Below, in pieces: positions 1 through 64,000 of a stretch of 64,000 nucleotides of DNA (the first letter of the stretch is position 1; each line of letters begins with the position of its first letter). Below the pieces are notes generated by a model. It was not told where the DNA came from. It searched no databases and saw only the letters and a program-made list of their open reading frames with translations. The translations under genes and the position numbers were made by a program. Origin of the DNA: an uncultured archaeon (GTDB lineage: Archaea; Asgardarchaeota; Lokiarchaeia; Sigyniarchaeales; SOKP01); assembly GCA_964632315.1 (NCBI GenBank), contig CAZWEM010000001.1:112060-176059 (forward strand), in the 5' to 3' direction.

Positions 1-445
1 ATTTTTCTCTATAAAGGATCTCAATACCTCTCATTGCTTTCTCATAACTTCCTTTTCCCCTTTGTTTATCATTGATTTCTTTAGGACCGTCAATTGAGAT
101 CCTTACTGAATCAAATCCGCTTTCAACAAGCATCTTAGCATTTTGAGTTATTAATGTGCCATTTGTAGGAGTATCGACATATGATCCTCCTTTTTTAATT
201 TCCTTAATTAAATCTCCAAATTGAGGATATAATAAGGGTTCTCCGCCAAATAAACTGTAAGATGGCCTTACTTGTTCGAGATCTTTCACGAGCTTTTTAA
301 TTATATGGAAATCTAAGACCTTTGGTTGAGAAAAAGATCTATTATTAGAGTAAGAACCGGACTCTCCCCAGAAATAACACATTTTACATCGCAAATTACA
401 ATTTTCTGTTAAATGCAGTGTAATATTTCTCGGTAATCCATTCAT
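1..445 (-). CDS. Radical SAM protein (3' end runs off the window)
   Basis: Not in the ORF track. My translation from ATG at 445 gives MNGLPRNITLHLTENCNLRCKMCYFWG (CxxxCxxC), then LFGGEPLL, TPTNGTL and ISIDG, all radical SAM core motifs. Confidence 0.9.
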   Translation of the reverse strand, partial: MNGLPRNITLHLTENCNLRCKMCYFWGESGSYSNNRSFSQPKVLDFHIIKKLVKDLEQVRPSYSLFGGEPLLYPQFGDLIKEIKKGGSYVDTPTNGTLITQNAKMLVESGFDSVRISIDGPKEINDKQRGKGSYEKAMRGIEILYREK

Positions 446-490
446 AATGTTCCTCTAATAAAATTATTTAAATGTCTTTAACCTTTCTGC

Positions 491-541
491 AAGGTGAAAA
501 TTTTAGATAGTGTGAAATTTCACACTCTAAATCTACACCTT
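491..541. promoter_or_regulatory. Inverted repeat between divergent genes, with a perfect 18-bp palindromic core
   Basis: AGTGTGAAATTTCACACT at 509-526 is a perfect palindrome. Outer arms TTTAG/CTAAA and AAGGTG/CACCTT also pair. Confidence 0.55.
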
Positions 542-620
542 TAAATTTTATAATAAATTTTATCAATTAGTTAAATTTAGCTTTTTAATATTACATTTTA
601 AAAGAAAGTGAACAAATCTC

Positions 621-1559
621 ATGAAAGTAGAAAAATCAAGTCAAGATCTTGAAAATGAAGTAATTTATGCTGGTTTATGTATTCATTGCGGAAGTTGTAA
701 TGCATTCTGTCCCCATATGGATTTTAATAAGGAAACAGGTGAGGCTTATGTCGTAGATGAGTGCTCTGAGACAATAGGACTTTGTTATAACGCCTGTCCC
801 AGAACATTTTTACCGGTAACAGAGATAGAGGAAAAATTATTCGGAAAATCACGAGTTGATTTAGGTTTAGGTGTATATAATGACATAGTGCAAGTTAAAT
901 CAAAAAATAAAGATGAGATTCTTTATAATTTAGTACTCTCTGCTTTTGAATCGGGAGTAGTTAAACACTTCGTGTTAAGCGAAGCAAAAAGCAAGAAACC
1001 TCCGGTAGCATTTCCGGTGGTTGTTGATGATGCCAAGAATGCTAAAAAATACATTCCTAAAAAAACAATGGATAATGCTGGACCGTTGATTACCGGAATA
1101 GGACAGGCTTATTTGGACAAAAAAAGAGATATCGGTATATTAGGAAATCCATGTCATCTTCAAGGGCTAGCAAAAATACTCACTAGTGATTTCAATACTG
1201 GAGCAGAGCGTACAACATTCAAACTTGCATTTGCTTGTTCTTCAGGTGGAATGTCTGGATGTAAATACTGTACTGATTTTTCTGGAGAATTTTCGGATAT
1301 CTCTTATAGTCCTTGGGGTTCTCCAACTGATGGTGAAGCTTTTTTGATAATAAGAACCGATATTGGTCAGAAAGTGCTCGATCACGCTGTAAAAAAGAAG
1401 TACTTAGAAATAACAAACAAGGAACCCGATTTAAGTAAAATGAAAACCTTCCTTAATAAGAAGAGAAAGAAAAATTTCTTAAATTTAATAGGAAAACAAA
1501 ATATCAAAGCTAAATATTTAGAGCTTAATGTTGATGAGTTAAAGGATTTATTAAGTTAA
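621..1559 (+). CDS. FrhB/FpoF-family (F420 hydrogenase/dehydrogenase beta-like) Fe-S protein, divergent
   Basis: N-terminal ferredoxin motifs CIHCGSCNAFCP and CYNACPR, plus GNPC and GCKYCTDFSGEFSDIS, typical of the FrhB C-terminal domain. Confidence 0.75.
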   Translation: MKVEKSSQDLENEVIYAGLCIHCGSCNAFCPHMDFNKETGEAYVVDECSETIGLCYNACPRTFLPVTEIEEKLFGKSRVDLGLGVYNDIVQVKSKNKDEILYNLVLSAFESGVVKHFVLSEAKSKKPPVAFPVVVDDAKNAKKYIPKKTMDNAGPLITGIGQAYLDKKRDIGILGNPCHLQGLAKILTSDFNTGAERTTFKLAFACSSGGMSGCKYCTDFSGEFSDISYSPWGSPTDGEAFLIIRTDIGQKVLDHAVKKKYLEITNKEPDLSKMKTFLNKKRKKNFLNLIGKQNIKAKYLELNVDELKDLLS

Positions 1560-1625
1560 TTCTTTTTCTTTTTTACTTTTTTTACTTTCACATAAAAAAC
1601 GATATTAAACAGAAAAAGCGCTAAT

Positions 1626-2162
1626 CTAAGTTAAGTTTGAAGATCTGAAAATTTCTTGAGTTAAGATTTCAAAAATTATTGAATTATTATATCCAGTTTT
1701 TGAAGATGTCTCAAAGTAATGAGGGATCTGGTATTCTTCTTGAAATTCTTGTGCAATTTCAGTAGTAACCGCTCGTTTTGAATCAGCTAAATCATGTTTT
1801 TCTCCCACAAGGGTAAAAACAGCATTTGGAGAATTCTCTTTTACGATTCCATACCATTCTTTTAAGTGCTCAAGACTAGAATATCTAGTAAGATCAAAAC
1901 ATAACAAGCAGCCTTTAGCTCCTCGAGAATAATTGGGTAGGAAGAATCGAAATCGTTTTTCTCCAGCAAAATCCCATATTTGAAGTTTAACGCTTTTTTC
2001 ATCGACATTAACCGAATAACTAGCCAGATCTGTACCTATTGTAATCTTTTGCGCAATAAATCTCCCAGTTAGTAAACGTTGTATCATTGTGCTCTTTCCG
2101 ATGCCACCATCTCCCACTACGACAACTTTGAAGATGAATCTCCGATTTTGAGTATTACTCAT
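1626..2162 (-). CDS. Rab-like small GTPase
   Basis: G1 GDGGIGKS, G2 TIG, G3 WDFAGE, G4 EKHD, G5 TSSK; no C-terminal Cys. Confidence 0.93.
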   Translation of the reverse strand: MSNTQNRRFIFKVVVVGDGGIGKSTMIQRLLTGRFIAQKITIGTDLASYSVNVDEKSVKLQIWDFAGEKRFRFFLPNYSRGAKGCLLCFDLTRYSSLEHLKEWYGIVKENSPNAVFTLVGEKHDLADSKRAVTTEIAQEFQEEYQIPHYFETSSKTGYNNSIIFEILTQEIFRSSNLT

Positions 2163-2221
2163 TAAATTTTAACACTTAAGAATCTAATTATGAATAATAT
2201 AGATTTAATTGTAATAAATTT

Positions 2222-3061
2222 TTATTCTAACTCCTCATCAAAAATGATTTTTCTTAATTTTAAATTTAGTTTTGTTTTAATTTGATCTTGAACATCTTCT
2301 GGAAATGTCTCGAATTTAGCTCTAATAACCTCTCGATCGTGATAATGTAGATATCTATACATGATGTTTAAATTAATAATAGCCATTATTGGAGTGATGA
2401 TTAAAATAATACAATATAGTCCAAACAGATAACTTAAGTTAAACCTTCCTGTATCTAATCCGGGAAAAATTGAAAGAAATTCCGAATCTAAAAATAATGT
2501 GAATAAGAGATTTAGAAAGTTGAGAACCAAAAATAACGAAAATTCTGAAAGGATTATTCTTAAATATAAATTTTTACTAAGAGTTGAAAAAACGATTTTC
2601 TTATTTTCAAACTTAATTTTGATTCGCGCATATCTCCAGATGTCAATGAAAATCCATAAAAAGCTGAATGTGAAGATTAATATGAATAAAATGCTAAAGG
2701 AAAGGAAAAAATTATCTATAAGCTGTGGATGCAAATAGGATTCATAGCCCATCCAGAGCAAGATAATAGATAAGAACATAGAAGCAAAATATAATCGACT
2801 TGAATTTTTCTTTTCTGACCCTAGTGGATAATAAATTAGATTAGATACTTGAACTAGGTGATTCCTATTAGTTGCTATAATTTTGAAGAAGATAAAGAAA
2901 ATAAAATTAACAATTGGAAAAAATAATAATAAAATATTTTTCCATTCTTGACTTATGATGAACAAGAATGCACTTAGAAAAACAATTGTGTCGCGGATTA
3001 AACCCTCGCTCAAAACTTCTCTTAAAAGCAAATTTTCCTCATTTGGATTAATTTCATTCAT
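2222..3061 (-). CDS. Hypothetical multi-pass membrane protein
   Basis: 279-aa ORF with about 6 hydrophobic segments; no recognised motif. Confidence 0.7.
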   Translation of the reverse strand: MNEINPNEENLLLREVLSEGLIRDTIVFLSAFLFIISQEWKNILLLFFPIVNFIFFIFFKIIATNRNHLVQVSNLIYYPLGSEKKNSSRLYFASMFLSIILLWMGYESYLHPQLIDNFFLSFSILFILIFTFSFLWIFIDIWRYARIKIKFENKKIVFSTLSKNLYLRIILSEFSLFLVLNFLNLLFTLFLDSEFLSIFPGLDTGRFNLSYLFGLYCIILIITPIMAIINLNIMYRYLHYHDREVIRAKFETFPEDVQDQIKTKLNLKLRKIIFDEELE

Positions 3062-3127
3062 ATGTTGTTTTTAAGCTTCATTAATAATTAAATTTTAATA
3101 CTCCTTTCCTTAATATAAATTACATTA

Positions 3128-5134
3128 TTGATCTTATCTATGGTATCATTACAAGATTTTAATATGAAATATCATGAATTTTTTCCTTATGAGGATTTCC
3201 GAAATCAACAAGAAACCATAATTAGAAAAGTTGAAAGAGCATCTAATGAAAAAAAAAATATTTTATTAGTTGCTCCCAATGGAACAGGAAAAACGATAAT
3301 TGCGCTAAGTGCCCTTTTACCACTCGCTTATCAAAAAGATCTTAAAATCATTTATGTTTGTCGAACCCATGCTCAAAATACCAGAATTATCAAAGAATTA
3401 AAGCATATTTCAAAATTCATAGAAAATATTAACAAGACTCTGAGAGTGAGTGGATTATCAATTCGGGGGAGAACTGATATGTGTTTGAATGAAACATTAT
3501 TAAACCTCAAGTTAGGACCAAAGGAATCAATGTCTGTATGTTTTGATTTTAGGACTAACCGAAATTGCCGATACTTTAACAAACTTACGAAAGATAAGGA
3601 TCTTCTAGATAATCTTGGTAAATTAGCGCCTAATCTAATTGATAAACCAGTTGATGCTGAAGAATTAATAGATTTTTGTAAAGAAAAAGCAATTTGTCCT
3701 TATTATCTTAGTAAGCTTTTATTGAAACATATGAAACTGGTCATTTGTAATTACCAATGGGTATTCAATCCACACATTAGGGATAATTTCCTTCAATTAA
3801 TTGAAAAAGACATTGAAAATTGTATTTTGGTGATTGATGAGTGTCATAATTTAATTGACGTTGCTACTGAAATTAACTCCAAAAAACTCACGCCTTATTC
3901 AATGAGATTATGCTTAAGAGATTTAGAGATGTATCAATCCCCTCCTATGATGCAGGAATTTCTGAGTATGCTTATAAATCATTTGAATAAAAAGAAAAGT
4001 AATTTAAAGTATGGAGAACAAGCTGTAAACCCCTCTAATTTCTTGAATCAAATAAATAAACATTTAGGCTTTAAATCTCTGAGGGAATTTGAAAATTTCA
4101 TCAAAGATATTCAAGATTTTGGGCTTTCGATTAAAAAAGAAAAATTTGCTAATGGGGAAGTATCTAGGGACTATATTGGCGCTTTTACAGAATTTTGGTT
4201 AAAATGGCTTATGACTTATTCAAGAAATAATTACTTTTTTTGCTATAACAGAAGAAGCGTTGGCAGCAAAATTAGTGTATCCTTGGAAATTGTCGCATTG
4301 GATCCAAGGGAAGTAGTGATTCCCATTTTAAGAGATTCATATGCGAATTTAAATCTCTCAGGAACAGTTAATCCTTATGTATATACAAATTTAATGGGTT
4401 TAAAAAAAAGCGGGAAAGAATATGAAGAAATTAATGGAGATTCTATATTCAAGAAAGAGAATGTTAAAGCATTGATAATTGAAGGTGTAAATACAAAAAA
4501 TGTCAATAGAACATCTTCGATGTATAAAAAAATTGTTGGAAAGATTGAAGAAGTAATTTATAGTACGCCAGCAAATATTGGTATCTTTTGTGCTTCATAC
4601 AAAATACTTGATGCATTGGTTTCAAATGGGATTAGAAACGTGGCAATTAAGTATAATAAAAAACTATTTATTGAAGAACCAGGACTTTCTGCGTCAGAAA
4701 ACTCCTTATTGATTAATGACTTTAAATCAATGGCTAGTCAACCTAATCAAGGAGCAATTTTGTTAGGAGTTTGTGGGGGAAGAAATTCAGAAGGAGAAGA
4801 TTATCCCGGTGATTATATGAACTCTGTTGTAATTGCAGGTTTTCCTTATCATTTACCTACACCTCGAGTTGAAGCTAAAATTGCATACTATAATAAAGCT
4901 TTTAACGGAAATGGATGGAACTTAGCTTATTTATATCCAGCTATTCAAAGAGCTAATCAAGCTAGTGGAAGACCAATTAGAAAAATAACGGATAAAGGAG
5001 CACTTATTTTTATGGATTCTCGATTCAAGCAGAAGCTCAATTGGATCTCTCCCTGGATAAGGGACCAAATTAAAATTATTCCAGATAGGAGTAACTTGAT
5101 CATGGAAGAATTACACGATTTTTGGAGAACATAA
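3128..5134 (+). CDS. xpd: XPD/Rad3-family Fe-S DNA helicase (start may be ATG 3140 or 3164)
   Basis: Walker A APNGTGKT, four Cys suited to an Fe-S cluster, DECH, SGT, GRNSEGED, QASGRPIR. Confidence 0.92.
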   Translation: MILSMVSLQDFNMKYHEFFPYEDFRNQQETIIRKVERASNEKKNILLVAPNGTGKTIIALSALLPLAYQKDLKIIYVCRTHAQNTRIIKELKHISKFIENINKTLRVSGLSIRGRTDMCLNETLLNLKLGPKESMSVCFDFRTNRNCRYFNKLTKDKDLLDNLGKLAPNLIDKPVDAEELIDFCKEKAICPYYLSKLLLKHMKLVICNYQWVFNPHIRDNFLQLIEKDIENCILVIDECHNLIDVATEINSKKLTPYSMRLCLRDLEMYQSPPMMQEFLSMLINHLNKKKSNLKYGEQAVNPSNFLNQINKHLGFKSLREFENFIKDIQDFGLSIKKEKFANGEVSRDYIGAFTEFWLKWLMTYSRNNYFFCYNRRSVGSKISVSLEIVALDPREVVIPILRDSYANLNLSGTVNPYVYTNLMGLKKSGKEYEEINGDSIFKKENVKALIIEGVNTKNVNRTSSMYKKIVGKIEEVIYSTPANIGIFCASYKILDALVSNGIRNVAIKYNKKLFIEEPGLSASENSLLINDFKSMASQPNQGAILLGVCGGRNSEGEDYPGDYMNSVVIAGFPYHLPTPRVEAKIAYYNKAFNGNGWNLAYLYPAIQRANQASGRPIRKITDKGALIFMDSRFKQKLNWISPWIRDQIKIIPDRSNLIMEELHDFWRT

Positions 5135-5162
5135 TATTTGTAATCAGAAATCTATTATGGCT

Positions 5163-6926
5163 TCATTCAATCAAGCTCTGATATATTGTAACTAACTTAT
5201 GAGTTACTTTCTCCCAAGTAAAATTATTTTTTACCCGCTTCGAGCAATTTTCTCTCATTTTAAAATAAAACAAAGGATCATCTACCACGTAAGACTTTAC
5301 ATTTTCATCGGGTATTAGATTAATTAAAGTATTCAAATCAGTGGAAACTCGTTGATTTTTTGATAAATAAGCTATTTTTGCTGCAATTAGAAGTGAAATT
5401 AAGGCATCAACAAACTCTTTTCCGTTGTCCTTATTTATTAAGATTCCTGTACCATTTTTTGGATCTTCTCTAATATCTAGTATTGTTTCTTGTAATCCTC
5501 CAACTTTTGTCGCAATTACAGGGACTTTAGAAGCCATTGCTTCGAGAGCCATAATTCCAAATGGTTCCCATCTTGATAAAGCACAATACGCATCTGAAGC
5601 AATATGTGCTAAGTAAAAAATGTCAGATGCGACTCCAAAAATAATTCGAATATTTTCTGGAAATTTCTTAACATATGCAGAATACGTTTTTATTTCTTTT
5701 AAGCTATATTCAGTCGGTAAAATTAAAAATAGAAATTTCGCATCGGGGATGATTTTAATTACATCTTGAACCCTTTCTAATATTATCTCAAATCCTTTTT
5801 GCGGTGAAATCCTACCTGTCGTTAATATTAGTGGTCCAGAGTCTTGAAATGCCTTAATACGACCATTTCTTACAAATGGATTACCATTTGAAATTTCATT
5901 TATTTCTTTTAAAACCTTTGGAGATCTAATTAAGGGACTTTCACTAAGATTCCCAAGTTTATATTCTAAGAGGTATTTTTTCAAATTTTCTTTAGTAAGA
6001 GAAAGATCATCTTGAAGGGTCAAAAATTCACGAACTTCTATTCCATGATTTTTAATGACATTTGAGTATAATTCATCATAATCCCAATCACATCCATCCC
6101 AAATAAAGTCTGATTTAAATCTAATTAATTCCTTTCCACAGTTAGGGATTATATCTGATAATAAGTATGATTGACTCACACTTGTTACCAAATCACATAC
6201 AATGGCTCCTATTTTTTCTACAGTAGGTATTTCTTCCGTTTCTTTACTCAGTGCAAAAATCTTATCGAAGTTTAAGTATTTTATTCCGTCTTTTAATTTA
6301 ATTCTTATAGCAGTATCATCAATTCCCCAAGCTTTGTAAAATTTTTTCTCTATTCTCGGATAAGTTAATAGATGAATAGTAATAATAGATGGGATGAAAA
6401 TATCATGATTTTCAATTAATTGTTTAATCGAGAGATAAGGAAATACAACGTGGTAATCGTGTAAATGAATAATATTTGGTAATAATTCCGGGTATTCATG
6501 TAGAAAATGATCCACTAAAAATTTCATCCCTAAACTAAAAAATCCAACTTTGCCTTTTATGGTATCTGGGTTATAAACTGTAGGATCATCTAAAAACTTC
6601 CTTGTAAATGGATTATTTCCTGAAACCAGGATCACAGTCACTTTTTGCTTCTGATACTTAAAAAAAGAAATATCAAATATTTCATTTGAGTCTTCTAAGC
6701 CAAATTTATCAGTATTTATAAGCCCTTTATAACTGATCGGAATCTTTTCAATCTTTTCATTTTGCTTAATTTTCTCAACTTGACCATGTGCTGGCATGAA
6801 TACTGTGATATCATATAAATCTGCTAAATGTTTTGCTTGGTTTGCGGGAACTTCACCTAATCCTCCAACTTTCATAACCCCAGCAAATTCAAAGGTGAAA
6901 ATCCAGATTTTCTGTTTAGTTGACAT
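5163..6926 (-). CDS. glgA: Glycogen/starch synthase (GT5)
   Basis: KVGGLG, HLHDYH, GRISPQKG, SRWEPFG, VGGL. Confidence 0.88.
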   Translation of the reverse strand: MSTKQKIWIFTFEFAGVMKVGGLGEVPANQAKHLADLYDITVFMPAHGQVEKIKQNEKIEKIPISYKGLINTDKFGLEDSNEIFDISFFKYQKQKVTVILVSGNNPFTRKFLDDPTVYNPDTIKGKVGFFSLGMKFLVDHFLHEYPELLPNIIHLHDYHVVFPYLSIKQLIENHDIFIPSIITIHLLTYPRIEKKFYKAWGIDDTAIRIKLKDGIKYLNFDKIFALSKETEEIPTVEKIGAIVCDLVTSVSQSYLLSDIIPNCGKELIRFKSDFIWDGCDWDYDELYSNVIKNHGIEVREFLTLQDDLSLTKENLKKYLLEYKLGNLSESPLIRSPKVLKEINEISNGNPFVRNGRIKAFQDSGPLILTTGRISPQKGFEIILERVQDVIKIIPDAKFLFLILPTEYSLKEIKTYSAYVKKFPENIRIIFGVASDIFYLAHIASDAYCALSRWEPFGIMALEAMASKVPVIATKVGGLQETILDIREDPKNGTGILINKDNGKEFVDALISLLIAAKIAYLSKNQRVSTDLNTLINLIPDENVKSYVVDDPLFYFKMRENCSKRVKNNFTWEKVTHKLVTIYQSLIE

Positions 6927-7029
6927 TGCCGCTCTAAAAATCTTAAGTCTTTATTTATTTTAGATATCTAATTATAGCTATAAATAGTTAATTAAAAATG
7001 TAATTAGTTTAAGTTATTAGTACATGCAT

Positions 7030-8667
7030 TTATGATTTATGCCTTAAAATTTGCCCCCCTAATTCACCAGAGTGCACTCCATGAGAGACAGTGATCACTC
7101 CATTAATAATGACATAATCTATTCCTTTTGGAGGGCTAGATCCATTTTTTAAAGTTCCAGTTTCATCAATCTCTTCTAAGTCAAATATTACAATATCAGC
7201 ATTAAATCCCTCTTTAATTAATCCTCTACTTGTAAGTGAGAGGATTGAGGCCGGTAATGAAGTCATTTTTCTAATCATCTCTTCTATTGAAAACAAACCT
7301 TTCTCCCTTACCCACCTAGCAATGATTCTAGGAAAAGCTCCGTAGGTACGTGGATGGTTGTTTCCTCCAACAATCAAAACAGCATCTGAACTCGGGGCTA
7401 CGTATATTTGTTTAAATATAGGGATCATGCTTAATTCTTCATCTTTTTGTTGGATCCTAATCATTATTCCTCCCTCTTCATCTACAAAATAATCTAATAA
7501 AGCATCTTCTAATTCTTTTTCGGGATAAAGAGATGTTAGAACTTCATATAAAGTCTTTCCCTCAGCGGTGTGATTATGTAATGCATATATAATAATTACT
7601 CCCTTGCTCAAAATTGGTACTATTCTTTTTCTGAGTAGAAACTTTGGCACTAACTTCATATAAAGGGGAGCATCTGATAAGAACATTGAATATAATTTAT
7701 CAAAAATTTCACTTTTTATCAGTTTTCTTGTATTCTCATCTTTCAAATTACCCTTAAAATCATCATAAACCCATGTTGGAAGTAAAACAAAAGAGAGACT
7801 TGTAAATCCATCATCATAAACAGTCATATCCGCTGTAATATTTAAACCCTCTTTTCTTGAATTATTTACTAATTCAATTGCTTCTTTTGTTAAATCTTCA
7901 TACTTATATCGACTAATAGCGCTCCAATGTGAAATATGCGCTTGAACTTTTGCTTCTTTAGCTATTCGTAGTAGTTCATTCATTCCAATATCGATAACAC
8001 CAGCACCTTCGTTTCTCATATGAGAATCATAAAAACCATTAAATTCGCTTATCACTTTTGTTATTTCAATCAATTCTTCAGTACTTGTTGAAGAGCCTGG
8101 AGGATAAACTAATCCTGTTGACAAACCAAAGGCTCCAAATTCCATGTTCTCCCGAATAAGCTGTTTCATTTGATTCAATTCATCTTGGTTTGCAGGTCTA
8201 GTTTCTGTACCCATAATATATGCTCTTACATTTCCCTGGGGGATCATTAACCCGATATTAATAGATACTCCTTTACTTTCCAAAGCTTTTGAGAATTGCT
8301 CTAGGTCTTCATAAAGACTTGGGGATGCGCAGAAAGCTTTGTTTACAAAATTATAGTAATACTTTTTAACATTGTCATTGGCGGGATATACTCCAATACC
8401 ACAAACCCCCGTTAGAATCGTGGTTATGCCCTGATTTACATATGCCTCTGCCTTGTTTTCCTCTAAGATTGTTAAATCTGCGTGATTATGTATATCTATA
8501 AAACCAGGACTGACGTATCTCCCTCCAGCATCAATTATTTCGCTTGAGGAAGACTCAATTTCTGGAGCTATTTTTACAATCTTTCCATCCTTTATCAATA
8601 TATCCAATTTTTTGGCTGGTGAGCCATTTCCATCGATAACTTTCCCATTTTTAATTAATAATTGCAT
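7030..8667 (-). CDS. N-acyl-D-amino-acid deacylase family amidohydrolase
   Basis: PGFIDIHNH, GLSTGLVYPPG, SHMRNE, HISH, HPRTYGAFPR, ADIVIFD. Confidence 0.88.
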   Translation of the reverse strand: MQLLIKNGKVIDGNGSPAKKLDILIKDGKIVKIAPEIESSSSEIIDAGGRYVSPGFIDIHNHADLTILEENKAEAYVNQGITTILTGVCGIGVYPANDNVKKYYYNFVNKAFCASPSLYEDLEQFSKALESKGVSINIGLMIPQGNVRAYIMGTETRPANQDELNQMKQLIRENMEFGAFGLSTGLVYPPGSSTSTEELIEITKVISEFNGFYDSHMRNEGAGVIDIGMNELLRIAKEAKVQAHISHWSAISRYKYEDLTKEAIELVNNSRKEGLNITADMTVYDDGFTSLSFVLLPTWVYDDFKGNLKDENTRKLIKSEIFDKLYSMFLSDAPLYMKLVPKFLLRKRIVPILSKGVIIIYALHNHTAEGKTLYEVLTSLYPEKELEDALLDYFVDEEGGIMIRIQQKDEELSMIPIFKQIYVAPSSDAVLIVGGNNHPRTYGAFPRIIARWVREKGLFSIEEMIRKMTSLPASILSLTSRGLIKEGFNADIVIFDLEEIDETGTLKNGSSPPKGIDYVIINGVITVSHGVHSGELGGQILRHKS

Positions 8668-8751
8668 AAAGCTTCAAATTCAGTTGGAGTAATTAGAATT
8701 AATAGTATTGAATAAGAAAATTCATAATGTTATTTTAATTCTTTTTCAATA

Positions 8752-9918
8752 ATGTGTGATACTCTTGTAGCTTTAGCCAATTCCACCAAAGATGGAAGTG
8801 TGATATTTGGAAAAAATAGTGATCGCCCCCGGTTAGAAGCCCAATTAATTAGCTATATTCCTCGAAAAAAATGGACTGAAAAAGAAGTGGAATGTACCTA
8901 CATATCTATCCCACAAGTTAAAGAAACCGCCTCTGTAATTTTAAGTCAACCTTTCTGGATGTGGGGTGCTGAAATGGGAGCAAATGAGTATGGAGTAGTT
9001 ATTGGGAACGAAGCAGTACATTCTTATGAACCAATTAGAGATACTGGTTTATTAGGCATGGATCTATTGAGATTATCCCTCGAAAGAGGAAAAAATGCAC
9101 TTGGGTCAGTTCAAATAATTACTAATTTATTGGAAGAATACCATCAAGGAGGTGGATGTGCGTTTAATGATTCAAGTTGGAGTTATCATAATTCATTCAT
9201 TGTAGCGGATTCCAAAGAAGCTTATGTTCTAGAAACTGCTGATGATTGGTGGATAGTAGAAAAAGTTGTTAATGTCAGATCTATCTCGAATGGTCTCAGC
9301 ATAAGGGGTAAAGGTGATTTTCGTCGAAAAGGTATAATACAACATGCAATTGAAAAGGCCTATTGTAAAGATGATGATGATTTTGATTTTACCCTAACAT
9401 TTTCGGGTTCAGATGGTGTAAGTCCATTTTCTCGAGGAGAAAAGTCCCAAAATTTACTATTTGAAAATGTAAATCAAATTAATCCGGAAATGATGATGGA
9501 TTTCTTAAGGGAACATGAGGCAGGAATATGCATGCATGGTGGTTTTGAGTCTACTGGTTCTCAAGTTTCCCATTTAAAAGATGATGAGTGCCATATCCAT
9601 TGGTTTACGGGTACTACTCTGCCGTGTCTTAGCATTTATAAACCCTATCACTTTCCAGCTGATGAACAAGTTTTTCTATCTCCAGGACCTTATACGAAAG
9701 TGAATCAAAACTGGATTTGGGCAAAACACTCAAATTTTATAAAACATAACCTTAATACTGATTTCAAAGAAAAGTTTGGAAACCTTGAGACTAAAATTAA
9801 AAATCAAGTTAAAAACATAATCACTAAATGTTCTGCGCAAACAAGAGACAAAGTTAATAAAGATATTACATATCTAAATCAGCAAATTTGGAAATCCATG
9901 CAAAATTTAATCAATTGA
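8752..9918 (+). CDS. Peptidase C69 / secernin-like Ntn hydrolase
   Basis: N-terminal MCDT nucleophile, FGKNSDR, WMWGAEMGANEYGVVIGNEA, LLGMDLLRL. Confidence 0.9.
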   Translation: MCDTLVALANSTKDGSVIFGKNSDRPRLEAQLISYIPRKKWTEKEVECTYISIPQVKETASVILSQPFWMWGAEMGANEYGVVIGNEAVHSYEPIRDTGLLGMDLLRLSLERGKNALGSVQIITNLLEEYHQGGGCAFNDSSWSYHNSFIVADSKEAYVLETADDWWIVEKVVNVRSISNGLSIRGKGDFRRKGIIQHAIEKAYCKDDDDFDFTLTFSGSDGVSPFSRGEKSQNLLFENVNQINPEMMMDFLREHEAGICMHGGFESTGSQVSHLKDDECHIHWFTGTTLPCLSIYKPYHFPADEQVFLSPGPYTKVNQNWIWAKHSNFIKHNLNTDFKEKFGNLETKIKNQVKNIITKCSAQTRDKVNKDITYLNQQIWKSMQNLIN

Positions 9919-9925
9919 GAATAGG

Positions 9926-11344
9926 TCATTTAGTCACACTTTTTAGAAGTGTTTTTGATTGGATTTCGATAATTTGTCCACATAAAGGACTAAAACACAT
10001 AAAAGGTTCATATCCTCCCTCGTCAATATATGTTTTCAAGGGGAAAAGATAACCAATCCAATCTTGGGAGTTTTGAAAAATAAAAGTATTTTTTTCAGAG
10101 GTTGGAGAAGATATTAAAATCCTTTTTCCTATCTCGTCAAATAATTCTCCGGGTATGGTCATAATTCCAAGATTCGGTCCTGATTGAGCCTTTAATATGA
10201 TGAATTGAATCACCGTTTCACAATATTTTCTTAAATTTCTACGTATAATCTTAAAAAATGGAAAATTGACGCTATCCTGATCAAATCGTGCTATTTTGAA
10301 TAGAAAATATTTTTTTATTGCCCATTTTAATGAATTTCCAAACCACGTTTTTGAAAAGTATCTCGCATCTTTCATTGGAATAGTTAAATTCTTAGAATAA
10401 TTCTTAAGCTTGAAATTTTCAATGTAGTCTTCCTCTTTTATAGAATTCGCTAATTTAAGAGATTCTTCAGCAATTGTAAATCCTATCTTTTTTGTGTGCT
10501 CATATGTTCCTAGCTGATCATAAGTCAATTTTTTGTCTTCCTCAATTTTCTTTAAATCTGTGCCCGAAGTGGTGATTGGATTTAAGTCTCCAGATGGTCC
10601 ATTAAAATATATACATTTAATAGAGTTATTAGTCAGTTCTTCAATTTTAGCGATTATCCTTCCGGGATAATCGGCAGACAATTTGTTATTTTTGAATGAT
10701 AAAGATGTTGGATGGCAAGCATAGTTAATGACTAAACCAATTATTTTTTCTTCGTTTAAACTTTTAAATGAGATTACTCCAAGGTAAGGCATTGTATTTC
10801 TTAACGGCCATCTACGATTCACGACTAAATTGGGATTAAACTCCTCTTTTTTCCATGCCCCTTTACATGGTTGTAAATTGTTCTTTAACCTTTCAACCAT
10901 TTGAGATATCCTATCAGACATCCAAATTATAAATTTGTCGTTTTTATTGTCTGCAAACATAACACCTTTAATAAATGCGAATGCTCCTCCTTGGTAATAA
11001 AACTCCCCTGTTAGGTCAAATGAGGAATGAGTATGAGTAGCATGGATAATTATATCATCTAGATGTAAAAAATTGACCCTATCAATAATCCTTTTCTTAA
11101 TATATTCTACTATGGAAAAGGGTAATTTAAGAATATCTACAGAAATTAATAATAAATGTTTTTCTTTATCCACTTCATCTTTGACCCTAAGTAAAACCCC
11201 ATAGGCATAAATATTATCTAATTTTCCTAAGCAACGCTCCTTTCGATCATATCCAGCTAAGGGTTTACCATAATAATCTTTTGGTGTAATATCTATCTTG
11301 TCAAAAGCAACCTTCATTAACTGTATTAAATTAATTGATTTCAA
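9926..11344 (-). CDS. Neutral/alkaline ceramidase-like amidohydrolase (likely start ATG 11317)
   Basis: DITP..PLAGY, HATHTHS, NYACHPT, SADYPG, NGPSGD, IPGELF, GGYE. Confidence 0.8.
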   Translation of the reverse strand: MKSINLIQLMKVAFDKIDITPKDYYGKPLAGYDRKERCLGKLDNIYAYGVLLRVKDEVDKEKHLLLISVDILKLPFSIVEYIKKRIIDRVNFLHLDDIIIHATHTHSSFDLTGEFYYQGGAFAFIKGVMFADNKNDKFIIWMSDRISQMVERLKNNLQPCKGAWKKEEFNPNLVVNRRWPLRNTMPYLGVISFKSLNEEKIIGLVINYACHPTSLSFKNNKLSADYPGRIIAKIEELTNNSIKCIYFNGPSGDLNPITTSGTDLKKIEEDKKLTYDQLGTYEHTKKIGFTIAEESLKLANSIKEEDYIENFKLKNYSKNLTIPMKDARYFSKTWFGNSLKWAIKKYFLFKIARFDQDSVNFPFFKIIRRNLRKYCETVIQFIILKAQSGPNLGIMTIPGELFDEIGKRILISSPTSEKNTFIFQNSQDWIGYLFPLKTYIDEGGYEPFMCFSPLCGQIIEIQSKTLLKSVTK

Positions 11345-11459
11345 AAATGTTATCTTTCAAAAGAAAATAGACTCTCTGATATCTTTTAGCAAAATTTTTA
11401 TTTTTTTAAATATTTGAATTATTAATTTCATTTTATTATTAAGAAGAGTCCTGTTTACG

Positions 11460-11747
11460 TTGAATAAATTAGAACTGTTAGGTATGGAAGGAACCATTGT
11501 AAATTATAAGCGTGGACGCCACGTTATACATCCAAAACATTGTATAATTGTATTTCCAGGAATAAAAACTAGGAAAGACGCAAATAAATTTATTGGTAGA
11601 ACTATTATTTGGACTAGTTCATCTGGAAAAGAATTGAAAGGAATTATTTCACGAGCCCATGGAAACAACGGCGCGATGAGGGCTCATTTTAAAGATGCAG
11701 GAGTTCCAGGACAGGCTTTAGGACAGAAAGTTAAAATTATAAAATAA
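11460..11747 (+). CDS. rpl35ae: 50S ribosomal protein L35Ae (eL33)
   Basis: GTIVNYKRGRH, GIISRAHGNNGAMRAHF, PGQALG. Confidence 0.92.
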   Translation: MNKLELLGMEGTIVNYKRGRHVIHPKHCIIVFPGIKTRKDANKFIGRTIIWTSSSGKELKGIISRAHGNNGAMRAHFKDAGVPGQALGQKVKIIK

Positions 11748-11947
11748 ATACTTACTTATTTTTGAGATTTTTTTGGAATTATTAAATGATCGAGAGTAAA
11801 TTCATTTCGTCTTAAAAAGGCTTTTTTAAGCTTTTAAAAGATATTACTCAAATAACATAACTATTGAAATTTAGAAAACCCTTCTAAAATTATGAAAACT
11901 GGAACTAAATTTTCTTCTTGATAACTTAAACTGGTTCAAATATAAAA

Positions 11948-13993
11948 ATGTCAGAACATAACTTACAAATCTGTCGATTTTGTCAAAGAAATATACAGTT
12001 GGCATACTATTGTGAAGATTGCGGAGTTAGTTGTTGTTCTGATTGCCTTCATGAGGAAAAAAATGAATATTTTATATGCCAAGACTGTAATTCCAAAAAT
12101 ATTGAGGCATCTGATTCTGGAAAGAAAAAGTATTGTAAAGAATGTGGTAGTGAAAACTTAACTCAATCAAGCCAATTACTAAAATCGTGCCCAAAATGTC
12201 ATTCCACATCAATAATAAATATATATGAGAAGAAGGAAGAATTAGAAAAGAGTTTCTTGAACTTAATTAAAAATGTACGAAATTTTTTAACTCCTTTCAG
12301 CGAATTAGTCAACTCAATGTATCAATTAAGGCAAATGATAAAAAATGCTAGAGCTCCCCCTATAAAATGCTTTCACTTTTCCAACCTTGAACCCGATTTG
12401 TTAGCTTTATTCAAATTACTTGTTTATGCTAAGGATAACTTCCATGAAAAGATTACAATTTTGTTCAATCATCTCTCACTGAATAAAGAATACTTTTTTG
12501 ATATTTATACTCAACCTAACGCCAATGTAATAATCATCGAGGGAATATTAGAGAATCTAACTATAAATTATGAATCAATTCAAGAGTATGTTTCGAATAA
12601 CGTTAAAACAATCAACTCAAGTTTAGATACAATAAAGAAAAATCTCAAGTTTATTGATAAAATAACTTATTATTTTGATACATATAAAAAGTATTTGAAT
12701 TTAGCAGAAGATGAAAAACCTATATATTCAATTCACGCTAAGCTAGCCAATGGCTTAAATACACATGATAAATACAAAAAAAGTAAAGGAGTACTTTTTA
12801 TTACCAACTTGGATTTATCTTTTGTACAATTTAGTGGGAGATTTAAAAAGAAAAAACAAGCGATTTTTAAAGCACCAGTAAATGATTTGATAAAAATTAG
12901 AGTACATGGAAAGGTTTTTAAGAAACTTTATATTGAATTTCCCTACGGGAGGTATGAATTCACTCTTCCTCCCAATTCTATAAATAAAGTATTAGATTAC
13001 ATTGTTTTAGCTCGAAATTTCGAAGATACAATAAAATTTGATGAAGATGCTGCACAAAAATTAGATGAAATTTATATTGATTTAAACGAAATCACAGCAT
13101 TTATTGAAGAGACTATAAATTCTTTTTTCAGTTTAAAATGTCAATACAATTCTGAGCATCAAAAGAGTGAACAACAACAGACAAATCAATATTTCCCGAA
13201 TTTTTCAAATCCACAAATAAGAAATAGTCCTAATCCCGCTTATATTAATACTTTTCAAAATGATATCAATAGGAATGCTTATAATCAAGAATTACCAAGA
13301 GCTTACTCAAGAGTGTATCCTCCTAACTCCTATATTTATCAACCTGGGATAAGAGCAGATAACTCTGATAACTATTATCAATATGGAAATAGAGAACCAT
13401 TATATAATAAATATGAAAGTAGATTTATCCCACAAACAATATTTAATCCTCAAAGAATCCAAAATTATGAATCTTTAAGGTATTCTTCACCTTATAATAT
13501 GCATTATCTCGATCCTGATGATAAAAATGTCTTAATGAAAAAATTAGAACAAGCAAATAAAAAGGGGCAATATGATCCTTATATGAGAAACCCCGCCGCT
13601 TATAGTCATGAATTGGAATCAAGTAATTTCCACGATAATAAATATTATAATGATTTCTCTAAAAATCATCTGTCTGAGTTATTTGATCATGGTGAATTCC
13701 TAAATAATCCAATTAAGATGCCTAAACGCTATTCTAAACAAGTAAGAGAAAAAAGTAAAGAGATGAGTGAATTAGAAAAGGAGAGATATGGATTAGATGA
13801 AACCTTAAAAGCATTAGACACGAAATTCGATCAAGGCGTCATTTCAGAAGTTGATTATTTTCGAACCTTCAAGAATCTACAAAAACAAATCTATGATATT
13901 GACCAAAAAATAGAATTACTGGGACAACAAATCGAAGATATGAACTTTAAGCCCCATTTAAAAGATATTGAAGGAAAACGTTATTTTTCTTAA
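11948..13993 (+). CDS. Multidomain protein: Zn fingers, coiled coil, PH-like domain, low-complexity linker, C-terminal steadiness-box-like domain (ESCRT-I Vps23/37-like)
   Basis: Six CxxC pairs at the N-terminus; GVLFITNLDLSF, which is PH/GRAM-like; a Y/N/P/Q-rich region; and LDETLKALDTKFDQGVISEVDYFRTFKNLQKQ, resembling the TSG101/Vps23 steadiness box. Converges on a Snf7-family gene. Confidence 0.6.
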   Translation: MSEHNLQICRFCQRNIQLAYYCEDCGVSCCSDCLHEEKNEYFICQDCNSKNIEASDSGKKKYCKECGSENLTQSSQLLKSCPKCHSTSIINIYEKKEELEKSFLNLIKNVRNFLTPFSELVNSMYQLRQMIKNARAPPIKCFHFSNLEPDLLALFKLLVYAKDNFHEKITILFNHLSLNKEYFFDIYTQPNANVIIIEGILENLTINYESIQEYVSNNVKTINSSLDTIKKNLKFIDKITYYFDTYKKYLNLAEDEKPIYSIHAKLANGLNTHDKYKKSKGVLFITNLDLSFVQFSGRFKKKKQAIFKAPVNDLIKIRVHGKVFKKLYIEFPYGRYEFTLPPNSINKVLDYIVLARNFEDTIKFDEDAAQKLDEIYIDLNEITAFIEETINSFFSLKCQYNSEHQKSEQQQTNQYFPNFSNPQIRNSPNPAYINTFQNDINRNAYNQELPRAYSRVYPPNSYIYQPGIRADNSDNYYQYGNREPLYNKYESRFIPQTIFNPQRIQNYESLRYSSPYNMHYLDPDDKNVLMKKLEQANKKGQYDPYMRNPAAYSHELESSNFHDNKYYNDFSKNHLSELFDHGEFLNNPIKMPKRYSKQVREKSKEMSELEKERYGLDETLKALDTKFDQGVISEVDYFRTFKNLQKQIYDIDQKIELLGQQIEDMNFKPHLKDIEGKRYFS

Positions 13994-14029
13994 AATAGAA
14001 GATAAATTATGAAAAGGAATTAACTATAA

Positions 14030-14680
14030 TTAAGATCCTTCTAATTCCTTCCTCAACTTTTCGATTTCATCCTCCAATTTCGCTTTTGTACGAATTTCAG
14101 GTTCTTCTTCATCATCAAATTCAGAAATGTATTGTAAATCATCTACAGGAACATCTGGTACTTGTCCACTCTGATCTAATAGCATTTCAGTTTCAAGTTG
14201 GTTAAGTTCATCTGTCACATCAATTGCTAGGTCAATTTCAGGATCTCCTGCTAATATCTCAGCAGATTCTTCTATCTCTGAAACGTAAGCCTCAGAATCT
14301 TCTGCTATTTCTGCTATTCTAGTGGGAGCTGCCTTTGTTGCAATTGTCTCTAATTCATCCCTAATTCCTCCCATTAAATCACCAGTCATCGAAATCATTT
14401 GTCCTTCTTCAATTGCTTCTATTTGCCTTTCAATTTTTGCTCGAATATTATTCGCTCTATCAACTTTTTGTTGATATTGTTTAAATTGAATCAAATAATT
14501 TTTAGCTCTCTCCCGCTCGCCTCTTTGTAAAGCAATTTTTGCGTTCTTTCGTGAAATTTCCGCTCTTTTATTATATGTTTTATTCGCTAATGCGATCTTC
14601 CGGATATGTGATTTTGCTTTTGTCACTAATTCTTCTTTTTCTTGGTCTTTTCGAGGGAATAATTTTTTTTTAAGTCCCAG
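14030..14680 (-). CDS. ESCRT-III Snf7/Vps20-class protein (proposed CTG start at 14680; ORF track starts at GTG 14626)
   Basis: Basic helical hairpin (AKIALQRGERERAKNYL), acidic C-terminal half, ELNQLETE, MIM2-like VPDVP and terminal MIM1-like LEDEIEKLRKEL. In-frame upstream extension (L)GLKKKLFPRKDQEKEEL. Confidence 0.85.
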   Translation of the reverse strand: MGLKKKLFPRKDQEKEELVTKAKSHIRKIALANKTYNKRAEISRKNAKIALQRGERERAKNYLIQFKQYQQKVDRANNIRAKIERQIEAIEEGQMISMTGDLMGGIRDELETIATKAAPTRIAEIAEDSEAYVSEIEESAEILAGDPEIDLAIDVTDELNQLETEMLLDQSGQVPDVPVDDLQYISEFDDEEEPEIRTKAKLEDEIEKLRKELEGS

Positions 14681-14745
14681 CTTGCTTCAACTCCATTAGG
14701 AAGTTTATTTTAATTAATTCTCTTTATTAATTATTAAGATAATTT

Positions 14746-14777
14746 TAACTTAAGAATTTATGTAACTTAAGAATTTA
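14746..14777. repeat. 15-bp direct repeat TAACTTAAGAATTTA x2 (period 17)
   Basis: Exact copies at 14746-14760 and 14763-14777 in the divergent ESCRT-III / dehydroquinate synthase intergenic region. Confidence 0.7.
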
Positions 14778-14828
14778 ATAATTATAATGTCTTTTGTATC
14801 AAAAAATCTTTTATAGACCAATGGTTGA

Positions 14829-15932
14829 TTGTGGATGAAAAAAATAATTCTTGATTTCCAAAAAAAGCAGCAAAAGTATAAGGAATTAGTTCAAGAAGCT
14901 TTTAATAATAACTTTCTTGATTTTTTAATCTCAAAGGACACATTTCAAGATTTTAAAGACATTGATCGTGTAAAAATATATTCCAAAGATAAAGCTTTAT
15001 CTCCCGACGTGCTAATTTGCGGTGATAATCAATCACTAAAGGAATCTATTCAATTTGATGATCAAAAGCTAGGATATTATAAAAAAATAAAGGAAAAAGA
15101 AGATGTGGATGATTTAATTTCAAAAAAAAACACTTTAGATTTTGTCTTCGTTTCAGCAGAAGACTGGAAAATCATCCCCTATGAAAATTTAATTGCTCAA
15201 ATGCAGGGAAGCAAAACTAAAATTATTGCAGAAGTGAGAGATCTTAATGAAGCAGAATTAATGTTAAACGTTTTAGAAGTTGGCGTGGATGGAATTCTTT
15301 TTTATCCAAATAGGATTAGTCAAATTTCAGAATTAAAGAGATTTATTCAGTCTTATCATCAAATTGATATGAAAACTGCAGAGATCATAAATATCCAGCA
15401 AATTTCTGAAGGAGAGAGAGTGTGCGTTGACACAAGTTCACTCCTACAACCAGGAGAAGGAATGTTGATTGGAAGTACTGCAAAAGGATTTGTATTGGTG
15501 CATGCTGAAGTTTTTGAAACTAAGTTCGTCTCATCGAGACCATTTAGAGTCAATGCGGGGGATGTTTCTGCATATATATTAGTGCCTTCAGAAAATTTAG
15601 AAACTTACTCAACTAAATATTTGAGTGAATTAAAAGGGGGAGATAAAGTGTTAATCGCGAATAAAAATGGAACTTATAGAATAGTTTCTGTAGCAAGAGT
15701 TAAAATAGAAACCAGACCAATGATCCGGTTTGAATTAATTTCTACACAACAGGATACTGAATTCAATATGAGCATCATATGCCAAAATGCAGAAACAATA
15801 AGATTGATTGATAAAGAGGGTAATGCTAAATCCGTAGTTGACATTAAAAAAGGTGATCAAGTATTGGTTCATATAGGTCCCGGAGCAACTCATTTTGGTA
15901 CTGCGATTGATGAGAAAATTATTGAGAAATAA
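14829..15932 (+). CDS. 3-dehydroquinate synthase type II (AroB')
   Basis: DWKIIPYENLIA, GERVCVDT, RPFRVNAG, YLSELKGG, KIETRP, QNAETIRL, THFG. Confidence 0.93.
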   Translation: MWMKKIILDFQKKQQKYKELVQEAFNNNFLDFLISKDTFQDFKDIDRVKIYSKDKALSPDVLICGDNQSLKESIQFDDQKLGYYKKIKEKEDVDDLISKKNTLDFVFVSAEDWKIIPYENLIAQMQGSKTKIIAEVRDLNEAELMLNVLEVGVDGILFYPNRISQISELKRFIQSYHQIDMKTAEIINIQQISEGERVCVDTSSLLQPGEGMLIGSTAKGFVLVHAEVFETKFVSSRPFRVNAGDVSAYILVPSENLETYSTKYLSELKGGDKVLIANKNGTYRIVSVARVKIETRPMIRFELISTQQDTEFNMSIICQNAETIRLIDKEGNAKSVVDIKKGDQVLVHIGPGATHFGTAIDEKIIEK

Positions 15933-15935
15933 ATT

Positions 15936-16394
15936 TTAATCCTCATATATAGCAAAAGTGCTTTTGCTCTCTTCTATTTTTACCTTAACTTGTTTGTCTT
16001 TATATTTTAGTTTTATTTGATCATGAATATATTTTGCAAGCAATTCGCTAGTTGTAGCTGATAATGGAAGAAACTTCACCTCTGCCAGGGGGAACATGTA
16101 CCTCTTTCCACTTTTTGTTGAAATATTAACAATATCATCTGAAATTTGAATTTCTAAATCTGTAGATTTTTCAGGAATTAAAATGAAATGATCTAATGGT
16201 TTAACTATTGCTTTTAACTCCTTTTTCAACTCAATAAAGTCGACGACGAAAAAATTGGGATCTAATTTTGAGGATATTTCCACCGATACGTAATAGTTAT
16301 GACCATGAAGCCTAGAACATTTTCGGGGTTCTTTAAGAAAATGACAAGCACTAAACTTTATTATATTTGATTCTATCACGACTTTATGTTTCAT
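15936..16394 (-). CDS. queD: 6-carboxy-5,6,7,8-tetrahydropterin synthase
   Basis: FSACHF, CSRLHGHNY, VDF, LDH, TTSELLA. Confidence 0.85.
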   Translation of the reverse strand: MKHKVVIESNIIKFSACHFLKEPRKCSRLHGHNYYVSVEISSKLDPNFFVVDFIELKKELKAIVKPLDHFILIPEKSTDLEIQISDDIVNISTKSGKRYMFPLAEVKFLPLSATTSELLAKYIHDQIKLKYKDKQVKVKIEESKSTFAIYED

Positions 16395-16577
16395 GTTGCT
16401 TCATACAACAATAAGGTTTGTTATGAATTGATTTTAAAAATTTATATATTTTGTCATTGAAATTCATAAATAGATTGAAAAAAATGAAGGTTAAGGTATT
16501 CTATATCTTATAATCATACTTTTTAAATGTCTAAGAATCAACTTCTAAAATATAATTCACAAATTTAGGTATTCATT

Positions 16578-18158
16578 ATGAATTCGAAGAGAATTGCTGT
16601 TTTAGGCGCTAATGGATATTTAGGAATAAATCTAACAAAGAAAGCCATTTCTCAAGGTTTGGATGTCCATGCGATTGTAAGAAGGGAAGAGGTAGTAAAA
16701 GGGTTAGAATTATTAGGTGCGAATGTGAGTATTGTTAAGGGATTTGAGATAGATTCTCTTAAAAAAATTTTTAATAATTCCGATGTTGTTTTTCACTTTG
16801 CTAATGTGGTATGTGGGACAAAAGAAATTTTTCAAAAAGTAAATGTAGAATCATTAAAGAACATTCTTGAGGCCTCAAGATTAGCTAACGTTTCAAGAAT
16901 CATCTACCCATCGGGATTGGGGGTCGATAAATATAACAAACTAGATTGGGCTAAGAACGAGTATTTTCGGACCAAATTTGAAGCAGAGAAGCTTATAAAA
17001 AATAACACGGTTCCTTATGTTATTTTCAGACCTTCTTACATTTTGGGACCAAATGATGAATTGATACCAGAGATAATTAATCAGATCGTCGATGGAGAGG
17101 TTATTATTGCTGGAGATGGAGATGTTCCTATGAAACCCATCTATCTAGATGATGCTTTGTCTGCCTTTCTGTCAGCAGCTTTTAATGAAAATTCAAAAAA
17201 TAAAAGCTATAATCTTGTTGGACCAAAAATAATAACCATGAATAATTTAGTAGAAATGGTAATAATTAAACTAGCTGAAGTAGGATTTAATGTTCCGAGA
17301 CCAAAAATTTCACATATTCCTTATGATCAAGCACCAGAAAAACTCGATCTCTGTATTGAGATGGTTGATGTTATGCGTTGTAATTTAACTCCTGATGGAG
17401 ATGAAACAGCAAAAGAATTAGGAATAAACTTGTCTCCCTTACAAAAAGCGATCGAATCTGCAATATTAGCAGAAATTGGCACAAAATCTAATGACTATAA
17501 TGATAAGAGGGCAATATTACTGCTTTCTGGGGGTATTGATTCTGCCACAAGTCTATATTGGGGAATCAAACAAGGATATGAGATTATAGCACTGTCTTTA
17601 CTATATAAGTGGCGAGCAAAAAATGAAATATTAGCTGCTAGAATGCTTGCGAAAAAAACTAAGATTAAGCTAATAGAAACATCAATTACTTTCATTGAAC
17701 AAGCCACTGATCTAAAAATGGAGGGCTATTCGATTCCTTCAGTGACGCAAGCTCCGCAAGGATTCATTCCTATGAAAAATTTAATATTTTATTCTTTAGC
17801 AGCTTATTTTGCGGAAGCTTATGGTTGTAAATTTATCATTGGAGGTCAGATTTCTACTGATACAAAAACTTTTCCAGATGCAACCCCTAATTTCTTTAAT
17901 CTTCTCTCTAATTTGATTAATAGCTCAAAACATAATTCAGATAAGAATAAGATAAAGATATTATTCCCCTTAATCGATTTAAATAAATCAAAAGTAGTCA
18001 AATTAGCAAAAGAAATGAAAGTACCTTTTGAGCATACTTGGAGTTGTTATGGTGATTTTACAAGACCTTGTAATAAATGCATACCTTGTATAAATAGAAA
18101 AAAAGCTTTTTTAGATAATAAATTAAAAGATCCAGACTTTAAAATAATTGAGAAATAA
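16578..18158 (+). CDS. queC: Fusion of an atypical SDR (NDUFA9-like NAD(P)-binding) and 7-cyano-7-deazaguanine synthase QueC
   Basis: N-half: GANGYLG, YFRTK, FRPSYILG. C-half: LLSGGIDS, IPMKNLIF, FPD, TWSCY-PCNKCIPC. One uninterrupted 526-aa ORF. Confidence 0.82.
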   Translation: MNSKRIAVLGANGYLGINLTKKAISQGLDVHAIVRREEVVKGLELLGANVSIVKGFEIDSLKKIFNNSDVVFHFANVVCGTKEIFQKVNVESLKNILEASRLANVSRIIYPSGLGVDKYNKLDWAKNEYFRTKFEAEKLIKNNTVPYVIFRPSYILGPNDELIPEIINQIVDGEVIIAGDGDVPMKPIYLDDALSAFLSAAFNENSKNKSYNLVGPKIITMNNLVEMVIIKLAEVGFNVPRPKISHIPYDQAPEKLDLCIEMVDVMRCNLTPDGDETAKELGINLSPLQKAIESAILAEIGTKSNDYNDKRAILLLSGGIDSATSLYWGIKQGYEIIALSLLYKWRAKNEILAARMLAKKTKIKLIETSITFIEQATDLKMEGYSIPSVTQAPQGFIPMKNLIFYSLAAYFAEAYGCKFIIGGQISTDTKTFPDATPNFFNLLSNLINSSKHNSDKNKIKILFPLIDLNKSKVVKLAKEMKVPFEHTWSCYGDFTRPCNKCIPCINRKKAFLDNKLKDPDFKIIEK

Positions 18159-18174
18159 TTGGTAGAATATTTTT

Positions 18175-19428
18175 ATGACAGTATATTGGGCTCCTTTGCT
18201 TCACATTTACCAACCCCCTACTCAAGATGCGAACGTACTTAAAAGTATCAATAAAGAATGCTATGAACCCTTATTCTCAATATTAAGCGATTATGATATT
18301 GCTAAGATTACATTGAACGTAAATGCAGTATTAATTGAATTACTTATTGAAAATGACTTATTCCCAACAATAGATCTCTTGAAAGATCTTGTGGCAGAAT
18401 CTAAACTAGAAATAACTGGTAATGCTAAGTATCATCCTATCCTCCCATTAATTCCTAAAAAAGAAGCTTACCATCAGATTGAAATTAATGAAGAGCTAAT
18501 AAAGAGAGAATTTGGAAACTCGTGGCAAAGAAAAGGATTTTTTCCTCCAGAAATGGCGATATCCCCAAAAATAGCTAATTATATCCAAGAATTAGGATAT
18601 AAATGGGTCATTCAGAGTGGTATAGCTTTTCCTGGGGAACAGTATAAAATTGACTGGCCTTTAAATCTCATCTATAATACCGAAAATGGATTACAATTAT
18701 TTTTTCGAGACGACATATTGAGCAATAAAATTTCTTTTAAAAACACTACTGCTAAGGAATTTGTAAATGACATTAAGAATTTGCATAAGAATAAGCAAAA
18801 ACAAGATAGTGATACTTATATAATAACAGCAATGGATGGTGAGACTTTTGGACATCATATCAAAAATTATGAAAACATTTTTTTAAAGAGGGTATTAGAT
18901 ATAATTTTAAGAGAGGATGACATCCAAATGTCATTCATAAGTAATTTAGATTCAAAATTTCCAATAAGCGACCAAAAAATTATTCCAAAAGAATCTAGTT
19001 GGAGCACCACTGGGCAGGATTTAGCAAATGGTATATTTTATCCTCTCTGGAATCACCCTAATAATAAAATTCATGTGTATTACTGGAAGATGGTAAGAAG
19101 CCTTACTCAATTGATGGACTTAACAGATGGTATAGATTTCACTGACAATTGGGAAGCTAAAAATTATCACACAACTGCTAGATGGTTTTATGATAAGAGC
19201 TTTTGTTCAGATACTACTTGGTGGGCAAATCCTCCAAATTTATGGAGTCCTAACATGATATATAAAGGCATAATCTTATTGATAAAAGCCGCATTAAATG
19301 CTCACTTAGCATTATTAAAAGCTAATATCAGGAAGGGAGAAGGATATTTTGATGCAATATTATATTATCATGGATTAATATTAATGGAAATTGCATCCAT
19401 GTCTCAATATCCTAAAAATAAACGTTAG
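18175..19428 (+). CDS. Glycoside hydrolase family 57
   Basis: HIYQP, YHPILPL, FFPPEM (nucleophile), DGETFGHH (acid/base), ESSW. Confidence 0.9.
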   Translation: MTVYWAPLLHIYQPPTQDANVLKSINKECYEPLFSILSDYDIAKITLNVNAVLIELLIENDLFPTIDLLKDLVAESKLEITGNAKYHPILPLIPKKEAYHQIEINEELIKREFGNSWQRKGFFPPEMAISPKIANYIQELGYKWVIQSGIAFPGEQYKIDWPLNLIYNTENGLQLFFRDDILSNKISFKNTTAKEFVNDIKNLHKNKQKQDSDTYIITAMDGETFGHHIKNYENIFLKRVLDIILREDDIQMSFISNLDSKFPISDQKIIPKESSWSTTGQDLANGIFYPLWNHPNNKIHVYYWKMVRSLTQLMDLTDGIDFTDNWEAKNYHTTARWFYDKSFCSDTTWWANPPNLWSPNMIYKGIILLIKAALNAHLALLKANIRKGEGYFDAILYYHGLILMEIASMSQYPKNKR

Positions 19429-19537
19429 AATATGAATTTCATAATGAAAAACTATAAAATTTGTACCACAATATCTTACAAAATGATTTATCAGAATAAT
19501 GCATTATATTTTAAATTCATAAATATTCCTAATAATT

Positions 19538-20638
19538 ATGTCCAAAGAGAACAATAGTGAAAATAAAATCAAATACTGCGTTCATTGTGGAGCGAAAGTT
19601 GGAGAAAATGAAACTTATTGCCCTAATTGTGGAAAATTAGTGGTTAAATTATCAGATGCAAAATCAGAAATTACTCCTCCTAAATTGAAGACCGCGAAAA
19701 TAACTAGAACCTGTCCTGGATGTGGTTCAATAATCACTTCTCCTATCCTTGAACAATGCCCTATATGTAATACCATTTTAGAAAAAGTACCTAAGGATAT
19801 GAGATCAGAACCATCTGAAACCCCTCAAAAGGGCTCTGGTGTTATCTTTTCCGATAAAAAATTAGTTCCAGAAAAAGCATTGACTCTTAAAAAAGATTCA
19901 TGGAATTTAAAAGAAGGGCTGAATGTTTTTGTTAACGCTTTAGTATGGTATGTAATGATTAGATTCCTTATCATCATCTTGCTATCACTTCAGTCACAAG
20001 CAATCAATGTGGATATCACTACAATTTTATTAAGTCAAATCCCAGATCTTATTTTTGCCGTGTACCCAATATGGTACATCTATGCAAAAAAACATAAATT
20101 CTCAAAATTAGGATTTAATTTTAAGAGAAGTAAAGTAATATATGCATTTATTCTAGGGATTATAGGAGCTATAATTTTAGTCTTTACTGATGTCTTATCG
20201 AATTATATCATCGAATTCATGTATTCAATTGGTATTAATTTTGCTAATGTAGACACCTATATTACGCAAGAACATGCGGTTATCCAAGATGCAAATCTAA
20301 CGTGGTTGATTCTCTTAATTGCCCTTCTTGTTATTGGATCAATATCTTCAGAAATCATTTACAGAGGAGTTCTTCATAATACTTTGAGGGAATATTTTCA
20401 AAATAAAATCATAGGCAGGATTTATGTAATTTTAATAGTAGCCGTAATATATTCTGCGATTTATTTATTATTTTCTCTACCAATTGGGTTATACTTCTTT
20501 GTGACAAATTTCATAGTTTTCATTATTCTCGGTATTATTTATGAAATTAATGGAAATATTTTGAATACTATTATTGTAAATGCGATATACAATATTACGT
20601 TGGTATTGATTATCTATTTCAACGTTTCTCTTTTTTAG
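19538..20638 (+). CDS. Double zinc-ribbon protein with CPBP/Abi intramembrane protease-like domain (degenerate)
   Basis: CVHC-CPNC and CPGC-CPIC ribbons, then TM helices with SSEIIYRG and NAIYN at the CPBP motif positions. Confidence 0.7.
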   Translation: MSKENNSENKIKYCVHCGAKVGENETYCPNCGKLVVKLSDAKSEITPPKLKTAKITRTCPGCGSIITSPILEQCPICNTILEKVPKDMRSEPSETPQKGSGVIFSDKKLVPEKALTLKKDSWNLKEGLNVFVNALVWYVMIRFLIIILLSLQSQAINVDITTILLSQIPDLIFAVYPIWYIYAKKHKFSKLGFNFKRSKVIYAFILGIIGAIILVFTDVLSNYIIEFMYSIGINFANVDTYITQEHAVIQDANLTWLILLIALLVIGSISSEIIYRGVLHNTLREYFQNKIIGRIYVILIVAVIYSAIYLLFSLPIGLYFFVTNFIVFIILGIIYEINGNILNTIIVNAIYNITLVLIIYFNVSLF

Positions 20639-20760
20639 TTATTCTCTTTTCTCTTTAATATATAAATTTAATAATTAAAAAATCACATATCTCTAGTGGT
20701 ATTATTAATAGATTCGATTGTAACCAATTGGAAAATTGTTAATATCTGGAGTTTTCAAGA

Positions 20761-21471
20761 TTGACAAAAAGATTTTATCGCAATAAGGGAAAAAAAGAAA
20801 ACATAGTCATTTCAATAGCAGGTGCTCATGGTGTTGGAAAAACAACTCTCTTTAATTTATTAAAGAAAGAATTAAAAAATAATAACAAATTTAAATTCTA
20901 TCCAGAGCGGTATGTAAAAAACCCTCCTTTTCCCTTTGGTTCGGATGATAAACAGATTGGCTTTAGAAGTGAAATACATTATCTTCAGCAATTTATACGC
21001 AGAGATCAAAGTGTTAAGAAATTCGATAGAACATATAATGGGAGAATTATAATCTTAGACAGAACGCCAATTTGTGTCTTAGTTTATTCTAAAGCTTTAA
21101 GGTTGAAGAAAAAAGATTATGATTTAATATATGATACTTACAAATCCGTTGATTGGAGAGAAGACTATGTCATTTATCTCACTGCTGAAGCTCATACTAT
21201 TATGAAAAGAATCCTCCAGAGAGGATCTTTAGATAAAGAAAGGAAAGAATGGAATGAAGATAAGCAAGATTATTTACTCTATACACGTTCTTATTATAAG
21301 AAACTATTATTACCTAATGAAAATGTCATCATACTCAATACAGATAAACTCTCTCAAGACGAGGTATTAAAGCAAATAAAACTTATTATAACGCGTTTAA
21401 CTGGATTTTCATTTAAAAAGTTAGAAAAACTCCCTCCTACTCAAAAGAGTATTCTAAATTTTTTGAATTAA
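20761..21471 (+). CDS. Deoxynucleoside/thymidylate kinase-family P-loop kinase with C-terminal PIP-box-like motif
   Basis: GAHGVGKTT, ILDRT, VIYL, lid RILQRG; ends TQKSILNFLN. Confidence 0.8.
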   Translation: MTKRFYRNKGKKENIVISIAGAHGVGKTTLFNLLKKELKNNNKFKFYPERYVKNPPFPFGSDDKQIGFRSEIHYLQQFIRRDQSVKKFDRTYNGRIIILDRTPICVLVYSKALRLKKKDYDLIYDTYKSVDWREDYVIYLTAEAHTIMKRILQRGSLDKERKEWNEDKQDYLLYTRSYYKKLLLPNENVIILNTDKLSQDEVLKQIKLIITRLTGFSFKKLEKLPPTQKSILNFLN

Positions 21472-21552
21472 AACATGAAAAAATATATTAGTATTGATTT
21501 TATGATAATTATTAAATAAGTATTTATTTACTCGATTGAGGATTTATAATAA

Positions 21553-22524
21553 ATGTCATCTCTCCCCCAAGATATGCGTGATAAAATGATGAGCATCCTC
21601 AAGATTGAGGAGGACAAAACTGATTTGGAGAATTTAGCAGTTTTATCACGAGTAGGTATGAAAGTTGCATCTGCTACTACTTCAGAATTAGACGCTGATG
21701 CGACCTCAGCTTCAAGTACGGCTTTAATTGATTTGGGATTAAGACTGAGTGAAGCGACTGCACATGGGGCGTTAATTGAAATTATACTCCATAATTCTTT
21801 TGGCTACAGTATTTTACAAGCGATAAATGATGATTTTATTGTATTTGGGGGATTAAAGAATGTTTTTAGAATAGGATATTATTTAGGATATTTAAAAGAA
21901 TTAGCTAAAAAATTAAACCGCTTAATTTCTGGCGATCAAATCACAGAGATGACGCTCTCATTAGATGCTGCTGAAAAAGCTAAATTGGGCATCCAAGATG
22001 ATTCAGAGGATATGACACCGGTTAAACCCTCCTTAGAACAAGACAAGGCTGCTCTGGATGATTTGTTAGGTTTTTTAGACGATTGGGAAAAACAAGGTAC
22101 CGATGAAAAAGAACTTGAGTCAGTAGCAGATAATAATATTGTTTCAATCCCAAAATCACGTAGCATCGAACACGAAAGACAATTAATTCGCGATCAAGCT
22201 TCATCTCAAGCTGGGACAGAATCCTCAGCTATAAGCTCCCAATTTAAAGTTTATGATGATGAGATTCCCCCCCTTCCCTTAGACGATTACACTCCTATGG
22301 AAATTGAGGAGGATGCTTCAGTTCAAGAACCAGAAATCGTACAACAACCAGTTCCCCCTTTATCTCAAGCTGAATTACCAGCTTTAGACGAATTAACGCC
22401 TCCAGATTTTGAATCCGAAATGTTTGAATCAGCATCTGAATACGAAACTGAATTTGTTCTAGATAAAGAATCAGAAGCTTTTGAATCAATTCTTAAAGAT
22501 CTTGGTTGGGATGAAGAAGAGTGA
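21553..22524 (+). CDS. Roadblock/LC7 domain protein with long acidic disordered tail
   Basis: The first ~125 aa show the roadblock pattern (LAVLSRVGMKVASA, SASSTALIDLG, EIILH). The remaining ~200 aa are D/E/P-rich. Confidence 0.7.
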   Translation: MSSLPQDMRDKMMSILKIEEDKTDLENLAVLSRVGMKVASATTSELDADATSASSTALIDLGLRLSEATAHGALIEIILHNSFGYSILQAINDDFIVFGGLKNVFRIGYYLGYLKELAKKLNRLISGDQITEMTLSLDAAEKAKLGIQDDSEDMTPVKPSLEQDKAALDDLLGFLDDWEKQGTDEKELESVADNNIVSIPKSRSIEHERQLIRDQASSQAGTESSAISSQFKVYDDEIPPLPLDDYTPMEIEEDASVQEPEIVQQPVPPLSQAELPALDELTPPDFESEMFESASEYETEFVLDKESEAFESILKDLGWDEEE

Positions 22525-22698
22525 TGAAGATCATTAATGGATTCTATCTATCCTTTATTTCATCAATTTGATTTTTGAAAATTTTAATTATGGAAAATAA
22601 TCCAGAAACATTAAATCTTTAAATAATGAATAGAGTTAAATTATATTTAACCAAATTTATTTAGGAAAATTATTTTAGTAAGAAAAAAGTGCTAACTT

Positions 22699-24063
22699 AT
22701 GAATGAATCACAAGAGTTAATTCGAACTAAAAAATCTACGGGACAAAAATTATTATATGCTTCGCCAAGGCTTGGGACATCTATTGTGCTTGGGATCGAA
22801 AGTTGGGCTTTATTGACTTTATACACATCTGGGTTTGGAGTTCCTCCATTATTAGTTGGCTTTGCATTAGCTATGGGATATTTAACTATAGCGCTAGCTC
22901 AATTTTCATTTGGTTGGTTTAGTGATATGAAATATACTAAATTAGGCAGGAGAAAACCCTATCTTCTGATTTTTGCACCACTATTAGGCATATCAATTAT
23001 ATTCTTACTATTACCAGACTTATTTTTACCCGACCTTAATAATACATTCGCATTATTCATATGGTTGTTAATTTGGGATATAATCTTTAGGGCTAGTTAT
23101 GCTTCTACGACACCTTACCAAGCTTGGATGGCTGAGCTATTTACAGTTGAAGAAAGACCAAAAACCTCTCAATACCAAAACACATTCAATTTCATTGGAA
23201 ATGGTGTTATGGCAATATTTACGCTCTTTTCTCTCACTAGATACATTGATTTATTGGAAGGAGCCCCTTCTAATGTCTATCCAGCAGCTCCTTTTGATTA
23301 TCTCATACCTATTATTATCTTTGGAATTCTTGTATTCGCTCTATTTTATTTATTAAGCTTTTTGATGCCTACAGAGCCAAGGTATAATATAGAATCCAAA
23401 CTTCTTGAGAGCCTTAGAGTTACAGTGCAAAATTCCAACTTTATGAAAGTTGTTTTAATGGTGGGAATTTCTGGTTTTGGATGGACAATGATTACCTCAG
23501 GAATGCTAAAATATGCTCAAGATGCTTTACATTTGAATACTATGGATTATGTAATTGTCGCTGCGTCCTTACTTATTAGTATTTTCATATTTTTATATAT
23601 TTGGAGAGTTTTAATTGAAAGAAGAGGAAAAAAACCAACATTATTATATGTATTCCTATTAGGCGTCGTATTTCTCCCAATTACGCTTCTAGCCTTAATC
23701 CAAATGACCAATTTTCTAATTTTGGGGGTTATATTCATTATAGGCATTGGAGCAATATTAGGAGGATGGTTTTTATTTCCTTATATCGTTTATGCAGATA
23801 TTGCTGAAGATGATGAAAAATCAACTGGTAACCTAAAAGCTGGAACCTATGCAGGATTTCCGTCAATCATTCTTAACATTTTTCAAGCTGCAGGGGTATT
23901 TTTAAACGGTGTATTGTTTGGATTGCCTCTTATTTCCAACGGGGTAGGAGAACCCTTCACATTAGGCTTGGTATTCTTTGGACCAATTTCTTCAGTGATC
24001 TTATTAATTTCCTATTTTTACACTCGAAGATATGTAAATCTTGATTTTAAATGGGAAAAATAA
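22699..24063 (+). CDS. MFS transporter, GPH/MelB-like
   Basis: About 12 TMs; GWFSD..TKLGRRKPYLL, PYQAWMAEL...ER, YADIAEDDE. Confidence 0.88.
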   Translation: MNESQELIRTKKSTGQKLLYASPRLGTSIVLGIESWALLTLYTSGFGVPPLLVGFALAMGYLTIALAQFSFGWFSDMKYTKLGRRKPYLLIFAPLLGISIIFLLLPDLFLPDLNNTFALFIWLLIWDIIFRASYASTTPYQAWMAELFTVEERPKTSQYQNTFNFIGNGVMAIFTLFSLTRYIDLLEGAPSNVYPAAPFDYLIPIIIFGILVFALFYLLSFLMPTEPRYNIESKLLESLRVTVQNSNFMKVVLMVGISGFGWTMITSGMLKYAQDALHLNTMDYVIVAASLLISIFIFLYIWRVLIERRGKKPTLLYVFLLGVVFLPITLLALIQMTNFLILGVIFIIGIGAILGGWFLFPYIVYADIAEDDEKSTGNLKAGTYAGFPSIILNIFQAAGVFLNGVLFGLPLISNGVGEPFTLGLVFFGPISSVILLISYFYTRRYVNLDFKWEK

Positions 24064-24133
24064 AAGTAATACATAATTTTTTCTTTTTTTATAATTTTTA
24101 GTTAAAGAAAAATATGAATGAATATTATTCATT

Positions 24134-25504
24134 TTGGATATGAAAATAACTGATAAAGTATTAGAGATTTACAAAGATTACTCAATTTGCCCTCATTGTC
24201 TTGGAAGAATGTTTTCTCTTTTAGCAACTAACACGACTAATATCGAACGTGGAAATTCAATTCTCTTAACAATAACTATGCAACTTCATAAAGAATATTT
24301 ATCAAAAACCGAAACTGCCCTTGATTCAGTTATAGTTAACTTAAAAAATATTGCTGAAAGAGGCAAATATTTACCAGCTCGAATGGTATTAGAAAATGAA
24401 GGTTTAGATTTTTCAACCCAATATGATGAAGACAAGTGCTATTTATGCCAAGATATCTTTACAAATCTAAATACATTTGCTGAAAGTGCGATTAAAGAAC
24501 TCGAAACTTATGAGTATGATAGTTTACTCGTGGGAACAAATTTGAATGCAGAAATTGTAAACCGAGAAGATACGTTCAAAGCAAGGTATAAAATTTTAGA
24601 ATCTGAGTCATTTAAAAGTCATTTTAACAGAGAAGTAGGCAAAATTTTAACTCAAAGGGTAAATAAACCTACAGAATTCAATAATCCGGACATTACGGTC
24701 ATTTTTTCTCTAAATTATGATTCATTTACCATTGATTTATTAATAAGATCATTGTTTATCTATGGGAAATATCAAAAATTGATAAGAGGGATTCCACAGA
24801 CTCATTGGGATTGCGGAATATGTCGAGGATCCGGTTGTGAAGCTTGCAATTACACAGGTAAGCAATATCCTACAAGCGTGGAAGAATTAATTAATCCAAA
24901 GTTTAAGGAAGCTTCAAAATCAAACTCTTCGAAATTTCATGGGGCGGGTAGAGAAGATATAGATGTAAGGATGTTAGGAAATGGTCGCCCTTTTATCTTA
25001 GAACTCAAAAATCCAGTGATTAGACATCTTGATTTAAAAAAGCTAAAAAAAAATGTAAATAAAAAAAATAAAAAAAGAATAAAAATTACTGATTTGAGAT
25101 ATAGTTCCAAAGATGAAGTCAAGCAAATCAAGTTTAAAGCGGAAAAGGTTAAAAAACAATACCTTGCATTAGTTGAAAGCCCCAATTTAAATTTTTCAAA
25201 GGACCAATTCTTATTATTTCTAAGGAAATTCGATAATCAGATAATTGGGAAGACTATTCATCAAGAAACCCCATTAAGAGTCTCTCACCGCCGTGCTGAT
25301 AAGATAAGAGAAAAAAAAATTTATAACGTAGAGGGAACATTCATAAAACCATCAATTTTTAAGTTCTTAATTGAAACCCAAGGTGGGACTTACGTAAAAG
25401 AGCTTATCAACGGGGATCAGGGAAGAACAAATCCCTCTTTTTCAAAAATCTTTGGAACTCCTCTAATTTGTAAGGAATTAGATGTAGTTCATATTGGTCA
25501 GTAA
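24134..25504 (+). CDS. pus10: tRNA pseudouridine(54/55) synthase Pus10
   Basis: CPHCLGR, FHGAGREDIDVRMLGNGRPF, QETPLRVSHRR, GGTYVKELI. Confidence 0.95.
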   Translation: MDMKITDKVLEIYKDYSICPHCLGRMFSLLATNTTNIERGNSILLTITMQLHKEYLSKTETALDSVIVNLKNIAERGKYLPARMVLENEGLDFSTQYDEDKCYLCQDIFTNLNTFAESAIKELETYEYDSLLVGTNLNAEIVNREDTFKARYKILESESFKSHFNREVGKILTQRVNKPTEFNNPDITVIFSLNYDSFTIDLLIRSLFIYGKYQKLIRGIPQTHWDCGICRGSGCEACNYTGKQYPTSVEELINPKFKEASKSNSSKFHGAGREDIDVRMLGNGRPFILELKNPVIRHLDLKKLKKNVNKKNKKRIKITDLRYSSKDEVKQIKFKAEKVKKQYLALVESPNLNFSKDQFLLFLRKFDNQIIGKTIHQETPLRVSHRRADKIREKKIYNVEGTFIKPSIFKFLIETQGGTYVKELINGDQGRTNPSFSKIFGTPLICKELDVVHIGQ

Positions 25505-25653
25505 ATTGGGCCTTTTATCTAAAATGAAAAACTAAATAAACTATCTTTCACATAATTACTAAATTATAAATTTAAAGAACTTTATTACGGAGTGCTGTAT
25601 TACCGAAACTAAAGATACAATAAAAGTTCTCAGCAATTTATTGGTGTTCGAAA

Positions 25654-25965
25654 ATGACCCTTCATAAAGGATATAGGAATAAAACACGCAAAAGACACAG
25701 AAGAAATACTAGAGACAAAGGACTTGGCTCAATAGAGAAATATTTAATTGATTTTGAAATAAATAATAAGGTAGATATTATAACTAATTCTTCCCAACAT
25801 AAACGTGGAATGCCTCATAGAAGATATCACGGTTTAACTGGCACTATTATTGGAAAACGGGGAAGATGTTTTGAAGTTCAAGTTAAACAAGGAAATTCAA
25901 CAAAAAAGTTAATAATAGGAAGAGAACATTTAAGACTGAATTCATCATCACTTAAAGCAATATAA
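25654..25965 (+). CDS. rpl21e: 50S ribosomal protein L21e
   Basis: KGYRNKTR, GMPHRRYHGLTG, EHLR; conserved position after pus10. Confidence 0.95.
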   Translation: MTLHKGYRNKTRKRHRRNTRDKGLGSIEKYLIDFEINNKVDIITNSSQHKRGMPHRRYHGLTGTIIGKRGRCFEVQVKQGNSTKKLIIGREHLRLNSSSLKAI

Positions 25966-25984
25966 ATGATCATATGAGAAAATT

Positions 25985-26350
25985 ATGTCAGGCCGAAAAT
26001 TAAATGAAAGGACGGTATCTGTTCCAGAAGTTAAGAAAATAATGGAAGATGTTAAAACAAAGATTGAAGAAATTGATATGGAAGAAGGAATATCACACTT
26101 TCAAGAGATAACATATAATTACGTAAACAAGTTTGCTAAAATGAGTGAAATAGATGCAAAAAAAATCCAAAAATTCTTAATGGAAAAATATGAGATTGAG
26201 GAAGTTTATGCAATTAATATTGTTAATATTGATCCTCAAACCGTCCCAGAATTACGTATGATATTAGAAAAAAGTGTCAATGGAAAAAGTTTAAACGATG
26301 ATCAACTCCAAGATCTTCTATACCAAATAGACGAACTTAAATCATCGTAA
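25985..26350 (+). CDS. rpo4: RNA polymerase subunit Rpo4 (F)
   Basis: YNYVNKFAK, AINIVNIDPQTVPELRMIL; synteny rpl21e-rpo4-DUF655-rsmA. Confidence 0.88.
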   Translation: MSGRKLNERTVSVPEVKKIMEDVKTKIEEIDMEEGISHFQEITYNYVNKFAKMSEIDAKKIQKFLMEKYEIEEVYAINIVNIDPQTVPELRMILEKSVNGKSLNDDQLQDLLYQIDELKSS

Positions 26351-26517
26351 AGTAATACTAATTTCTTAATTAACAAATTTGAACTTTTCATAGCGAAGAA
26401 TTTAAAAAGTCTTAAATCTATAAATTTTAATGAGAAATCCTTTTTAAAAAAGGAATATTTAAAATAAAAATTGATTATGGATATCTGGAAAGTTAAACAA
26501 AATCAAAGTTGGTGTGA

Positions 26518-27168
26518 ATGGAAAGATCTCGAGATCGATACAGACGGTCACCTCGAAGAGATAATTATAGAAGGAGAGACTCGGGGGGTAAAAAGCAATT
26601 TATTAAGAAATTTCGAGAACTTATCATACTAGATCTTCTTTTACATGGCCATCCTGAGGAAGACAAGCCAAGTTGGTCAAAAACTCCACTCGCACAAGTT
26701 ATTACATTTCCAGATTTTGTACTTTATGAGGTAAAAATCAATAGAGATTCAGATATTAAAGTGCAAGAAAAAAATACCTATGAAGCATTCCTCAAGCAAA
26801 ATAAATTAAAGGACGTCCTAAAAAAAATCGATTATGATGATCTAACTAATACTTCAAAAGCATTGATACAACCTATACTTGAACAAGAAGTAATGAATTA
26901 TGAAGAGGAATTTATCAATTTCTTTAATAATTCAACAGCAATCACCCCTCGGATGCACGCTTTAAAACTATTACCTGGTGTGGGCCAAAAGCATATGTGG
27001 GAAATTCTTGAAGCAAGAAATCGACAAAAGTTTACAACATTCCAAGATATCTCTGATAGAACCAGTATCTCTCATCCTGCGAGATTAATTGCCCAAAGAA
27101 TTATTAAAGAATTGGAAAGAGAAGGAGTAAAATATTACTTATTTTCGAAGACTCAGAAATATGAATGA
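26518..27168 (+). CDS. DUF655 family helix-hairpin-helix nucleic-acid-binding protein with RS/RD-rich N-terminus
   Basis: ILDLL.HG, FFNNS..ITPRMHALKLLPGVGQK, RIIKEL...KYYLF; conserved synteny. Confidence 0.88.
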   Translation: MERSRDRYRRSPRRDNYRRRDSGGKKQFIKKFRELIILDLLLHGHPEEDKPSWSKTPLAQVITFPDFVLYEVKINRDSDIKVQEKNTYEAFLKQNKLKDVLKKIDYDDLTNTSKALIQPILEQEVMNYEEEFINFFNNSTAITPRMHALKLLPGVGQKHMWEILEARNRQKFTTFQDISDRTSISHPARLIAQRIIKELEREGVKYYLFSKTQKYE

Positions 27169-28019
27169 ATACGATGACTCTAAAAGAAACTATTTCAGTT
27201 CTTAAAAAGCTTGATATCAAACCTTCAAAAAAACTCGGACAAAACTTTTTAGTTGATAAGAATGTCTTAAAAAAAATCCTCTTAAAATCAAACCTTACTA
27301 CCTTGGAGACTGTCGTTGAAGTTGGAGCAGGTTTAGGGACATTAACAAGGGAAATATCGAAAATCGCAAAAAAAGTAATCTCATATGAAATTGATAAAAG
27401 ATTATATGATTATTTGATGCTTGAATTATCTGTTTATGATAATATTGAATTAATCAATGATGATGTATTAAAGTCAGAAATCCCTCATCATGACAAAATT
27501 ATTTCAAATACACCCTATACAATAACTGGTCCCTTATTAGAAAAGTTATTTTATCATCCTAAATCTTGTCCTGGAACGTTAATCATAGAAAAATCTATTA
27601 GCACAAAATTAGAAAATTATAAAGATTACCAGAATTTTTCTCGAATAGCAATCACTTTCAATGCTTTTATGATTTGTACTGAAACTTATGATGTGTCAAG
27701 AAATAGTTTTTTTCCGCGACCAAAAATCAATTTAAGTCTAATAAATATTGTTCCACGACCTAAAACTAAATCATTTCTCCTAGAAAGTCAAACTAGGCAA
27801 TTTTTCATTAAATTCATATCTGGATTAACTCAATATAAAAATAAAACAATCTCAAATGCAATAGATTTATTCATAAAGAACGAAACATCTCTGAATCTGT
27901 CAAAATCAGAAGTAAATCATTTAATTAATACAATGCAAATCGAAAAACAAAAGCTTTTTATGCTCGATACAGAAACCCTTATCAAAATATGTGAAAAGTT
28001 ATATCAATTTATAGGTTAA
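27165..28019 (+). CDS. rsmA: 16S rRNA adenine dimethyltransferase (RsmA/KsgA/Dim1)
   Basis: KKLGQNFL, EVGAGLGTLT, YEID, SNTPYTIT, FFPRPK. Confidence 0.93.
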   Translation: MNTMTLKETISVLKKLDIKPSKKLGQNFLVDKNVLKKILLKSNLTTLETVVEVGAGLGTLTREISKIAKKVISYEIDKRLYDYLMLELSVYDNIELINDDVLKSEIPHHDKIISNTPYTITGPLLEKLFYHPKSCPGTLIIEKSISTKLENYKDYQNFSRIAITFNAFMICTETYDVSRNSFFPRPKINLSLINIVPRPKTKSFLLESQTRQFFIKFISGLTQYKNKTISNAIDLFIKNETSLNLSKSEVNHLINTMQIEKQKLFMLDTETLIKICEKLYQFIG

Positions 28020-28024
28020 ATGAG

Positions 28025-28696
28025 ATGGTTAGTATGAATTTTCAAGATCCTATTATTAATAACATATTTAAAGATGTTTACTCTCCTTCTGATGATTCTT
28101 ATCTGATTCTTGATTTTCTAAAAAATGTAATCACGGATTACAAATTTGATGATCTCCCCATTCAAGAGATAAAACAAATTCTAGATATGGGTACTGGTAC
28201 TGGTATAATTGCTATTTTTCTTGAAATGGTTAAATCAAGGGTTAATTCACTTCAATGTAGGATTTATGCTTCAGATATCATCCCAAATGCAATCCATAGC
28301 GCAAAGTTAAATGCAAAATTAAATAAAGTGAATAATAGAATTACATTTATTGAATCTAACCTTTTTAAATCGTTTCCTCAAGATTTAAGTCACTCTTTCG
28401 ATATTATTATTTTCAATCCCCCCTATCTACCCTCCATTGAAAATTCTGCGAAAAAATATAGAGATTACACATGGAATGGAGGAGATACTGGATTAGAAAT
28501 AATACATGATTTCTTTAAACAAGTGAAAAATTTTCTTTCAAATCGTGGTGTAATTTACTTCATTTGTTCAAGTAATTCCCTTGTTAAATCACTTGTAACT
28601 CAATTAACTTCAAATAATTTTCTTGTTGAAGAAGTAGATAAAATTCATTTTTTCTTTGAAGATATCATATTAAATAAAGCCAAAGTTAAGAATTAG
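28025..28696 (+). CDS. HemK2/MTQ2-like protein glutamine methyltransferase
   Basis: VYSPSDDSYL, LDMGTGTG, FNPPYLP, WNGG..G, HFFFEDI. Confidence 0.88.
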   Translation: MVSMNFQDPIINNIFKDVYSPSDDSYLILDFLKNVITDYKFDDLPIQEIKQILDMGTGTGIIAIFLEMVKSRVNSLQCRIYASDIIPNAIHSAKLNAKLNKVNNRITFIESNLFKSFPQDLSHSFDIIIFNPPYLPSIENSAKKYRDYTWNGGDTGLEIIHDFFKQVKNFLSNRGVIYFICSSNSLVKSLVTQLTSNNFLVEEVDKIHFFFEDIILNKAKVKN

Positions 28697-29973
28697 AATG
28701 GTCTTCTAGTTCTTCTTTTTTCAATTAACTTAATACCATTCTTGGTTAAGCTCCTTTTTAGACTATTAAAAAGGATGTTTAATTCTGCGGATTTAAAGAC
28801 TGCTCTTCTGTGAGCTTCAATTTGGGGGATTGGTAAACCATAATGATTATTATAACTTGAAATAGGCAGAATTATGGAACTAATCAGGTCTGCTTTTTTT
28901 GATGCTTCATCTAATGTATCATCTTCATCCATTAAGTATTCGATTCTGCAAGGAGTATCATATTTTGCTGTTTTGAGATAAAATGCATAGAAATTATGGG
29001 GAAAATAATATGGAATTTCTCTTTTAATACTTGTCTCACGAATTTTTTCGATATCATTTTTACAGTTAAATATGCAAGATCGTTCAGATTTACGTAAAAA
29101 CCGGTTATAAAAATCCATATCTGAGAAATAATCTATAACTTGACGGTAATTTACTTTAATAAAATCAGTTAAGTGATGCATATTTGGTTTTAATAATTGT
29201 ATTCCACTTCTTAATGAATGAATGAGTGCTGAAGTTCTCGTATCTTTAATTGAACCAATAAGAATGACACCTTTTTCATGACAATTAGAATACAGTTTTC
29301 GATACTCTCTCAGAAGCATGTCATATTTCTGGGAAATTTCAAGATCTTTTCCAAAAATTAGATTTATTGGCATTAGAACTATAGAACCATCTATGATAAT
29401 AAGATCAATATTATCTGCTTTTTCAATTAATTCGTTTAATAGACTAATTTCCATGAATTTCATATCAATTGAGGTGTATGCTTCAACAGTAGACTCATCT
29501 CTATTAAGATAGTTTCCTTGTACCCTGTAATTATTAAATCCACTTAAATCAGGATAGTATTCTATTTTTGAAGAATGATTTTCATAAAAATAATACCTCA
29601 CACAAATTGCCTTTAGGAACGAAAAATCAACATTCATGAATTTTTTGACAACAGAACTTCCATCAACGCTTACTACATTTAATCCACTAATATTTGCAGG
29701 TTTTATAACCTTATTTAGAATGTTTTCCTTGATGAGAAATCCTTCATCTCCATAGAATTCAGAAAAATCTAGTTCTTTTAAGTTCTTTCTAATAATCTCT
29801 ATAAAATTTTTCTTAAATTTTTCAATCTCTATGTATTCTTGCGCCAAATCCTTTAGATCTCGCAGAAGTAGTTGTTCTTTAGTTAATCCTAACATCTCAC
29901 TATCATATTTTTTATTAAAATCCCCTTCTGGATCTCGATCTTCGAAAAACGTAAACGTGTTCTTAATTGTCAT
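28693..29973 (-). CDS. nurA: NurA-family nuclease
   Basis: VSVDGS, MEISL, IIDGSI, GSIKD, YGLPIPQIEAHRRA; basic C-terminus RRTRRPF. Confidence 0.8.
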   Translation of the reverse strand: MTIKNTFTFFEDRDPEGDFNKKYDSEMLGLTKEQLLLRDLKDLAQEYIEIEKFKKNFIEIIRKNLKELDFSEFYGDEGFLIKENILNKVIKPANISGLNVVSVDGSSVVKKFMNVDFSFLKAICVRYYFYENHSSKIEYYPDLSGFNNYRVQGNYLNRDESTVEAYTSIDMKFMEISLLNELIEKADNIDLIIIDGSIVLMPINLIFGKDLEISQKYDMLLREYRKLYSNCHEKGVILIGSIKDTRTSALIHSLRSGIQLLKPNMHHLTDFIKVNYRQVIDYFSDMDFYNRFLRKSERSCIFNCKNDIEKIRETSIKREIPYYFPHNFYAFYLKTAKYDTPCRIEYLMDEDDTLDEASKKADLISSIILPISSYNNHYGLPIPQIEAHRRAVFKSAELNILFNSLKRSLTKNGIKLIEKRRTRRPF

Positions 29974-30062
29974 TATTGTTCAATATAAAGGAGATAATAA
30001 TAATAATGATGAGAGATTTAGTTTAATAATTTTCAGAGTAAATATAAGCTCTCTTAATAACA

Positions 30063-30713
30063 ATGTTAAGTCAAACTGGAAGTAATAATCTTTTATTAAT
30101 TCTTATTACGTTTCTAGAGTTACTTTTATTAGCAATTCCAATCACTTTCATCTATTTTCTCAAAAAAGAACCCCTCTCATATCAACTAAAAATTATGGGG
30201 TTTGACTATTCACAATATAACCTTAAAAGGGTCCTAATTTGCATATTTGAAGGCATTTTGATCGGTAGCTTATTTTTATTAATCGCAAATTGGTTAATTT
30301 ATAGCTCTGAAATAATTGTTTCATATGTATTTGGAGATGCTTTTATTCAAGATGCAATAAACAATGCCATCAATGTAGAACCAACGAGACCAAATCCCTT
30401 GGAACTTACCATAATTGTTATATTACAGTTTCTAATTGTGGGTCCATGTGAAGAGGGTTTTTTTCGAGGATTCTTATTTAAAAAACTTCGAACAAAATTA
30501 AATTTTATCTTGAGCTTGTTGCTCTCTTCAGCAACTTTCGCATTTTATCACGTTCCACCTTTCATAGTTCCTTTTTCTACTATTATCTTCTATTTTGGGT
30601 ACTTCTTTGCTCTTGGTATACTGCTTACGCTCTTATACTCACTTAATAGAGGGTTGTTATTACCATGCATCATCACGCACTCGATCTTTAATATGATCGT
30701 GTTAATCACGTGA
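30063..30713 (+). CDS. CPBP (CAAX protease/Abi) intramembrane metalloprotease
   Basis: Intact motifs EEGFFRG, FAFYH and HSIFN. Confidence 0.9.
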   Translation: MLSQTGSNNLLLILITFLELLLLAIPITFIYFLKKEPLSYQLKIMGFDYSQYNLKRVLICIFEGILIGSLFLLIANWLIYSSEIIVSYVFGDAFIQDAINNAINVEPTRPNPLELTIIVILQFLIVGPCEEGFFRGFLFKKLRTKLNFILSLLLSSATFAFYHVPPFIVPFSTIIFYFGYFFALGILLTLLYSLNRGLLLPCIITHSIFNMIVLIT

Positions 30714-30887
30714 ATCAAGCTTTCAAAAAAGTAACTTTTTAAGAAGAAAGATTAAATAATACTAGAGATAATGTTTATTAAACGAAATTGAAGTAACAAC
30801 TGAATTTAAAACAAACTATCGAGATTCTTTTTTATTAGAATTTTTATTTAAAAATGCTCAAGAAATTATAGATTTGGATAAATTAAT

Positions 30888-31415
30888 TTGACCGATTTTG
30901 ATTATACCTTCAAGGTAATGATGTTGGGGGATGCATCTGTAGGGAAAACATCACTCACAATAAGATATATTTCTGGATTCTTCCTTGAAGATCTTAAATT
31001 AACGATCGGGGTAGATTTTTATTCTAAAAACATACTATTTCGTGATAATAGAGTAAAATTACAAATCTGGGATTTTGGAGGAGAAGAAAGGTTCCGCTTT
31101 TTGCTTTCTCAATATTGTAAAGGGGCTAATGCCGCATTTTTTTTGTATGATATCACAAATGCAAGAACATTAGAACATTTATCTGCTTGGACAGATCTTA
31201 TCCGTAAACATGCTGGGCAAATTCCAATCATGTTGATCGGTTCAAAATTGGATTTGGCGGAGTTTCGAGCCGTTGAGAGAGAAGAAGGAATAAACGCAGC
31301 TAAAAATCATAACATTTCTGCTTTCATCGAATTATCCTCGAAAACAGGACAAAACGTTGAAGAAGCCTTTAAAACGATGGCAGAAATTCTTTTTGAAACG
31401 TATGGGGAAGATTAA
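30888..31415 (+). CDS. Rab-like small GTPase
   Basis: GDASVGKTS, TIGVDF, WDFGGEERF, SKLD, LSSKTG. Confidence 0.93.
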   Translation: MTDFDYTFKVMMLGDASVGKTSLTIRYISGFFLEDLKLTIGVDFYSKNILFRDNRVKLQIWDFGGEERFRFLLSQYCKGANAAFFLYDITNARTLEHLSAWTDLIRKHAGQIPIMLIGSKLDLAEFRAVEREEGINAAKNHNISAFIELSSKTGQNVEEAFKTMAEILFETYGED

Positions 31416-31493
31416 AATTTAACTTGGTTGAATAATAATTTTATTTGAATTATATTTTAAATATAACACTTGAAATTTTAGTAAATCGTATCT

Positions 31494-32501
31494 ATGTCAA
31501 ATAAATACTCAATATACTCAACTGGAGATACTAAAGAAATTATTACTTATTTACAATTAGGCACAAAAATTCCTAATCTTTACGATTTTTATGACACTAT
31601 TTACCATGATTTAGAATATTTTAGTACTCAAGCCTGGATTGTGAAAGATGAAGGAAATCCAATTGGATTTTGCCTAATTTTTTATCATAATAGTGAAGAA
31701 TTATATTTTGGATTTTTTAACATTCTTGATCACAATGAATTTTGTATTGAATTTTTAATACAAGAATTAAAAAAATATGCTGAAAAAAATGGATTTCAAA
31801 GAATTAGAGGTCCTATTAACATTCCAACCATAATTTTTGGTTGGGGTTTTATGGAAGCAGGTAGTAGAGGAGATTTATTTATTGGCAAACCCTTAAATCC
31901 TCCTATTTATCAAAAACTTTTTCTCAAACAAGGATTTTTAATACGAACAAGACAAAATACTTGGGAAGGCAAAATCCCTAATTTGAAGCCCTTTCTCACA
32001 ATTTATGACCTTTCTAAATATGAATTTTTCAATTTTCAGAGTTGGGAAAAATTTGACTCTTTTATTGACCAATTTTTCCTTTTATCAGCAAAGAATTTAG
32101 ATCCCGAATCTGTTTTAACTCCTTGTATTGATAAATTATTTCCGAATTATATTAATTTCACAAAAATGTATGGCAAAGAATTTTTTTTTTCCTTTGCAAG
32201 AGTTAAAAAAACAAAAGAAATGGTTGGAACGATTGCTTGTTTACCTAATCCATTCAGAAAGAATTTTTTAGGAAAATTGGATTCATTTGTAATATTTTCA
32301 ATAGCTGTAAATAAAATTCACCGAAAAAACGGTATAGGATGGGGATTATTGGATTATGTTTTTACCAAAGCTTATAGACAAGGAATAAATTTTATGTCTG
32401 CTCCAATTGAGAGTACTCAAGATGCAACTAAATATATGTCACACAAAGGAGAACTTCAAAAATCTCGTTCTCATATTATATTAGAATACAAAGTAGAATA
32501 A
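31494..32501 (+). CDS. Tandem-GNAT N-acyltransferase, YghO/bacterial ceramide synthase-like
   Basis: YFGFF...RIRGPIN...GFMEAG...PLNPPIY...GF matches the pattern I recall for this family. C-terminal acyl-CoA motif AVNKIHRKNGIG. Confidence 0.65.
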   Translation: MSNKYSIYSTGDTKEIITYLQLGTKIPNLYDFYDTIYHDLEYFSTQAWIVKDEGNPIGFCLIFYHNSEELYFGFFNILDHNEFCIEFLIQELKKYAEKNGFQRIRGPINIPTIIFGWGFMEAGSRGDLFIGKPLNPPIYQKLFLKQGFLIRTRQNTWEGKIPNLKPFLTIYDLSKYEFFNFQSWEKFDSFIDQFFLLSAKNLDPESVLTPCIDKLFPNYINFTKMYGKEFFFSFARVKKTKEMVGTIACLPNPFRKNFLGKLDSFVIFSIAVNKIHRKNGIGWGLLDYVFTKAYRQGINFMSAPIESTQDATKYMSHKGELQKSRSHIILEYKVE

Positions 32502-32611
32502 ATTTAAAAATCAAATCTAAAATTTTAACCATTGTTTAAGTATTGAAAATGAACTTTAAATATTCTCCAAATAATTAAATATTAAAGTAAATCTACTTTC
32601 TTTATATTTTA

Positions 32612-33328
32612 ATGCTATTTCAAGAGATTGTTGGCTTAGTAAGAGTTATCCTAATTTTAATTCCACAACCAATATTGGGAATTATATTTCTCTTTTTGGC
32701 TTTTAAAATTCTAAAAAGAAGGTCAACTCGAATCTCCATAACTCTTAGTGGCTTCTACATTTTAATAGGTGTTGCAATGTTCTTAAACGTAGTATTTCTC
32801 CTTCTTTCTTCAACTCTAAACGCAATATTATTGCTAGGAATTTACTTCTTTATTCTTTATTTTATTCTTACCTCATTTATTTTTGTAAGCTTATTTATAA
32901 TTCAAATGAATAGAGCTCAAGATTTTACTTTAAAAACTCAGATATTAATTATTTTGATTTATGCTATTTTGTCATTTTTACTATTAATGTATCCAAAAGG
33001 AATCAAATTAAGCAGTGAAACGAATTGGTTACCAATCTTCAGTTGGGAATTTTTGGTAGTTTTTTATGTTTATTTTACTGCGATTATTGTAATTCCTACA
33101 ATATACTTTTCCACTAAGCTTTATCATAAATTTAAAGATCCAAATCTTAAAAAGAGATTGCGTTTTTTAATTTCAGGTACTTTTGAAGGATTTATTGTTA
33201 TTTACGGGACAGCTTTATTTAATACCTGGCAAGAACCACTATTTAAATTTGCTTGGAGTTTGATTACTGTAGTATTATTGTTCTCATTAAGTATCTTTAT
33301 CTATTATGGTATTGGATCCAATCTTTGA
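32612..33328 (+). CDS. Stand-alone 7-TM membrane protein (HisKA_7TM-like sensor without a cytoplasmic output domain)
   Basis: Seven hydrophobic helices, basic inner loops (KRRSTR, KKRLR), a polar loop between TM4 and TM5; ends right after TM7. Confidence 0.6.
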   Translation: MLFQEIVGLVRVILILIPQPILGIIFLFLAFKILKRRSTRISITLSGFYILIGVAMFLNVVFLLLSSTLNAILLLGIYFFILYFILTSFIFVSLFIIQMNRAQDFTLKTQILIILIYAILSFLLLMYPKGIKLSSETNWLPIFSWEFLVVFYVYFTAIIVIPTIYFSTKLYHKFKDPNLKKRLRFLISGTFEGFIVIYGTALFNTWQEPLFKFAWSLITVVLLFSLSIFIYYGIGSNL

Positions 33329-33332
33329 ATAT

Positions 33333-34178
33333 TTAAATTTTGAAATTAATCGATTTCATACGAAAATAATCATATCCTACAATTTTCGGTGCTAATATCT
33401 TTTCTTTGATCCCTAATATACCAGAATATATAATTTCAAAAGTGATGTAAGATGCAGAAATCCTTACAATCGGGGCTAAAGAAACTAATGGTCTTTTTCC
33501 TTCTAACATCTCTCTAAACACTCCTTTTTGACGATTGTAAATGGATCGAATCTCGGGAAACTTTAAAAGTATCGATAATAATGATTGATAAAAATTCTTC
33601 CTAAAATTGGGATTCTTTTCTAATTCTTCTATTGAAATCTCGTTTGTATTAAGTTTGTAGCACGTTTCATAATCAATATTCTTATTAGTAAACCACCAAA
33701 CCCATAAATATGGAATCCCATATGATTCAATAACATCAATTTTATTTTGCTTACAAAATCGGGTCACCTTAATGCAAGCATAAGGATCGTCAAGAGTTAA
33801 TGCCACCACACTTACATTTTTTAACTTATCATTTATATTTATTTGAGAAACATCTTTAAAAGAAATTAGGTTAATATTTGGATTAATTCCTAAAATTAAT
33901 TTTTCAATGACTTTAACTTTATATTTTCCTATATCTGAAACAGAGCAAAGTTGTCTATTTAAATTAGATCGATCGAATTTATCATTATCACAAATTACAA
34001 TATTTTCACAACCCGCTCTAACAAGCTGTTCAACAACACTTCCTCCTAAACCTCCTAGCCCTAAAACAGCTATGGGTGTACTTTTTAACTTTTTCTGTTC
34101 TTTATGTGAGATTAATCCAATATTTCGAGAGATTTGTTCATTATATAAAATCTGTTTCTCATTATACATTTCTGACAT
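33333..34178 (-). CDS. ThiF/MoeB/E1-like adenylyltransferase lacking Zn-binding CxxC
   Basis: SRNIGLI..EQ, GLGGLGG, CDND, SNLNRQ, GKYKV; no CxxC pairs. Confidence 0.88.
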   Translation of the reverse strand: MSEMYNEKQILYNEQISRNIGLISHKEQKKLKSTPIAVLGLGGLGGSVVEQLVRAGCENIVICDNDKFDRSNLNRQLCSVSDIGKYKVKVIEKLILGINPNINLISFKDVSQININDKLKNVSVVALTLDDPYACIKVTRFCKQNKIDVIESYGIPYLWVWWFTNKNIDYETCYKLNTNEISIEELEKNPNFRKNFYQSLLSILLKFPEIRSIYNRQKGVFREMLEGKRPLVSLAPIVRISASYITFEIIYSGILGIKEKILAPKIVGYDYFRMKSINFKI

Positions 34179-34223
34179 GATCTAAATACCATTTTTTATT
34201 GAATATAAGAAAGACCACTTATT

Positions 34224-35474
34224 TTAAAAAAAAATTTCTTTCATACTTTCTTCTTCAAAAAATCCAAGCATTTCTAACAGTTCTTGAGACTCTGGAATCA
34301 ATTGAAGATTATCACTTAATTTTCCAGAATAATAATTGAATAAAACACTATCCTCAAAAACTTTCTTTTTGGGGTTATATTGCCAGCAAGGGACATAACC
34401 CCTAGGTTTGAATCCCATATTATAGAAAAGTTGTTGTTCTTCTGGACGATAGCCTGAAACAAAACATTGAAAATAATTAATATTCTGTGTTATAATAAAT
34501 TCTTTAATTTTTAAAAGGAAAGCTTTCAATTCTTCGAGAGATTTAACCTTGTAATAAGTCTTTTCAATTAAATTACTATATGGATTGTATTCAAATCTGA
34601 AAAAAGAATTTGCAAGATTTAATTTAATATTTAAAATATCATATTTATCTCTGCAAATTTCTTTTTCTATTTTTGCTTTGAATTCTATTACTTTACCCTT
34701 ATCAACATCTATTTTAGGATTAATTACATTGGGATATCCCAGTTTATACTTTTTAGTAGTAAATGCATATGCTTTAGTAACACTTAATATTATTTTTGGG
34801 GTTTCACGAGAACGCAGACTTCTAATTATTTCTTTATCATAAGCAGCATGTAAAAATTCTGATTCAATTTTCTCAAAAAAAACATCCTTATTTGGTAAAA
34901 ATGCTATAGGTCTTAAACCATACATAGCAGTCCCCCATTGAGGGACACTACTATAGGTTCTTACTTCACCAAACCATGAATGTTTTTGCTTCCTATAAGA
35001 ATACCAAAAATAGAGAAATGAAACTACACTAGCTTTTAAAACATCAATAATATGATGGTAATCACTTCTAATTACAAAACCATGTAAGAGAGCTTTTTTC
35101 AATCCAAAATCTAGATCTCCTCCAAAGCACCCCACAATTTTCCCTTTATCAGTTTTATAAACAGTCCATTCAGTTTTTGATTCTTCAATTCTTTTTTGAA
35201 TTTCTATAGCATCTTCCATCCTTTTATAAGGATAAGTATTACAATATAATTCTTTAAAAATTGAAGCAATTTCTTTTGATTCGTTAGGTTTAGCAATCTG
35301 AATGGTAGTTTGAATTTTTTCCTTTGTTCTCTCCTTATTTAAATTAATCTTTGCATCTAGTATTGATTTTGGGCCATACTTAATGAGATCTCTTTTTAGA
35401 TCTAAAAACTCATCGATGAATGTAATTGGTTTTTTGGAAACAGACCACTGTTCTAATTGCAATTTATCCTTCAA
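34224..35474 (-). CDS. Putative tandem-GNAT-fold acyltransferase
   Basis: IAKPNESKEIASIF..Y..TYPY, KIVG, FVIRSDYH, GLRPIAFLP; second module EQQLFYNMGFKPRGYVP. Only weak similarity to GNAT. Confidence 0.5.
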   Translation of the reverse strand: MKDKLQLEQWSVSKKPITFIDEFLDLKRDLIKYGPKSILDAKINLNKERTKEKIQTTIQIAKPNESKEIASIFKELYCNTYPYKRMEDAIEIQKRIEESKTEWTVYKTDKGKIVGCFGGDLDFGLKKALLHGFVIRSDYHHIIDVLKASVVSFLYFWYSYRKQKHSWFGEVRTYSSVPQWGTAMYGLRPIAFLPNKDVFFEKIESEFLHAAYDKEIIRSLRSRETPKIILSVTKAYAFTTKKYKLGYPNVINPKIDVDKGKVIEFKAKIEKEICRDKYDILNIKLNLANSFFRFEYNPYSNLIEKTYYKVKSLEELKAFLLKIKEFIITQNINYFQCFVSGYRPEEQQLFYNMGFKPRGYVPCWQYNPKKKVFEDSVLFNYYSGKLSDNLQLIPESQELLEMLGFFEEESMKEIFF

Positions 35475-35689
35475 AATTCCTTTCTGGTTTATTAATAGAA
35501 ATTAGTACATTGATGTTATATATAAGTAACTAATTTGTGTACAAAATGCTATAATAAAAAAATTATGAATGTAAGGTATCTACTTTTTTCATTTTCCATA
35601 ATAAAAATGAAGAATAGTATTAAATCATCAATATTATCCTTCTAAAGGCTTTCCACAAATTTAATATCAACAGAAAATCTTGAAATTAT

Positions 35690-36001
35690 ATGACATCTGA
35701 CAAGAAATATTTTTTTGCTATAATCAAACCATATCGCAAAGATTTTTTATTAAATCCTATGGATAATGAAAATGATATTATGGAAGAGCATTTCTCATAC
35801 CTAAAAAATCTCCTAGAAAATCATAAGTTATATCTTGCTGGACCGACTTTAGTTGAAAATGACCCATATGGTGTTATTATATTCGAAACCCAAACTGAAG
35901 AGGAGGCAAGAGAATTACTAATGCAAGATCCTTCCATTAAATCAGGAATTCAAAAAGTTACTGATTTCAGACCAATTCGGCTTTCTCTGACAAAAAAATA
36001 A
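35690..36001 (+). CDS. YciI-like protein
   Basis: MEEHFSYL, LAGPT, GVIIF, EARELLMQDPSI. Confidence 0.8.
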   Translation: MTSDKKYFFAIIKPYRKDFLLNPMDNENDIMEEHFSYLKNLLENHKLYLAGPTLVENDPYGVIIFETQTEEEARELLMQDPSIKSGIQKVTDFRPIRLSLTKK

Positions 36002-36042
36002 AAAAAAGTTTTGATAAGGTAAATATAGCGATTGAAAATTGC

Positions 36043-36249
36043 TTATACTAATCCAATAGCAATTTTCATATCAGCTTGTGTTACTTTCTTTCGACCAGAG
36101 TGCTTTGCAATGTCAAGAGCGCAACCAGTTAATTCTTTAGCATATTCTTCTAAATAGTCCATTAACTTGTCTACTGCTGCTCTGCTGACAATTTCAGCAC
36201 CGGCCTTTTTCATTAGAGCACGTAATGGGCTCCATGCAAAAGCTGCCAT
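36043..36249 (-). CDS. Archaeal histone (68 aa, no tail)
   Basis: SPLRALMKKAGAEIVSRAA...AKHSGRKKVTQAD histone fold; GGAGG Shine-Dalgarno upstream of ATG 36249. Confidence 0.95.
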   Translation of the reverse strand: MAAFAWSPLRALMKKAGAEIVSRAAVDKLMDYLEEYAKELTGCALDIAKHSGRKKVTQADMKIAIGLV

Positions 36250-36768
36250 TTTTTTATTCCTCCACAGTTGTTTTAAAATTATTATTAAATTGGTGGTAAT
36301 CATAATTAAATTGGTATTACTCATATTTAAATGTGTTGGTAGATAGGAAGAATCGGATGGATCAGATTGACGAATTTTGGTCGACAAAAAAAATCACATG
36401 AACGTTATCATAATTTTTTTAGTAGTAAATTCGGATCACCAAAAAGGATCAAAAATTGGTTTCGAATGAGCATGTTGATCTGATCAAAGTATTGACTATA
36501 AAACCTTTCAATCATCAATTGAAATCAATTTCATTTTTTCCGCTGCATAAGTAAAAGATATTTATGATTGAAGATAAATAGCTTGATTAAAAACCTGATA
36601 CCATCCCTATTGGAAATAAATCGTACTAAAAAGAAATGTCAAGCTAAAAAGATATTTTATGACCGTTTAAAACCCATTAAATTGTTTTGATGCTTGGATC
36701 TAAAAATTTAAAATTAAAGATTTAAATTACTCTTACATAACATAAAATGATACTAAAGTGCAGATACC

Positions 36769-37347
36769 ATGATCTTTGAACAAGAAGAACATCCAACTTA
36801 TATCTTTAAGTTATGCCTTATTGGGAATGGGGGCGTAGGGAAAACCTGCATTGCTCGACGTTTATGTTTCGATACGTTTGATGCGAATACTAAGTTAACA
36901 ATTGGAATTGATTTCTATACTTATGATTTACCAATATTGATAGAGGGAGAAGAAGGATTTGTTAGATTGAGTTTATGGGATTTTGGAGGACAAGAGCAGT
37001 TTAAGAAAATGTTCAGTTATTATATTCACGGTGCAAATGGAATTTTCCTTGTTTTTAGCTTATTTAACCTGAACAATTCCCTTTTAGGATTAAATTGGTG
37101 GAATGACCACTTGTTTAAATTAAACCATAAAAAAACCCCTAAAATGCTTGTTGGCTGCAAAAGCGATTTAATCAAAGATCCAGAAAGAGTTAATGATTTG
37201 GTTATCGAGAATTTCAGGAACAAGCACAGTAATATACCATACTTTAAAACCTCATCGAAAGAAGGGATTAATATTCGAAATATTTTTGTAGAGATGGTAA
37301 GAACCATTCTTGATGAACATGGTTTTGAATATGATAAGATTCTTTAA
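36769..37347 (+). CDS. Rab-like small GTPase
   Basis: GNGGVGKT, TIGIDF, WDFGGQEQF, CKSD, TSSK. Confidence 0.92.
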   Translation: MIFEQEEHPTYIFKLCLIGNGGVGKTCIARRLCFDTFDANTKLTIGIDFYTYDLPILIEGEEGFVRLSLWDFGGQEQFKKMFSYYIHGANGIFLVFSLFNLNNSLLGLNWWNDHLFKLNHKKTPKMLVGCKSDLIKDPERVNDLVIENFRNKHSNIPYFKTSSKEGINIRNIFVEMVRTILDEHGFEYDKIL

Positions 37348-37439
37348 AAACGGACTCTTGATGCATAAATTTTTTATTCATTTTAATATAAATTCAACTA
37401 TATTAATCAAAGTACTAAATTTAGATAAGGGTTATAAAT

Positions 37440-38519
37440 GTGGTACGAGTATTTCATGAAACAGATTCTAAATTAGGCATTTTAAAAGATAAGACCATTG
37501 CAGTTATTGGTTATGGCAATCAAGGGCGAGCACAAGCTTTAAACCTCAGAGATTCAGATTTAAGGGTCATAATAGGTAATCAAGATGATAAGTATTTAGA
37601 GATCGCTAAAAAGGATGGCTTTTATACTCACACGATTGAAGACGCAATTATTTTAGCAGATGTAATCTTTTTTCTCATCCCTGATGAAATAATGAAAAAT
37701 CTATACGATACTAAAATTAAACAACTCATTAAACCTACAACTGCTTTAGTATTTGCTTCGGGATATAATATCGGATTTAATTTAATTACTCCGCCAGCAG
37801 ATACAGATGTTCTTTTATTAGCTCCAAGAATGATTGGAGTTGGAGTTAGAGAAAACTATTTAAACAAGCAAGGGTTTTTCAGCTTCATTGGAGTTGAACA
37901 AGATTTTACTGGAAATGCCTTAGATATTCTTTTAGCGTTAGCTAATGGTATAGGTACTTTAAAAAAAGGAGCAATTGAAGTTACTTTTCGACAAGAAGCG
38001 GAATTGGATCTATTTAATGAACAAGGTTTTGGCCCTGCTTTTGGTCGGGTTTTACTTTCAGCAATTTACACCTTAATCGAAGCTGGTTATCCACCAGAAG
38101 CGGTACTTGTAGAATTATACATGAGTAATGAAATGTCTTATACTTATAAGAAAATGGCTGAAGTGGGTCTAATCAGACAAGTAGATTTTCATTCTCAAAC
38201 TAGCCAATATGGAGCAATGAGTAGAGGGATTAAATATCGTAAGATTCCCCTCAAATCTATAATGCAAGAAATCCTTAAAAATATTCAAGATGGTTCTTTT
38301 ACTGAAGAATGGGAGAAAAAGTTAACCAAATTGAAATTTAAAGTAATAAAATTTTTTGCTACCAAGCAGAGAATAAATAAATTAGAACATGAAGTTAGGA
38401 AAAATTTAGGATTAAAAATATTTAATATTTATGATGAGGAACCTCCGACTGAAGAAGAAATGAAGAAATTAAAGAACGTTTCAGAAGAATTGGAACAATT
38501 TAAAAAATTTTATGAATAA
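37440..38519 (+). CDS. ilvC: Ketol-acid reductoisomerase
   Basis: IGYGNQGRAQALNLRDS, LIPDE, EAELDLFNEQ, HSQTSQYG. Confidence 0.9.
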   Translation: MVRVFHETDSKLGILKDKTIAVIGYGNQGRAQALNLRDSDLRVIIGNQDDKYLEIAKKDGFYTHTIEDAIILADVIFFLIPDEIMKNLYDTKIKQLIKPTTALVFASGYNIGFNLITPPADTDVLLLAPRMIGVGVRENYLNKQGFFSFIGVEQDFTGNALDILLALANGIGTLKKGAIEVTFRQEAELDLFNEQGFGPAFGRVLLSAIYTLIEAGYPPEAVLVELYMSNEMSYTYKKMAEVGLIRQVDFHSQTSQYGAMSRGIKYRKIPLKSIMQEILKNIQDGSFTEEWEKKLTKLKFKVIKFFATKQRINKLEHEVRKNLGLKIFNIYDEEPPTEEEMKKLKNVSEELEQFKKFYE

Positions 38520-38550
38520 ATCGCTTTGGTAACTTACATTTTTATTTTAA

Positions 38551-39483
38551 TTAGAATATAATAATTAATACGCCTAATATAGTCAATATTACTCCTATAA
38601 ACCCAAACCTCGTTATTCCTTCCCCATTTATAAAATATGTAAATGGAAGTGAAAATAAGGGACTCGCGCTTGCTACTAAGGCCATAATGGTGGCGCCTGC
38701 TACACGAGCAGCTTCAGTATATAAATAAGCTCCTAAAGATGTGCCAATTATTGCTCCTATAATTAATATCATCCAAGTTTTCCTCGTTCTGTTTATTACG
38801 TTTGAACTTCTCTTTTTATATTTTTCATAGGACACCATTGATAGTAATATTAGTAAAGCAAAGGGAAATCTAATGACGTTCCCAATTACGGAACTTAAGC
38901 CCTCAGTAAATAATATATTATTAATTTCATTCGTAGCAAAATCAATGATGATCAAACCTATCGCCCATCCAAATGCAGCCACGACTGCATACATTATTGC
39001 TTTCAATCTTAAATTAGTTCTTAAGTCTTTTTGAGGAACTATGCTACTTTTATCATTATTCTTACTTTTTCCAATAATGTAAATACCCATACTTACAAAA
39101 AAAATAGATATAATAACACGGATATCAAAAGGGTCATTTAAGAAAAATATTGATAGAATATAGGTAATGACGGGGAAGACCATTGAAACTGCTAAAGCAT
39201 TAGTTGTTCCTAAGTCTTTTTGTGCTTGAAAGTAGGCCGTATCCCCTATTACTTGTCCAAAGACGAAACTGATAAATAAGATTATCCACAACGTAATTGG
39301 AAGTAGAAAAATTTGCGAAAAAACATTAAAACTAAACGCTAAAATAAAAAAAGTTATTGTTCCAATTAAGGTTCGTATAAAATTAATGAAAGTAGGACTT
39401 GCTTCTTTTTCAGTTCTTCTGAATAGGACATTAGAAATGACAAAAGTTAACACTGCAAGTATAGCTATCCATTCTCCACTCAT
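38551..39483 (-). CDS. DMT/EamA family transporter
   Basis: About 10 TMs in two repeats; GQVIGDTAYF, SASPLFSL...GE. Confidence 0.88.
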   Translation of the reverse strand: MSGEWIAILAVLTFVISNVLFRRTEKEASPTFINFIRTLIGTITFFILAFSFNVFSQIFLLPITLWIILFISFVFGQVIGDTAYFQAQKDLGTTNALAVSMVFPVITYILSIFFLNDPFDIRVIISIFFVSMGIYIIGKSKNNDKSSIVPQKDLRTNLRLKAIMYAVVAAFGWAIGLIIIDFATNEINNILFTEGLSSVIGNVIRFPFALLILLSMVSYEKYKKRSSNVINRTRKTWMILIIGAIIGTSLGAYLYTEAARVAGATIMALVASASPLFSLPFTYFINGEGITRFGFIGVILTILGVLIIIF

Positions 39484-39491
39484 GATAAAAT

Positions 39492-40964
39492 CTATTTTTC
39501 TAGAATATTTCTAAGTTTCTGTCCATAATTACATAATTTGAGAAATGATTTGGCAGCAGCTTGAATAGTAGGGTAAACTAAAAAGTCATCAGCAATCAAC
39601 TTTTCATAAAATAATTTCCGGGATTCACTTGGATATTCATGCAAAATAATGACAAAAATTTTTCCTAAATCTTCAGTGTGTTTTTTTATTTGAGTTAAAT
39701 TATAATAATAATTCTTGAATCTTTTGCTATCTTGATCTCTCCAAGCATCAGTTTCTACGAGGACTAAATCGATGTTTTCATCGATTGCTACTGTGCATAC
39801 GTCTAAAAATTCTTTTTTTGAATTTATCCATGGTAGATCGAAAGGATTTTCCAAGCTTCCAATAATTGCCGGATAAATTTCTTTCAATTTCCTTAATTTA
39901 TCTCCAGTGAAATGGGGTAATTCAATGCCAAATTCAGTTAACAAATCAGTGGCTAAAATTCCAAAGCCTCCTGACCATAAAATTACTAAAGCGCGCTTCT
40001 GCGTTGGAAATAACGGGGTCTTATCAAGTTTTTTACATTGTACGATATAGTGGCAAAACATATACGCATGCTCTATAATATCATCTAAAGATGAAGATAT
40101 CTCAGTTACTATTGTTTGTTTGAATAAAGCTTTCCATACCTCTCGATCAGATACAAGAGATCCAGTATGAGTCAAAACTGCCATTTGTCCCCTAGCAGTC
40201 TTACCTCCACGCATGAACAATACAGGTTTTTTAATTTTTTTAAGGATATTGAATAATCTACGCCCTTCATTAGGATAAAAAGGTGAAAAACCTTCTTGAT
40301 ACACGCAAATTATTTCAGTTTCCTCATCGTTATCGAAGAATTCAATCATTTCAGAAATTTGGATATCTACACAATTTCCGATGCTTACCCCTTTTGAGAT
40401 GCGTAAGTTATATTTCTTGGAACCAAATTTAATAAATCTTGAATGTAAATCTCCAGATTGAAATATTAATCCGATATTTCCTAATTCTGTTGGAAAGGAC
40501 CCATAATACGCTATTTTCCCGCGAGGACAGTATACTCCCATGCAATTCGGTCCAATTGCTCTGGTTTCTTTATACTGACTTAGGAGCTCTTTTAATTGTT
40601 TTTCGATTTCGACCCCGATCTCATCAGCTTCTCCCGTGCCTGCAGTAAAAATATGGAAGAATTTGACATTTTTTAAATTTAAGATTTCTTTTATTTTCTC
40701 TAAAAGAAATTCTCTTCTTATAGAAAGAATAACTAAATCAATGGAATCTGAAGGAATATCATTTATTGCTTTATAACACTTTATATCATTAATAATATCC
40801 AGCTTGGATGAAACTAAATATAAATTCGTAATATCGAAACCTTGTCGGATTAATCCATCAATAAAAAACGAACTTTTGGCAGAAATTTCATATATCATAA
40901 TATTTTTTGGTTGAAATAATCTCTCAAAAGGATGCTTTACATTATTCAATTCTATCAATCTCAT
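39492..40964 (-). CDS. NDP-forming acyl-CoA synthetase alpha-like (CoA-binding) subunit
   Basis: FTAGTGE, IGPNCMG, QSGD, SIGN, GGKT..G..AVLTHTGSL (phospho-His), SGGFGIL, NPFD. Confidence 0.82.
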   Translation of the reverse strand: MRLIELNNVKHPFERLFQPKNIMIYEISAKSSFFIDGLIRQGFDITNLYLVSSKLDIINDIKCYKAINDIPSDSIDLVILSIRREFLLEKIKEILNLKNVKFFHIFTAGTGEADEIGVEIEKQLKELLSQYKETRAIGPNCMGVYCPRGKIAYYGSFPTELGNIGLIFQSGDLHSRFIKFGSKKYNLRISKGVSIGNCVDIQISEMIEFFDNDEETEIICVYQEGFSPFYPNEGRRLFNILKKIKKPVLFMRGGKTARGQMAVLTHTGSLVSDREVWKALFKQTIVTEISSSLDDIIEHAYMFCHYIVQCKKLDKTPLFPTQKRALVILWSGGFGILATDLLTEFGIELPHFTGDKLRKLKEIYPAIIGSLENPFDLPWINSKKEFLDVCTVAIDENIDLVLVETDAWRDQDSKRFKNYYYNLTQIKKHTEDLGKIFVIILHEYPSESRKLFYEKLIADDFLVYPTIQAAAKSFLKLCNYGQKLRNILEK

Positions 40965-41562
40965 CTGAAGTCAATTTAAAATTGCAATTATAGCAATAAA
41001 GAGGAATTGAGTCATACTCAGTACCACATTTAGGACAAATGATTAAAGGCTTATCATTTAACTTTTCATCCACAATCTTTTTTCCAAATTGAGTGGATTT
41101 TATTCTTTGAAGTAAAAGAGAGAGAAAAATGCTAAATGTAAAAATCACTAACCCCAAAATTATGGTGTTCCATATTAAGGGCATAAAATTCGAGTTAAAA
41201 TATCCCTTCGTCACTTTCATAACTTGATTTTGTCTTGGGACAAAAATAAAAACATATACGAAAAAGTTCAAAACAAAAAAAGTTAATAAATTAGAAGAAT
41301 AAGCTTTTTTATAATTCAAGTTAGTTAAAATTGGTATAAGCGATACTAATAACCAAGATAAATACATGAATAAAGTGCCGTTAACACCTAGAAATAACAC
41401 ATATTTTGCCAAAAATTCAATGATAACTCTCTGTTCAATTTCGGTGTTAGGATCAAACTCTATTTGGAATGAATAACTAAAAATGTAAATAATGATTGTT
41501 AATAAAATGAACTGTAAGATGAAAGATATAGTCTTTTTCTTGAAAAAACTTCTTATCTTCAT
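40942..41562 (-). CDS. Membrane protein with C-terminal zinc ribbon
   Basis: About 4 TMs followed by CPKC...CYNC. Confidence 0.7.
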   Translation of the reverse strand: MKIRSFFKKKTISFILQFILLTIIIYIFSYSFQIEFDPNTEIEQRVIIEFLAKYVLFLGVNGTLFMYLSWLLVSLIPILTNLNYKKAYSSNLLTFFVLNFFVYVFIFVPRQNQVMKVTKGYFNSNFMPLIWNTIILGLVIFTFSIFLSLLLQRIKSTQFGKKIVDEKLNDKPLIICPKCGTEYDSIPLYCYNCNFKLTSDEIDRIE

Positions 41563-41754
41563 TATTAGATAATTTAAATTTATTAAATTAAATTAACTTT
41601 TTTTAAAAAAATTTTAAGAAAAGATATATAGATGGTGCTTAAATAGTAAAATTTTTAATATTTGCTTGCTTTTTGTACTTACAGTGCTGTGTGATTTTAC
41701 TATTTCTATAAGAATTATTCATTTTAATTTACAAACAGAGGATGTTATGGATTT

Positions 41755-44655
41755 ATGAGCTATACTTATAGCCGTACTAAAATGATCGAAAAGATCAAAT
41801 TTGGATTGTTAAGTCCAGATGAAATTCGCAAGATGAGTGCTGCTCGTATCATTACTGCGGATACTTATGATGAAGATGGACTTCCAATTCCAAGTGGTCT
41901 CATGGATCAAAGATTAGGGACAATTGAACCCGGTCAGAGATGTCAGACTTGTGGAAATCTGGTAAGTAATTGTATGGGGCATTTCGGACATATTGAGTTA
42001 GCTAGACCAGTAATCCACGTTGGATATGCAAAGAAAGTATTAAAAGTCTTAAGATCAATTTGTCCTGAATGCTCTCGATTAATGTTAACTGAAGATGAAA
42101 AAGAAAGGTTCAGAAAAGAGCAACAGATGCACAGGAGAATCTTTTTCGAAGGAGATGAAGATTCAACAAAATTGGTATTTAAAAAAGCAAGAAAGAGCAA
42201 GTTATGCCCCTATTGCGGTGCAAAAAAGAAGAAAATTATTATTGAAAAACCCACCACATTTTATGAAGAAGAAGAAAATAAAGGTTCAAGACGTCTTACT
42301 CCGATCGAGATTTTAGAGCGCCTTAAGAAAATGACTGATAACGATCTAAGAATTTTGGGAATTTCACCTGAAAATGCTCGCTTAGAATGGGTTATATTTA
42401 CTGTCTTGCCAATACCACCTGTATGTGCAAGGCCCTCTATTACCTTGGATAGTGGTATAAGGTCAGAAGACGATCTAACCCATAAACTCGTTGATGTCAT
42501 AAGAATTAACCAGCGTTTAAGAGAGAATATTGATGCGGGTGCTCCTCATCTTATCGTTGAAGATTTATGGGAGTTATTACAATATCATATTACTACTTAT
42601 TTTGATAATCAAGTATCTGGAATCCCTCCAGCAAGACATAGATCTGGGAGGGCTTTAAGAACTCTAACTCAAAGATTAAAAGGTAAGGAAGGACGATTTA
42701 GAAGCAATTTGAGTGGAAAACGAGTCGATTTTTCTGCGAGAAGCGTTATCTCTCCTAATCCTTATATTAGCATAAACGAAGTGGGTGTTCCAATTGAAAT
42801 TGCTAAAATCCTTACTATACCCACGAATGTAAATGATTGGAATATAGAAGAGATGAAGCAAATGGTACTTAATGGACCTTTCAATCATCCTGGAGCGAAT
42901 TATATTATTAGGAATGATCGGAGAAGAATCGACCTTCGATATGTTAAAAATAGAAAAATAATTGCAGATATGCTCGCACCGGGTTTTACTGTGGAACGTC
43001 ATCTGAATGAGGGAGATCTAGTATTGTTTAATCGACAACCCTCACTTCATAGAATGTCGATTATGGCCCATGAAGTTAGAATTATGAAAGGAAGAACTTT
43101 CCGATTAAATTTAACAGTCTGCCCACCTTATAACGCTGATTTCGATGGGGATGAAATGAACCTCCATGTTCCACAAAGTGAAGAAGCAAGGACAGAAGCA
43201 GAATTATTATTGAAGGTGCAAGAACATATCTTATCACCCAGATTTGGAGGCCCTATTTTAGGGGGAATTCAAGACTTTATTTCTTCAGTATTTCAATTTA
43301 CTAGTAAAGATTCGCTTTATAATAAAAAGGATGCTCTTAATTTGCTTTATATGGGGGGAGTTTTTGATTTGAACTCCGATTTTAAGATTGAGCACATGAA
43401 ACCAGTTAAAACCGATCCCGAATCTCTCTACTCGGGTAAACAAATTTTTAGCACTCTTTTTCCGGATGATTTAAACATAAAGGTAAAATCGAAATTTTGT
43501 AAAAACTGTGATGTCTGCGAGGAAGAGGATTGTCCTTATGATGCTTATGTCATAATAAAGAATGGAGAACTCATAACAGGTACGATTGATGAGAATTCCT
43601 TTGGTGCGATGCAATCAAATAGTATATTACAAAGAATTATTAAAGATCATGGAAACGCAAGAGGAAGGCAATTTTTAGATAATGCAACAAAGATGTTACT
43701 GTATGTTATACGTCAAAATGGGATGACGATAGGTTTGGATGAAGTATATGTCCATGGACATGCTTACGAAGAAATTCGTAATATTTTAAAAAATGCAGAT
43801 GAAGAAGCAGACAGGTTAATCAAAGCATTTTATGAAGACGATACAAGTATATTAAAGCGCGCTCCAGGAAGATCTATGAGGGAAACTTTGGAATTAAGGA
43901 TACGTCAAGTACTTGCTGAAGCCCGTAAGCAAGCTGAAGAGACCGCAGCAGACTTTATTGGTGATGAGGCTCATTCGGTAATAATGACTAAATCGGGTGC
44001 GCGAGGAAATATTTTAAATTTAGGTCAAATGTCTGCTGTAGTTGGCCAACAAGCCATTAGAGGAGAAAGAATCAATAGAGGATATAGTTCAAGAACCCTG
44101 CCTCATTTCAAGATCAATGATCTCACCCCAAAATCTCGTGGATTTGTAGAATCTTCATACAGAGAGGGGTTAAATCCCGAAGAATTTTTCTTCCATGCAA
44201 TGGGAGGAAGAGAGGGATTGGTAGATACTGCTGTAAGAACCAGTACTTCAGGATATATGCAAAGAAGATTGGTGAATGCATTACAAGACATGGTGGTTGA
44301 GAATGATGGAACTGTCCGAAACTCAGATAAAAACGTAATACAATTTAGTTATGGTGATGATGGAATAGATCCCATGCATACAGATCATAGTGATGCAGTA
44401 AATCTTGACGTTCTACTGCTTAAAGCAAAGGCTTTAGATATAAGTCACATAAAGGATGAATTAGAAGCAACACCGGAAGAGAAAGAGGAACCTCCTAAAA
44501 AAGAAAAAAAGAAAGCGGTTAAAAAAGAAACCTCTGAACCACCAGATGAAGAAAAAATGATAAAGACGTTTGAAGAGGAAACTGGTAAGAATGCAATTTG
44601 GAGAGGAAAAGTCACGAAAGGATATTTGGAATGGAAAGAGGAGAAATTCAAATAA
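41755..44655 (+). CDS. rpoA1: DNA-directed RNA polymerase subunit A' (Rpo1N) with C-terminal extension
   Basis: CMGHFGHIEL, GKRVDFSAR, NRQPSLH, catalytic YNADFDGDEMN, HAMGGREGL. Confidence 0.98.
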   Translation: MSYTYSRTKMIEKIKFGLLSPDEIRKMSAARIITADTYDEDGLPIPSGLMDQRLGTIEPGQRCQTCGNLVSNCMGHFGHIELARPVIHVGYAKKVLKVLRSICPECSRLMLTEDEKERFRKEQQMHRRIFFEGDEDSTKLVFKKARKSKLCPYCGAKKKKIIIEKPTTFYEEEENKGSRRLTPIEILERLKKMTDNDLRILGISPENARLEWVIFTVLPIPPVCARPSITLDSGIRSEDDLTHKLVDVIRINQRLRENIDAGAPHLIVEDLWELLQYHITTYFDNQVSGIPPARHRSGRALRTLTQRLKGKEGRFRSNLSGKRVDFSARSVISPNPYISINEVGVPIEIAKILTIPTNVNDWNIEEMKQMVLNGPFNHPGANYIIRNDRRRIDLRYVKNRKIIADMLAPGFTVERHLNEGDLVLFNRQPSLHRMSIMAHEVRIMKGRTFRLNLTVCPPYNADFDGDEMNLHVPQSEEARTEAELLLKVQEHILSPRFGGPILGGIQDFISSVFQFTSKDSLYNKKDALNLLYMGGVFDLNSDFKIEHMKPVKTDPESLYSGKQIFSTLFPDDLNIKVKSKFCKNCDVCEEEDCPYDAYVIIKNGELITGTIDENSFGAMQSNSILQRIIKDHGNARGRQFLDNATKMLLYVIRQNGMTIGLDEVYVHGHAYEEIRNILKNADEEADRLIKAFYEDDTSILKRAPGRSMRETLELRIRQVLAEARKQAEETAADFIGDEAHSVIMTKSGARGNILNLGQMSAVVGQQAIRGERINRGYSSRTLPHFKINDLTPKSRGFVESSYREGLNPEEFFFHAMGGREGLVDTAVRTSTSGYMQRRLVNALQDMVVENDGTVRNSDKNVIQFSYGDDGIDPMHTDHSDAVNLDVLLLKAKALDISHIKDELEATPEEKEEPPKKEKKKAVKKETSEPPDEEKMIKTFEEETGKNAIWRGKVTKGYLEWKEEKFK

Positions 44656-44673
44656 AATTGAGGTAGATTATTT

Positions 44674-45867
44674 ATGAGTAAAATAACATCAAAATATTTA
44701 GATAAGAAATTGGAAGAATTAAAGGAGGATGGAATTCCGAAGGATTTAATTGGGAAGATCCAAAATAAACTAAAAAATGAAGATTTAGATGAGATCCAAC
44801 TCGAATATCTACTAAATAAAATTTATATCAACTTTAATAACGCTAGGGTTGAAACTTCTGAACCAGTTGGCACCGTTGCTGCTCAATCCATTGGAGAACC
44901 AGGAACTCAAATGACTCTCCGAACTTTTCATTATGCGGGAGTGGAAGAATTTTCAGTAACTCAAGGGTTACCTCGTCTTATTGAAATCGTCGATGCTCGA
45001 AGATTCCCCTCAACTCCAATGATGGAAATTTATTTAGAAAAACCATTTAATTCTTCTGAAGATAAAGCTATTCAGGTTCATAATCGAATTGAGCAGATTA
45101 GAATTGAACAAATAGCGTCTGACGTAGATCTTGATTTTATTGATTGGAAGATTATAATTCACTTAATTCCTGATATATGCGAAAAGAAAGGAATTGAAAT
45201 TGAGAGAATTCCCGAAGTATTAAAGCGTTATAAGAAGAAAGGTTCAATTGTCAGAGAAGGAAACTCAATCATCATAGATCCTGGAATCGAAGATCTTCAA
45301 AGCCTCCAAAAGCTTAGAGAAAAGATCTTAAAAAAAGTTGTTAAGGGAATAAGAGGTGTGAAAAGAGGTCTATTGACTCCAGCTGAGGATAACAAAGAAT
45401 GGTTAATTAAAACTGAAGGAACAAATTTACCCTCAGTAGTTCAGATTGAAGGAGTTGATCCAACAAGGACAGTTTCAAATCATATCCACGAAATTGAAAA
45501 ATTATATGGAATTGAAGCTGCTCGAAATATGATTATTAAAGAATCTCGAAAAGTCTTAGAACAGCAAGGATTAGATGTTGATCTTCGGCATTTACTCATT
45601 CTTTCAGATCTAATGTGTGTTGATGGATCAATTCAATCCATAGGAAGACATGGTATTTCTGGTTCGAAATCTAGTGTATTTGCGAGAGCTGCTTTTGAAG
45701 TGACTGTAAATCAATTGCTTGATGCTGGATTATATGGTGAAGAAGAACGCCTTTTAGGAATACCAGAAAACGTGATAGTGGGTCAGGTTTGCCCAATAGG
45801 GAGTGGCAGAGTTAGTGTTATGTTCGATTTAGATCAGAATTTGAAAATACTAAGCAAAAAACAATAA
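44674..45867 (+). CDS. rpoA2: DNA-directed RNA polymerase subunit A'' (Rpo1C)
   Basis: [44 protein letters not shown]. Confidence 0.97.
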
Positions 45868-45981
45868 AACACAAAATTTTTAAAAGGAAGAAAATCCAAC
45901 TAGCGTTAGAAATTTAAATCATCACGTATTTTTTTATTTACTCTATTATAGTATAACAATTTTAAAATAGTTCTTAGGACG

Positions 45982-46350
45982 ATGGCAAAGAAAAGCAAGA
46001 AAGTCGGCGATTCAATCGACCTCTCACGCAAGAAGAAAAAGGAATTTGATGTTGAAACGAATATCAAAGTTGCCTATAAAACTGGTAAGATGATTTATGG
46101 AAAAAGTCAGGTGTTACGCCAATTAAGACAAAAACCATTTAAAATGCTCATTATGGCTAATAATTGCCCTAAAGAATTACAAAATCAATTAAATCATATC
46201 AACAGTTTAACCGAAAAAAATAGCTATATCTACCAATACAAAGGATCCTCATGGGATCTTGGTCTCGCCGTAGGAAAGCCATATATGATTTCTGTTATTG
46301 GAATTGATGATTTTGGAGATTCTGACTTGTTATCTTTAATTAGTAAGTAA
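45982..46350 (+). CDS. rpl30e: 50S ribosomal protein L30e
   Basis: KTGKMIYG, ANNCP, DLGLAVGKPY, GDSDL; synteny. Confidence 0.93.
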   Translation: MAKKSKKVGDSIDLSRKKKKEFDVETNIKVAYKTGKMIYGKSQVLRQLRQKPFKMLIMANNCPKELQNQLNHINSLTEKNSYIYQYKGSSWDLGLAVGKPYMISVIGIDDFGDSDLLSLISK

Positions 46351-46381
46351 GTTTAATTAATTCCTAAGAGATTATTCAAAA

Positions 46382-46855
46382 ATGTTAAGAAAAAATATCA
46401 AAATCGATCGAAATTCGATGGAGCTCATCTCTTTATTTAACAATATTTCAGGAGCAATCATCAAAGATTGTATAATATATGAATCTCCAGAAAATCATTC
46501 CGAAATCATTATATTTTTGGTTAAAAAAGAGGATGTTGGAAAAGCAATTGGAAGAGCTGGAGAGCACGTAAAGGACTTGATGTCAAAACTCCAAAAAAAA
46601 ATTGATGTGATCCCCTACTCCGAGAAAATTGATCAGTTCATTCAATACATTCTAAATACCTCCAAGAATTCAATTGAAGTCCAAAGTATTGAAATTAAAG
46701 AAAATAAAAACGAAAAAAAGACAGTTATTATCTCCGTGCGTCCGCAAGATCGTGGAAAAGCTATAGGGAAGGAAGGTTCAATGATTCGAAAGATAAAAAT
46801 GCTAGTCATAAGGCATTTTGAAGTGGATAACGTCATTATAAACACTAAAAATTAA
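46382..46855 (+). CDS. nusA: Archaeal NusA (two KH domains)
   Basis: GKAIGRAG and GKAIGKEG KH motifs; sits between rpl30e and rps12. Confidence 0.9.
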   Translation: MLRKNIKIDRNSMELISLFNNISGAIIKDCIIYESPENHSEIIIFLVKKEDVGKAIGRAGEHVKDLMSKLQKKIDVIPYSEKIDQFIQYILNTSKNSIEVQSIEIKENKNEKKTVIISVRPQDRGKAIGKEGSMIRKIKMLVIRHFEVDNVIINTKN

Positions 46856-46936
46856 TTAAGCTTTCCTCCCATTTCATAAATTTTAAGTTTAAAGAAGTAT
46901 TTCTTCATCTATTAAATTAATTTAGCAAAGATAATC

Positions 46937-47371
46937 ATGTCAAAACCAAAAGGTCTCTATGCTGCGCGTCAGCTGCGTACAATTAGAAAAAAATATCGCT
47001 GGTCAAAAACAAAATACAAAAGAAAGAAACTTAAATTAAAAAAGAAAGTTGACCCACTCGAAGGTGCTCCACAAGCAGTTGGGATTGTCCTCCAAAAAGT
47101 AGGACGAGAAAGTAAACAACCCAACTCAGCAATTAGAAAGTGCGTTCGTGTTCAATTAAAAAAAAATGGAAAAGGAGTTACTGCATTTTTACCTGGAGAT
47201 GGCGCGCTTAATTTCATAGAAGAGCACGACCGAGTTATCGTTGAAGGTATTGGCGGAGCAAAAGGAAGGGCTATTGGAGATCTCCCAGGTGTGAGATGGA
47301 AAGTTGTAAAAGTTAATGGAGTATCCTTAGAAGCATTAATAGCTGGAAAGAAAGAAAAACCATTGCGATAG
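46937..47371 (+). CDS. rps12: 30S ribosomal protein S12 (uS12)
   Basis: [26 protein letters not shown]. Confidence 0.97.
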
Positions 47372-47382
47372 AGGAAAAAATT

Positions 47383-48000
47383 ATGAGCAAAGCCCAAGAG
47401 AATGTTAAACTATTCGATAAATGGTCCTTTGAAGATATTGAAATAAGTGATTGGACTTTAGAAAAATACATTAATTTAAAACCTATCATCATTCCACAGA
47501 GTTGTGGGAGGCACGAGCATAGAAGATTTTGGAAAACTTCAAGAGTTTCAATAATAGAAAGGTTTGTAAATCGTTTATTATCACCTGGTTACATAAGTTC
47601 TAAAATAAAAGGTCATAAAAGTTCATACAATTCAGGAAAAAAGAATAAATTAATCAAGAGCTTATTAAATGCATTTACATTGATTGAATTAAACACTGAA
47701 GAAAATCCAATACAAGTTCTCATTGATGCAATTTGTAATTCTGCTCCGAGAGAGGAAACTACAAAAATTGCTATGGGTGGGATAAGTTATGCATCAGCAG
47801 TAGATATCGCACCCCAAAGACGAGTAGATTTAGCAATTAAATACCTAGTACAAGCAATAGGTGGAAGATCTCATTCAAGTGAAAGAATGTTTGAAGCAAA
47901 TATTGCTCAAGAATTAATATTAGCATCTAAAAACAGTCAAGAATCTCGTGCTATTAAACGAAAGGATGAAATTGAGCGGATAGCAGTTTCTGCTAGATAA
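47383..48000 (+). CDS. rps7: 30S ribosomal protein S7 (uS7)
   Basis: NSAPREET, AVDIAPQRRVD, KDEIERIAVSAR. Confidence 0.97.
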   Translation: MSKAQENVKLFDKWSFEDIEISDWTLEKYINLKPIIIPQSCGRHEHRRFWKTSRVSIIERFVNRLLSPGYISSKIKGHKSSYNSGKKNKLIKSLLNAFTLIELNTEENPIQVLIDAICNSAPREETTKIAMGGISYASAVDIAPQRRVDLAIKYLVQAIGGRSHSSERMFEANIAQELILASKNSQESRAIKRKDEIERIAVSAR

Positions 48001-48196
48001 TTTAGCTCCCTTTTTTTGATATTTACTCAAAATTATTTGATAAATTAAGCAAAAATAGAAAATTTGCTCTTTTATATCACCCAAATATTATCATCTTTAA
48101 TTTTTATTGAACATAATTCCTAATTCTTAAATATACCGTCAATCTATTATTTAGATAAGTAATTTTTGATGAATATTATCGTGGTTAAGAGTTAAA

Positions 48197-50089
48197 TTGG
48201 GTGCCGACGAAAATTCAGAACTTTTAGAACAACACCTCAAAATATTAAGTCAAAAGATTAGGCTTGAAATTTTGAAGAAAATCAGTATTAGTAACATGCC
48301 TTTAAGCTATTCAGTTCTCCAAAGAGAAGTCTTAGGAGAAAATTCTAATTCTACTAATTTTTCATTTCACCTTAAAATGCTGAAAAATCACGCTCTTATT
48401 GACCAAACAGAAGATGGCTATGAGATTACCCATCTAGGAAAGAGAATTGTAGGTACTTTACTTTCAATCGAGCAAATAATTAATGAACAAAATAAATCAA
48501 TAATGATTCGTACTTCAAAATATGCAACTGAGCCCTTTAATCTCCAGAAAGTGGAAACCTATCTAATTAATGAAGGCAAGATGGAAAAATATCATGCTAA
48601 ACAAATTGCTAAAGAAGTAAGTGAAAGAATTTCAAAGACGAAAATAGAGTATCTAACAACTCCACTAATGAGGGAATATATCAATGGAATACTTCTTGAA
48701 AATGGACTAGAAGAAGTACGCCATAGACTTACTCGACTTGGTATTCCTCCTGCTGAAGCATTCAAATTATTTAAAAATGATGCGATATCCCCTAATGAAT
48801 TTCTGATGAAACTTGGTTCAGTTACATCAGAAGAATTTCTTCTTTTAAATTTATTACCCAAAGAACTTGCGGATCTTTACCTTTCGAGTGAAATTGTACT
48901 GTTAAATCTGAGTACTTGGGGCTTAAAACCTCTTGCTTGCTACTCAGCTACGCAATTTTTAATAAATTTTTGTCCGAGTACTAGTTTTAAGGAGAATTAT
49001 GATAAACAAGACTTGTATCTCTTTATTAATAATTTTTTTAGGATAATTGACAAAATCCGTCCACTATTTTCCCAAGATCTCTTAATTGGAGGTTTCAATG
49101 ATATAATGTCAATAATAAATCAAAGTTCATCTAATTTATTATTTGACATATTAATCTCAGAAATTAAAAGGATAAATAGGCAAAGTCCTCAATTAAGTTT
49201 AGAATTTACAGATTCTGATTCTGGATTTAACGCTTTCAAACAATTCTTAAACCAATTCAAAGAACCTAATGAGATTCCTTTTATTATTCTAAATTCTTCA
49301 AATATGAGTTCTAAAATTATGAGAAAAATTTTCAATGAATTAGAGTTTGAAAAATTTTCCTCAAAATTTTTATTCAATAATGATAACAATCAGACTCTTT
49401 TAAATTCACTAACTATAGATGTGAGAAAATTTAATGAAAGTGAATCCCAAAATGACATAAAAATTGTGTTAGATAAAATTTTAATAAATTTACATGCCAT
49501 TGCGTTAAATTCTAATAAAAATGATGATGTATTTGAGAAAAATTTAATTGATAGGGTTAATAATTGTTTCGAACTGTTCGATGTTAAGCAAAGGTTAATA
49601 AGTAACAGATTAACTAATGGAGGCGAGAGGAATACTGTCATCTCGAAAGTGAATTTGCAAGATTCTATCAAAGCCATCAGTTTTTTCGGACTAAATGAAG
49701 CTGTGGAATTTCATTGCGGAATTGAACTTGATCGAACTAAAACGAGTGAAACTTTTGCGAGGAAGATATTAGATTTAATGTGTAGAATGATTCAAGAAGA
49801 AGTTAGTGCGTCTTCCAATAATTATGTTTTTAATCAACCCCATCCAGGATTATATTTAAAAACAATTTCAGATTCTATGAAAATAAATTTTAAAAATTCA
49901 CTCCAATCATCCTATTCTCCATGCATAACAAGGAAAAATGCAGAAATCTCTCTTGATAAGCAAATCAATGTCTTTAATAGACTAAAGGGTTATATGCATG
50001 GTGGCAATATATTTTATCTCCCAAAAGATGCAAAATTTGATTCAATTGATCTTTTAAATGACTCAAAAATGAGTTTTAGAGTTTTATGA
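48197..50089 (+). CDS. Winged-helix + ATP-cone + degenerate class III ribonucleotide reductase (NrdD-like) fusion
   Basis: ArsR-like HTH (IRLEILK...FSFHLKMLK...YEITHLG); ATP cone (IRTSK...EPFN..KV...LTTPLMREYINGILLE); NrdD-like RLGIP, KILINL..IA, ISFFGLNEAV, HGGNI. No C-terminal glycyl-radical loop. Confidence 0.7.
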   Translation: MGADENSELLEQHLKILSQKIRLEILKKISISNMPLSYSVLQREVLGENSNSTNFSFHLKMLKNHALIDQTEDGYEITHLGKRIVGTLLSIEQIINEQNKSIMIRTSKYATEPFNLQKVETYLINEGKMEKYHAKQIAKEVSERISKTKIEYLTTPLMREYINGILLENGLEEVRHRLTRLGIPPAEAFKLFKNDAISPNEFLMKLGSVTSEEFLLLNLLPKELADLYLSSEIVLLNLSTWGLKPLACYSATQFLINFCPSTSFKENYDKQDLYLFINNFFRIIDKIRPLFSQDLLIGGFNDIMSIINQSSSNLLFDILISEIKRINRQSPQLSLEFTDSDSGFNAFKQFLNQFKEPNEIPFIILNSSNMSSKIMRKIFNELEFEKFSSKFLFNNDNNQTLLNSLTIDVRKFNESESQNDIKIVLDKILINLHAIALNSNKNDDVFEKNLIDRVNNCFELFDVKQRLISNRLTNGGERNTVISKVNLQDSIKAISFFGLNEAVEFHCGIELDRTKTSETFARKILDLMCRMIQEEVSASSNNYVFNQPHPGLYLKTISDSMKINFKNSLQSSYSPCITRKNAEISLDKQINVFNRLKGYMHGGNIFYLPKDAKFDSIDLLNDSKMSFRVL

Positions 50090-50091
50090 TT

Positions 50092-51012
50092 TTAATTTAG
50101 CAATAACTCTGCCAAAATTGCCATTCGCATTGGAATACCATAGTAAGTTTGTTTGAAATAAATTGATTTCTCTGAATCATCGACTTCTGGTGAAATCTCA
50201 GTAACTCTCGGTAATGGATGCATTAATCTAAATTTATCTTTAGTTTCCACTAAATCTTCTTTACTAAATATAAATGCGTCCTTAACTCTTTCATACTCTT
50301 CAATGTCTGCAAATCTCTCTTTTTGAATCCGTGTCATGTATAAGATATCTAAAACATTCAAAATATCCCTATACTTTGTTATTTCTTTATACTTAACATT
50401 TCGGAGCTGAAGCAAATCTTTATCGCGATGTCTGAGCATCAATTCCTTTGGACTGATAAAGTAGATATTAACATCAAAATTAGACAATAAAACCGCAAGG
50501 GAATGCACTGTTCGGCCATATTTTAAATCTCCCATAATCCCAATATTTAAACCATCTAATTCATGCCCTTCTTGCGTGATTGTCAATAAATCAAGTAAAG
50601 CTTGAGTGGGATGTTCACCACTACCCGATCCTGCATTGATAATTGGCACTTTAGAAAACTTAGATGCTAAAATAGCTGCTCCTTCAAGATTATGACGAAT
50701 AACAATACCATCACTATAATTTTCTACGGTTCTAATTGTATCGGCTATGCTTTCGCCTTTTTTGATTGAAGATACATCTCCTGAATGGAATCCAATTACA
50801 TTTCCTCCCAATCTATACATTGCCGACTCAAAACTTAGACGAGTTCTTGTGGATGGTTCGAAAAATAAGGTTGCTAGAATTTTTCCGTTTAAAAGTTGTG
50901 ATTTATTATGATTTCTAATCATTTCTCTTGCTTTCTTTAAGAGATATTCGATATCATCTCTTGTAAAATCCCTAGCAGAAATAATTCCTTCCTTAAATTT
51001 ATCTTTGAACAT
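50092..51012 (-). CDS. pyrB: Aspartate carbamoyltransferase catalytic subunit (start set at MFKDKF)
   Basis: FFEPSTRTRLSF, HPTQALLD, GDLKYGRTVHSL, RIQKER, MHPLPR. Confidence 0.96.
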   Translation of the reverse strand: MFKDKFKEGIISARDFTRDDIEYLLKKAREMIRNHNKSQLLNGKILATLFFEPSTRTRLSFESAMYRLGGNVIGFHSGDVSSIKKGESIADTIRTVENYSDGIVIRHNLEGAAILASKFSKVPIINAGSGSGEHPTQALLDLLTITQEGHELDGLNIGIMGDLKYGRTVHSLAVLLSNFDVNIYFISPKELMLRHRDKDLLQLRNVKYKEITKYRDILNVLDILYMTRIQKERFADIEEYERVKDAFIFSKEDLVETKDKFRLMHPLPRVTEISPEVDDSEKSIYFKQTYYGIPMRMAILAELLLN

Positions 51013-51173
51013 TATCATATCAAGTATAAGGTTTAGTAAAATTATGTAAATAAGATTTAAATTGTTTGTTATTAAATCCGTCTTATTCATTTAGTAAATA
51101 TGAGGACTCTAAAAAAGTTTAAAATTTATGGATTATTAAAATAGTTAATTCAATAGCTTATATCTCTCGAAAA

Positions 51174-51455
51174 ATGAAGTACCCACGAACAATAAATAGG
51201 TATTGTCCAAAATGCCGTCAACATACAACCCATAATGTCTCTCTCTATAAGAAAGGAAAAGAGAGAATGATGAATCACGGAAGAAGAAGAGTAGAAAGAA
51301 AAAAGAAGGGTTATGGGTCCTTTCCAAAAGAGATCTTTCACAAGAACGCAAAAATTAACAAAAGATCCTTACCCATACTTGAATGTTCCGAATGTGGTAA
51401 AAAACAATATGCTAAATCATATCGAGTAAAAAAATTTGAATTACAAGAAGTATAA
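51174..51455 (+). CDS. rpl44e: 50S ribosomal protein L44e (eL42)
   Basis: YCPKCRQHTTH, KGYGS, ECSECGK. Confidence 0.95.
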   Translation: MKYPRTINRYCPKCRQHTTHNVSLYKKGKERMMNHGRRRVERKKKGYGSFPKEIFHKNAKINKRSLPILECSECGKKQYAKSYRVKKFELQEV

Positions 51456-51466
51456 GGTAAAAAAAT

Positions 51467-51673
51467 ATGCCCAGAAAAAAAAATCCCCCTGAATTGATCC
51501 CACAGCCAAATAGCCGGTTTTTAAGGGTCAAATGCTTAAATTGTGGAAATCAACAAATAATTTTTGGTTGTTCTGCTACTGATGTTGAATGTTTAGTCTG
51601 TGGAAAGACTATTTTGCAATCAACTGGTGGTAAAGCCCGAATTCTCACGAAAATTTTAGAAGTGCTTTCTTAG
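51467..51673 (+). CDS. rps27e: 30S ribosomal protein S27e
   Basis: [25 protein letters not shown]. Confidence 0.95.
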
Positions 51674-51713
51674 TTTACGTAAAACGTAGTATTTTGAGAT
51701 GCGATTTATTTTT

Positions 51714-51739
51714 TTTCGTGAAAGGCTTGTTTCACGAAA
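51714..51739. terminator. Perfect 10-bp inverted repeat between convergent rps27e and tfs
   Basis: TTTCGTGAAA-ggcttg-TTTCACGAAA, flanked by T/A runs. Confidence 0.5.
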
Positions 51740-51780
51740 TTTTATCCATATGAGAGTAATACATTAATTTTTAAATCTAC

Positions 51781-52119
51781 TTAGTATTCACGCCAGGTAT
51801 GTTTACACTTTGTACATTTGAAAAATGAGGTACTTGGTTCATCTGCACTTCTGGTTTGTTCCTGCCATGCTTCTGCTTCTTTATTATTACATTTAGGACA
51901 GATTTTTGATACAACAGGATGGACAGAGATCTTATCTTCTTCTTTAACGATTATTAAATTTTTTTTTAATGCACTTTTTTTTCTTTCAATTTGTCTAGAT
52001 AAATCTTTATCATCAATAATTTCTTCCTCTTTAAATCCACAACGACAAATTAATACATACTTTCCATCAATTTTAGTTCTGCGTAGGATGTTTGAGCATT
52101 CAGGACAAAATTTAACCAT
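51781..52119 (-). CDS. tfs: Transcription factor S (TFS)
   Basis: Two Zn ribbons (FCPEC; CPKC...CTKC) with the acidic hairpin QTRSADEP. Confidence 0.93.
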   Translation of the reverse strand: MVKFCPECSNILRRTKIDGKYVLICRCGFKEEEIIDDKDLSRQIERKKSALKKNLIIVKEEDKISVHPVVSKICPKCNNKEAEAWQEQTRSADEPSTSFFKCTKCKHTWREY

Positions 52120-52204
52120 GATAGTAGGAATCCGATTAACAAAATTCTTTAATGAGTCAAAAGTGATATCTCTAAAAAAGTTTGTTATTAAAGACTTTAA
52201 ATTT

Positions 52205-52546
52205 TTAAATTAAATCTTTTTTTAGTTCATAAATTTTAGTATAATTTGCAAAATTAAGACCATTCATGTTTTGAATGAATTGGCTTTTAAGTTTTAACTC
52301 TCCTTCCATTGTTGGTTCAATCACTGCATATACATTAATCAAATCATCTTTCTGGTAAGAAAAGTTTTCATTCTCAAGCTCTACCCTTAATTCTCCAGTT
52401 TTGTCTGTAAGTACAAAAGATGTTTGATCTGTTATTTCTTTAATATATCCCAAAATTTGTACACTATTTCCTATATCTTCGTTCCTAAGATCCTTAATCA
52501 TCATTCGCTTAGCGCTATTCTTTTCATTGGGTTGACTTTCTTCCAC
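52205..52546 (-). CDS. Small OB-fold protein, RPA14/RPA3-like
   Basis: AKRMMIKDL..VQILG...LTDKTG...INVYA...FIQNMNGLN plus a C-terminal helix, the layout of the small archaeal RPA subunit. Confidence 0.65.
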   Translation of the reverse strand: MEESQPNEKNSAKRMMIKDLRNEDIGNSVQILGYIKEITDQTSFVLTDKTGELRVELENENFSYQKDDLINVYAVIEPTMEGELKLKSQFIQNMNGLNFANYTKIYELKKDLI

Positions 52547-52717
52547 CTTCTATTCACACACACTCAGAATAATTTTAAAATTCCATGGCGTCTATAAATA
52601 ATTAAGTCATAGATTTAAATTAAGGATTATTAAACCTCTAATACCGAATTTTATATATTTTGGTAATAAAACTTTATTAACACGTATGATAAAAACTTAA
52701 AAAAATAAGGATAAAGT

Positions 52718-53536
52718 ATGTCATTTTCATTAAAATTTAGCAATAATAGGGTTATAAATGTAATTATTGATACAATAGCGAGTATTATTGATGAAACGAG
52801 ATTTAAGCTCTCTTCTGAAGGTTTCGTTATTGTAGCCATTGACCAGAGTGGTATTTGCCTTTTAAAATTAGTCATTGGGAAAGAAAAATTTCAAGAATAC
52901 AAATGTGATAAAGATTTTAATATTTGGTTAAACATTGATGGATTAGATAAGATCCTCAAGAGAAGCAATTCTCAAGATTCAATCGAATTATCATACAAGG
53001 AAAATGATAATAAAATTAAAATAAAGATGGAAAGACCAGGACCAAGTCAAAAAACATTAACAAGAACTTTCAGCTTAGCATTACTGCAGGCAGAAGAAGA
53101 GGAAATTTCTATCGATGGATTGTTTGAAATTGAATATAATTCTACTTGGGAGATTGAACCAGATTTTCTTGTAGAAGCAATTAAGGATGCCGAGATATAT
53201 TCTGAAATCCTTAATGTTAAAGCAATTGAAAATGAAGGCTTACAATTCACTTCTATCGGAGAGATTGGTGAAATGGAATATAATCTCGACTTGGAAGATC
53301 TTACAATTCAAAAAATTGAAGAAAGTTGTACTGGATCATACAGTCTTACATTCTTGAAAGCAATATTAAAATTAACCTCAATTGAAGATGTCAAAGTTGA
53401 TATGTCCTTAAAAACCGATCATCCACTCAAAATTATTTTTGATATGGATGACGGAGGCAAATTAAGCTTTTTCCTAGCACCCAGAGTTGAAGATGAAGAC
53501 ATCGACGACGATGAGTATGATACTGACGAATTTTAA
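52718..53536 (+). CDS. pcn: PCNA sliding clamp with acidic C-terminal tail
   Basis: IIDE..F, AIDQSGICL, YSLTFL, HPLKI, FFLAPRVE. Confidence 0.95.
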   Translation: MSFSLKFSNNRVINVIIDTIASIIDETRFKLSSEGFVIVAIDQSGICLLKLVIGKEKFQEYKCDKDFNIWLNIDGLDKILKRSNSQDSIELSYKENDNKIKIKMERPGPSQKTLTRTFSLALLQAEEEEISIDGLFEIEYNSTWEIEPDFLVEAIKDAEIYSEILNVKAIENEGLQFTSIGEIGEMEYNLDLEDLTIQKIEESCTGSYSLTFLKAILKLTSIEDVKVDMSLKTDHPLKIIFDMDDGGKLSFFLAPRVEDEDIDDDEYDTDEF

Positions 53537-53640
53537 ACTTTTTCATTTATTTAGAAATCTTCCTTAGTCATGAAATTTTTTAACTTAAAAATTTTTTAAT
53601 TTAGCGTCTATTAACTAACCTATGTAGAGTTGCATATAAT

Positions 53641-54831
53641 TTGAGCATCCCTTATGAATTAGTTCAACGTTATCCTTGGTTACCCTCAAAAAATGACTAC
53701 TACTCAGATATCGCTTCAAGGGAACCCACAGCATTCATTAAAGATGTCTTGATCAAGTACTCAAACGGAGAACTTGAAGCTCGAACTTTTGACATCTTCA
53801 AATCTGCTTTCCAAAACTTAGAGGAGATACGAGATTATCGAGACGATGAATTGAATGTGTATCTTTACACAATATTAAAGATTCTATTGTATGTTTTAAA
53901 TAACAAACTGATCGCAAATCGAATTGCAAACATATATTCAAAACACTCATTTAAGCTACTAGAAAATGAAAGCGACTACAATATATATGAAATATGCAAA
54001 GATCTAGATATTAATTTTCAGTATTATCAGAAACCCATAGAATACAAGCTCATAATCGATAAAAATTTTACTTCATCAAAAAAGGCACACTTCAGCTTAT
54101 ACTTTATAGATTATCTCAAATTAGCATCAGGTTTAAGGGATGATGAAAGAAAGTTACTTCATAATGCATTGGAAAAGGGGCAAGTTTTTCTTCGCAAAAA
54201 AGAATTATCTCGCTTATTACAAGAACTAGTTAGAAAAAAATTAATCATTGAAGAAAATACTGACGTAGCTAGCATTGAGGCATTTAAGAAGAAACTCCTC
54301 AAGATAAAAGAAATTGAGGATTTATATGAAAATATTTTAAATGAATGGGAATTGAAGAAAGAAGATTTTGAATATTCATTTGAACTTCAAACATATCAGG
54401 GTAAAGAGTTAAAAGAGAGTTTTCCGCCTTGTGTTAAAGAGATATTTAGAAAGATTGATGAAGGTCAAAATGTTATTCATATAGAGAGATTATTTTTAGT
54501 GTTTTACCTACATGCATTACAATTTTCAATTGATGACATCGTTAACCTTTTTACAAAATTACCTGATTTTGATCGAAAACAAACGGAATATCAAGTAGAA
54601 TTTGCTAAAAAGAAAGGTTATTCTCCTCATTCGTGTTCTACCTTGAAATCTTTAGGCTTATGTAAAGCCAAAGAATACCATGATAAACTTTGTTTAGAGG
54701 GATATCATTCAAAAAAATATGATGAGCAAAGAAAAATACAGCATCCTCTTTTTTATCTTCAAATGAAGCAATATCAAAAATTTAAGCCAAAAGTTAAACA
54801 AAAAGGGGATAAGAAGGCAAATGCAAACTAA
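53641..54831 (+). CDS. priL: DNA primase large subunit
   Basis: RYPWL, FPPCV, ERLFL, LPDFD...T.YQV, YSPHSCSTL...LC...C, HPL. Confidence 0.92.
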   Translation: MSIPYELVQRYPWLPSKNDYYSDIASREPTAFIKDVLIKYSNGELEARTFDIFKSAFQNLEEIRDYRDDELNVYLYTILKILLYVLNNKLIANRIANIYSKHSFKLLENESDYNIYEICKDLDINFQYYQKPIEYKLIIDKNFTSSKKAHFSLYFIDYLKLASGLRDDERKLLHNALEKGQVFLRKKELSRLLQELVRKKLIIEENTDVASIEAFKKKLLKIKEIEDLYENILNEWELKKEDFEYSFELQTYQGKELKESFPPCVKEIFRKIDEGQNVIHIERLFLVFYLHALQFSIDDIVNLFTKLPDFDRKQTEYQVEFAKKKGYSPHSCSTLKSLGLCKAKEYHDKLCLEGYHSKKYDEQRKIQHPLFYLQMKQYQKFKPKVKQKGDKKANAN

Positions 54832-56110
54832 ACTTTTTTTGAAAAATCTTTTTAAGGCTTATTATAAAGAAAATTCGAAAAATATTCCAGAAGTCAGTCA
54901 ATTTCATCAAAGGGAATTTGCTTTTTTACCTTGGGAAAAGCAAATGATGAGAAGGCACCTTCAATTTACAGAATTAGATAAATTCAGAGAATATTTGATA
55001 AAAAATGCTCCTATGCATTCATATTGTAGCGGAGCTACCTATTCAACTCCTGACAATCTGCAAATGCAAGATAAGGGATATCTAGGATGTGATTTATTAT
55101 TTGATATTGATGTAGATCATTTTTATACTCCTTGCAAGGATAAACATGATTTATGGCAATGTAAAGAATGTGGCGAGTCAGGAAAAGGGATGATTGAAAA
55201 GTGCCCTAAATGCGGAAAATTTAAAATTACTCGATTATCCTGGGTATGTGAAGAGTGTCTTAATGTAGCAAAAAACGAAATTATAAAGCTAGTAAATAAT
55301 TTTTTAGTCCCAGATTTCTCCATCAACGAAGATTTCATGCATATTGCTTTTTCTGGGCATCGAGGGTATCATTTAAAGATTGAAGATCCAAAGTTAAGAT
55401 ATTTAACTAGTGATGAACGGAGAGATATTGTAGATTACATCACGGGAGAGAATCTTTCATTTGAATTATTAGGATTAAATGAAAAATCAAGTGGTACGAT
55501 TTTTGGTCTATTGAAAGAAAATAAAGGATGGTCACGAAAAATAATGCAAAAACTTGAAGAACTTCTCACTCAAGATGATCACTACTTGGAGTATTTCCTG
55601 AGAGATCATAATAAAGCCAATTTGAATCACAATTTGGTTAAAAGTTTTTTGAATTATAAAAAGGAATTTTTATCAAATATCACTAGTAAGGAGAATAAAA
55701 GAGCTATTTGGGCTATTGAAGGGTTTACTTTACATAAATGGAAGATCCTACTTAAAGCAATTGTGAATGAAATTGGCGTGGAAGTTGATGAGCCTGTTTC
55801 CATAGATATTCACCGGCTTATTCGATATCCTGGATCTTTGCATGGGAAAACGGGATTTAAAGTTCAAGAATTAAATTATGAAGAACTCTTAAATTTTAAT
55901 CCACTAAATGAACCTAATCCTGAAAATGATCCTATCGTTTTTGAAAGTAAAAAAAAAATGACTCAAAAGGTCCAAATTACCAAAGATTTAGTGCCCAAAA
56001 CAAATATCAAAGGAGAAACTTATGGGGAATACACTTTAGGTGAGCAAATCGAGATCCCTCATCACGTGGCAGTTTTCTTATTATCTAAAGGTGTAGCAAA
56101 AATAATTTAA
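54821..56110 (+). CDS. priS: DNA primase small (catalytic) subunit with Zn-ribbon insertion
   Basis: QREFAF, DLLFDIDVDH, FSGHRGYH, DEPVSIDIHRLIRYPGSLHGKTG. Confidence 0.95.
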   Translation: MQTKLFLKNLFKAYYKENSKNIPEVSQFHQREFAFLPWEKQMMRRHLQFTELDKFREYLIKNAPMHSYCSGATYSTPDNLQMQDKGYLGCDLLFDIDVDHFYTPCKDKHDLWQCKECGESGKGMIEKCPKCGKFKITRLSWVCEECLNVAKNEIIKLVNNFLVPDFSINEDFMHIAFSGHRGYHLKIEDPKLRYLTSDERRDIVDYITGENLSFELLGLNEKSSGTIFGLLKENKGWSRKIMQKLEELLTQDDHYLEYFLRDHNKANLNHNLVKSFLNYKKEFLSNITSKENKRAIWAIEGFTLHKWKILLKAIVNEIGVEVDEPVSIDIHRLIRYPGSLHGKTGFKVQELNYEELLNFNPLNEPNPENDPIVFESKKKMTQKVQITKDLVPKTNIKGETYGEYTLGEQIEIPHHVAVFLLSKGVAKII

Positions 56111-56171
56111 GTTAAAATTTTATTTCTTTACAAATAGATAATCATATACAATAAAACCTTAATAATTTCGA

Positions 56172-56852
56172 ATGGATTTAAAAAAAGACTATCAAGAGCT
56201 CTATAAACGCTGGTTAAAAGAAATTAATGATAAAGAGATTTCCAGATTTAACCAAGAAGAATACATGAAAATGAAAGATATCTTGATAAAAATCAAGGAT
56301 TTGAACACTATTGATAAAAATCAAATTGAGACTCAATTGATCGAAAATTTTCAAACAAATATCTCATTTATGATTGAAGACTTTATGGCTGTACGTAAAT
56401 TGAAAATCATCAATTCTGCCTTAATAATGGAAGATATAAATCTCGAAAATTTAATTGAAATAGAAAGATTACTTTATCAGAATTTAGTAAGTACTTTTAA
56501 GGGTTTTGATAAAAATAGTTCCTTAATTTATTCAAAAGATGCTATAGATATAGAAAATTTATCCCATATTACACCTAAATCCTCTCTAGAAAATAATCAA
56601 TTTGAGATGCTTCCTGAGGTTAAAGAAACTTCAACCATCAAAGCAAATAGTGAAATAAAATCAGAAACTTTAGAAGTAGATATCGAATATGATTATACTC
56701 TCATTAGAATCAAAAAAGAAGCGCCTGAATTAATCGGACTTGATTTGAGAATTTACGGACCTTTCCAAAAGGAAGATATAGTGAACCTTCCAAGAAAGAA
56801 TGCTAGAATTTTGGTAAACGAAAAGTTCGCAGAGTATTTTGAGGTCTCTTAA
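56172..56852 (+). CDS. GINS complex subunit (Gins15/Gins51 type)
   Basis: Helical A domain (RKLKII...E..LY), linker, B domain IGLDLRIYGPF..EDIVNLP..NA..LV; follows priS. Confidence 0.85.
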   Translation: MDLKKDYQELYKRWLKEINDKEISRFNQEEYMKMKDILIKIKDLNTIDKNQIETQLIENFQTNISFMIEDFMAVRKLKIINSALIMEDINLENLIEIERLLYQNLVSTFKGFDKNSSLIYSKDAIDIENLSHITPKSSLENNQFEMLPEVKETSTIKANSEIKSETLEVDIEYDYTLIRIKKEAPELIGLDLRIYGPFQKEDIVNLPRKNARILVNEKFAEYFEVS

Positions 56853-57046
56853 TCTCTTAGATCCTCAAATCTTCTTTTAAATTCATCCTTAAAATATTCT
56901 CGGCGATATTTCCCATATTTATCTATTGGGGAATACTTTGGAGGCTTGGGGTTAATTAGTTTCCCTCCACATCTACCACATTTTAATTTCGGATTATATA
57001 GTCCATATTCATGACAATCCTTGCATTTTAATAAGTATTTTACCAT
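56849..57046 (-). CDS. nop10: H/ACA RNP protein Nop10
   Basis: KCKDC..Y.L...CGRCGG...PKPPKYSPIDKYGKYR. Confidence 0.92.
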   Translation of the reverse strand: MVKYLLKCKDCHEYGLYNPKLKCGRCGGKLINPKPPKYSPIDKYGKYRREYFKDEFKRRFEDLRD

Positions 57047-57057
57047 GATTTACTCCC

Positions 57058-57882
57058 TTAATTTCTAATGAGTTCAAAAGAACCGTTATATTTCCCTGTC
57101 TTAGATTCTAATATCTCTACAGCATCAGATAGAATGTTTTCTGCATCTAAATAATCTTTTGATATAACTTCAATTTTATAAAAAGGAGCTCCAATATAAG
57201 AAATATCCAATTTACGGGTATCTCGAGGATTTTTAATTAACTTTTTTATATTTGAAAATGTATCCTTTATTTTCTCTATACCATCTCCATCAGTGTACAT
57301 CAATTTAATCTTACCAGATATTTTAACAGTTGCTATTTCGACATTCTCGTCAACGATTTTTAAAAAAGCCTCTTTGACATTTTCTGGAATAGAAGGGAGA
57401 TTCTGAAAAATTTGTTCACCATTTTCCTTTAATGCTTCGATTGCTTCCTGATAATAATCAAAAAAATCCAATATCGGCCACCCTACTTGTTCATATGCCT
57501 CATCTAAACTCATTTTAATCCCTTCAGTTTCAGTTAAGAATTGCAAGAGATTCTCAAACTTTACGGCATACTTTCTTTCTTTCAATACCTTCTTTTTTTG
57601 AGCTGAATTTACTCTTCTTAAAGATAGATCGATATGACCCTTCGATGGATCAACCCTCAAAACACGGCATACAATTATTTGTCCAATTCTCACATAATTA
57701 CGAATATTTTTAATCCAACGACTAGATACTTCACTCACGTGAATCATCCCACGTGCTTGTTTTTCTGATGGTAAACCAGCATAATCAGCTAAATCTACAT
57801 AAATATATTGCTGTTCAAGGTTCACTGCTCTCCCAACCACGAAATCTCCTTCGCTTGGAAATGGTTTTTTGATTTTTACCAT
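57058..57882 (-). CDS. eif2a: Translation initiation factor 2 alpha subunit
   Basis: S1 domain with HVSEVSSRWIKNIR, KGHIDLSLRRV, YIGAPFYKI. Confidence 0.95.
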   Translation of the reverse strand: MVKIKKPFPSEGDFVVGRAVNLEQQYIYVDLADYAGLPSEKQARGMIHVSEVSSRWIKNIRNYVRIGQIIVCRVLRVDPSKGHIDLSLRRVNSAQKKKVLKERKYAVKFENLLQFLTETEGIKMSLDEAYEQVGWPILDFFDYYQEAIEALKENGEQIFQNLPSIPENVKEAFLKIVDENVEIATVKISGKIKLMYTDGDGIEKIKDTFSNIKKLIKNPRDTRKLDISYIGAPFYKIEVISKDYLDAENILSDAVEILESKTGKYNGSFELIRN

Positions 57883-58046
57883 TGAAAATCCACTTTTTTA
57901 AAGATAATTAATTTTATAATTTCTGATAGACTGTATAGTATTATCTAATATCCTATAGCTTTTTATTTTTACCTTCATGCCTAAACCTTTTTATTTTTTG
58001 AGCACTTTATTTTTTGAATATTATTTAAAATCGATTCATATCAAAA

Positions 58047-58484
58047 ATGCCAAATTGGGAGATTCATAATAAGTGGACATCTAAGGCAGGTATAGATCCC
58101 CTAATCGCCAATTTTGTCGATCGAAATATAGATTATGGAACAGAATGGGCTTTTAATGAAAATCAGCAATTTGATGAAGAATTAGATGAGCCTATCTCCC
58201 TTCGCCAATTAAAGTTTTTCTATAAAAAAGATTTAGAGAAAAAATATAGTAATGATCTTCTATACGTGAAAGCTTATTATTTACATCACTTACTTGATTT
58301 TCTTAAGGAAACTCGCTTTAGTTTAAATGATTTGGACAAAATTTTTTTCGAATTCTTGAAGAAGAAAGTGTTCCGAGAGGTCTTAAATGAAAAAAATGAA
58401 AAGATCACATTTGATAAGCAAATACAAGAGATTCGAGTGATTATTGAGAAGAATAAAGAAGAATTAATAAATGATTTGAAGTAA
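58047..58484 (+). CDS. Hypothetical protein, possible metal-dependent hydrolase
   Basis: N-terminal PxWxxH, a DxxxD segment and LHHLLD, a pattern seen in helical Zn-dependent hydrolases. Confidence 0.45.
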   Translation: MPNWEIHNKWTSKAGIDPLIANFVDRNIDYGTEWAFNENQQFDEELDEPISLRQLKFFYKKDLEKKYSNDLLYVKAYYLHHLLDFLKETRFSLNDLDKIFFEFLKKKVFREVLNEKNEKITFDKQIQEIRVIIEKNKEELINDLK

Positions 58485-58538
58485 AATACTTATTCGATTA
58501 GGACATATTCAGTAATTATGAATCATTAAATTGATTAT

Positions 58539-58555
58539 AGAAACATTTTTATAGA
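58539..58555 (+). promoter_or_regulatory. BRE/TATA-like promoter element, copy 1
   Basis: AGAAACATTTTTATAGA, identical to 60530-60546, upstream of paralog 1. Confidence 0.6.
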
Positions 58556-58671
58556 CTCTTTTCTCTTTGCTTATTAAAATCCAATTAATTATTATATTTT
58601 CAAATATTCACGAATTTGATAGATAACCATCCATTAAGTATGAATTTAAAAATAACCAGATGTGATGAAAG

Positions 58672-60501
58672 GTAAAATCTTATAAAAACATACTGGGTAT
58701 TTATTTTGTTGTACTTTTCATATTTAGTTGTGTAGCTTTTTATTCATATTTTTCTTTAGGTTATAAAGTGAGTTATACTCAAGAATATATTCCTAAATCA
58801 AGTGTGGAAGAGATAAATCTCCTAACACCCGAAAATAAGACTTATGAACATCCCGATAAGGGGTTTTATTTGGCGACATATGGTTTTGAGAATGAAACAA
58901 TGGGTACAATTCCTGCTGGCTGGATTATATGGCCGGGATCTACTCAAGTGTCTGTAATAGATGAAATTGGGCGCCATAAAAAAGTTCTCGAGTTCTATGA
59001 CACCAAATCTTTATCTGAGAGTACTGCCTATAATTCTTTTTCAGGACAATCGAACGGTACAATTGAATGCTGGATCCGGACTTCAGATGCCAGCCAAAGA
59101 TATGTTATCTATCTGCTTGAAGGAGAGAATGATTACAAGGTAATCCTTTATTTTGATAATAATGAACTCCAATATAAAGACAGCACTAGTGTCAAGACTA
59201 TATGTGGAGGGATTATTAGCAATCATTGGTATCATTTAAGGATTGATTTTGAGTGCGCAACAGGCACTTATAAAGGATTGGATGCGGATCATTTTAAACT
59301 TTTTCTTGATGGAAATGAATATGGCTCTTTTAACTTTAATACTCCAGGTAATTATGTTACTGAATTTTATGCAGGTTCTGACATGTTATCATCAAATATC
59401 TATTGTTATCTCGATGCAGTGGGCTATTCTTGGGATCCCGCTTATGAAATCGGAGATAATTTGAAAGAAGGGTTACTATTAAGTTTCGATAATTCAACGA
59501 ATCTAAACTGGCAAGGATACTCACTAGATGGAGCAAGCAACAAAACAATCTTTGGAAATACAATTATTCCATTTCCTACTGATGGACACCATCATATTCA
59601 AATCTTCGGAATTGATTCACTTGGTAATCCTTATAAATCTACTTTGAGATATTTTTCAATAGATAGCACTTTACCTTACATTTCTATTCTCAATCCCCTT
59701 CAGAACTCCTATTTCAGTAGCCTCTCCCCCACATTTCAATTAGCAATTTCTGGTGAGAATCTGAGTAGTTCTTATTATCAAATTGGAGCCTCTAAAATTT
59801 TATTCGAGACAAATAAAACACAGGTTAGCCAAGATCTTTGGAATAATTGTGCTGAAGGATTGATTCTAGTCCGTTTCTACTTGAATAATACATTTGGAAA
59901 TTATTCAATAGCAGAAATCACGGTGTATAAGGATACTCTCTCACCTTCTATAGTCATTGACTTTCCTAATGAGGGTGAGGTTTGCTATTGGGCACCTTAC
60001 CTTAATTTAGATATCTTTGATGCGAATTTAGATTTAATGTGGTATACTTTAAATGATGACCGCGGTAAATGTTATTTCACGGGGTCCGATTTTGGAATCG
60101 ATCAAGGAGTTTGGAGTATTTTAGATGACGGAGTAGTTACAATTACAATACACGCTACAGATAAAGCAGGGAATGAAAATTCTTACGAATTTTATGTGAT
60201 AAAGGAGGCTTATATTGATCAACCATATGATCCTCCTTCCTATCCTCCTCTCTTAGCAATTGCAATTGGAGGCATTTTGTTGATGGCAATAATCGTCGCT
60301 ATAGTTGTTGTATATGTAAATAAGAATTCACAACCCAGAGCGACTAGAGTCTACCAAGATCAAACTCCCTATTATTCCCCCCCTAGAATAACAAAACAAC
60401 CCCAGTATTCAGTGCCTAAGAGAATGAAATGTCCCTATTGTTCCAATGAAGAAGACATTGATGGAAATTTTTGTCCACAATGTGGAGCTAGATTAAAATA
60501 A
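58672..60501 (+). CDS. Single-pass surface protein: signal segment, ConA/LamG-like domain, Ig-like repeats, TM, cytoplasmic Tyr/Pro tail, Zn ribbon (paralog 1; start uncertain, ORF track 58768)
   Basis: GTIECWIRT, WYHLRIDF, YLDAVG; YSLDG, ATDKAGN; TM LAIAIGGILLMAIIVAIVVVYV; CPYC...CPQC. In-frame hydrophobic leader upstream of the called GTG. Confidence 0.75.
   Translation, partial: VKSYKNILGIYFVVLFIFSCVAFYSYFSLGYKVSYTQEYIPKSSVEEINLLTPENKTYEHPDKGFYLATYGFENETMGTIPAGWIIWPGSTQVSVIDEIGRHKKVLEFYDTKSLSESTAYNSFSGQSNGTIECWIRTSDASQRYVIYLLEGENDYKVILYFDNNELQYKDSTSVKTICGGIISNHWYHLRIDFECATGTYKGLDADHFKLFLDGNEYGSFNFNTPGNYVTEFYAGSDMLSSNIYCYLDAVGYSWDPAYEIGDNLKEGLLLSFDNSTNLNWQGYSLDGASNKTIFGNTIIPFPTDGHHHIQIFGIDSLGNPYKSTLRYFSIDSTLPYISILNPLQNSYFSSLSPTFQLAISGENLSSSYYQIGASKILFETNKTQVSQDLWNNCAEGLILVRFYLNNTFGNYSIAEITVYKDTLSPSIVIDFPNEGEVCYWAPYLNLDIFDANLDLMWYTLNDDRGKCYFTGSDFGIDQGVWSILDDGVVTITIHATDKAGNENSYEFYVIKEAYIDQPYDPPSYPPLLAIAIGGILLMAIIVAIVVVYVNKNSQPRATRVYQDQTPYYSPPRITKQPQYSVPKRMKCPYCSNEEDIDGNFCPQCGARLK
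60427..60470 (+). repeat. 44-bp exact repeat shared by the two paralog 3' ends (other copy 62437-62480)
   Basis: AAATGTCCCTATTGTTCCAATGAAGAAGACATTGATGGAAATTT occurs in both genes. Confidence 0.85.
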
Positions 60502-60529
60502 CTAATTTAAGAATCATTGTAATCGGGAG

Positions 60530-60546
60530 AGAAACATTTTTATAGA
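60530..60546 (+). promoter_or_regulatory. BRE/TATA-like promoter element, copy 2
   Basis: AGAAACATTTTTATAGA, identical to 58539-58555. Confidence 0.6.
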
Positions 60547-60666
60547 TACATTACTCTTATTGATATTAAAATCCATAAAAAAAATTAATTTATTAAAAAA
60601 CTCACGATATTATTGGAGTTCCATCCTTTAGGCATTGAAATCATAACTCGATAAAAGTGATTCAAA

Positions 60667-62511
60667 ATAAAATGCAATAAAAATACTTTCGGGATATTTT
60701 TACTGGGACATTTCCTATTGATTAGCGCATTTTTTTATGGAAGCTTTTCTTCAAAATCATTAGTTAGTTTTTCTCAAGAATCAAGTCCGAAATCAAGTGT
60801 AGGAGAAATTAATCTTAATACTCCTGAAAATAGGACTTACATTGAACCTGATTTTGGATACTATCCTAGTACCTATGGATTTGAAAGTGGTACTCAAGGT
60901 TTTGAAATTAATGATTTGGGAGGCTCAGCTGAGGTAATAAATTCGTTAGCTGGACACAACAAGGTTATGGCACTCTCAGATACTAATCCCAATTATAGAA
61001 TTGATGTTAGACAGATATTCAGGAAATCTACCCAATCCTATGGAACAATCGAATTTTGGCTAAGAACCACTGACCATGGTTCAAGTAAACAACAATATAT
61101 AAGTTTTGTGAGAGGAACAGGTCAATGGGATGAATCAGATTATCTTTTCGCAATCGTAATGAATTTATATGGATGGAATAATCGTGGTGATAGAGTAATC
61201 AATGAAGTGCCTAGCTTAGAAGATAACACGTGGTTTCATTGTAGAATGGATTTTGAGTGCACATCTGGTAAGTACACTGGACTAGATCAATATCATTGGA
61301 GATTTACTGTAAATGGTATTCCTTCAGATCCATTACCCTTTTTAAATCAATTTGATGGAATGGATTTCATTTTATTTCAAACAGGCACAGACCCATATGG
61401 GATGACGCTATATATTGATTCAATTGGATATTCTTGGGAACCAGATTATAACATAGGAGATAACCTTAATGAGGGTTTGTTGTTAAGTTACGATAGCACA
61501 ACTACTCTGGAATGGCAGGGATACTCCTTAGATGGAGCAGATAATATAACAATCTCCGGAGATTCAGTTATTCCGTTTCCAGTAGATGGCAGTCACACAA
61601 TTCAAGTCTCTGGAAATGATTCCTTAGGCAATTCATATCAATCTAATTTAAGATTCTTTTTAATTGATGGCACTTTACCATACATTTCAATCCTTGCTCC
61701 TGCTCAGTATACTTATTTTAGTTGGGAGGCACCCTACTTTCAAATAACGACTTCTGGTGACAATCTCAGTACTACATACTATCAAATCGATGATTTTACA
61801 GTTTTCTGTCAGACTCATCAAGGTCAGATTAATCAAGCGTTATGGGAAACTTGTGATGAGGGATTAGTTGTTATCAGTTTTTACGTGAATAACACGTCTG
61901 GGAACTGTTCAATGGCAGAGCTTACCGTATACAAAGACACTATTTCTCCTTATATCTCTACTGAATTTACATATGAGGGTAGAGTCTATGACTCATCGGC
62001 TCCCTACTTTTATTTAAATCTTTATGATGCGAATATAGATTTGAAATGGTATACTTTAAATGATGATTTCACTAAAAATTATTTTATGGGAGAACATCTG
62101 GGAATTGGTCAAACACTTTGGGACAATTTAGATGATGGTATTATATATATCACCCTATATGCTACTGATAAAGCAGGAAATGCAAACAATTTAAGCTTTT
62201 ACGTTATAAAAGATACTTCGATGATATATCCATATACTCCAACTTACTATCCTCCTTATTTAGCAATCGCAATTGGGGGAATTTTATTCATGGGAATAGT
62301 TGTCACAATCATCGTAATAGTTTTAAATAAAAATTCTCAACCCAGACCCAGAACATCATACCATGATCGATCTCCCTATTACTCTCCCGTAATAAGACCA
62401 AAGCAACCAGAATATTCAGTGCCGAAGAGAATGCTTAAATGTCCCTATTGTTCCAATGAAGAAGACATTGATGGAAATTTCTGCCCGCAATGTGGGGCAA
62501 GATTTCGATAG
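60667..62511 (+). CDS. Single-pass surface protein, tandem paralog 2 (start uncertain, ORF track 60718)
   Basis: Same architecture as paralog 1: GTIEFWLRT, WFHCRMDFEC, YSLDG, ATDKAGN, TM LAIAIGGILF, CPYCSNEEDIDGNFCPQCG. Confidence 0.75.
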   Translation: MKCNKNTFGIFLLGHFLLISAFFYGSFSSKSLVSFSQESSPKSSVGEINLNTPENRTYIEPDFGYYPSTYGFESGTQGFEINDLGGSAEVINSLAGHNKVMALSDTNPNYRIDVRQIFRKSTQSYGTIEFWLRTTDHGSSKQQYISFVRGTGQWDESDYLFAIVMNLYGWNNRGDRVINEVPSLEDNTWFHCRMDFECTSGKYTGLDQYHWRFTVNGIPSDPLPFLNQFDGMDFILFQTGTDPYGMTLYIDSIGYSWEPDYNIGDNLNEGLLLSYDSTTTLEWQGYSLDGADNITISGDSVIPFPVDGSHTIQVSGNDSLGNSYQSNLRFFLIDGTLPYISILAPAQYTYFSWEAPYFQITTSGDNLSTTYYQIDDFTVFCQTHQGQINQALWETCDEGLVVISFYVNNTSGNCSMAELTVYKDTISPYISTEFTYEGRVYDSSAPYFYLNLYDANIDLKWYTLNDDFTKNYFMGEHLGIGQTLWDNLDDGIIYITLYATDKAGNANNLSFYVIKDTSMIYPYTPTYYPPYLAIAIGGILFMGIVVTIIVIVLNKNSQPRPRTSYHDRSPYYSPVIRPKQPEYSVPKRMLKCPYCSNEEDIDGNFCPQCGARFR

Positions 62512-62762
62512 GTGAATTAAATAAATATTTTCTTTCTTTTCGAGTAATTCAATTTGGACAGAAATTCTCTATTTTAAACAACTAATTAACATTTCTTTCC
62601 CATATGAAAAAACAATGAGATCCATCCCCTTTCCCTAAAATCTTCGATAAAATTATCGTAAAAAATATATATTGGATATCATTAAAAAAGATATTATCAA
62701 TCTATATTCAGAAACTATTGATATAAAAACTTTAAAATTAAAATAAAGGAAATTGATTGAAA

Positions 62763-64000
62763 ATGCCAACACAAAAAGATCATTTAAATCTGGTCATAAT
62801 TGGGCACATAGATCACGGTAAAAGCACAATGATGGGTGCTTTACTCATCAAAACTGGTGCTGTAACTGATAGAGAAGCCCGTGAACTCGAAAAACTTGCG
62901 AAAGAATTCGATAGAGAATCTTGGTCATATGCGTACGTTTTTGATCGTCTAAAAGAAGAACGTCAAAGAGGAATCACTATTGACTTGGCTTTTAGAAAGT
63001 TTGAAACCAAATCAAAATATTTCACCATCATCGATGCCCCGGGACACGCTGATTTCGTGAAAAATATGATCACTGGAGCATCTCAAGCTGATGCTGCTAT
63101 TCTTGTCGTGTCTGGAAAGAAAGGAGAAATGGAAGTAGGTATTGCTGCAAATGGTCAGACTCGAGAGCACGCATATTTAGCTCAAACTCTTGGTGTAAAG
63201 CAATTGGTTGTCGCAATTAACAAAGCTGATGTGTATGAGTATAGTGAAGAACGATTCAATGAATGCAAAGAGGCGGTCTCCGAATTACTTCGAAACATAG
63301 GATTTCCTGTAAAGAAAATTCCTTTTGTCCCTGTAAGTGGATTAAAAGCCGAGAATCTTACTGAAAAATCGGATAATCTTCCTTGGTATGATGGTCCAAC
63401 TTTAATTGATGCAATTGATCAATTCACAATTCCTGAAAAACCAACCGGTAAACCATTAAGAGTTCCAATTCAAGATGCTTATAGAATTAAAGGGACTGGT
63501 GTAGTACCAGTAGGTAGGGTCGAGACTGGTATCTTAAAAAAGAACGATAAGATAATAATCCAACCAACTGGCTTTACTGGAGAAATAAGATCCATAGAGA
63601 TGCACCATGAGGAGATTCCCGAGGCTTTACCAGGAGATAACATAGGGTTCAGCATTAGAGGTATCACATTAGAAGATGTTGGACGTGGTGATTGCATGGG
63701 TCATCCTTCCAGTGTGCCAACTGTAGTCACTCCAAAAGGTTATTGGACTGGTCAAATTATCGTGATCTGGCATCCAACAGCAATTGCTCAGGGATATACT
63801 CCGGTCATCCATGCCCATACTGCTCAAGTAGCTGCTCGATTCATGGAATTAAATAAAAAACTTGATCAAAAGACTGGTGCTGTTATAGAGGATTCACCCA
63901 AATTTATCAAGAGAAACGAAGCCGCAATCGTGAAATTACAACCCATAAAGAAGCTTTGCATTGAAAAATATGAAGATATTGCTGAAATGGGCCGATTTGC
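62763..64000 (+). CDS. tuf: Translation elongation factor EF-1 alpha (3' end runs off the window)
   Basis: Not in the ORF track. ATG 62763 gives MPTQKDHLNLVIIGHIDHGKST, RGITID, DAPGHADF, NKAD, KPLRVPIQD. Confidence 0.97.
   Translation, partial: MPTQKDHLNLVIIGHIDHGKSTMMGALLIKTGAVTDREARELEKLAKEFDRESWSYAYVFDRLKEERQRGITIDLAFRKFETKSKYFTIIDAPGHADFVKNMITGASQADAAILVVSGKKGEMEVGIAANGQTREHAYLAQTLGVKQLVVAINKADVYEYSEERFNECKEAVSELLRNIGFPVKKIPFVPVSGLKAENLTEKSDNLPWYDGPTLIDAIDQFTIPEKPTGKPLRVPIQDAYRIKGTGVVPVGRVETGILKKNDKIIIQPTGFTGEIRSIEMHHEEIPEALPGDNIGFSIRGITLEDVGRGDCMGHPSSVPTVVTPKGYWTGQIIVIWHPTAIAQGYTPVIHAHTAQVAARFMELNKKLDQKTGAVIEDSPKFIKRNEAAIVKLQPIKKLCIEKYEDIAEMGRF

Follow-up and report, generated by a model that had tools for sequence, protein, structure and literature searches.

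Four adjacent genes in the genome of an uncultured Loki-type Asgard archaeon belong together as a genuine unit that is movable and diversifies rapidly. They encode a YghO-like putative N-acyltransferase (GNAT335), a seven-helix membrane protein (TM238), a ThiF-superfamily enzyme and a predicted tandem-GNAT protein (p416). With a probability of roughly 40%, we read this unit as a single biosynthetic module, whose N-acylated (amide-linked), probably amphiphilic product would arise at the cytoplasmic face of the membrane. The cassette is located next to a gene for a Rab-like GTPase in a window of 64,000 nucleotides, by which we mean the whole stretch of DNA analysed here (Table 1). On rechecking, all five open reading frames were found where the earlier note had placed them, as were the gaps of 4 nt between TM238 and ThiF (33329-33332) and of 45 nt between ThiF and p416 (34179-34223). 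For three of the four protein families, the database relatives with a named source are all Asgard (Loki-type) archaea, and functions are not on record.

Table 1. Genes of the cassette and the adjoining GTPase gene
Feature	Position in window	Strand	Assignment
Rab-like GTPase	30888-31415	+	Pfam Ras family, E 1.6e-46
GNAT335	31494-32501	+	Acetyltransf_1, E 1.3e-10, residues 229-307 only
TM238	32612-33328	+	Stand-alone seven-helix membrane protein; no Pfam family
ThiF	33333-34178	-	PF00899, E 2.2e-33; 281 aa
p416	34224-35474	-	Tandem-GNAT fold (predicted model); no Pfam family

The four genes stay together while diverging

We compared the locus to related genomes. All 10 same-genus loci have the genes for p416, ThiF, GNAT335 and TM238 side by side, with their order and orientation shuffled, and the same adjacency is seen in three loci from three other genera (L041, L043, L051). 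The linkage first suspected from this one stretch is thus conserved in relatives. A GNAT335-like gene is found within about 3 kb of p416 in 33 of the 39 sampled loci, and these two genes represent the core of the cassette. Its most widely conserved gene is p416, the family being present in 131 of 161 genomes and in 26 of 30 genera of the host's class. The ThiF subfamily is an accessory component: it occurs in 55 of the 161 genomes, and 55 of its 75 listed copies are located no more than 4 kb from a p416 gene.

All genomes sampled for linkage belong to one class and are not independent, and the genes could in principle be neighbors through chance or mere inheritance of synteny. We consider this highly improbable. 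Within a single genus, the cassette is found in no fewer than three genomic contexts, each of its genes has been replaced independently, and adjacency is retained where the surrounding synteny is lost, even that of NurA and p359, which contradicts such an explanation. Every orthologous locus sampled shows the grouping although the gene order is shuffled, which is far beyond chance.

In seven relatives the cassette is inserted between a PAS kinase gene and a TPR gene. In the present genome these two genes are 69 nt apart, leaving the site empty, and the cassette is found at another location. Where the flanks are conserved, the divergence of the four genes greatly exceeds that of their neighbors, and they swap independently: L017 and L021 share 89% identity in TM238 and 36% in GNAT335, whereas L020 and L021 share 41% and 78%, respectively. 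The types of TM238 and of the enzymes are combined independently of each other. The agr specificity groups and capsule loci likewise have conserved flanks with diverged, reassorting types between them, but their gene content is unrelated to that of the Asgard cassette, in which one genome has an empty site.

ThiF is a zinc-less adenylase candidate

The unfused, 281-residue ThiF protein retains the ATP-binding and catalytic motifs GxGGLG, ICDxD, SNLNRQ and LDDP, of which GxGGLG, SNLNRQ and LDDP are invariant across 20-21 homologues. The CxxC pair that would form a Zn site is absent from the protein and from these homologues, in agreement with its earlier description as a CxxC-less adenylase. 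We could reject a housekeeping identity as ThiF, MoeB, UbaA or TcdA, as the scores are far under the respective NCBIfam cut-offs (78 of 275 bits for ThiF, 55 of 377 for MoeB, 58 of 450 for UbaA and 48 of 304 for TcdA); the best equivalog, PRK08223, also stays below its cut-off at 93 of 266 bits. A MoeB/UbaA-type ThiF is encoded elsewhere in the same genome, its 146-aa piece scoring 179 bits, and the concern that our enzyme might belong with TcdA or UbaA has thus been settled. A role in Ubl conjugation or sulfur transfer was rejected as well, given the missing CxxC pair and the lack of a small β-grasp protein ending in GG in 13 cassettes. Inspection of small ORFs in and adjoining these 13 cassettes revealed no GG-ended Ubl, no precursor peptide and no conserved small ORF, extending to relatives what had been noticed for the window. 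The four genes are contiguous in these cassettes, with the exception of one short ORF (109-115 aa) in L013, L015 and L016.

The closest solved relatives of ThiF include MccB and PaaA (E about 4e-12 and 4e-9). The MccB match covers only the Rossmann core (ThiF residues 27-144, MccB chain 109-229). We rejected an MccB-type peptide adenylation, as the N-terminal peptide-clamp extension is absent from ThiF and a conserved small precursor ORF is missing. These relatives nevertheless bring to mind a conflict module, in which the cassette would produce an antimicrobial (e.g. a microcin-C-like adenylated or acylated compound), a GNAT and/or the 7TM protein would provide self-immunity or export, and an arms race would account for the hypervariability and mobility. 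Consistent with this, the microcin C immunity GNAT MccE occurs among the structural matches of p416 in Foldseek, the closest plasmid relatives of ThiF reside in small-molecule-type clusters on plasmids of the Bacillus cereus group, and the cassette displays presence/absence polymorphism at a fixed site together with strong mosaic divergence. However, the MccB and MccE similarities are at the level of generic folds, p416, GNAT335 and TM238 have no match among the PADLOC defence families, and p416 relatives were not found in viral contigs and are near-universal rather than patchy. Together with the missing precursor and peptide clamp, these findings make a conflict module quite improbable.

GNAT335 and p416 are candidate acyltransferases

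GNAT335 is probably a two-domain N-acyltransferase of the YghO type, as judged from its sequence. Its C-terminal GNAT domain contains the canonical acyl-CoA motif RxxGxG (HRKNGIG), and the family profile A4 aligns with Escherichia coli YghO at an hhalign probability of 97.1% (E 7.4e-11, 313 columns). The alignment is full-length and collinear, including the N-terminal halves (A4 columns 42-378 of 385, YghO residues 37-388 of 390), but the two are no more than about 13% identical; with A3, a narrower profile, the match to YghO was not significant. A second GNAT domain in the N-terminal half, implied by the tandem GNAT of the earlier note, is thus putative. In E. coli K-12, YghO (b2981, GNAT superfamily) is encoded next to YghQ, a putative polytopic transport protein on the same strand, and, unlike GNAT335, has no ThiF, p416-like or 7TM neighbor. 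No function is on record for YghO in the literature. The best PDB sequence match of GNAT335 is a local one, covering 64 residues of the acyl-CoA region of N-myristoyltransferase (NMT; E 1e-3). NMT is a tandem GNAT protein (Pfam NMT and NMT_C) that binds myristoyl-CoA with its N-terminal domain. Here, the C-terminal half of GNAT335 matches the N-terminal half of NMT, the domain order thus being opposite, and a Pfam NMT match is absent from GNAT335. The best 120 of 312 GNAT335 relatives in the database all originate from Asgard MAGs.

The second gene, previously noted as GNAT-like and encoding the 416-aa protein p416, indeed appears to be of GNAT type. Its predicted model (pLDDT 87.8) shows a tandem GNAT fold with an N-terminal domain at about residues 55-212 and a C-terminal domain at about 270-382. 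The model matches single GNATs in Foldseek (E about 3e-7) and tandem GNATs in VIA (7q3a, Z 11.9 over 247 aa; 2wpw, Z 10.8 over 234 aa), with FemX/MprF-type dupli-GNATs being absent from the best VIA matches. p416 has no canonical Q/RxxGxG/A loop for the CoA pyrophosphate. None of its 60 database relatives has a Pfam family, and all source-named ones are from Asgard MAGs.

The membrane partner is recurrent but replaceable

The predicted model of TM238 (pLDDT 88, pTM 0.84) has seven transmembrane helices, a short N-terminal helix and a predicted β-hairpin between TM4 and TM5. In VIA-align, the best 50 matches all have GPCR-type folds (Z 16-18, rmsd 3.4-3.7 Å), among them CD97 (Z 18.1, rmsd 3.4 Å, 219 residues), and Foldseek returned only GPCRs (E 1e-3 to 2e-2). 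The 7TM claim made earlier for this 238-aa protein is thus supported by the model, which suggests GPCR-type packing across the whole chain. A TM238 profile found no match among PDB sequences. Pfam 7TMR-DISM_7TM matches 4 of 11 family members (best E 0.0086), too weakly for membership, and TM238 of the window has no Pfam match, 7TMR-DISM_7TM included. Proteins of the 7TMR-DISM type are normally fused to kinases or cyclases. TM238 differs from 7TMR receptors in that both a fused or conserved output module and a linked G protein are absent. The family has 386 representatives, of which the best 150 have lengths of about 230-250 aa and are unfused, with no output or signaling domain. The most conserved loops are located on the predicted outer face (topology by the positive-inside rule), and no charged or catalytic residues are conserved within the membrane; TM238 looks more like a ligand-binding 7TM protein than a transporter. 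The same genome contains three paralogues, all unlinked.

Other cassettes contain a different membrane component. Non-homologous 5-TM or 8-TM proteins are positioned between two GNAT genes in sister cassettes, and one other genus has p416 in fusion with a 6-TM DUF998 membrane domain; in L040 this fusion is followed by GNAT335, and TM238 is absent. The membrane partner is thus recurrent but can be TM238, another polytopic protein, or DUF998 fused to p416.

The Rab-like GTPase had been put forward as a possible signaling partner of TM238. It is absent from all 10 same-genus orthologous loci, and thus is not part of the cassette. In 12 of 18 loci, representing six genera, the cassette is instead found beside a gene for a soluble multi-PAS histidine kinase (PAS/GAF-HisKA-HATPase). 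This orthologous kinase is convergent with the TM238/GNAT335 end and represents a better candidate. In the present genome no kinase is found near the cassette and the PAS kinase lies at the empty site, and thus its adjacency elsewhere may mark a recombination hot spot rather than a functional link.

One possible interpretation is that the cassette encodes a signal synthase together with its receptor: a diffusible acyl-amide signal would be sensed by TM238 and relayed to the multi-PAS kinase rather than to the GTPase, with hypervariability representing diversification into pherotype-like groups, similar to agr or com loci. The GPCR-type fold over the whole TM238 chain, the weak 7TMR-DISM_7TM matches, the conserved outer loops, the convergent kinase and the position of the variable cassette beside conserved flanks are consistent with this interpretation. 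However, no signaling domain is fused in the best 150 TM238 relatives, TM238 types co-vary with no single enzyme (L017/L021, L020/L021), sister cassettes have unrelated membrane proteins or a DUF998 fusion in place of TM238, and neither the kinase here nor the GTPase in orthologous loci keeps to the cassette. TM238 may be a receptor for the cassette product, but we regard a synthase-receptor pair as unlikely. Even more doubtful is a specific version, in which cassette and PAS kinase constitute an archaeal cell-cell or kin-recognition system with a strain-specific acyl-amide signal, a GPCR-fold sensor, a separate kinase, and pherotype-like specificity groups created by gene swapping. If true, the closest archaeal relatives of eukaryotes would contain a GPCR-shaped chemoreceptor along with the synthase for its cognate ligand. 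The locus bears on the question of whether relatives of the eukaryotic ancestor possessed ligand-receptor or self-recognition systems, to which its GPCR-shaped partner, recurrent PAS kinase and mosaic hypervariability provide a concrete, testable entry point.

Alternatively, the two GNAT-fold enzymes may transfer acyl or aminoacyl groups to the head-group of a membrane lipid or to a protein of the surface or membrane, ThiF being an activator that is not always required. The membrane-embedded acceptor or scaffold would then be TM238, or DUF998 in its stead, and viruses or other surface-recognizing agents would drive diversification. The near-universal presence of p416 would be more readily expected of a cellular function than of a secondary metabolite with sporadic distribution, and its fusion to DUF998, a domain with weak similarity to Frag1/DRAM/Sfk1, recalls aminoacyl-phosphatidylglycerol synthases, which combine a tandem GNAT with a membrane domain. 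The local NMT similarity of GNAT335, the mosaic, cps-locus-like exchange between conserved flanks, and a 1260-aa multi-TM protein linked to a paralogous ThiF-p416 pair and to p416-DUF998 fusions point in the same direction. On the other hand, no target protein or lipid is on record, genes for glycosyl or lipid synthesis are absent from the cassette, the NMT similarity is marginal and of opposite domain order, and the best structural matches of p416 include no FemX/MprF-type enzymes. Such an envelope or protein modification is thus also unlikely in our view.

A proposed biosynthetic module with a precedent in bacteria

Our analysis establishes that the genes are linked, that the catalytic motifs are intact, that ThiF is accessory, that the membrane partner can be exchanged and that the cassette is a hypervariable mosaic, and it provides the predicted folds. 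For the favored biosynthetic module, we infer the following substrates, step order, product and role of TM238. GNAT335 would N-acylate an amine (an amino acid or an amino head-group). The Zn-less ThiF may then adenylate the free carboxylate of the N-acyl intermediate, similar to TyzB and OxzB acting on N-acyl amino acids, and p416 would form a second amide or ester bond using this activated or another acyl donor; where ThiF is missing, p416 would act with GNAT335 alone. TM238 would be devoted to this module at the membrane, receiving, holding or exporting its lipid-like product, and would not be a G-protein-type receptor.

A biosynthetic module is supported by the four-gene linkage, with the ThiF subfamily rarely found away from p416, and by the movement of the cassette as a unit (occupied site in seven relatives, empty site here). 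The invariant ThiF motifs without a Zn site, Ubl or precursor peptide, the RxxGxG motif of GNAT335 with its YghO homology and local similarity to the NMT acyl-CoA site, and the membrane link provided by DUF998 and the 5-TM/8-TM proteins all fit as well. Against it, no activity, substrate or product is on record for the three Asgard families or for YghO, the nitroreductase of the Oxz/Tyz pathways is missing, the N-acyltransferases gave no match to the OxzA/TyzA type, TM238 resembles a ligand-binding protein more than a transporter and has three unlinked paralogues, and the frequent PAS kinase adjacency suits sensing better than export. Conservatively read, the locus would point to a novel membrane-associated metabolite under diversifying selection. 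If an acyl-amide lipid or signal is indeed made, it would be, as far as our literature search reaches, the first Oxz/Tyz-like chemistry described in archaea, and would hint at what the uncharacterised YghO family does.

The nearest precedent, by analogy, is found in bacteria. The combination of a Zn-less ThiF with a GNAT-fold N-acyltransferase, cited in the earlier note, is documented there: ThiF homologues have been established to act on the product of a GNAT-fold N-acyltransferase in OxzAB and TyzACB (PMC10404671), with OxzA/OxzB coming from Pseudoalteromonas rubra and TyzA/TyzB/TyzC and TrzA/TrzS from Mycobacterium tuberculosis (PMC10404671, PMC12856293). Both the Oxz/Tyz and Asgard systems pair such an enzyme with a ThiF/E1-superfamily protein and have no Ubl/ThiS partner; the Oxz/Tyz ThiF enzyme acts on a small-molecule carboxylate, whereas adenylation competence of the Asgard ThiF is predicted from its motifs. 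There are also differences. The nitroreductase-superfamily flavin oxidase that completes the Oxz/Tyz pathways, fused or adjacent there, is neither for the Asgard ThiF: it was not found in 13 cassettes, and the neighbors in the window belong to other Pfam families. OxzA and TyzA, compared here by their description, are single-domain enzymes of the AHL-synthase/FeeM type, whereas the Asgard proteins appear to be a YghO-like two-domain enzyme and a tandem GNAT without the CoA motif. Pfam scans of all members at E values up to 1 detected generic GNAT families only, and no match to the OxzA/TyzA type. In the Asgard module, ThiF is optional and the 7TM protein belongs to the unit. A membrane protein is nevertheless located near both systems, with mmpL9 flanking tyz in M. 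tuberculosis (PMC10404671).

A conserved enzyme and membrane protein cassette

Using the ThiF protein encoded in the window as query, we searched 40 related genomes, took 20 loci and compared their ORFs with the window genes. The ORF list reproduced all five gene coordinates of the earlier note, together with the gaps of 4 nt and 45 nt on either side of the ThiF gene. In 10 of 10 orthologous loci from the same genus, the genes for p416, ThiF, GNAT335 and the membrane protein TM238 lie next to one another, in varying order and orientation (P-F-G-T, P-F-T-G, P-G-F-T, or with G inverted, where P, F, G, and T stand for p416, ThiF, GNAT335, and TM238). Synteny in the genus is otherwise poor, with orthologues of NurA and p359, two other window genes, found on other contigs and being about 57-69% identical. 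Persistence of the four-gene block thus points to selection for linkage. The enzymes and the membrane protein form a real unit, as the earlier note had proposed, and it is extremely improbable that they are chance neighbors.

The suggested partnership with the Rab-like GTPase is not supported. No Ras-like GTPase, CPBP protease, YCII protein, or histone adjoins the cassette in the 10 orthologous loci, and the GTPase is therefore a cassette neighbor in the window genome only. It has no lipidation motif and lacks both a CAAX box at its C terminus and Gly at its N terminus. A CPBP/Rce1-like intramembrane protease gene lies directly upstream of it. The window also contains a second Ras-family GTPase gene and an archaeal histone of 114 aa, in which the fold covers residues about 53-110 only, preceded by an N-terminal extension of ~50 residues.

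Coordinates of window genes and of features in related loci (L, extracted locus)
Feature	Position	Strand	Pfam/NCBIfam
CPBP/Rce1-like protease	window 30063-30713		
Ras/Rab-like GTPase	window 30888-31415	+	Pfam Ras family, E 1.6e-46
GNAT335, 335 aa	window 31494-32501	+	Pfam Acetyltransf_1, C-terminal third only
TM238, 238-aa membrane protein	window 32612-33328	+	no match
ThiF, 281 aa	window 33333-34178	-	Pfam ThiF, E 2.2e-33
p416, 416 aa	window 34224-35474	-	no match
Archaeal histone	window 36043-36387	-	
Second Ras-family GTPase	window 36769-37347		
p416-DUF998 fusion	L037:6904-8829	-	
p416-DUF998 fusion	L038:6676-8691	-	
p416-DUF998 fusion	L040:7439-9346	+	
Empty site	L066:8697-12842		
Distant TM238 member	L034:6001-7745		
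Paralogous ThiF-p416 cluster	L024:7847-14195		
Bacillus cereus double-ThiF locus (L067; H4)	NZ_CP085507.1 90749-95420		

A second sample of 20 further loci covered other genera and families. The four-gene cassette was again found in L041, L043, and L051, representing three more genera, and a three-gene form without ThiF in L033, L039, L045, and L046. In distant families (L053-L055), only p416 and a GNAT335-like gene are present. Together, 39 sampled p416 loci have a GNAT335-like neighbor in 33 cases, ThiF in 22, and TM238 in 18. The p416 family occurs in 131 of 161 genomes and 26 of 30 genera of the class, but the cassette-type ThiF in only 55 of the 161 genomes and 15 of the 30 genera; one genus has ThiF in 2 and p416 in 47 of its 54 genomes. 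Comparing coordinate lists by hand, we found that 55 of 75 listed ThiF copies have a listed p416 copy no more than 4 kb away, with the remaining ones mostly at contig ends. ThiF is thus an accessory partner of p416. In four genomes (G002:C152, G008:C20, G144:C82, and G068:C89), ThiF and the nearest p416 are ~43-49 kb apart on the same contig, a recurring distance that suggests a large insertion or inversion splitting the pair.

In a collection of 5.8 billion proteins, all those relatives listed for p416, GNAT335, and TM238 that have a named source derive from Asgard MAGs, the majority of the listed entries being unnamed. By these source names, the window genome belongs to the Loki-type Asgard archaea. 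A p416 profile search of viral contigs returned no p416 relative. In PADLOC, the ThiF core gave generic E1-E2 matches only, and p416, GNAT335, and TM238 gave no match. We found no published description of this cassette in the literature.

Cassette enzymes and a possible acyl-transfer pathway

The p416 model, built with 17 homologues (pLDDT 87.8), shows a tandem GNAT fold. Foldseek pairs it with single GNATs at E about 3e-7, and both of its domains align with the solved tandem GNATs 7q3a (Z 11.9 over 247 residues) and 2wpw (Z 10.8 over 234 residues). The p416 alignment lacks the canonical Q/RxxGxG/A CoA loop, sequence searches of the PDB with p416 gave nothing informative, and we saw no specific relationship to GNAT335 or YghO beyond the GNAT fold. 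GNAT335 itself contains the CoA motif HRKNGIG. A4, a profile of its family widened with ~390-aa paralogues (26 sequences), aligned with the Escherichia coli GNAT-superfamily protein YghO over 313 columns, both proteins being covered in full (hhalign, probability 97%, E 7.4e-11); the match comes from this wider profile only and was not significant with the narrower A3. No functional study of YghO was found in the literature. In K-12, yghO adjoins a same-strand gene whose putative product is a polytopic transport protein. Among PDB sequences, GNAT335 matched best the region of N-myristoyltransferase that binds acyl-CoA; this similarity is marginal (E 1e-3), and the domain order is opposite. We found no papers on myristoyltransferase in Asgard archaea. 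Modification of proteins or of the envelope is one reading of the cassette, which we regard as unlikely.

In ThiF, the motifs GxGGLG, ICDxD, SNLNRQ, and LDDP are invariant among 20-21 homologues, and by these motifs the protein should be an active adenylating enzyme. It contains no CxxC pair, as had been noticed. Assignment as ThiF, MoeB, UbaA, or TcdA was rejected because all NCBIfam equivalogs score far below their cut-offs; the earlier note had raised clustering with TcdA or UbaA as an argument against its interpretation. Five other ThiF-family genes exist in the window genome, one of typical MoeB/UbaA type. The best solved relatives are Tcd1, Uba1, an unnamed ThiF-type protein, MccB, and PaaA (E about 1e-13 to 1e-9), which match in the Rossmann core only. 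Among small ATG-started ORFs in the intergenic DNA of 13 cassettes nothing is conserved, neither a ubiquitin-like protein ending in GG nor an MccA-like Asn end, in agreement with the earlier failure to see a ubiquitin/ThiS-like partner or precursor peptide. That the cassette produces an antimicrobial and provides immunity to it appears improbable to us.

The nearest precedent in the literature is provided by the acyl-oxazolone pathways OxzAB and TyzACB, in which Tyr or Phe is first acylated by a GNAT-fold N-acyl amino acid synthase. The resulting N-acyl amino acid undergoes ATP-dependent cyclization by a ThiF homologue, and a nitroreductase-type oxidase desaturates the product (PMC10404671). 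The Asgard module likewise pairs ThiF with an N-acyltransferase and has no ubiquitin-like protein. It differs in that it lacks an oxidase, uses other acyltransferase families, contains ThiF only optionally, and includes a membrane partner. We propose, with a probability of roughly 40%, that GNAT335 would catalyze acyl-CoA-dependent N-acylation of an amine, that ThiF would activate a carboxylate of the N-acylated intermediate, and that an additional acyl-transfer step would fall to p416. At the membrane, the polytopic partner may receive the lipid-like product.

In plasmids, tblastn with ThiF retrieved only double-ThiF clusters of the B. cereus group, which lack GNATs, and near full-length plasmid relatives (~27% identical) were likewise confined to that group. 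In the one locus examined, a tandem ThiF pair is followed by genes for a DUF441 membrane protein, an alpha/beta hydrolase, and a 2-isopropylmalate-synthase-like protein, and it looks like an undescribed small-molecule cluster.

TM238 has a predicted GPCR-like fold

The TM238 model (pLDDT 88) consists of seven long helices and a short N-terminal helix. The earlier note had suggested a comparison with GPCR folds. In a structural search independent of Foldseek, all 50 best rows are GPCR-type and match the whole chain with Z 15.7-18.1 and rmsd values mostly of 3.4-3.8 Å, reaching 4.2 Å. Class A, adhesion, Frizzled, and class C receptors are represented, as are LYCHOS and de novo GPCR-like folds. 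Foldseek returned GPCRs only, weakly. No match to PDB sequences was found, and 4 of 11 family members match Pfam 7TMR-DISM_7TM weakly (best E 0.0086). Because a recent preprint names "7TM proteins" among the Asgard eukaryotic-signature families that others had reported before (10.64898/2026.10.28.762692), the presence of a GPCR-like fold in these archaea is not new in itself.

An exhaustive HMMER search yielded 386 cluster representatives. The best 150 of these are mostly ~230-250 aa long, with some shorter fragments, and carry no fused domain. Across 66 diverse members, Arg-11, Pro-141, Pro-162, Gly-189, and Tyr-231 are best conserved, and conserved motifs in loops are PxGI...TNWxP, NTW, and a basic KxYxxFxDxxLKKK; no acidic residue or His is conserved within the membrane. 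From the positive-inside rule we infer that the N terminus and the two best-conserved loops would face outward. Co-folding of TM238 with p416 scored 0.01, which counts neither for nor against binding. Three more TM238 paralogues in the window genome are unlinked to the cassette, and remote members of the family found elsewhere are solitary. In another Asgard MAG, the gene for one such member (L034, ~26% identical) immediately precedes a heliorhodopsin gene. In L035 and at C13 of the window genome, a tandem pair of TM238 paralogues lies beside HHH_5, Na/Ca-exchanger, and EamA genes.

Cassette genes diverge independently between conserved flanks

In seven same-genus loci, the cassette has the same two flanks: one holds a multi-PAS histidine kinase gene, the other genes for a TPR protein and two small proteins together with Hdr-like genes. 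Pairwise comparison revealed that the cassette genes are far more diverged than these flanks, each changing independently of the others. Each gene of the locus thus exists as deeply diverged types, which reassort.

Pairwise identity (%) of cassette and flanking genes in same-genus loci
Loci	Flanks	p416	ThiF	GNAT335	TM238
L017 vs L018	92-100	75	56	51	49
L014 vs L020	79-95	87	65	40	34
L017 vs L021	78-96	73	56	36	89
L020 vs L021	68-92	64	57	78	41
L018 vs L021	79-96	75	82	38	48

Soluble PAS(/GAF)-HisKA-HATPase orthologues of the kinase also lie beside or ≤2 kb from the cassette in L039, L041, L043, L046, and L051. Kinase proximity thus extends to 12 of 18 TM238-containing loci in six genera, and in most of them the kinase gene and the TM238/GNAT335 end converge. 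This arrangement is more in keeping with a sensory link than the GTPase is, and the cassette could specify a signal and its receptor acting through the kinase, a reading we consider unlikely. The window genome contains an empty site (contig C11) with the kinase and TPR genes 69 nt apart and no cassette, so that kinase and cassette are separable. Equally compatible with the kinase adjacency is a hot spot of recombination between the conserved flanks. The cassette of the window genome resides elsewhere, in the different context of the window (contig C1, 112060-176059), and a third context is found in L013, L015, and L016. No integrase was seen at the window cassette, and the search for flanking repeats there returned AT-rich noise only.

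Paralogous pairs and fusions

The same genomes encode a divergently oriented paralogous pair (ThiF ~45%, p416 ~35% identical), located on contig C70 in the window genome. A ~390-aa GNAT335-like gene is found 1-3 kb away, and TM238 is absent. Paralogues of p416 with a length of 635-671 aa, found in one other genus of this family, end in a DUF998 domain of six helices (PF06197, E 5e-10), which weakly resembles Frag1/DRAM/Sfk1. Such a fusion is directly followed by the GNAT335 gene in L040. Other sister cassettes have unrelated 5-TM or 8-TM proteins between their two GNAT genes.

The paralogous ThiF-p416 pair is accompanied by a conserved uncharacterized gene set in L024, in like regions of L023-L032, and in L037 and L040. 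It comprises a ~1260-aa protein with 3-4 TM segments, for which Pfam, NCBIfam, and the PDB gave no match, a 284-aa protein, and two others. Pfam and NCBIfam searches with the remaining genes, including the interposed membrane proteins, gave only a weak DUF2207_C match, to the 284-aa protein. The ~1260-aa protein gene also adjoins the p416-DUF998 fusions.
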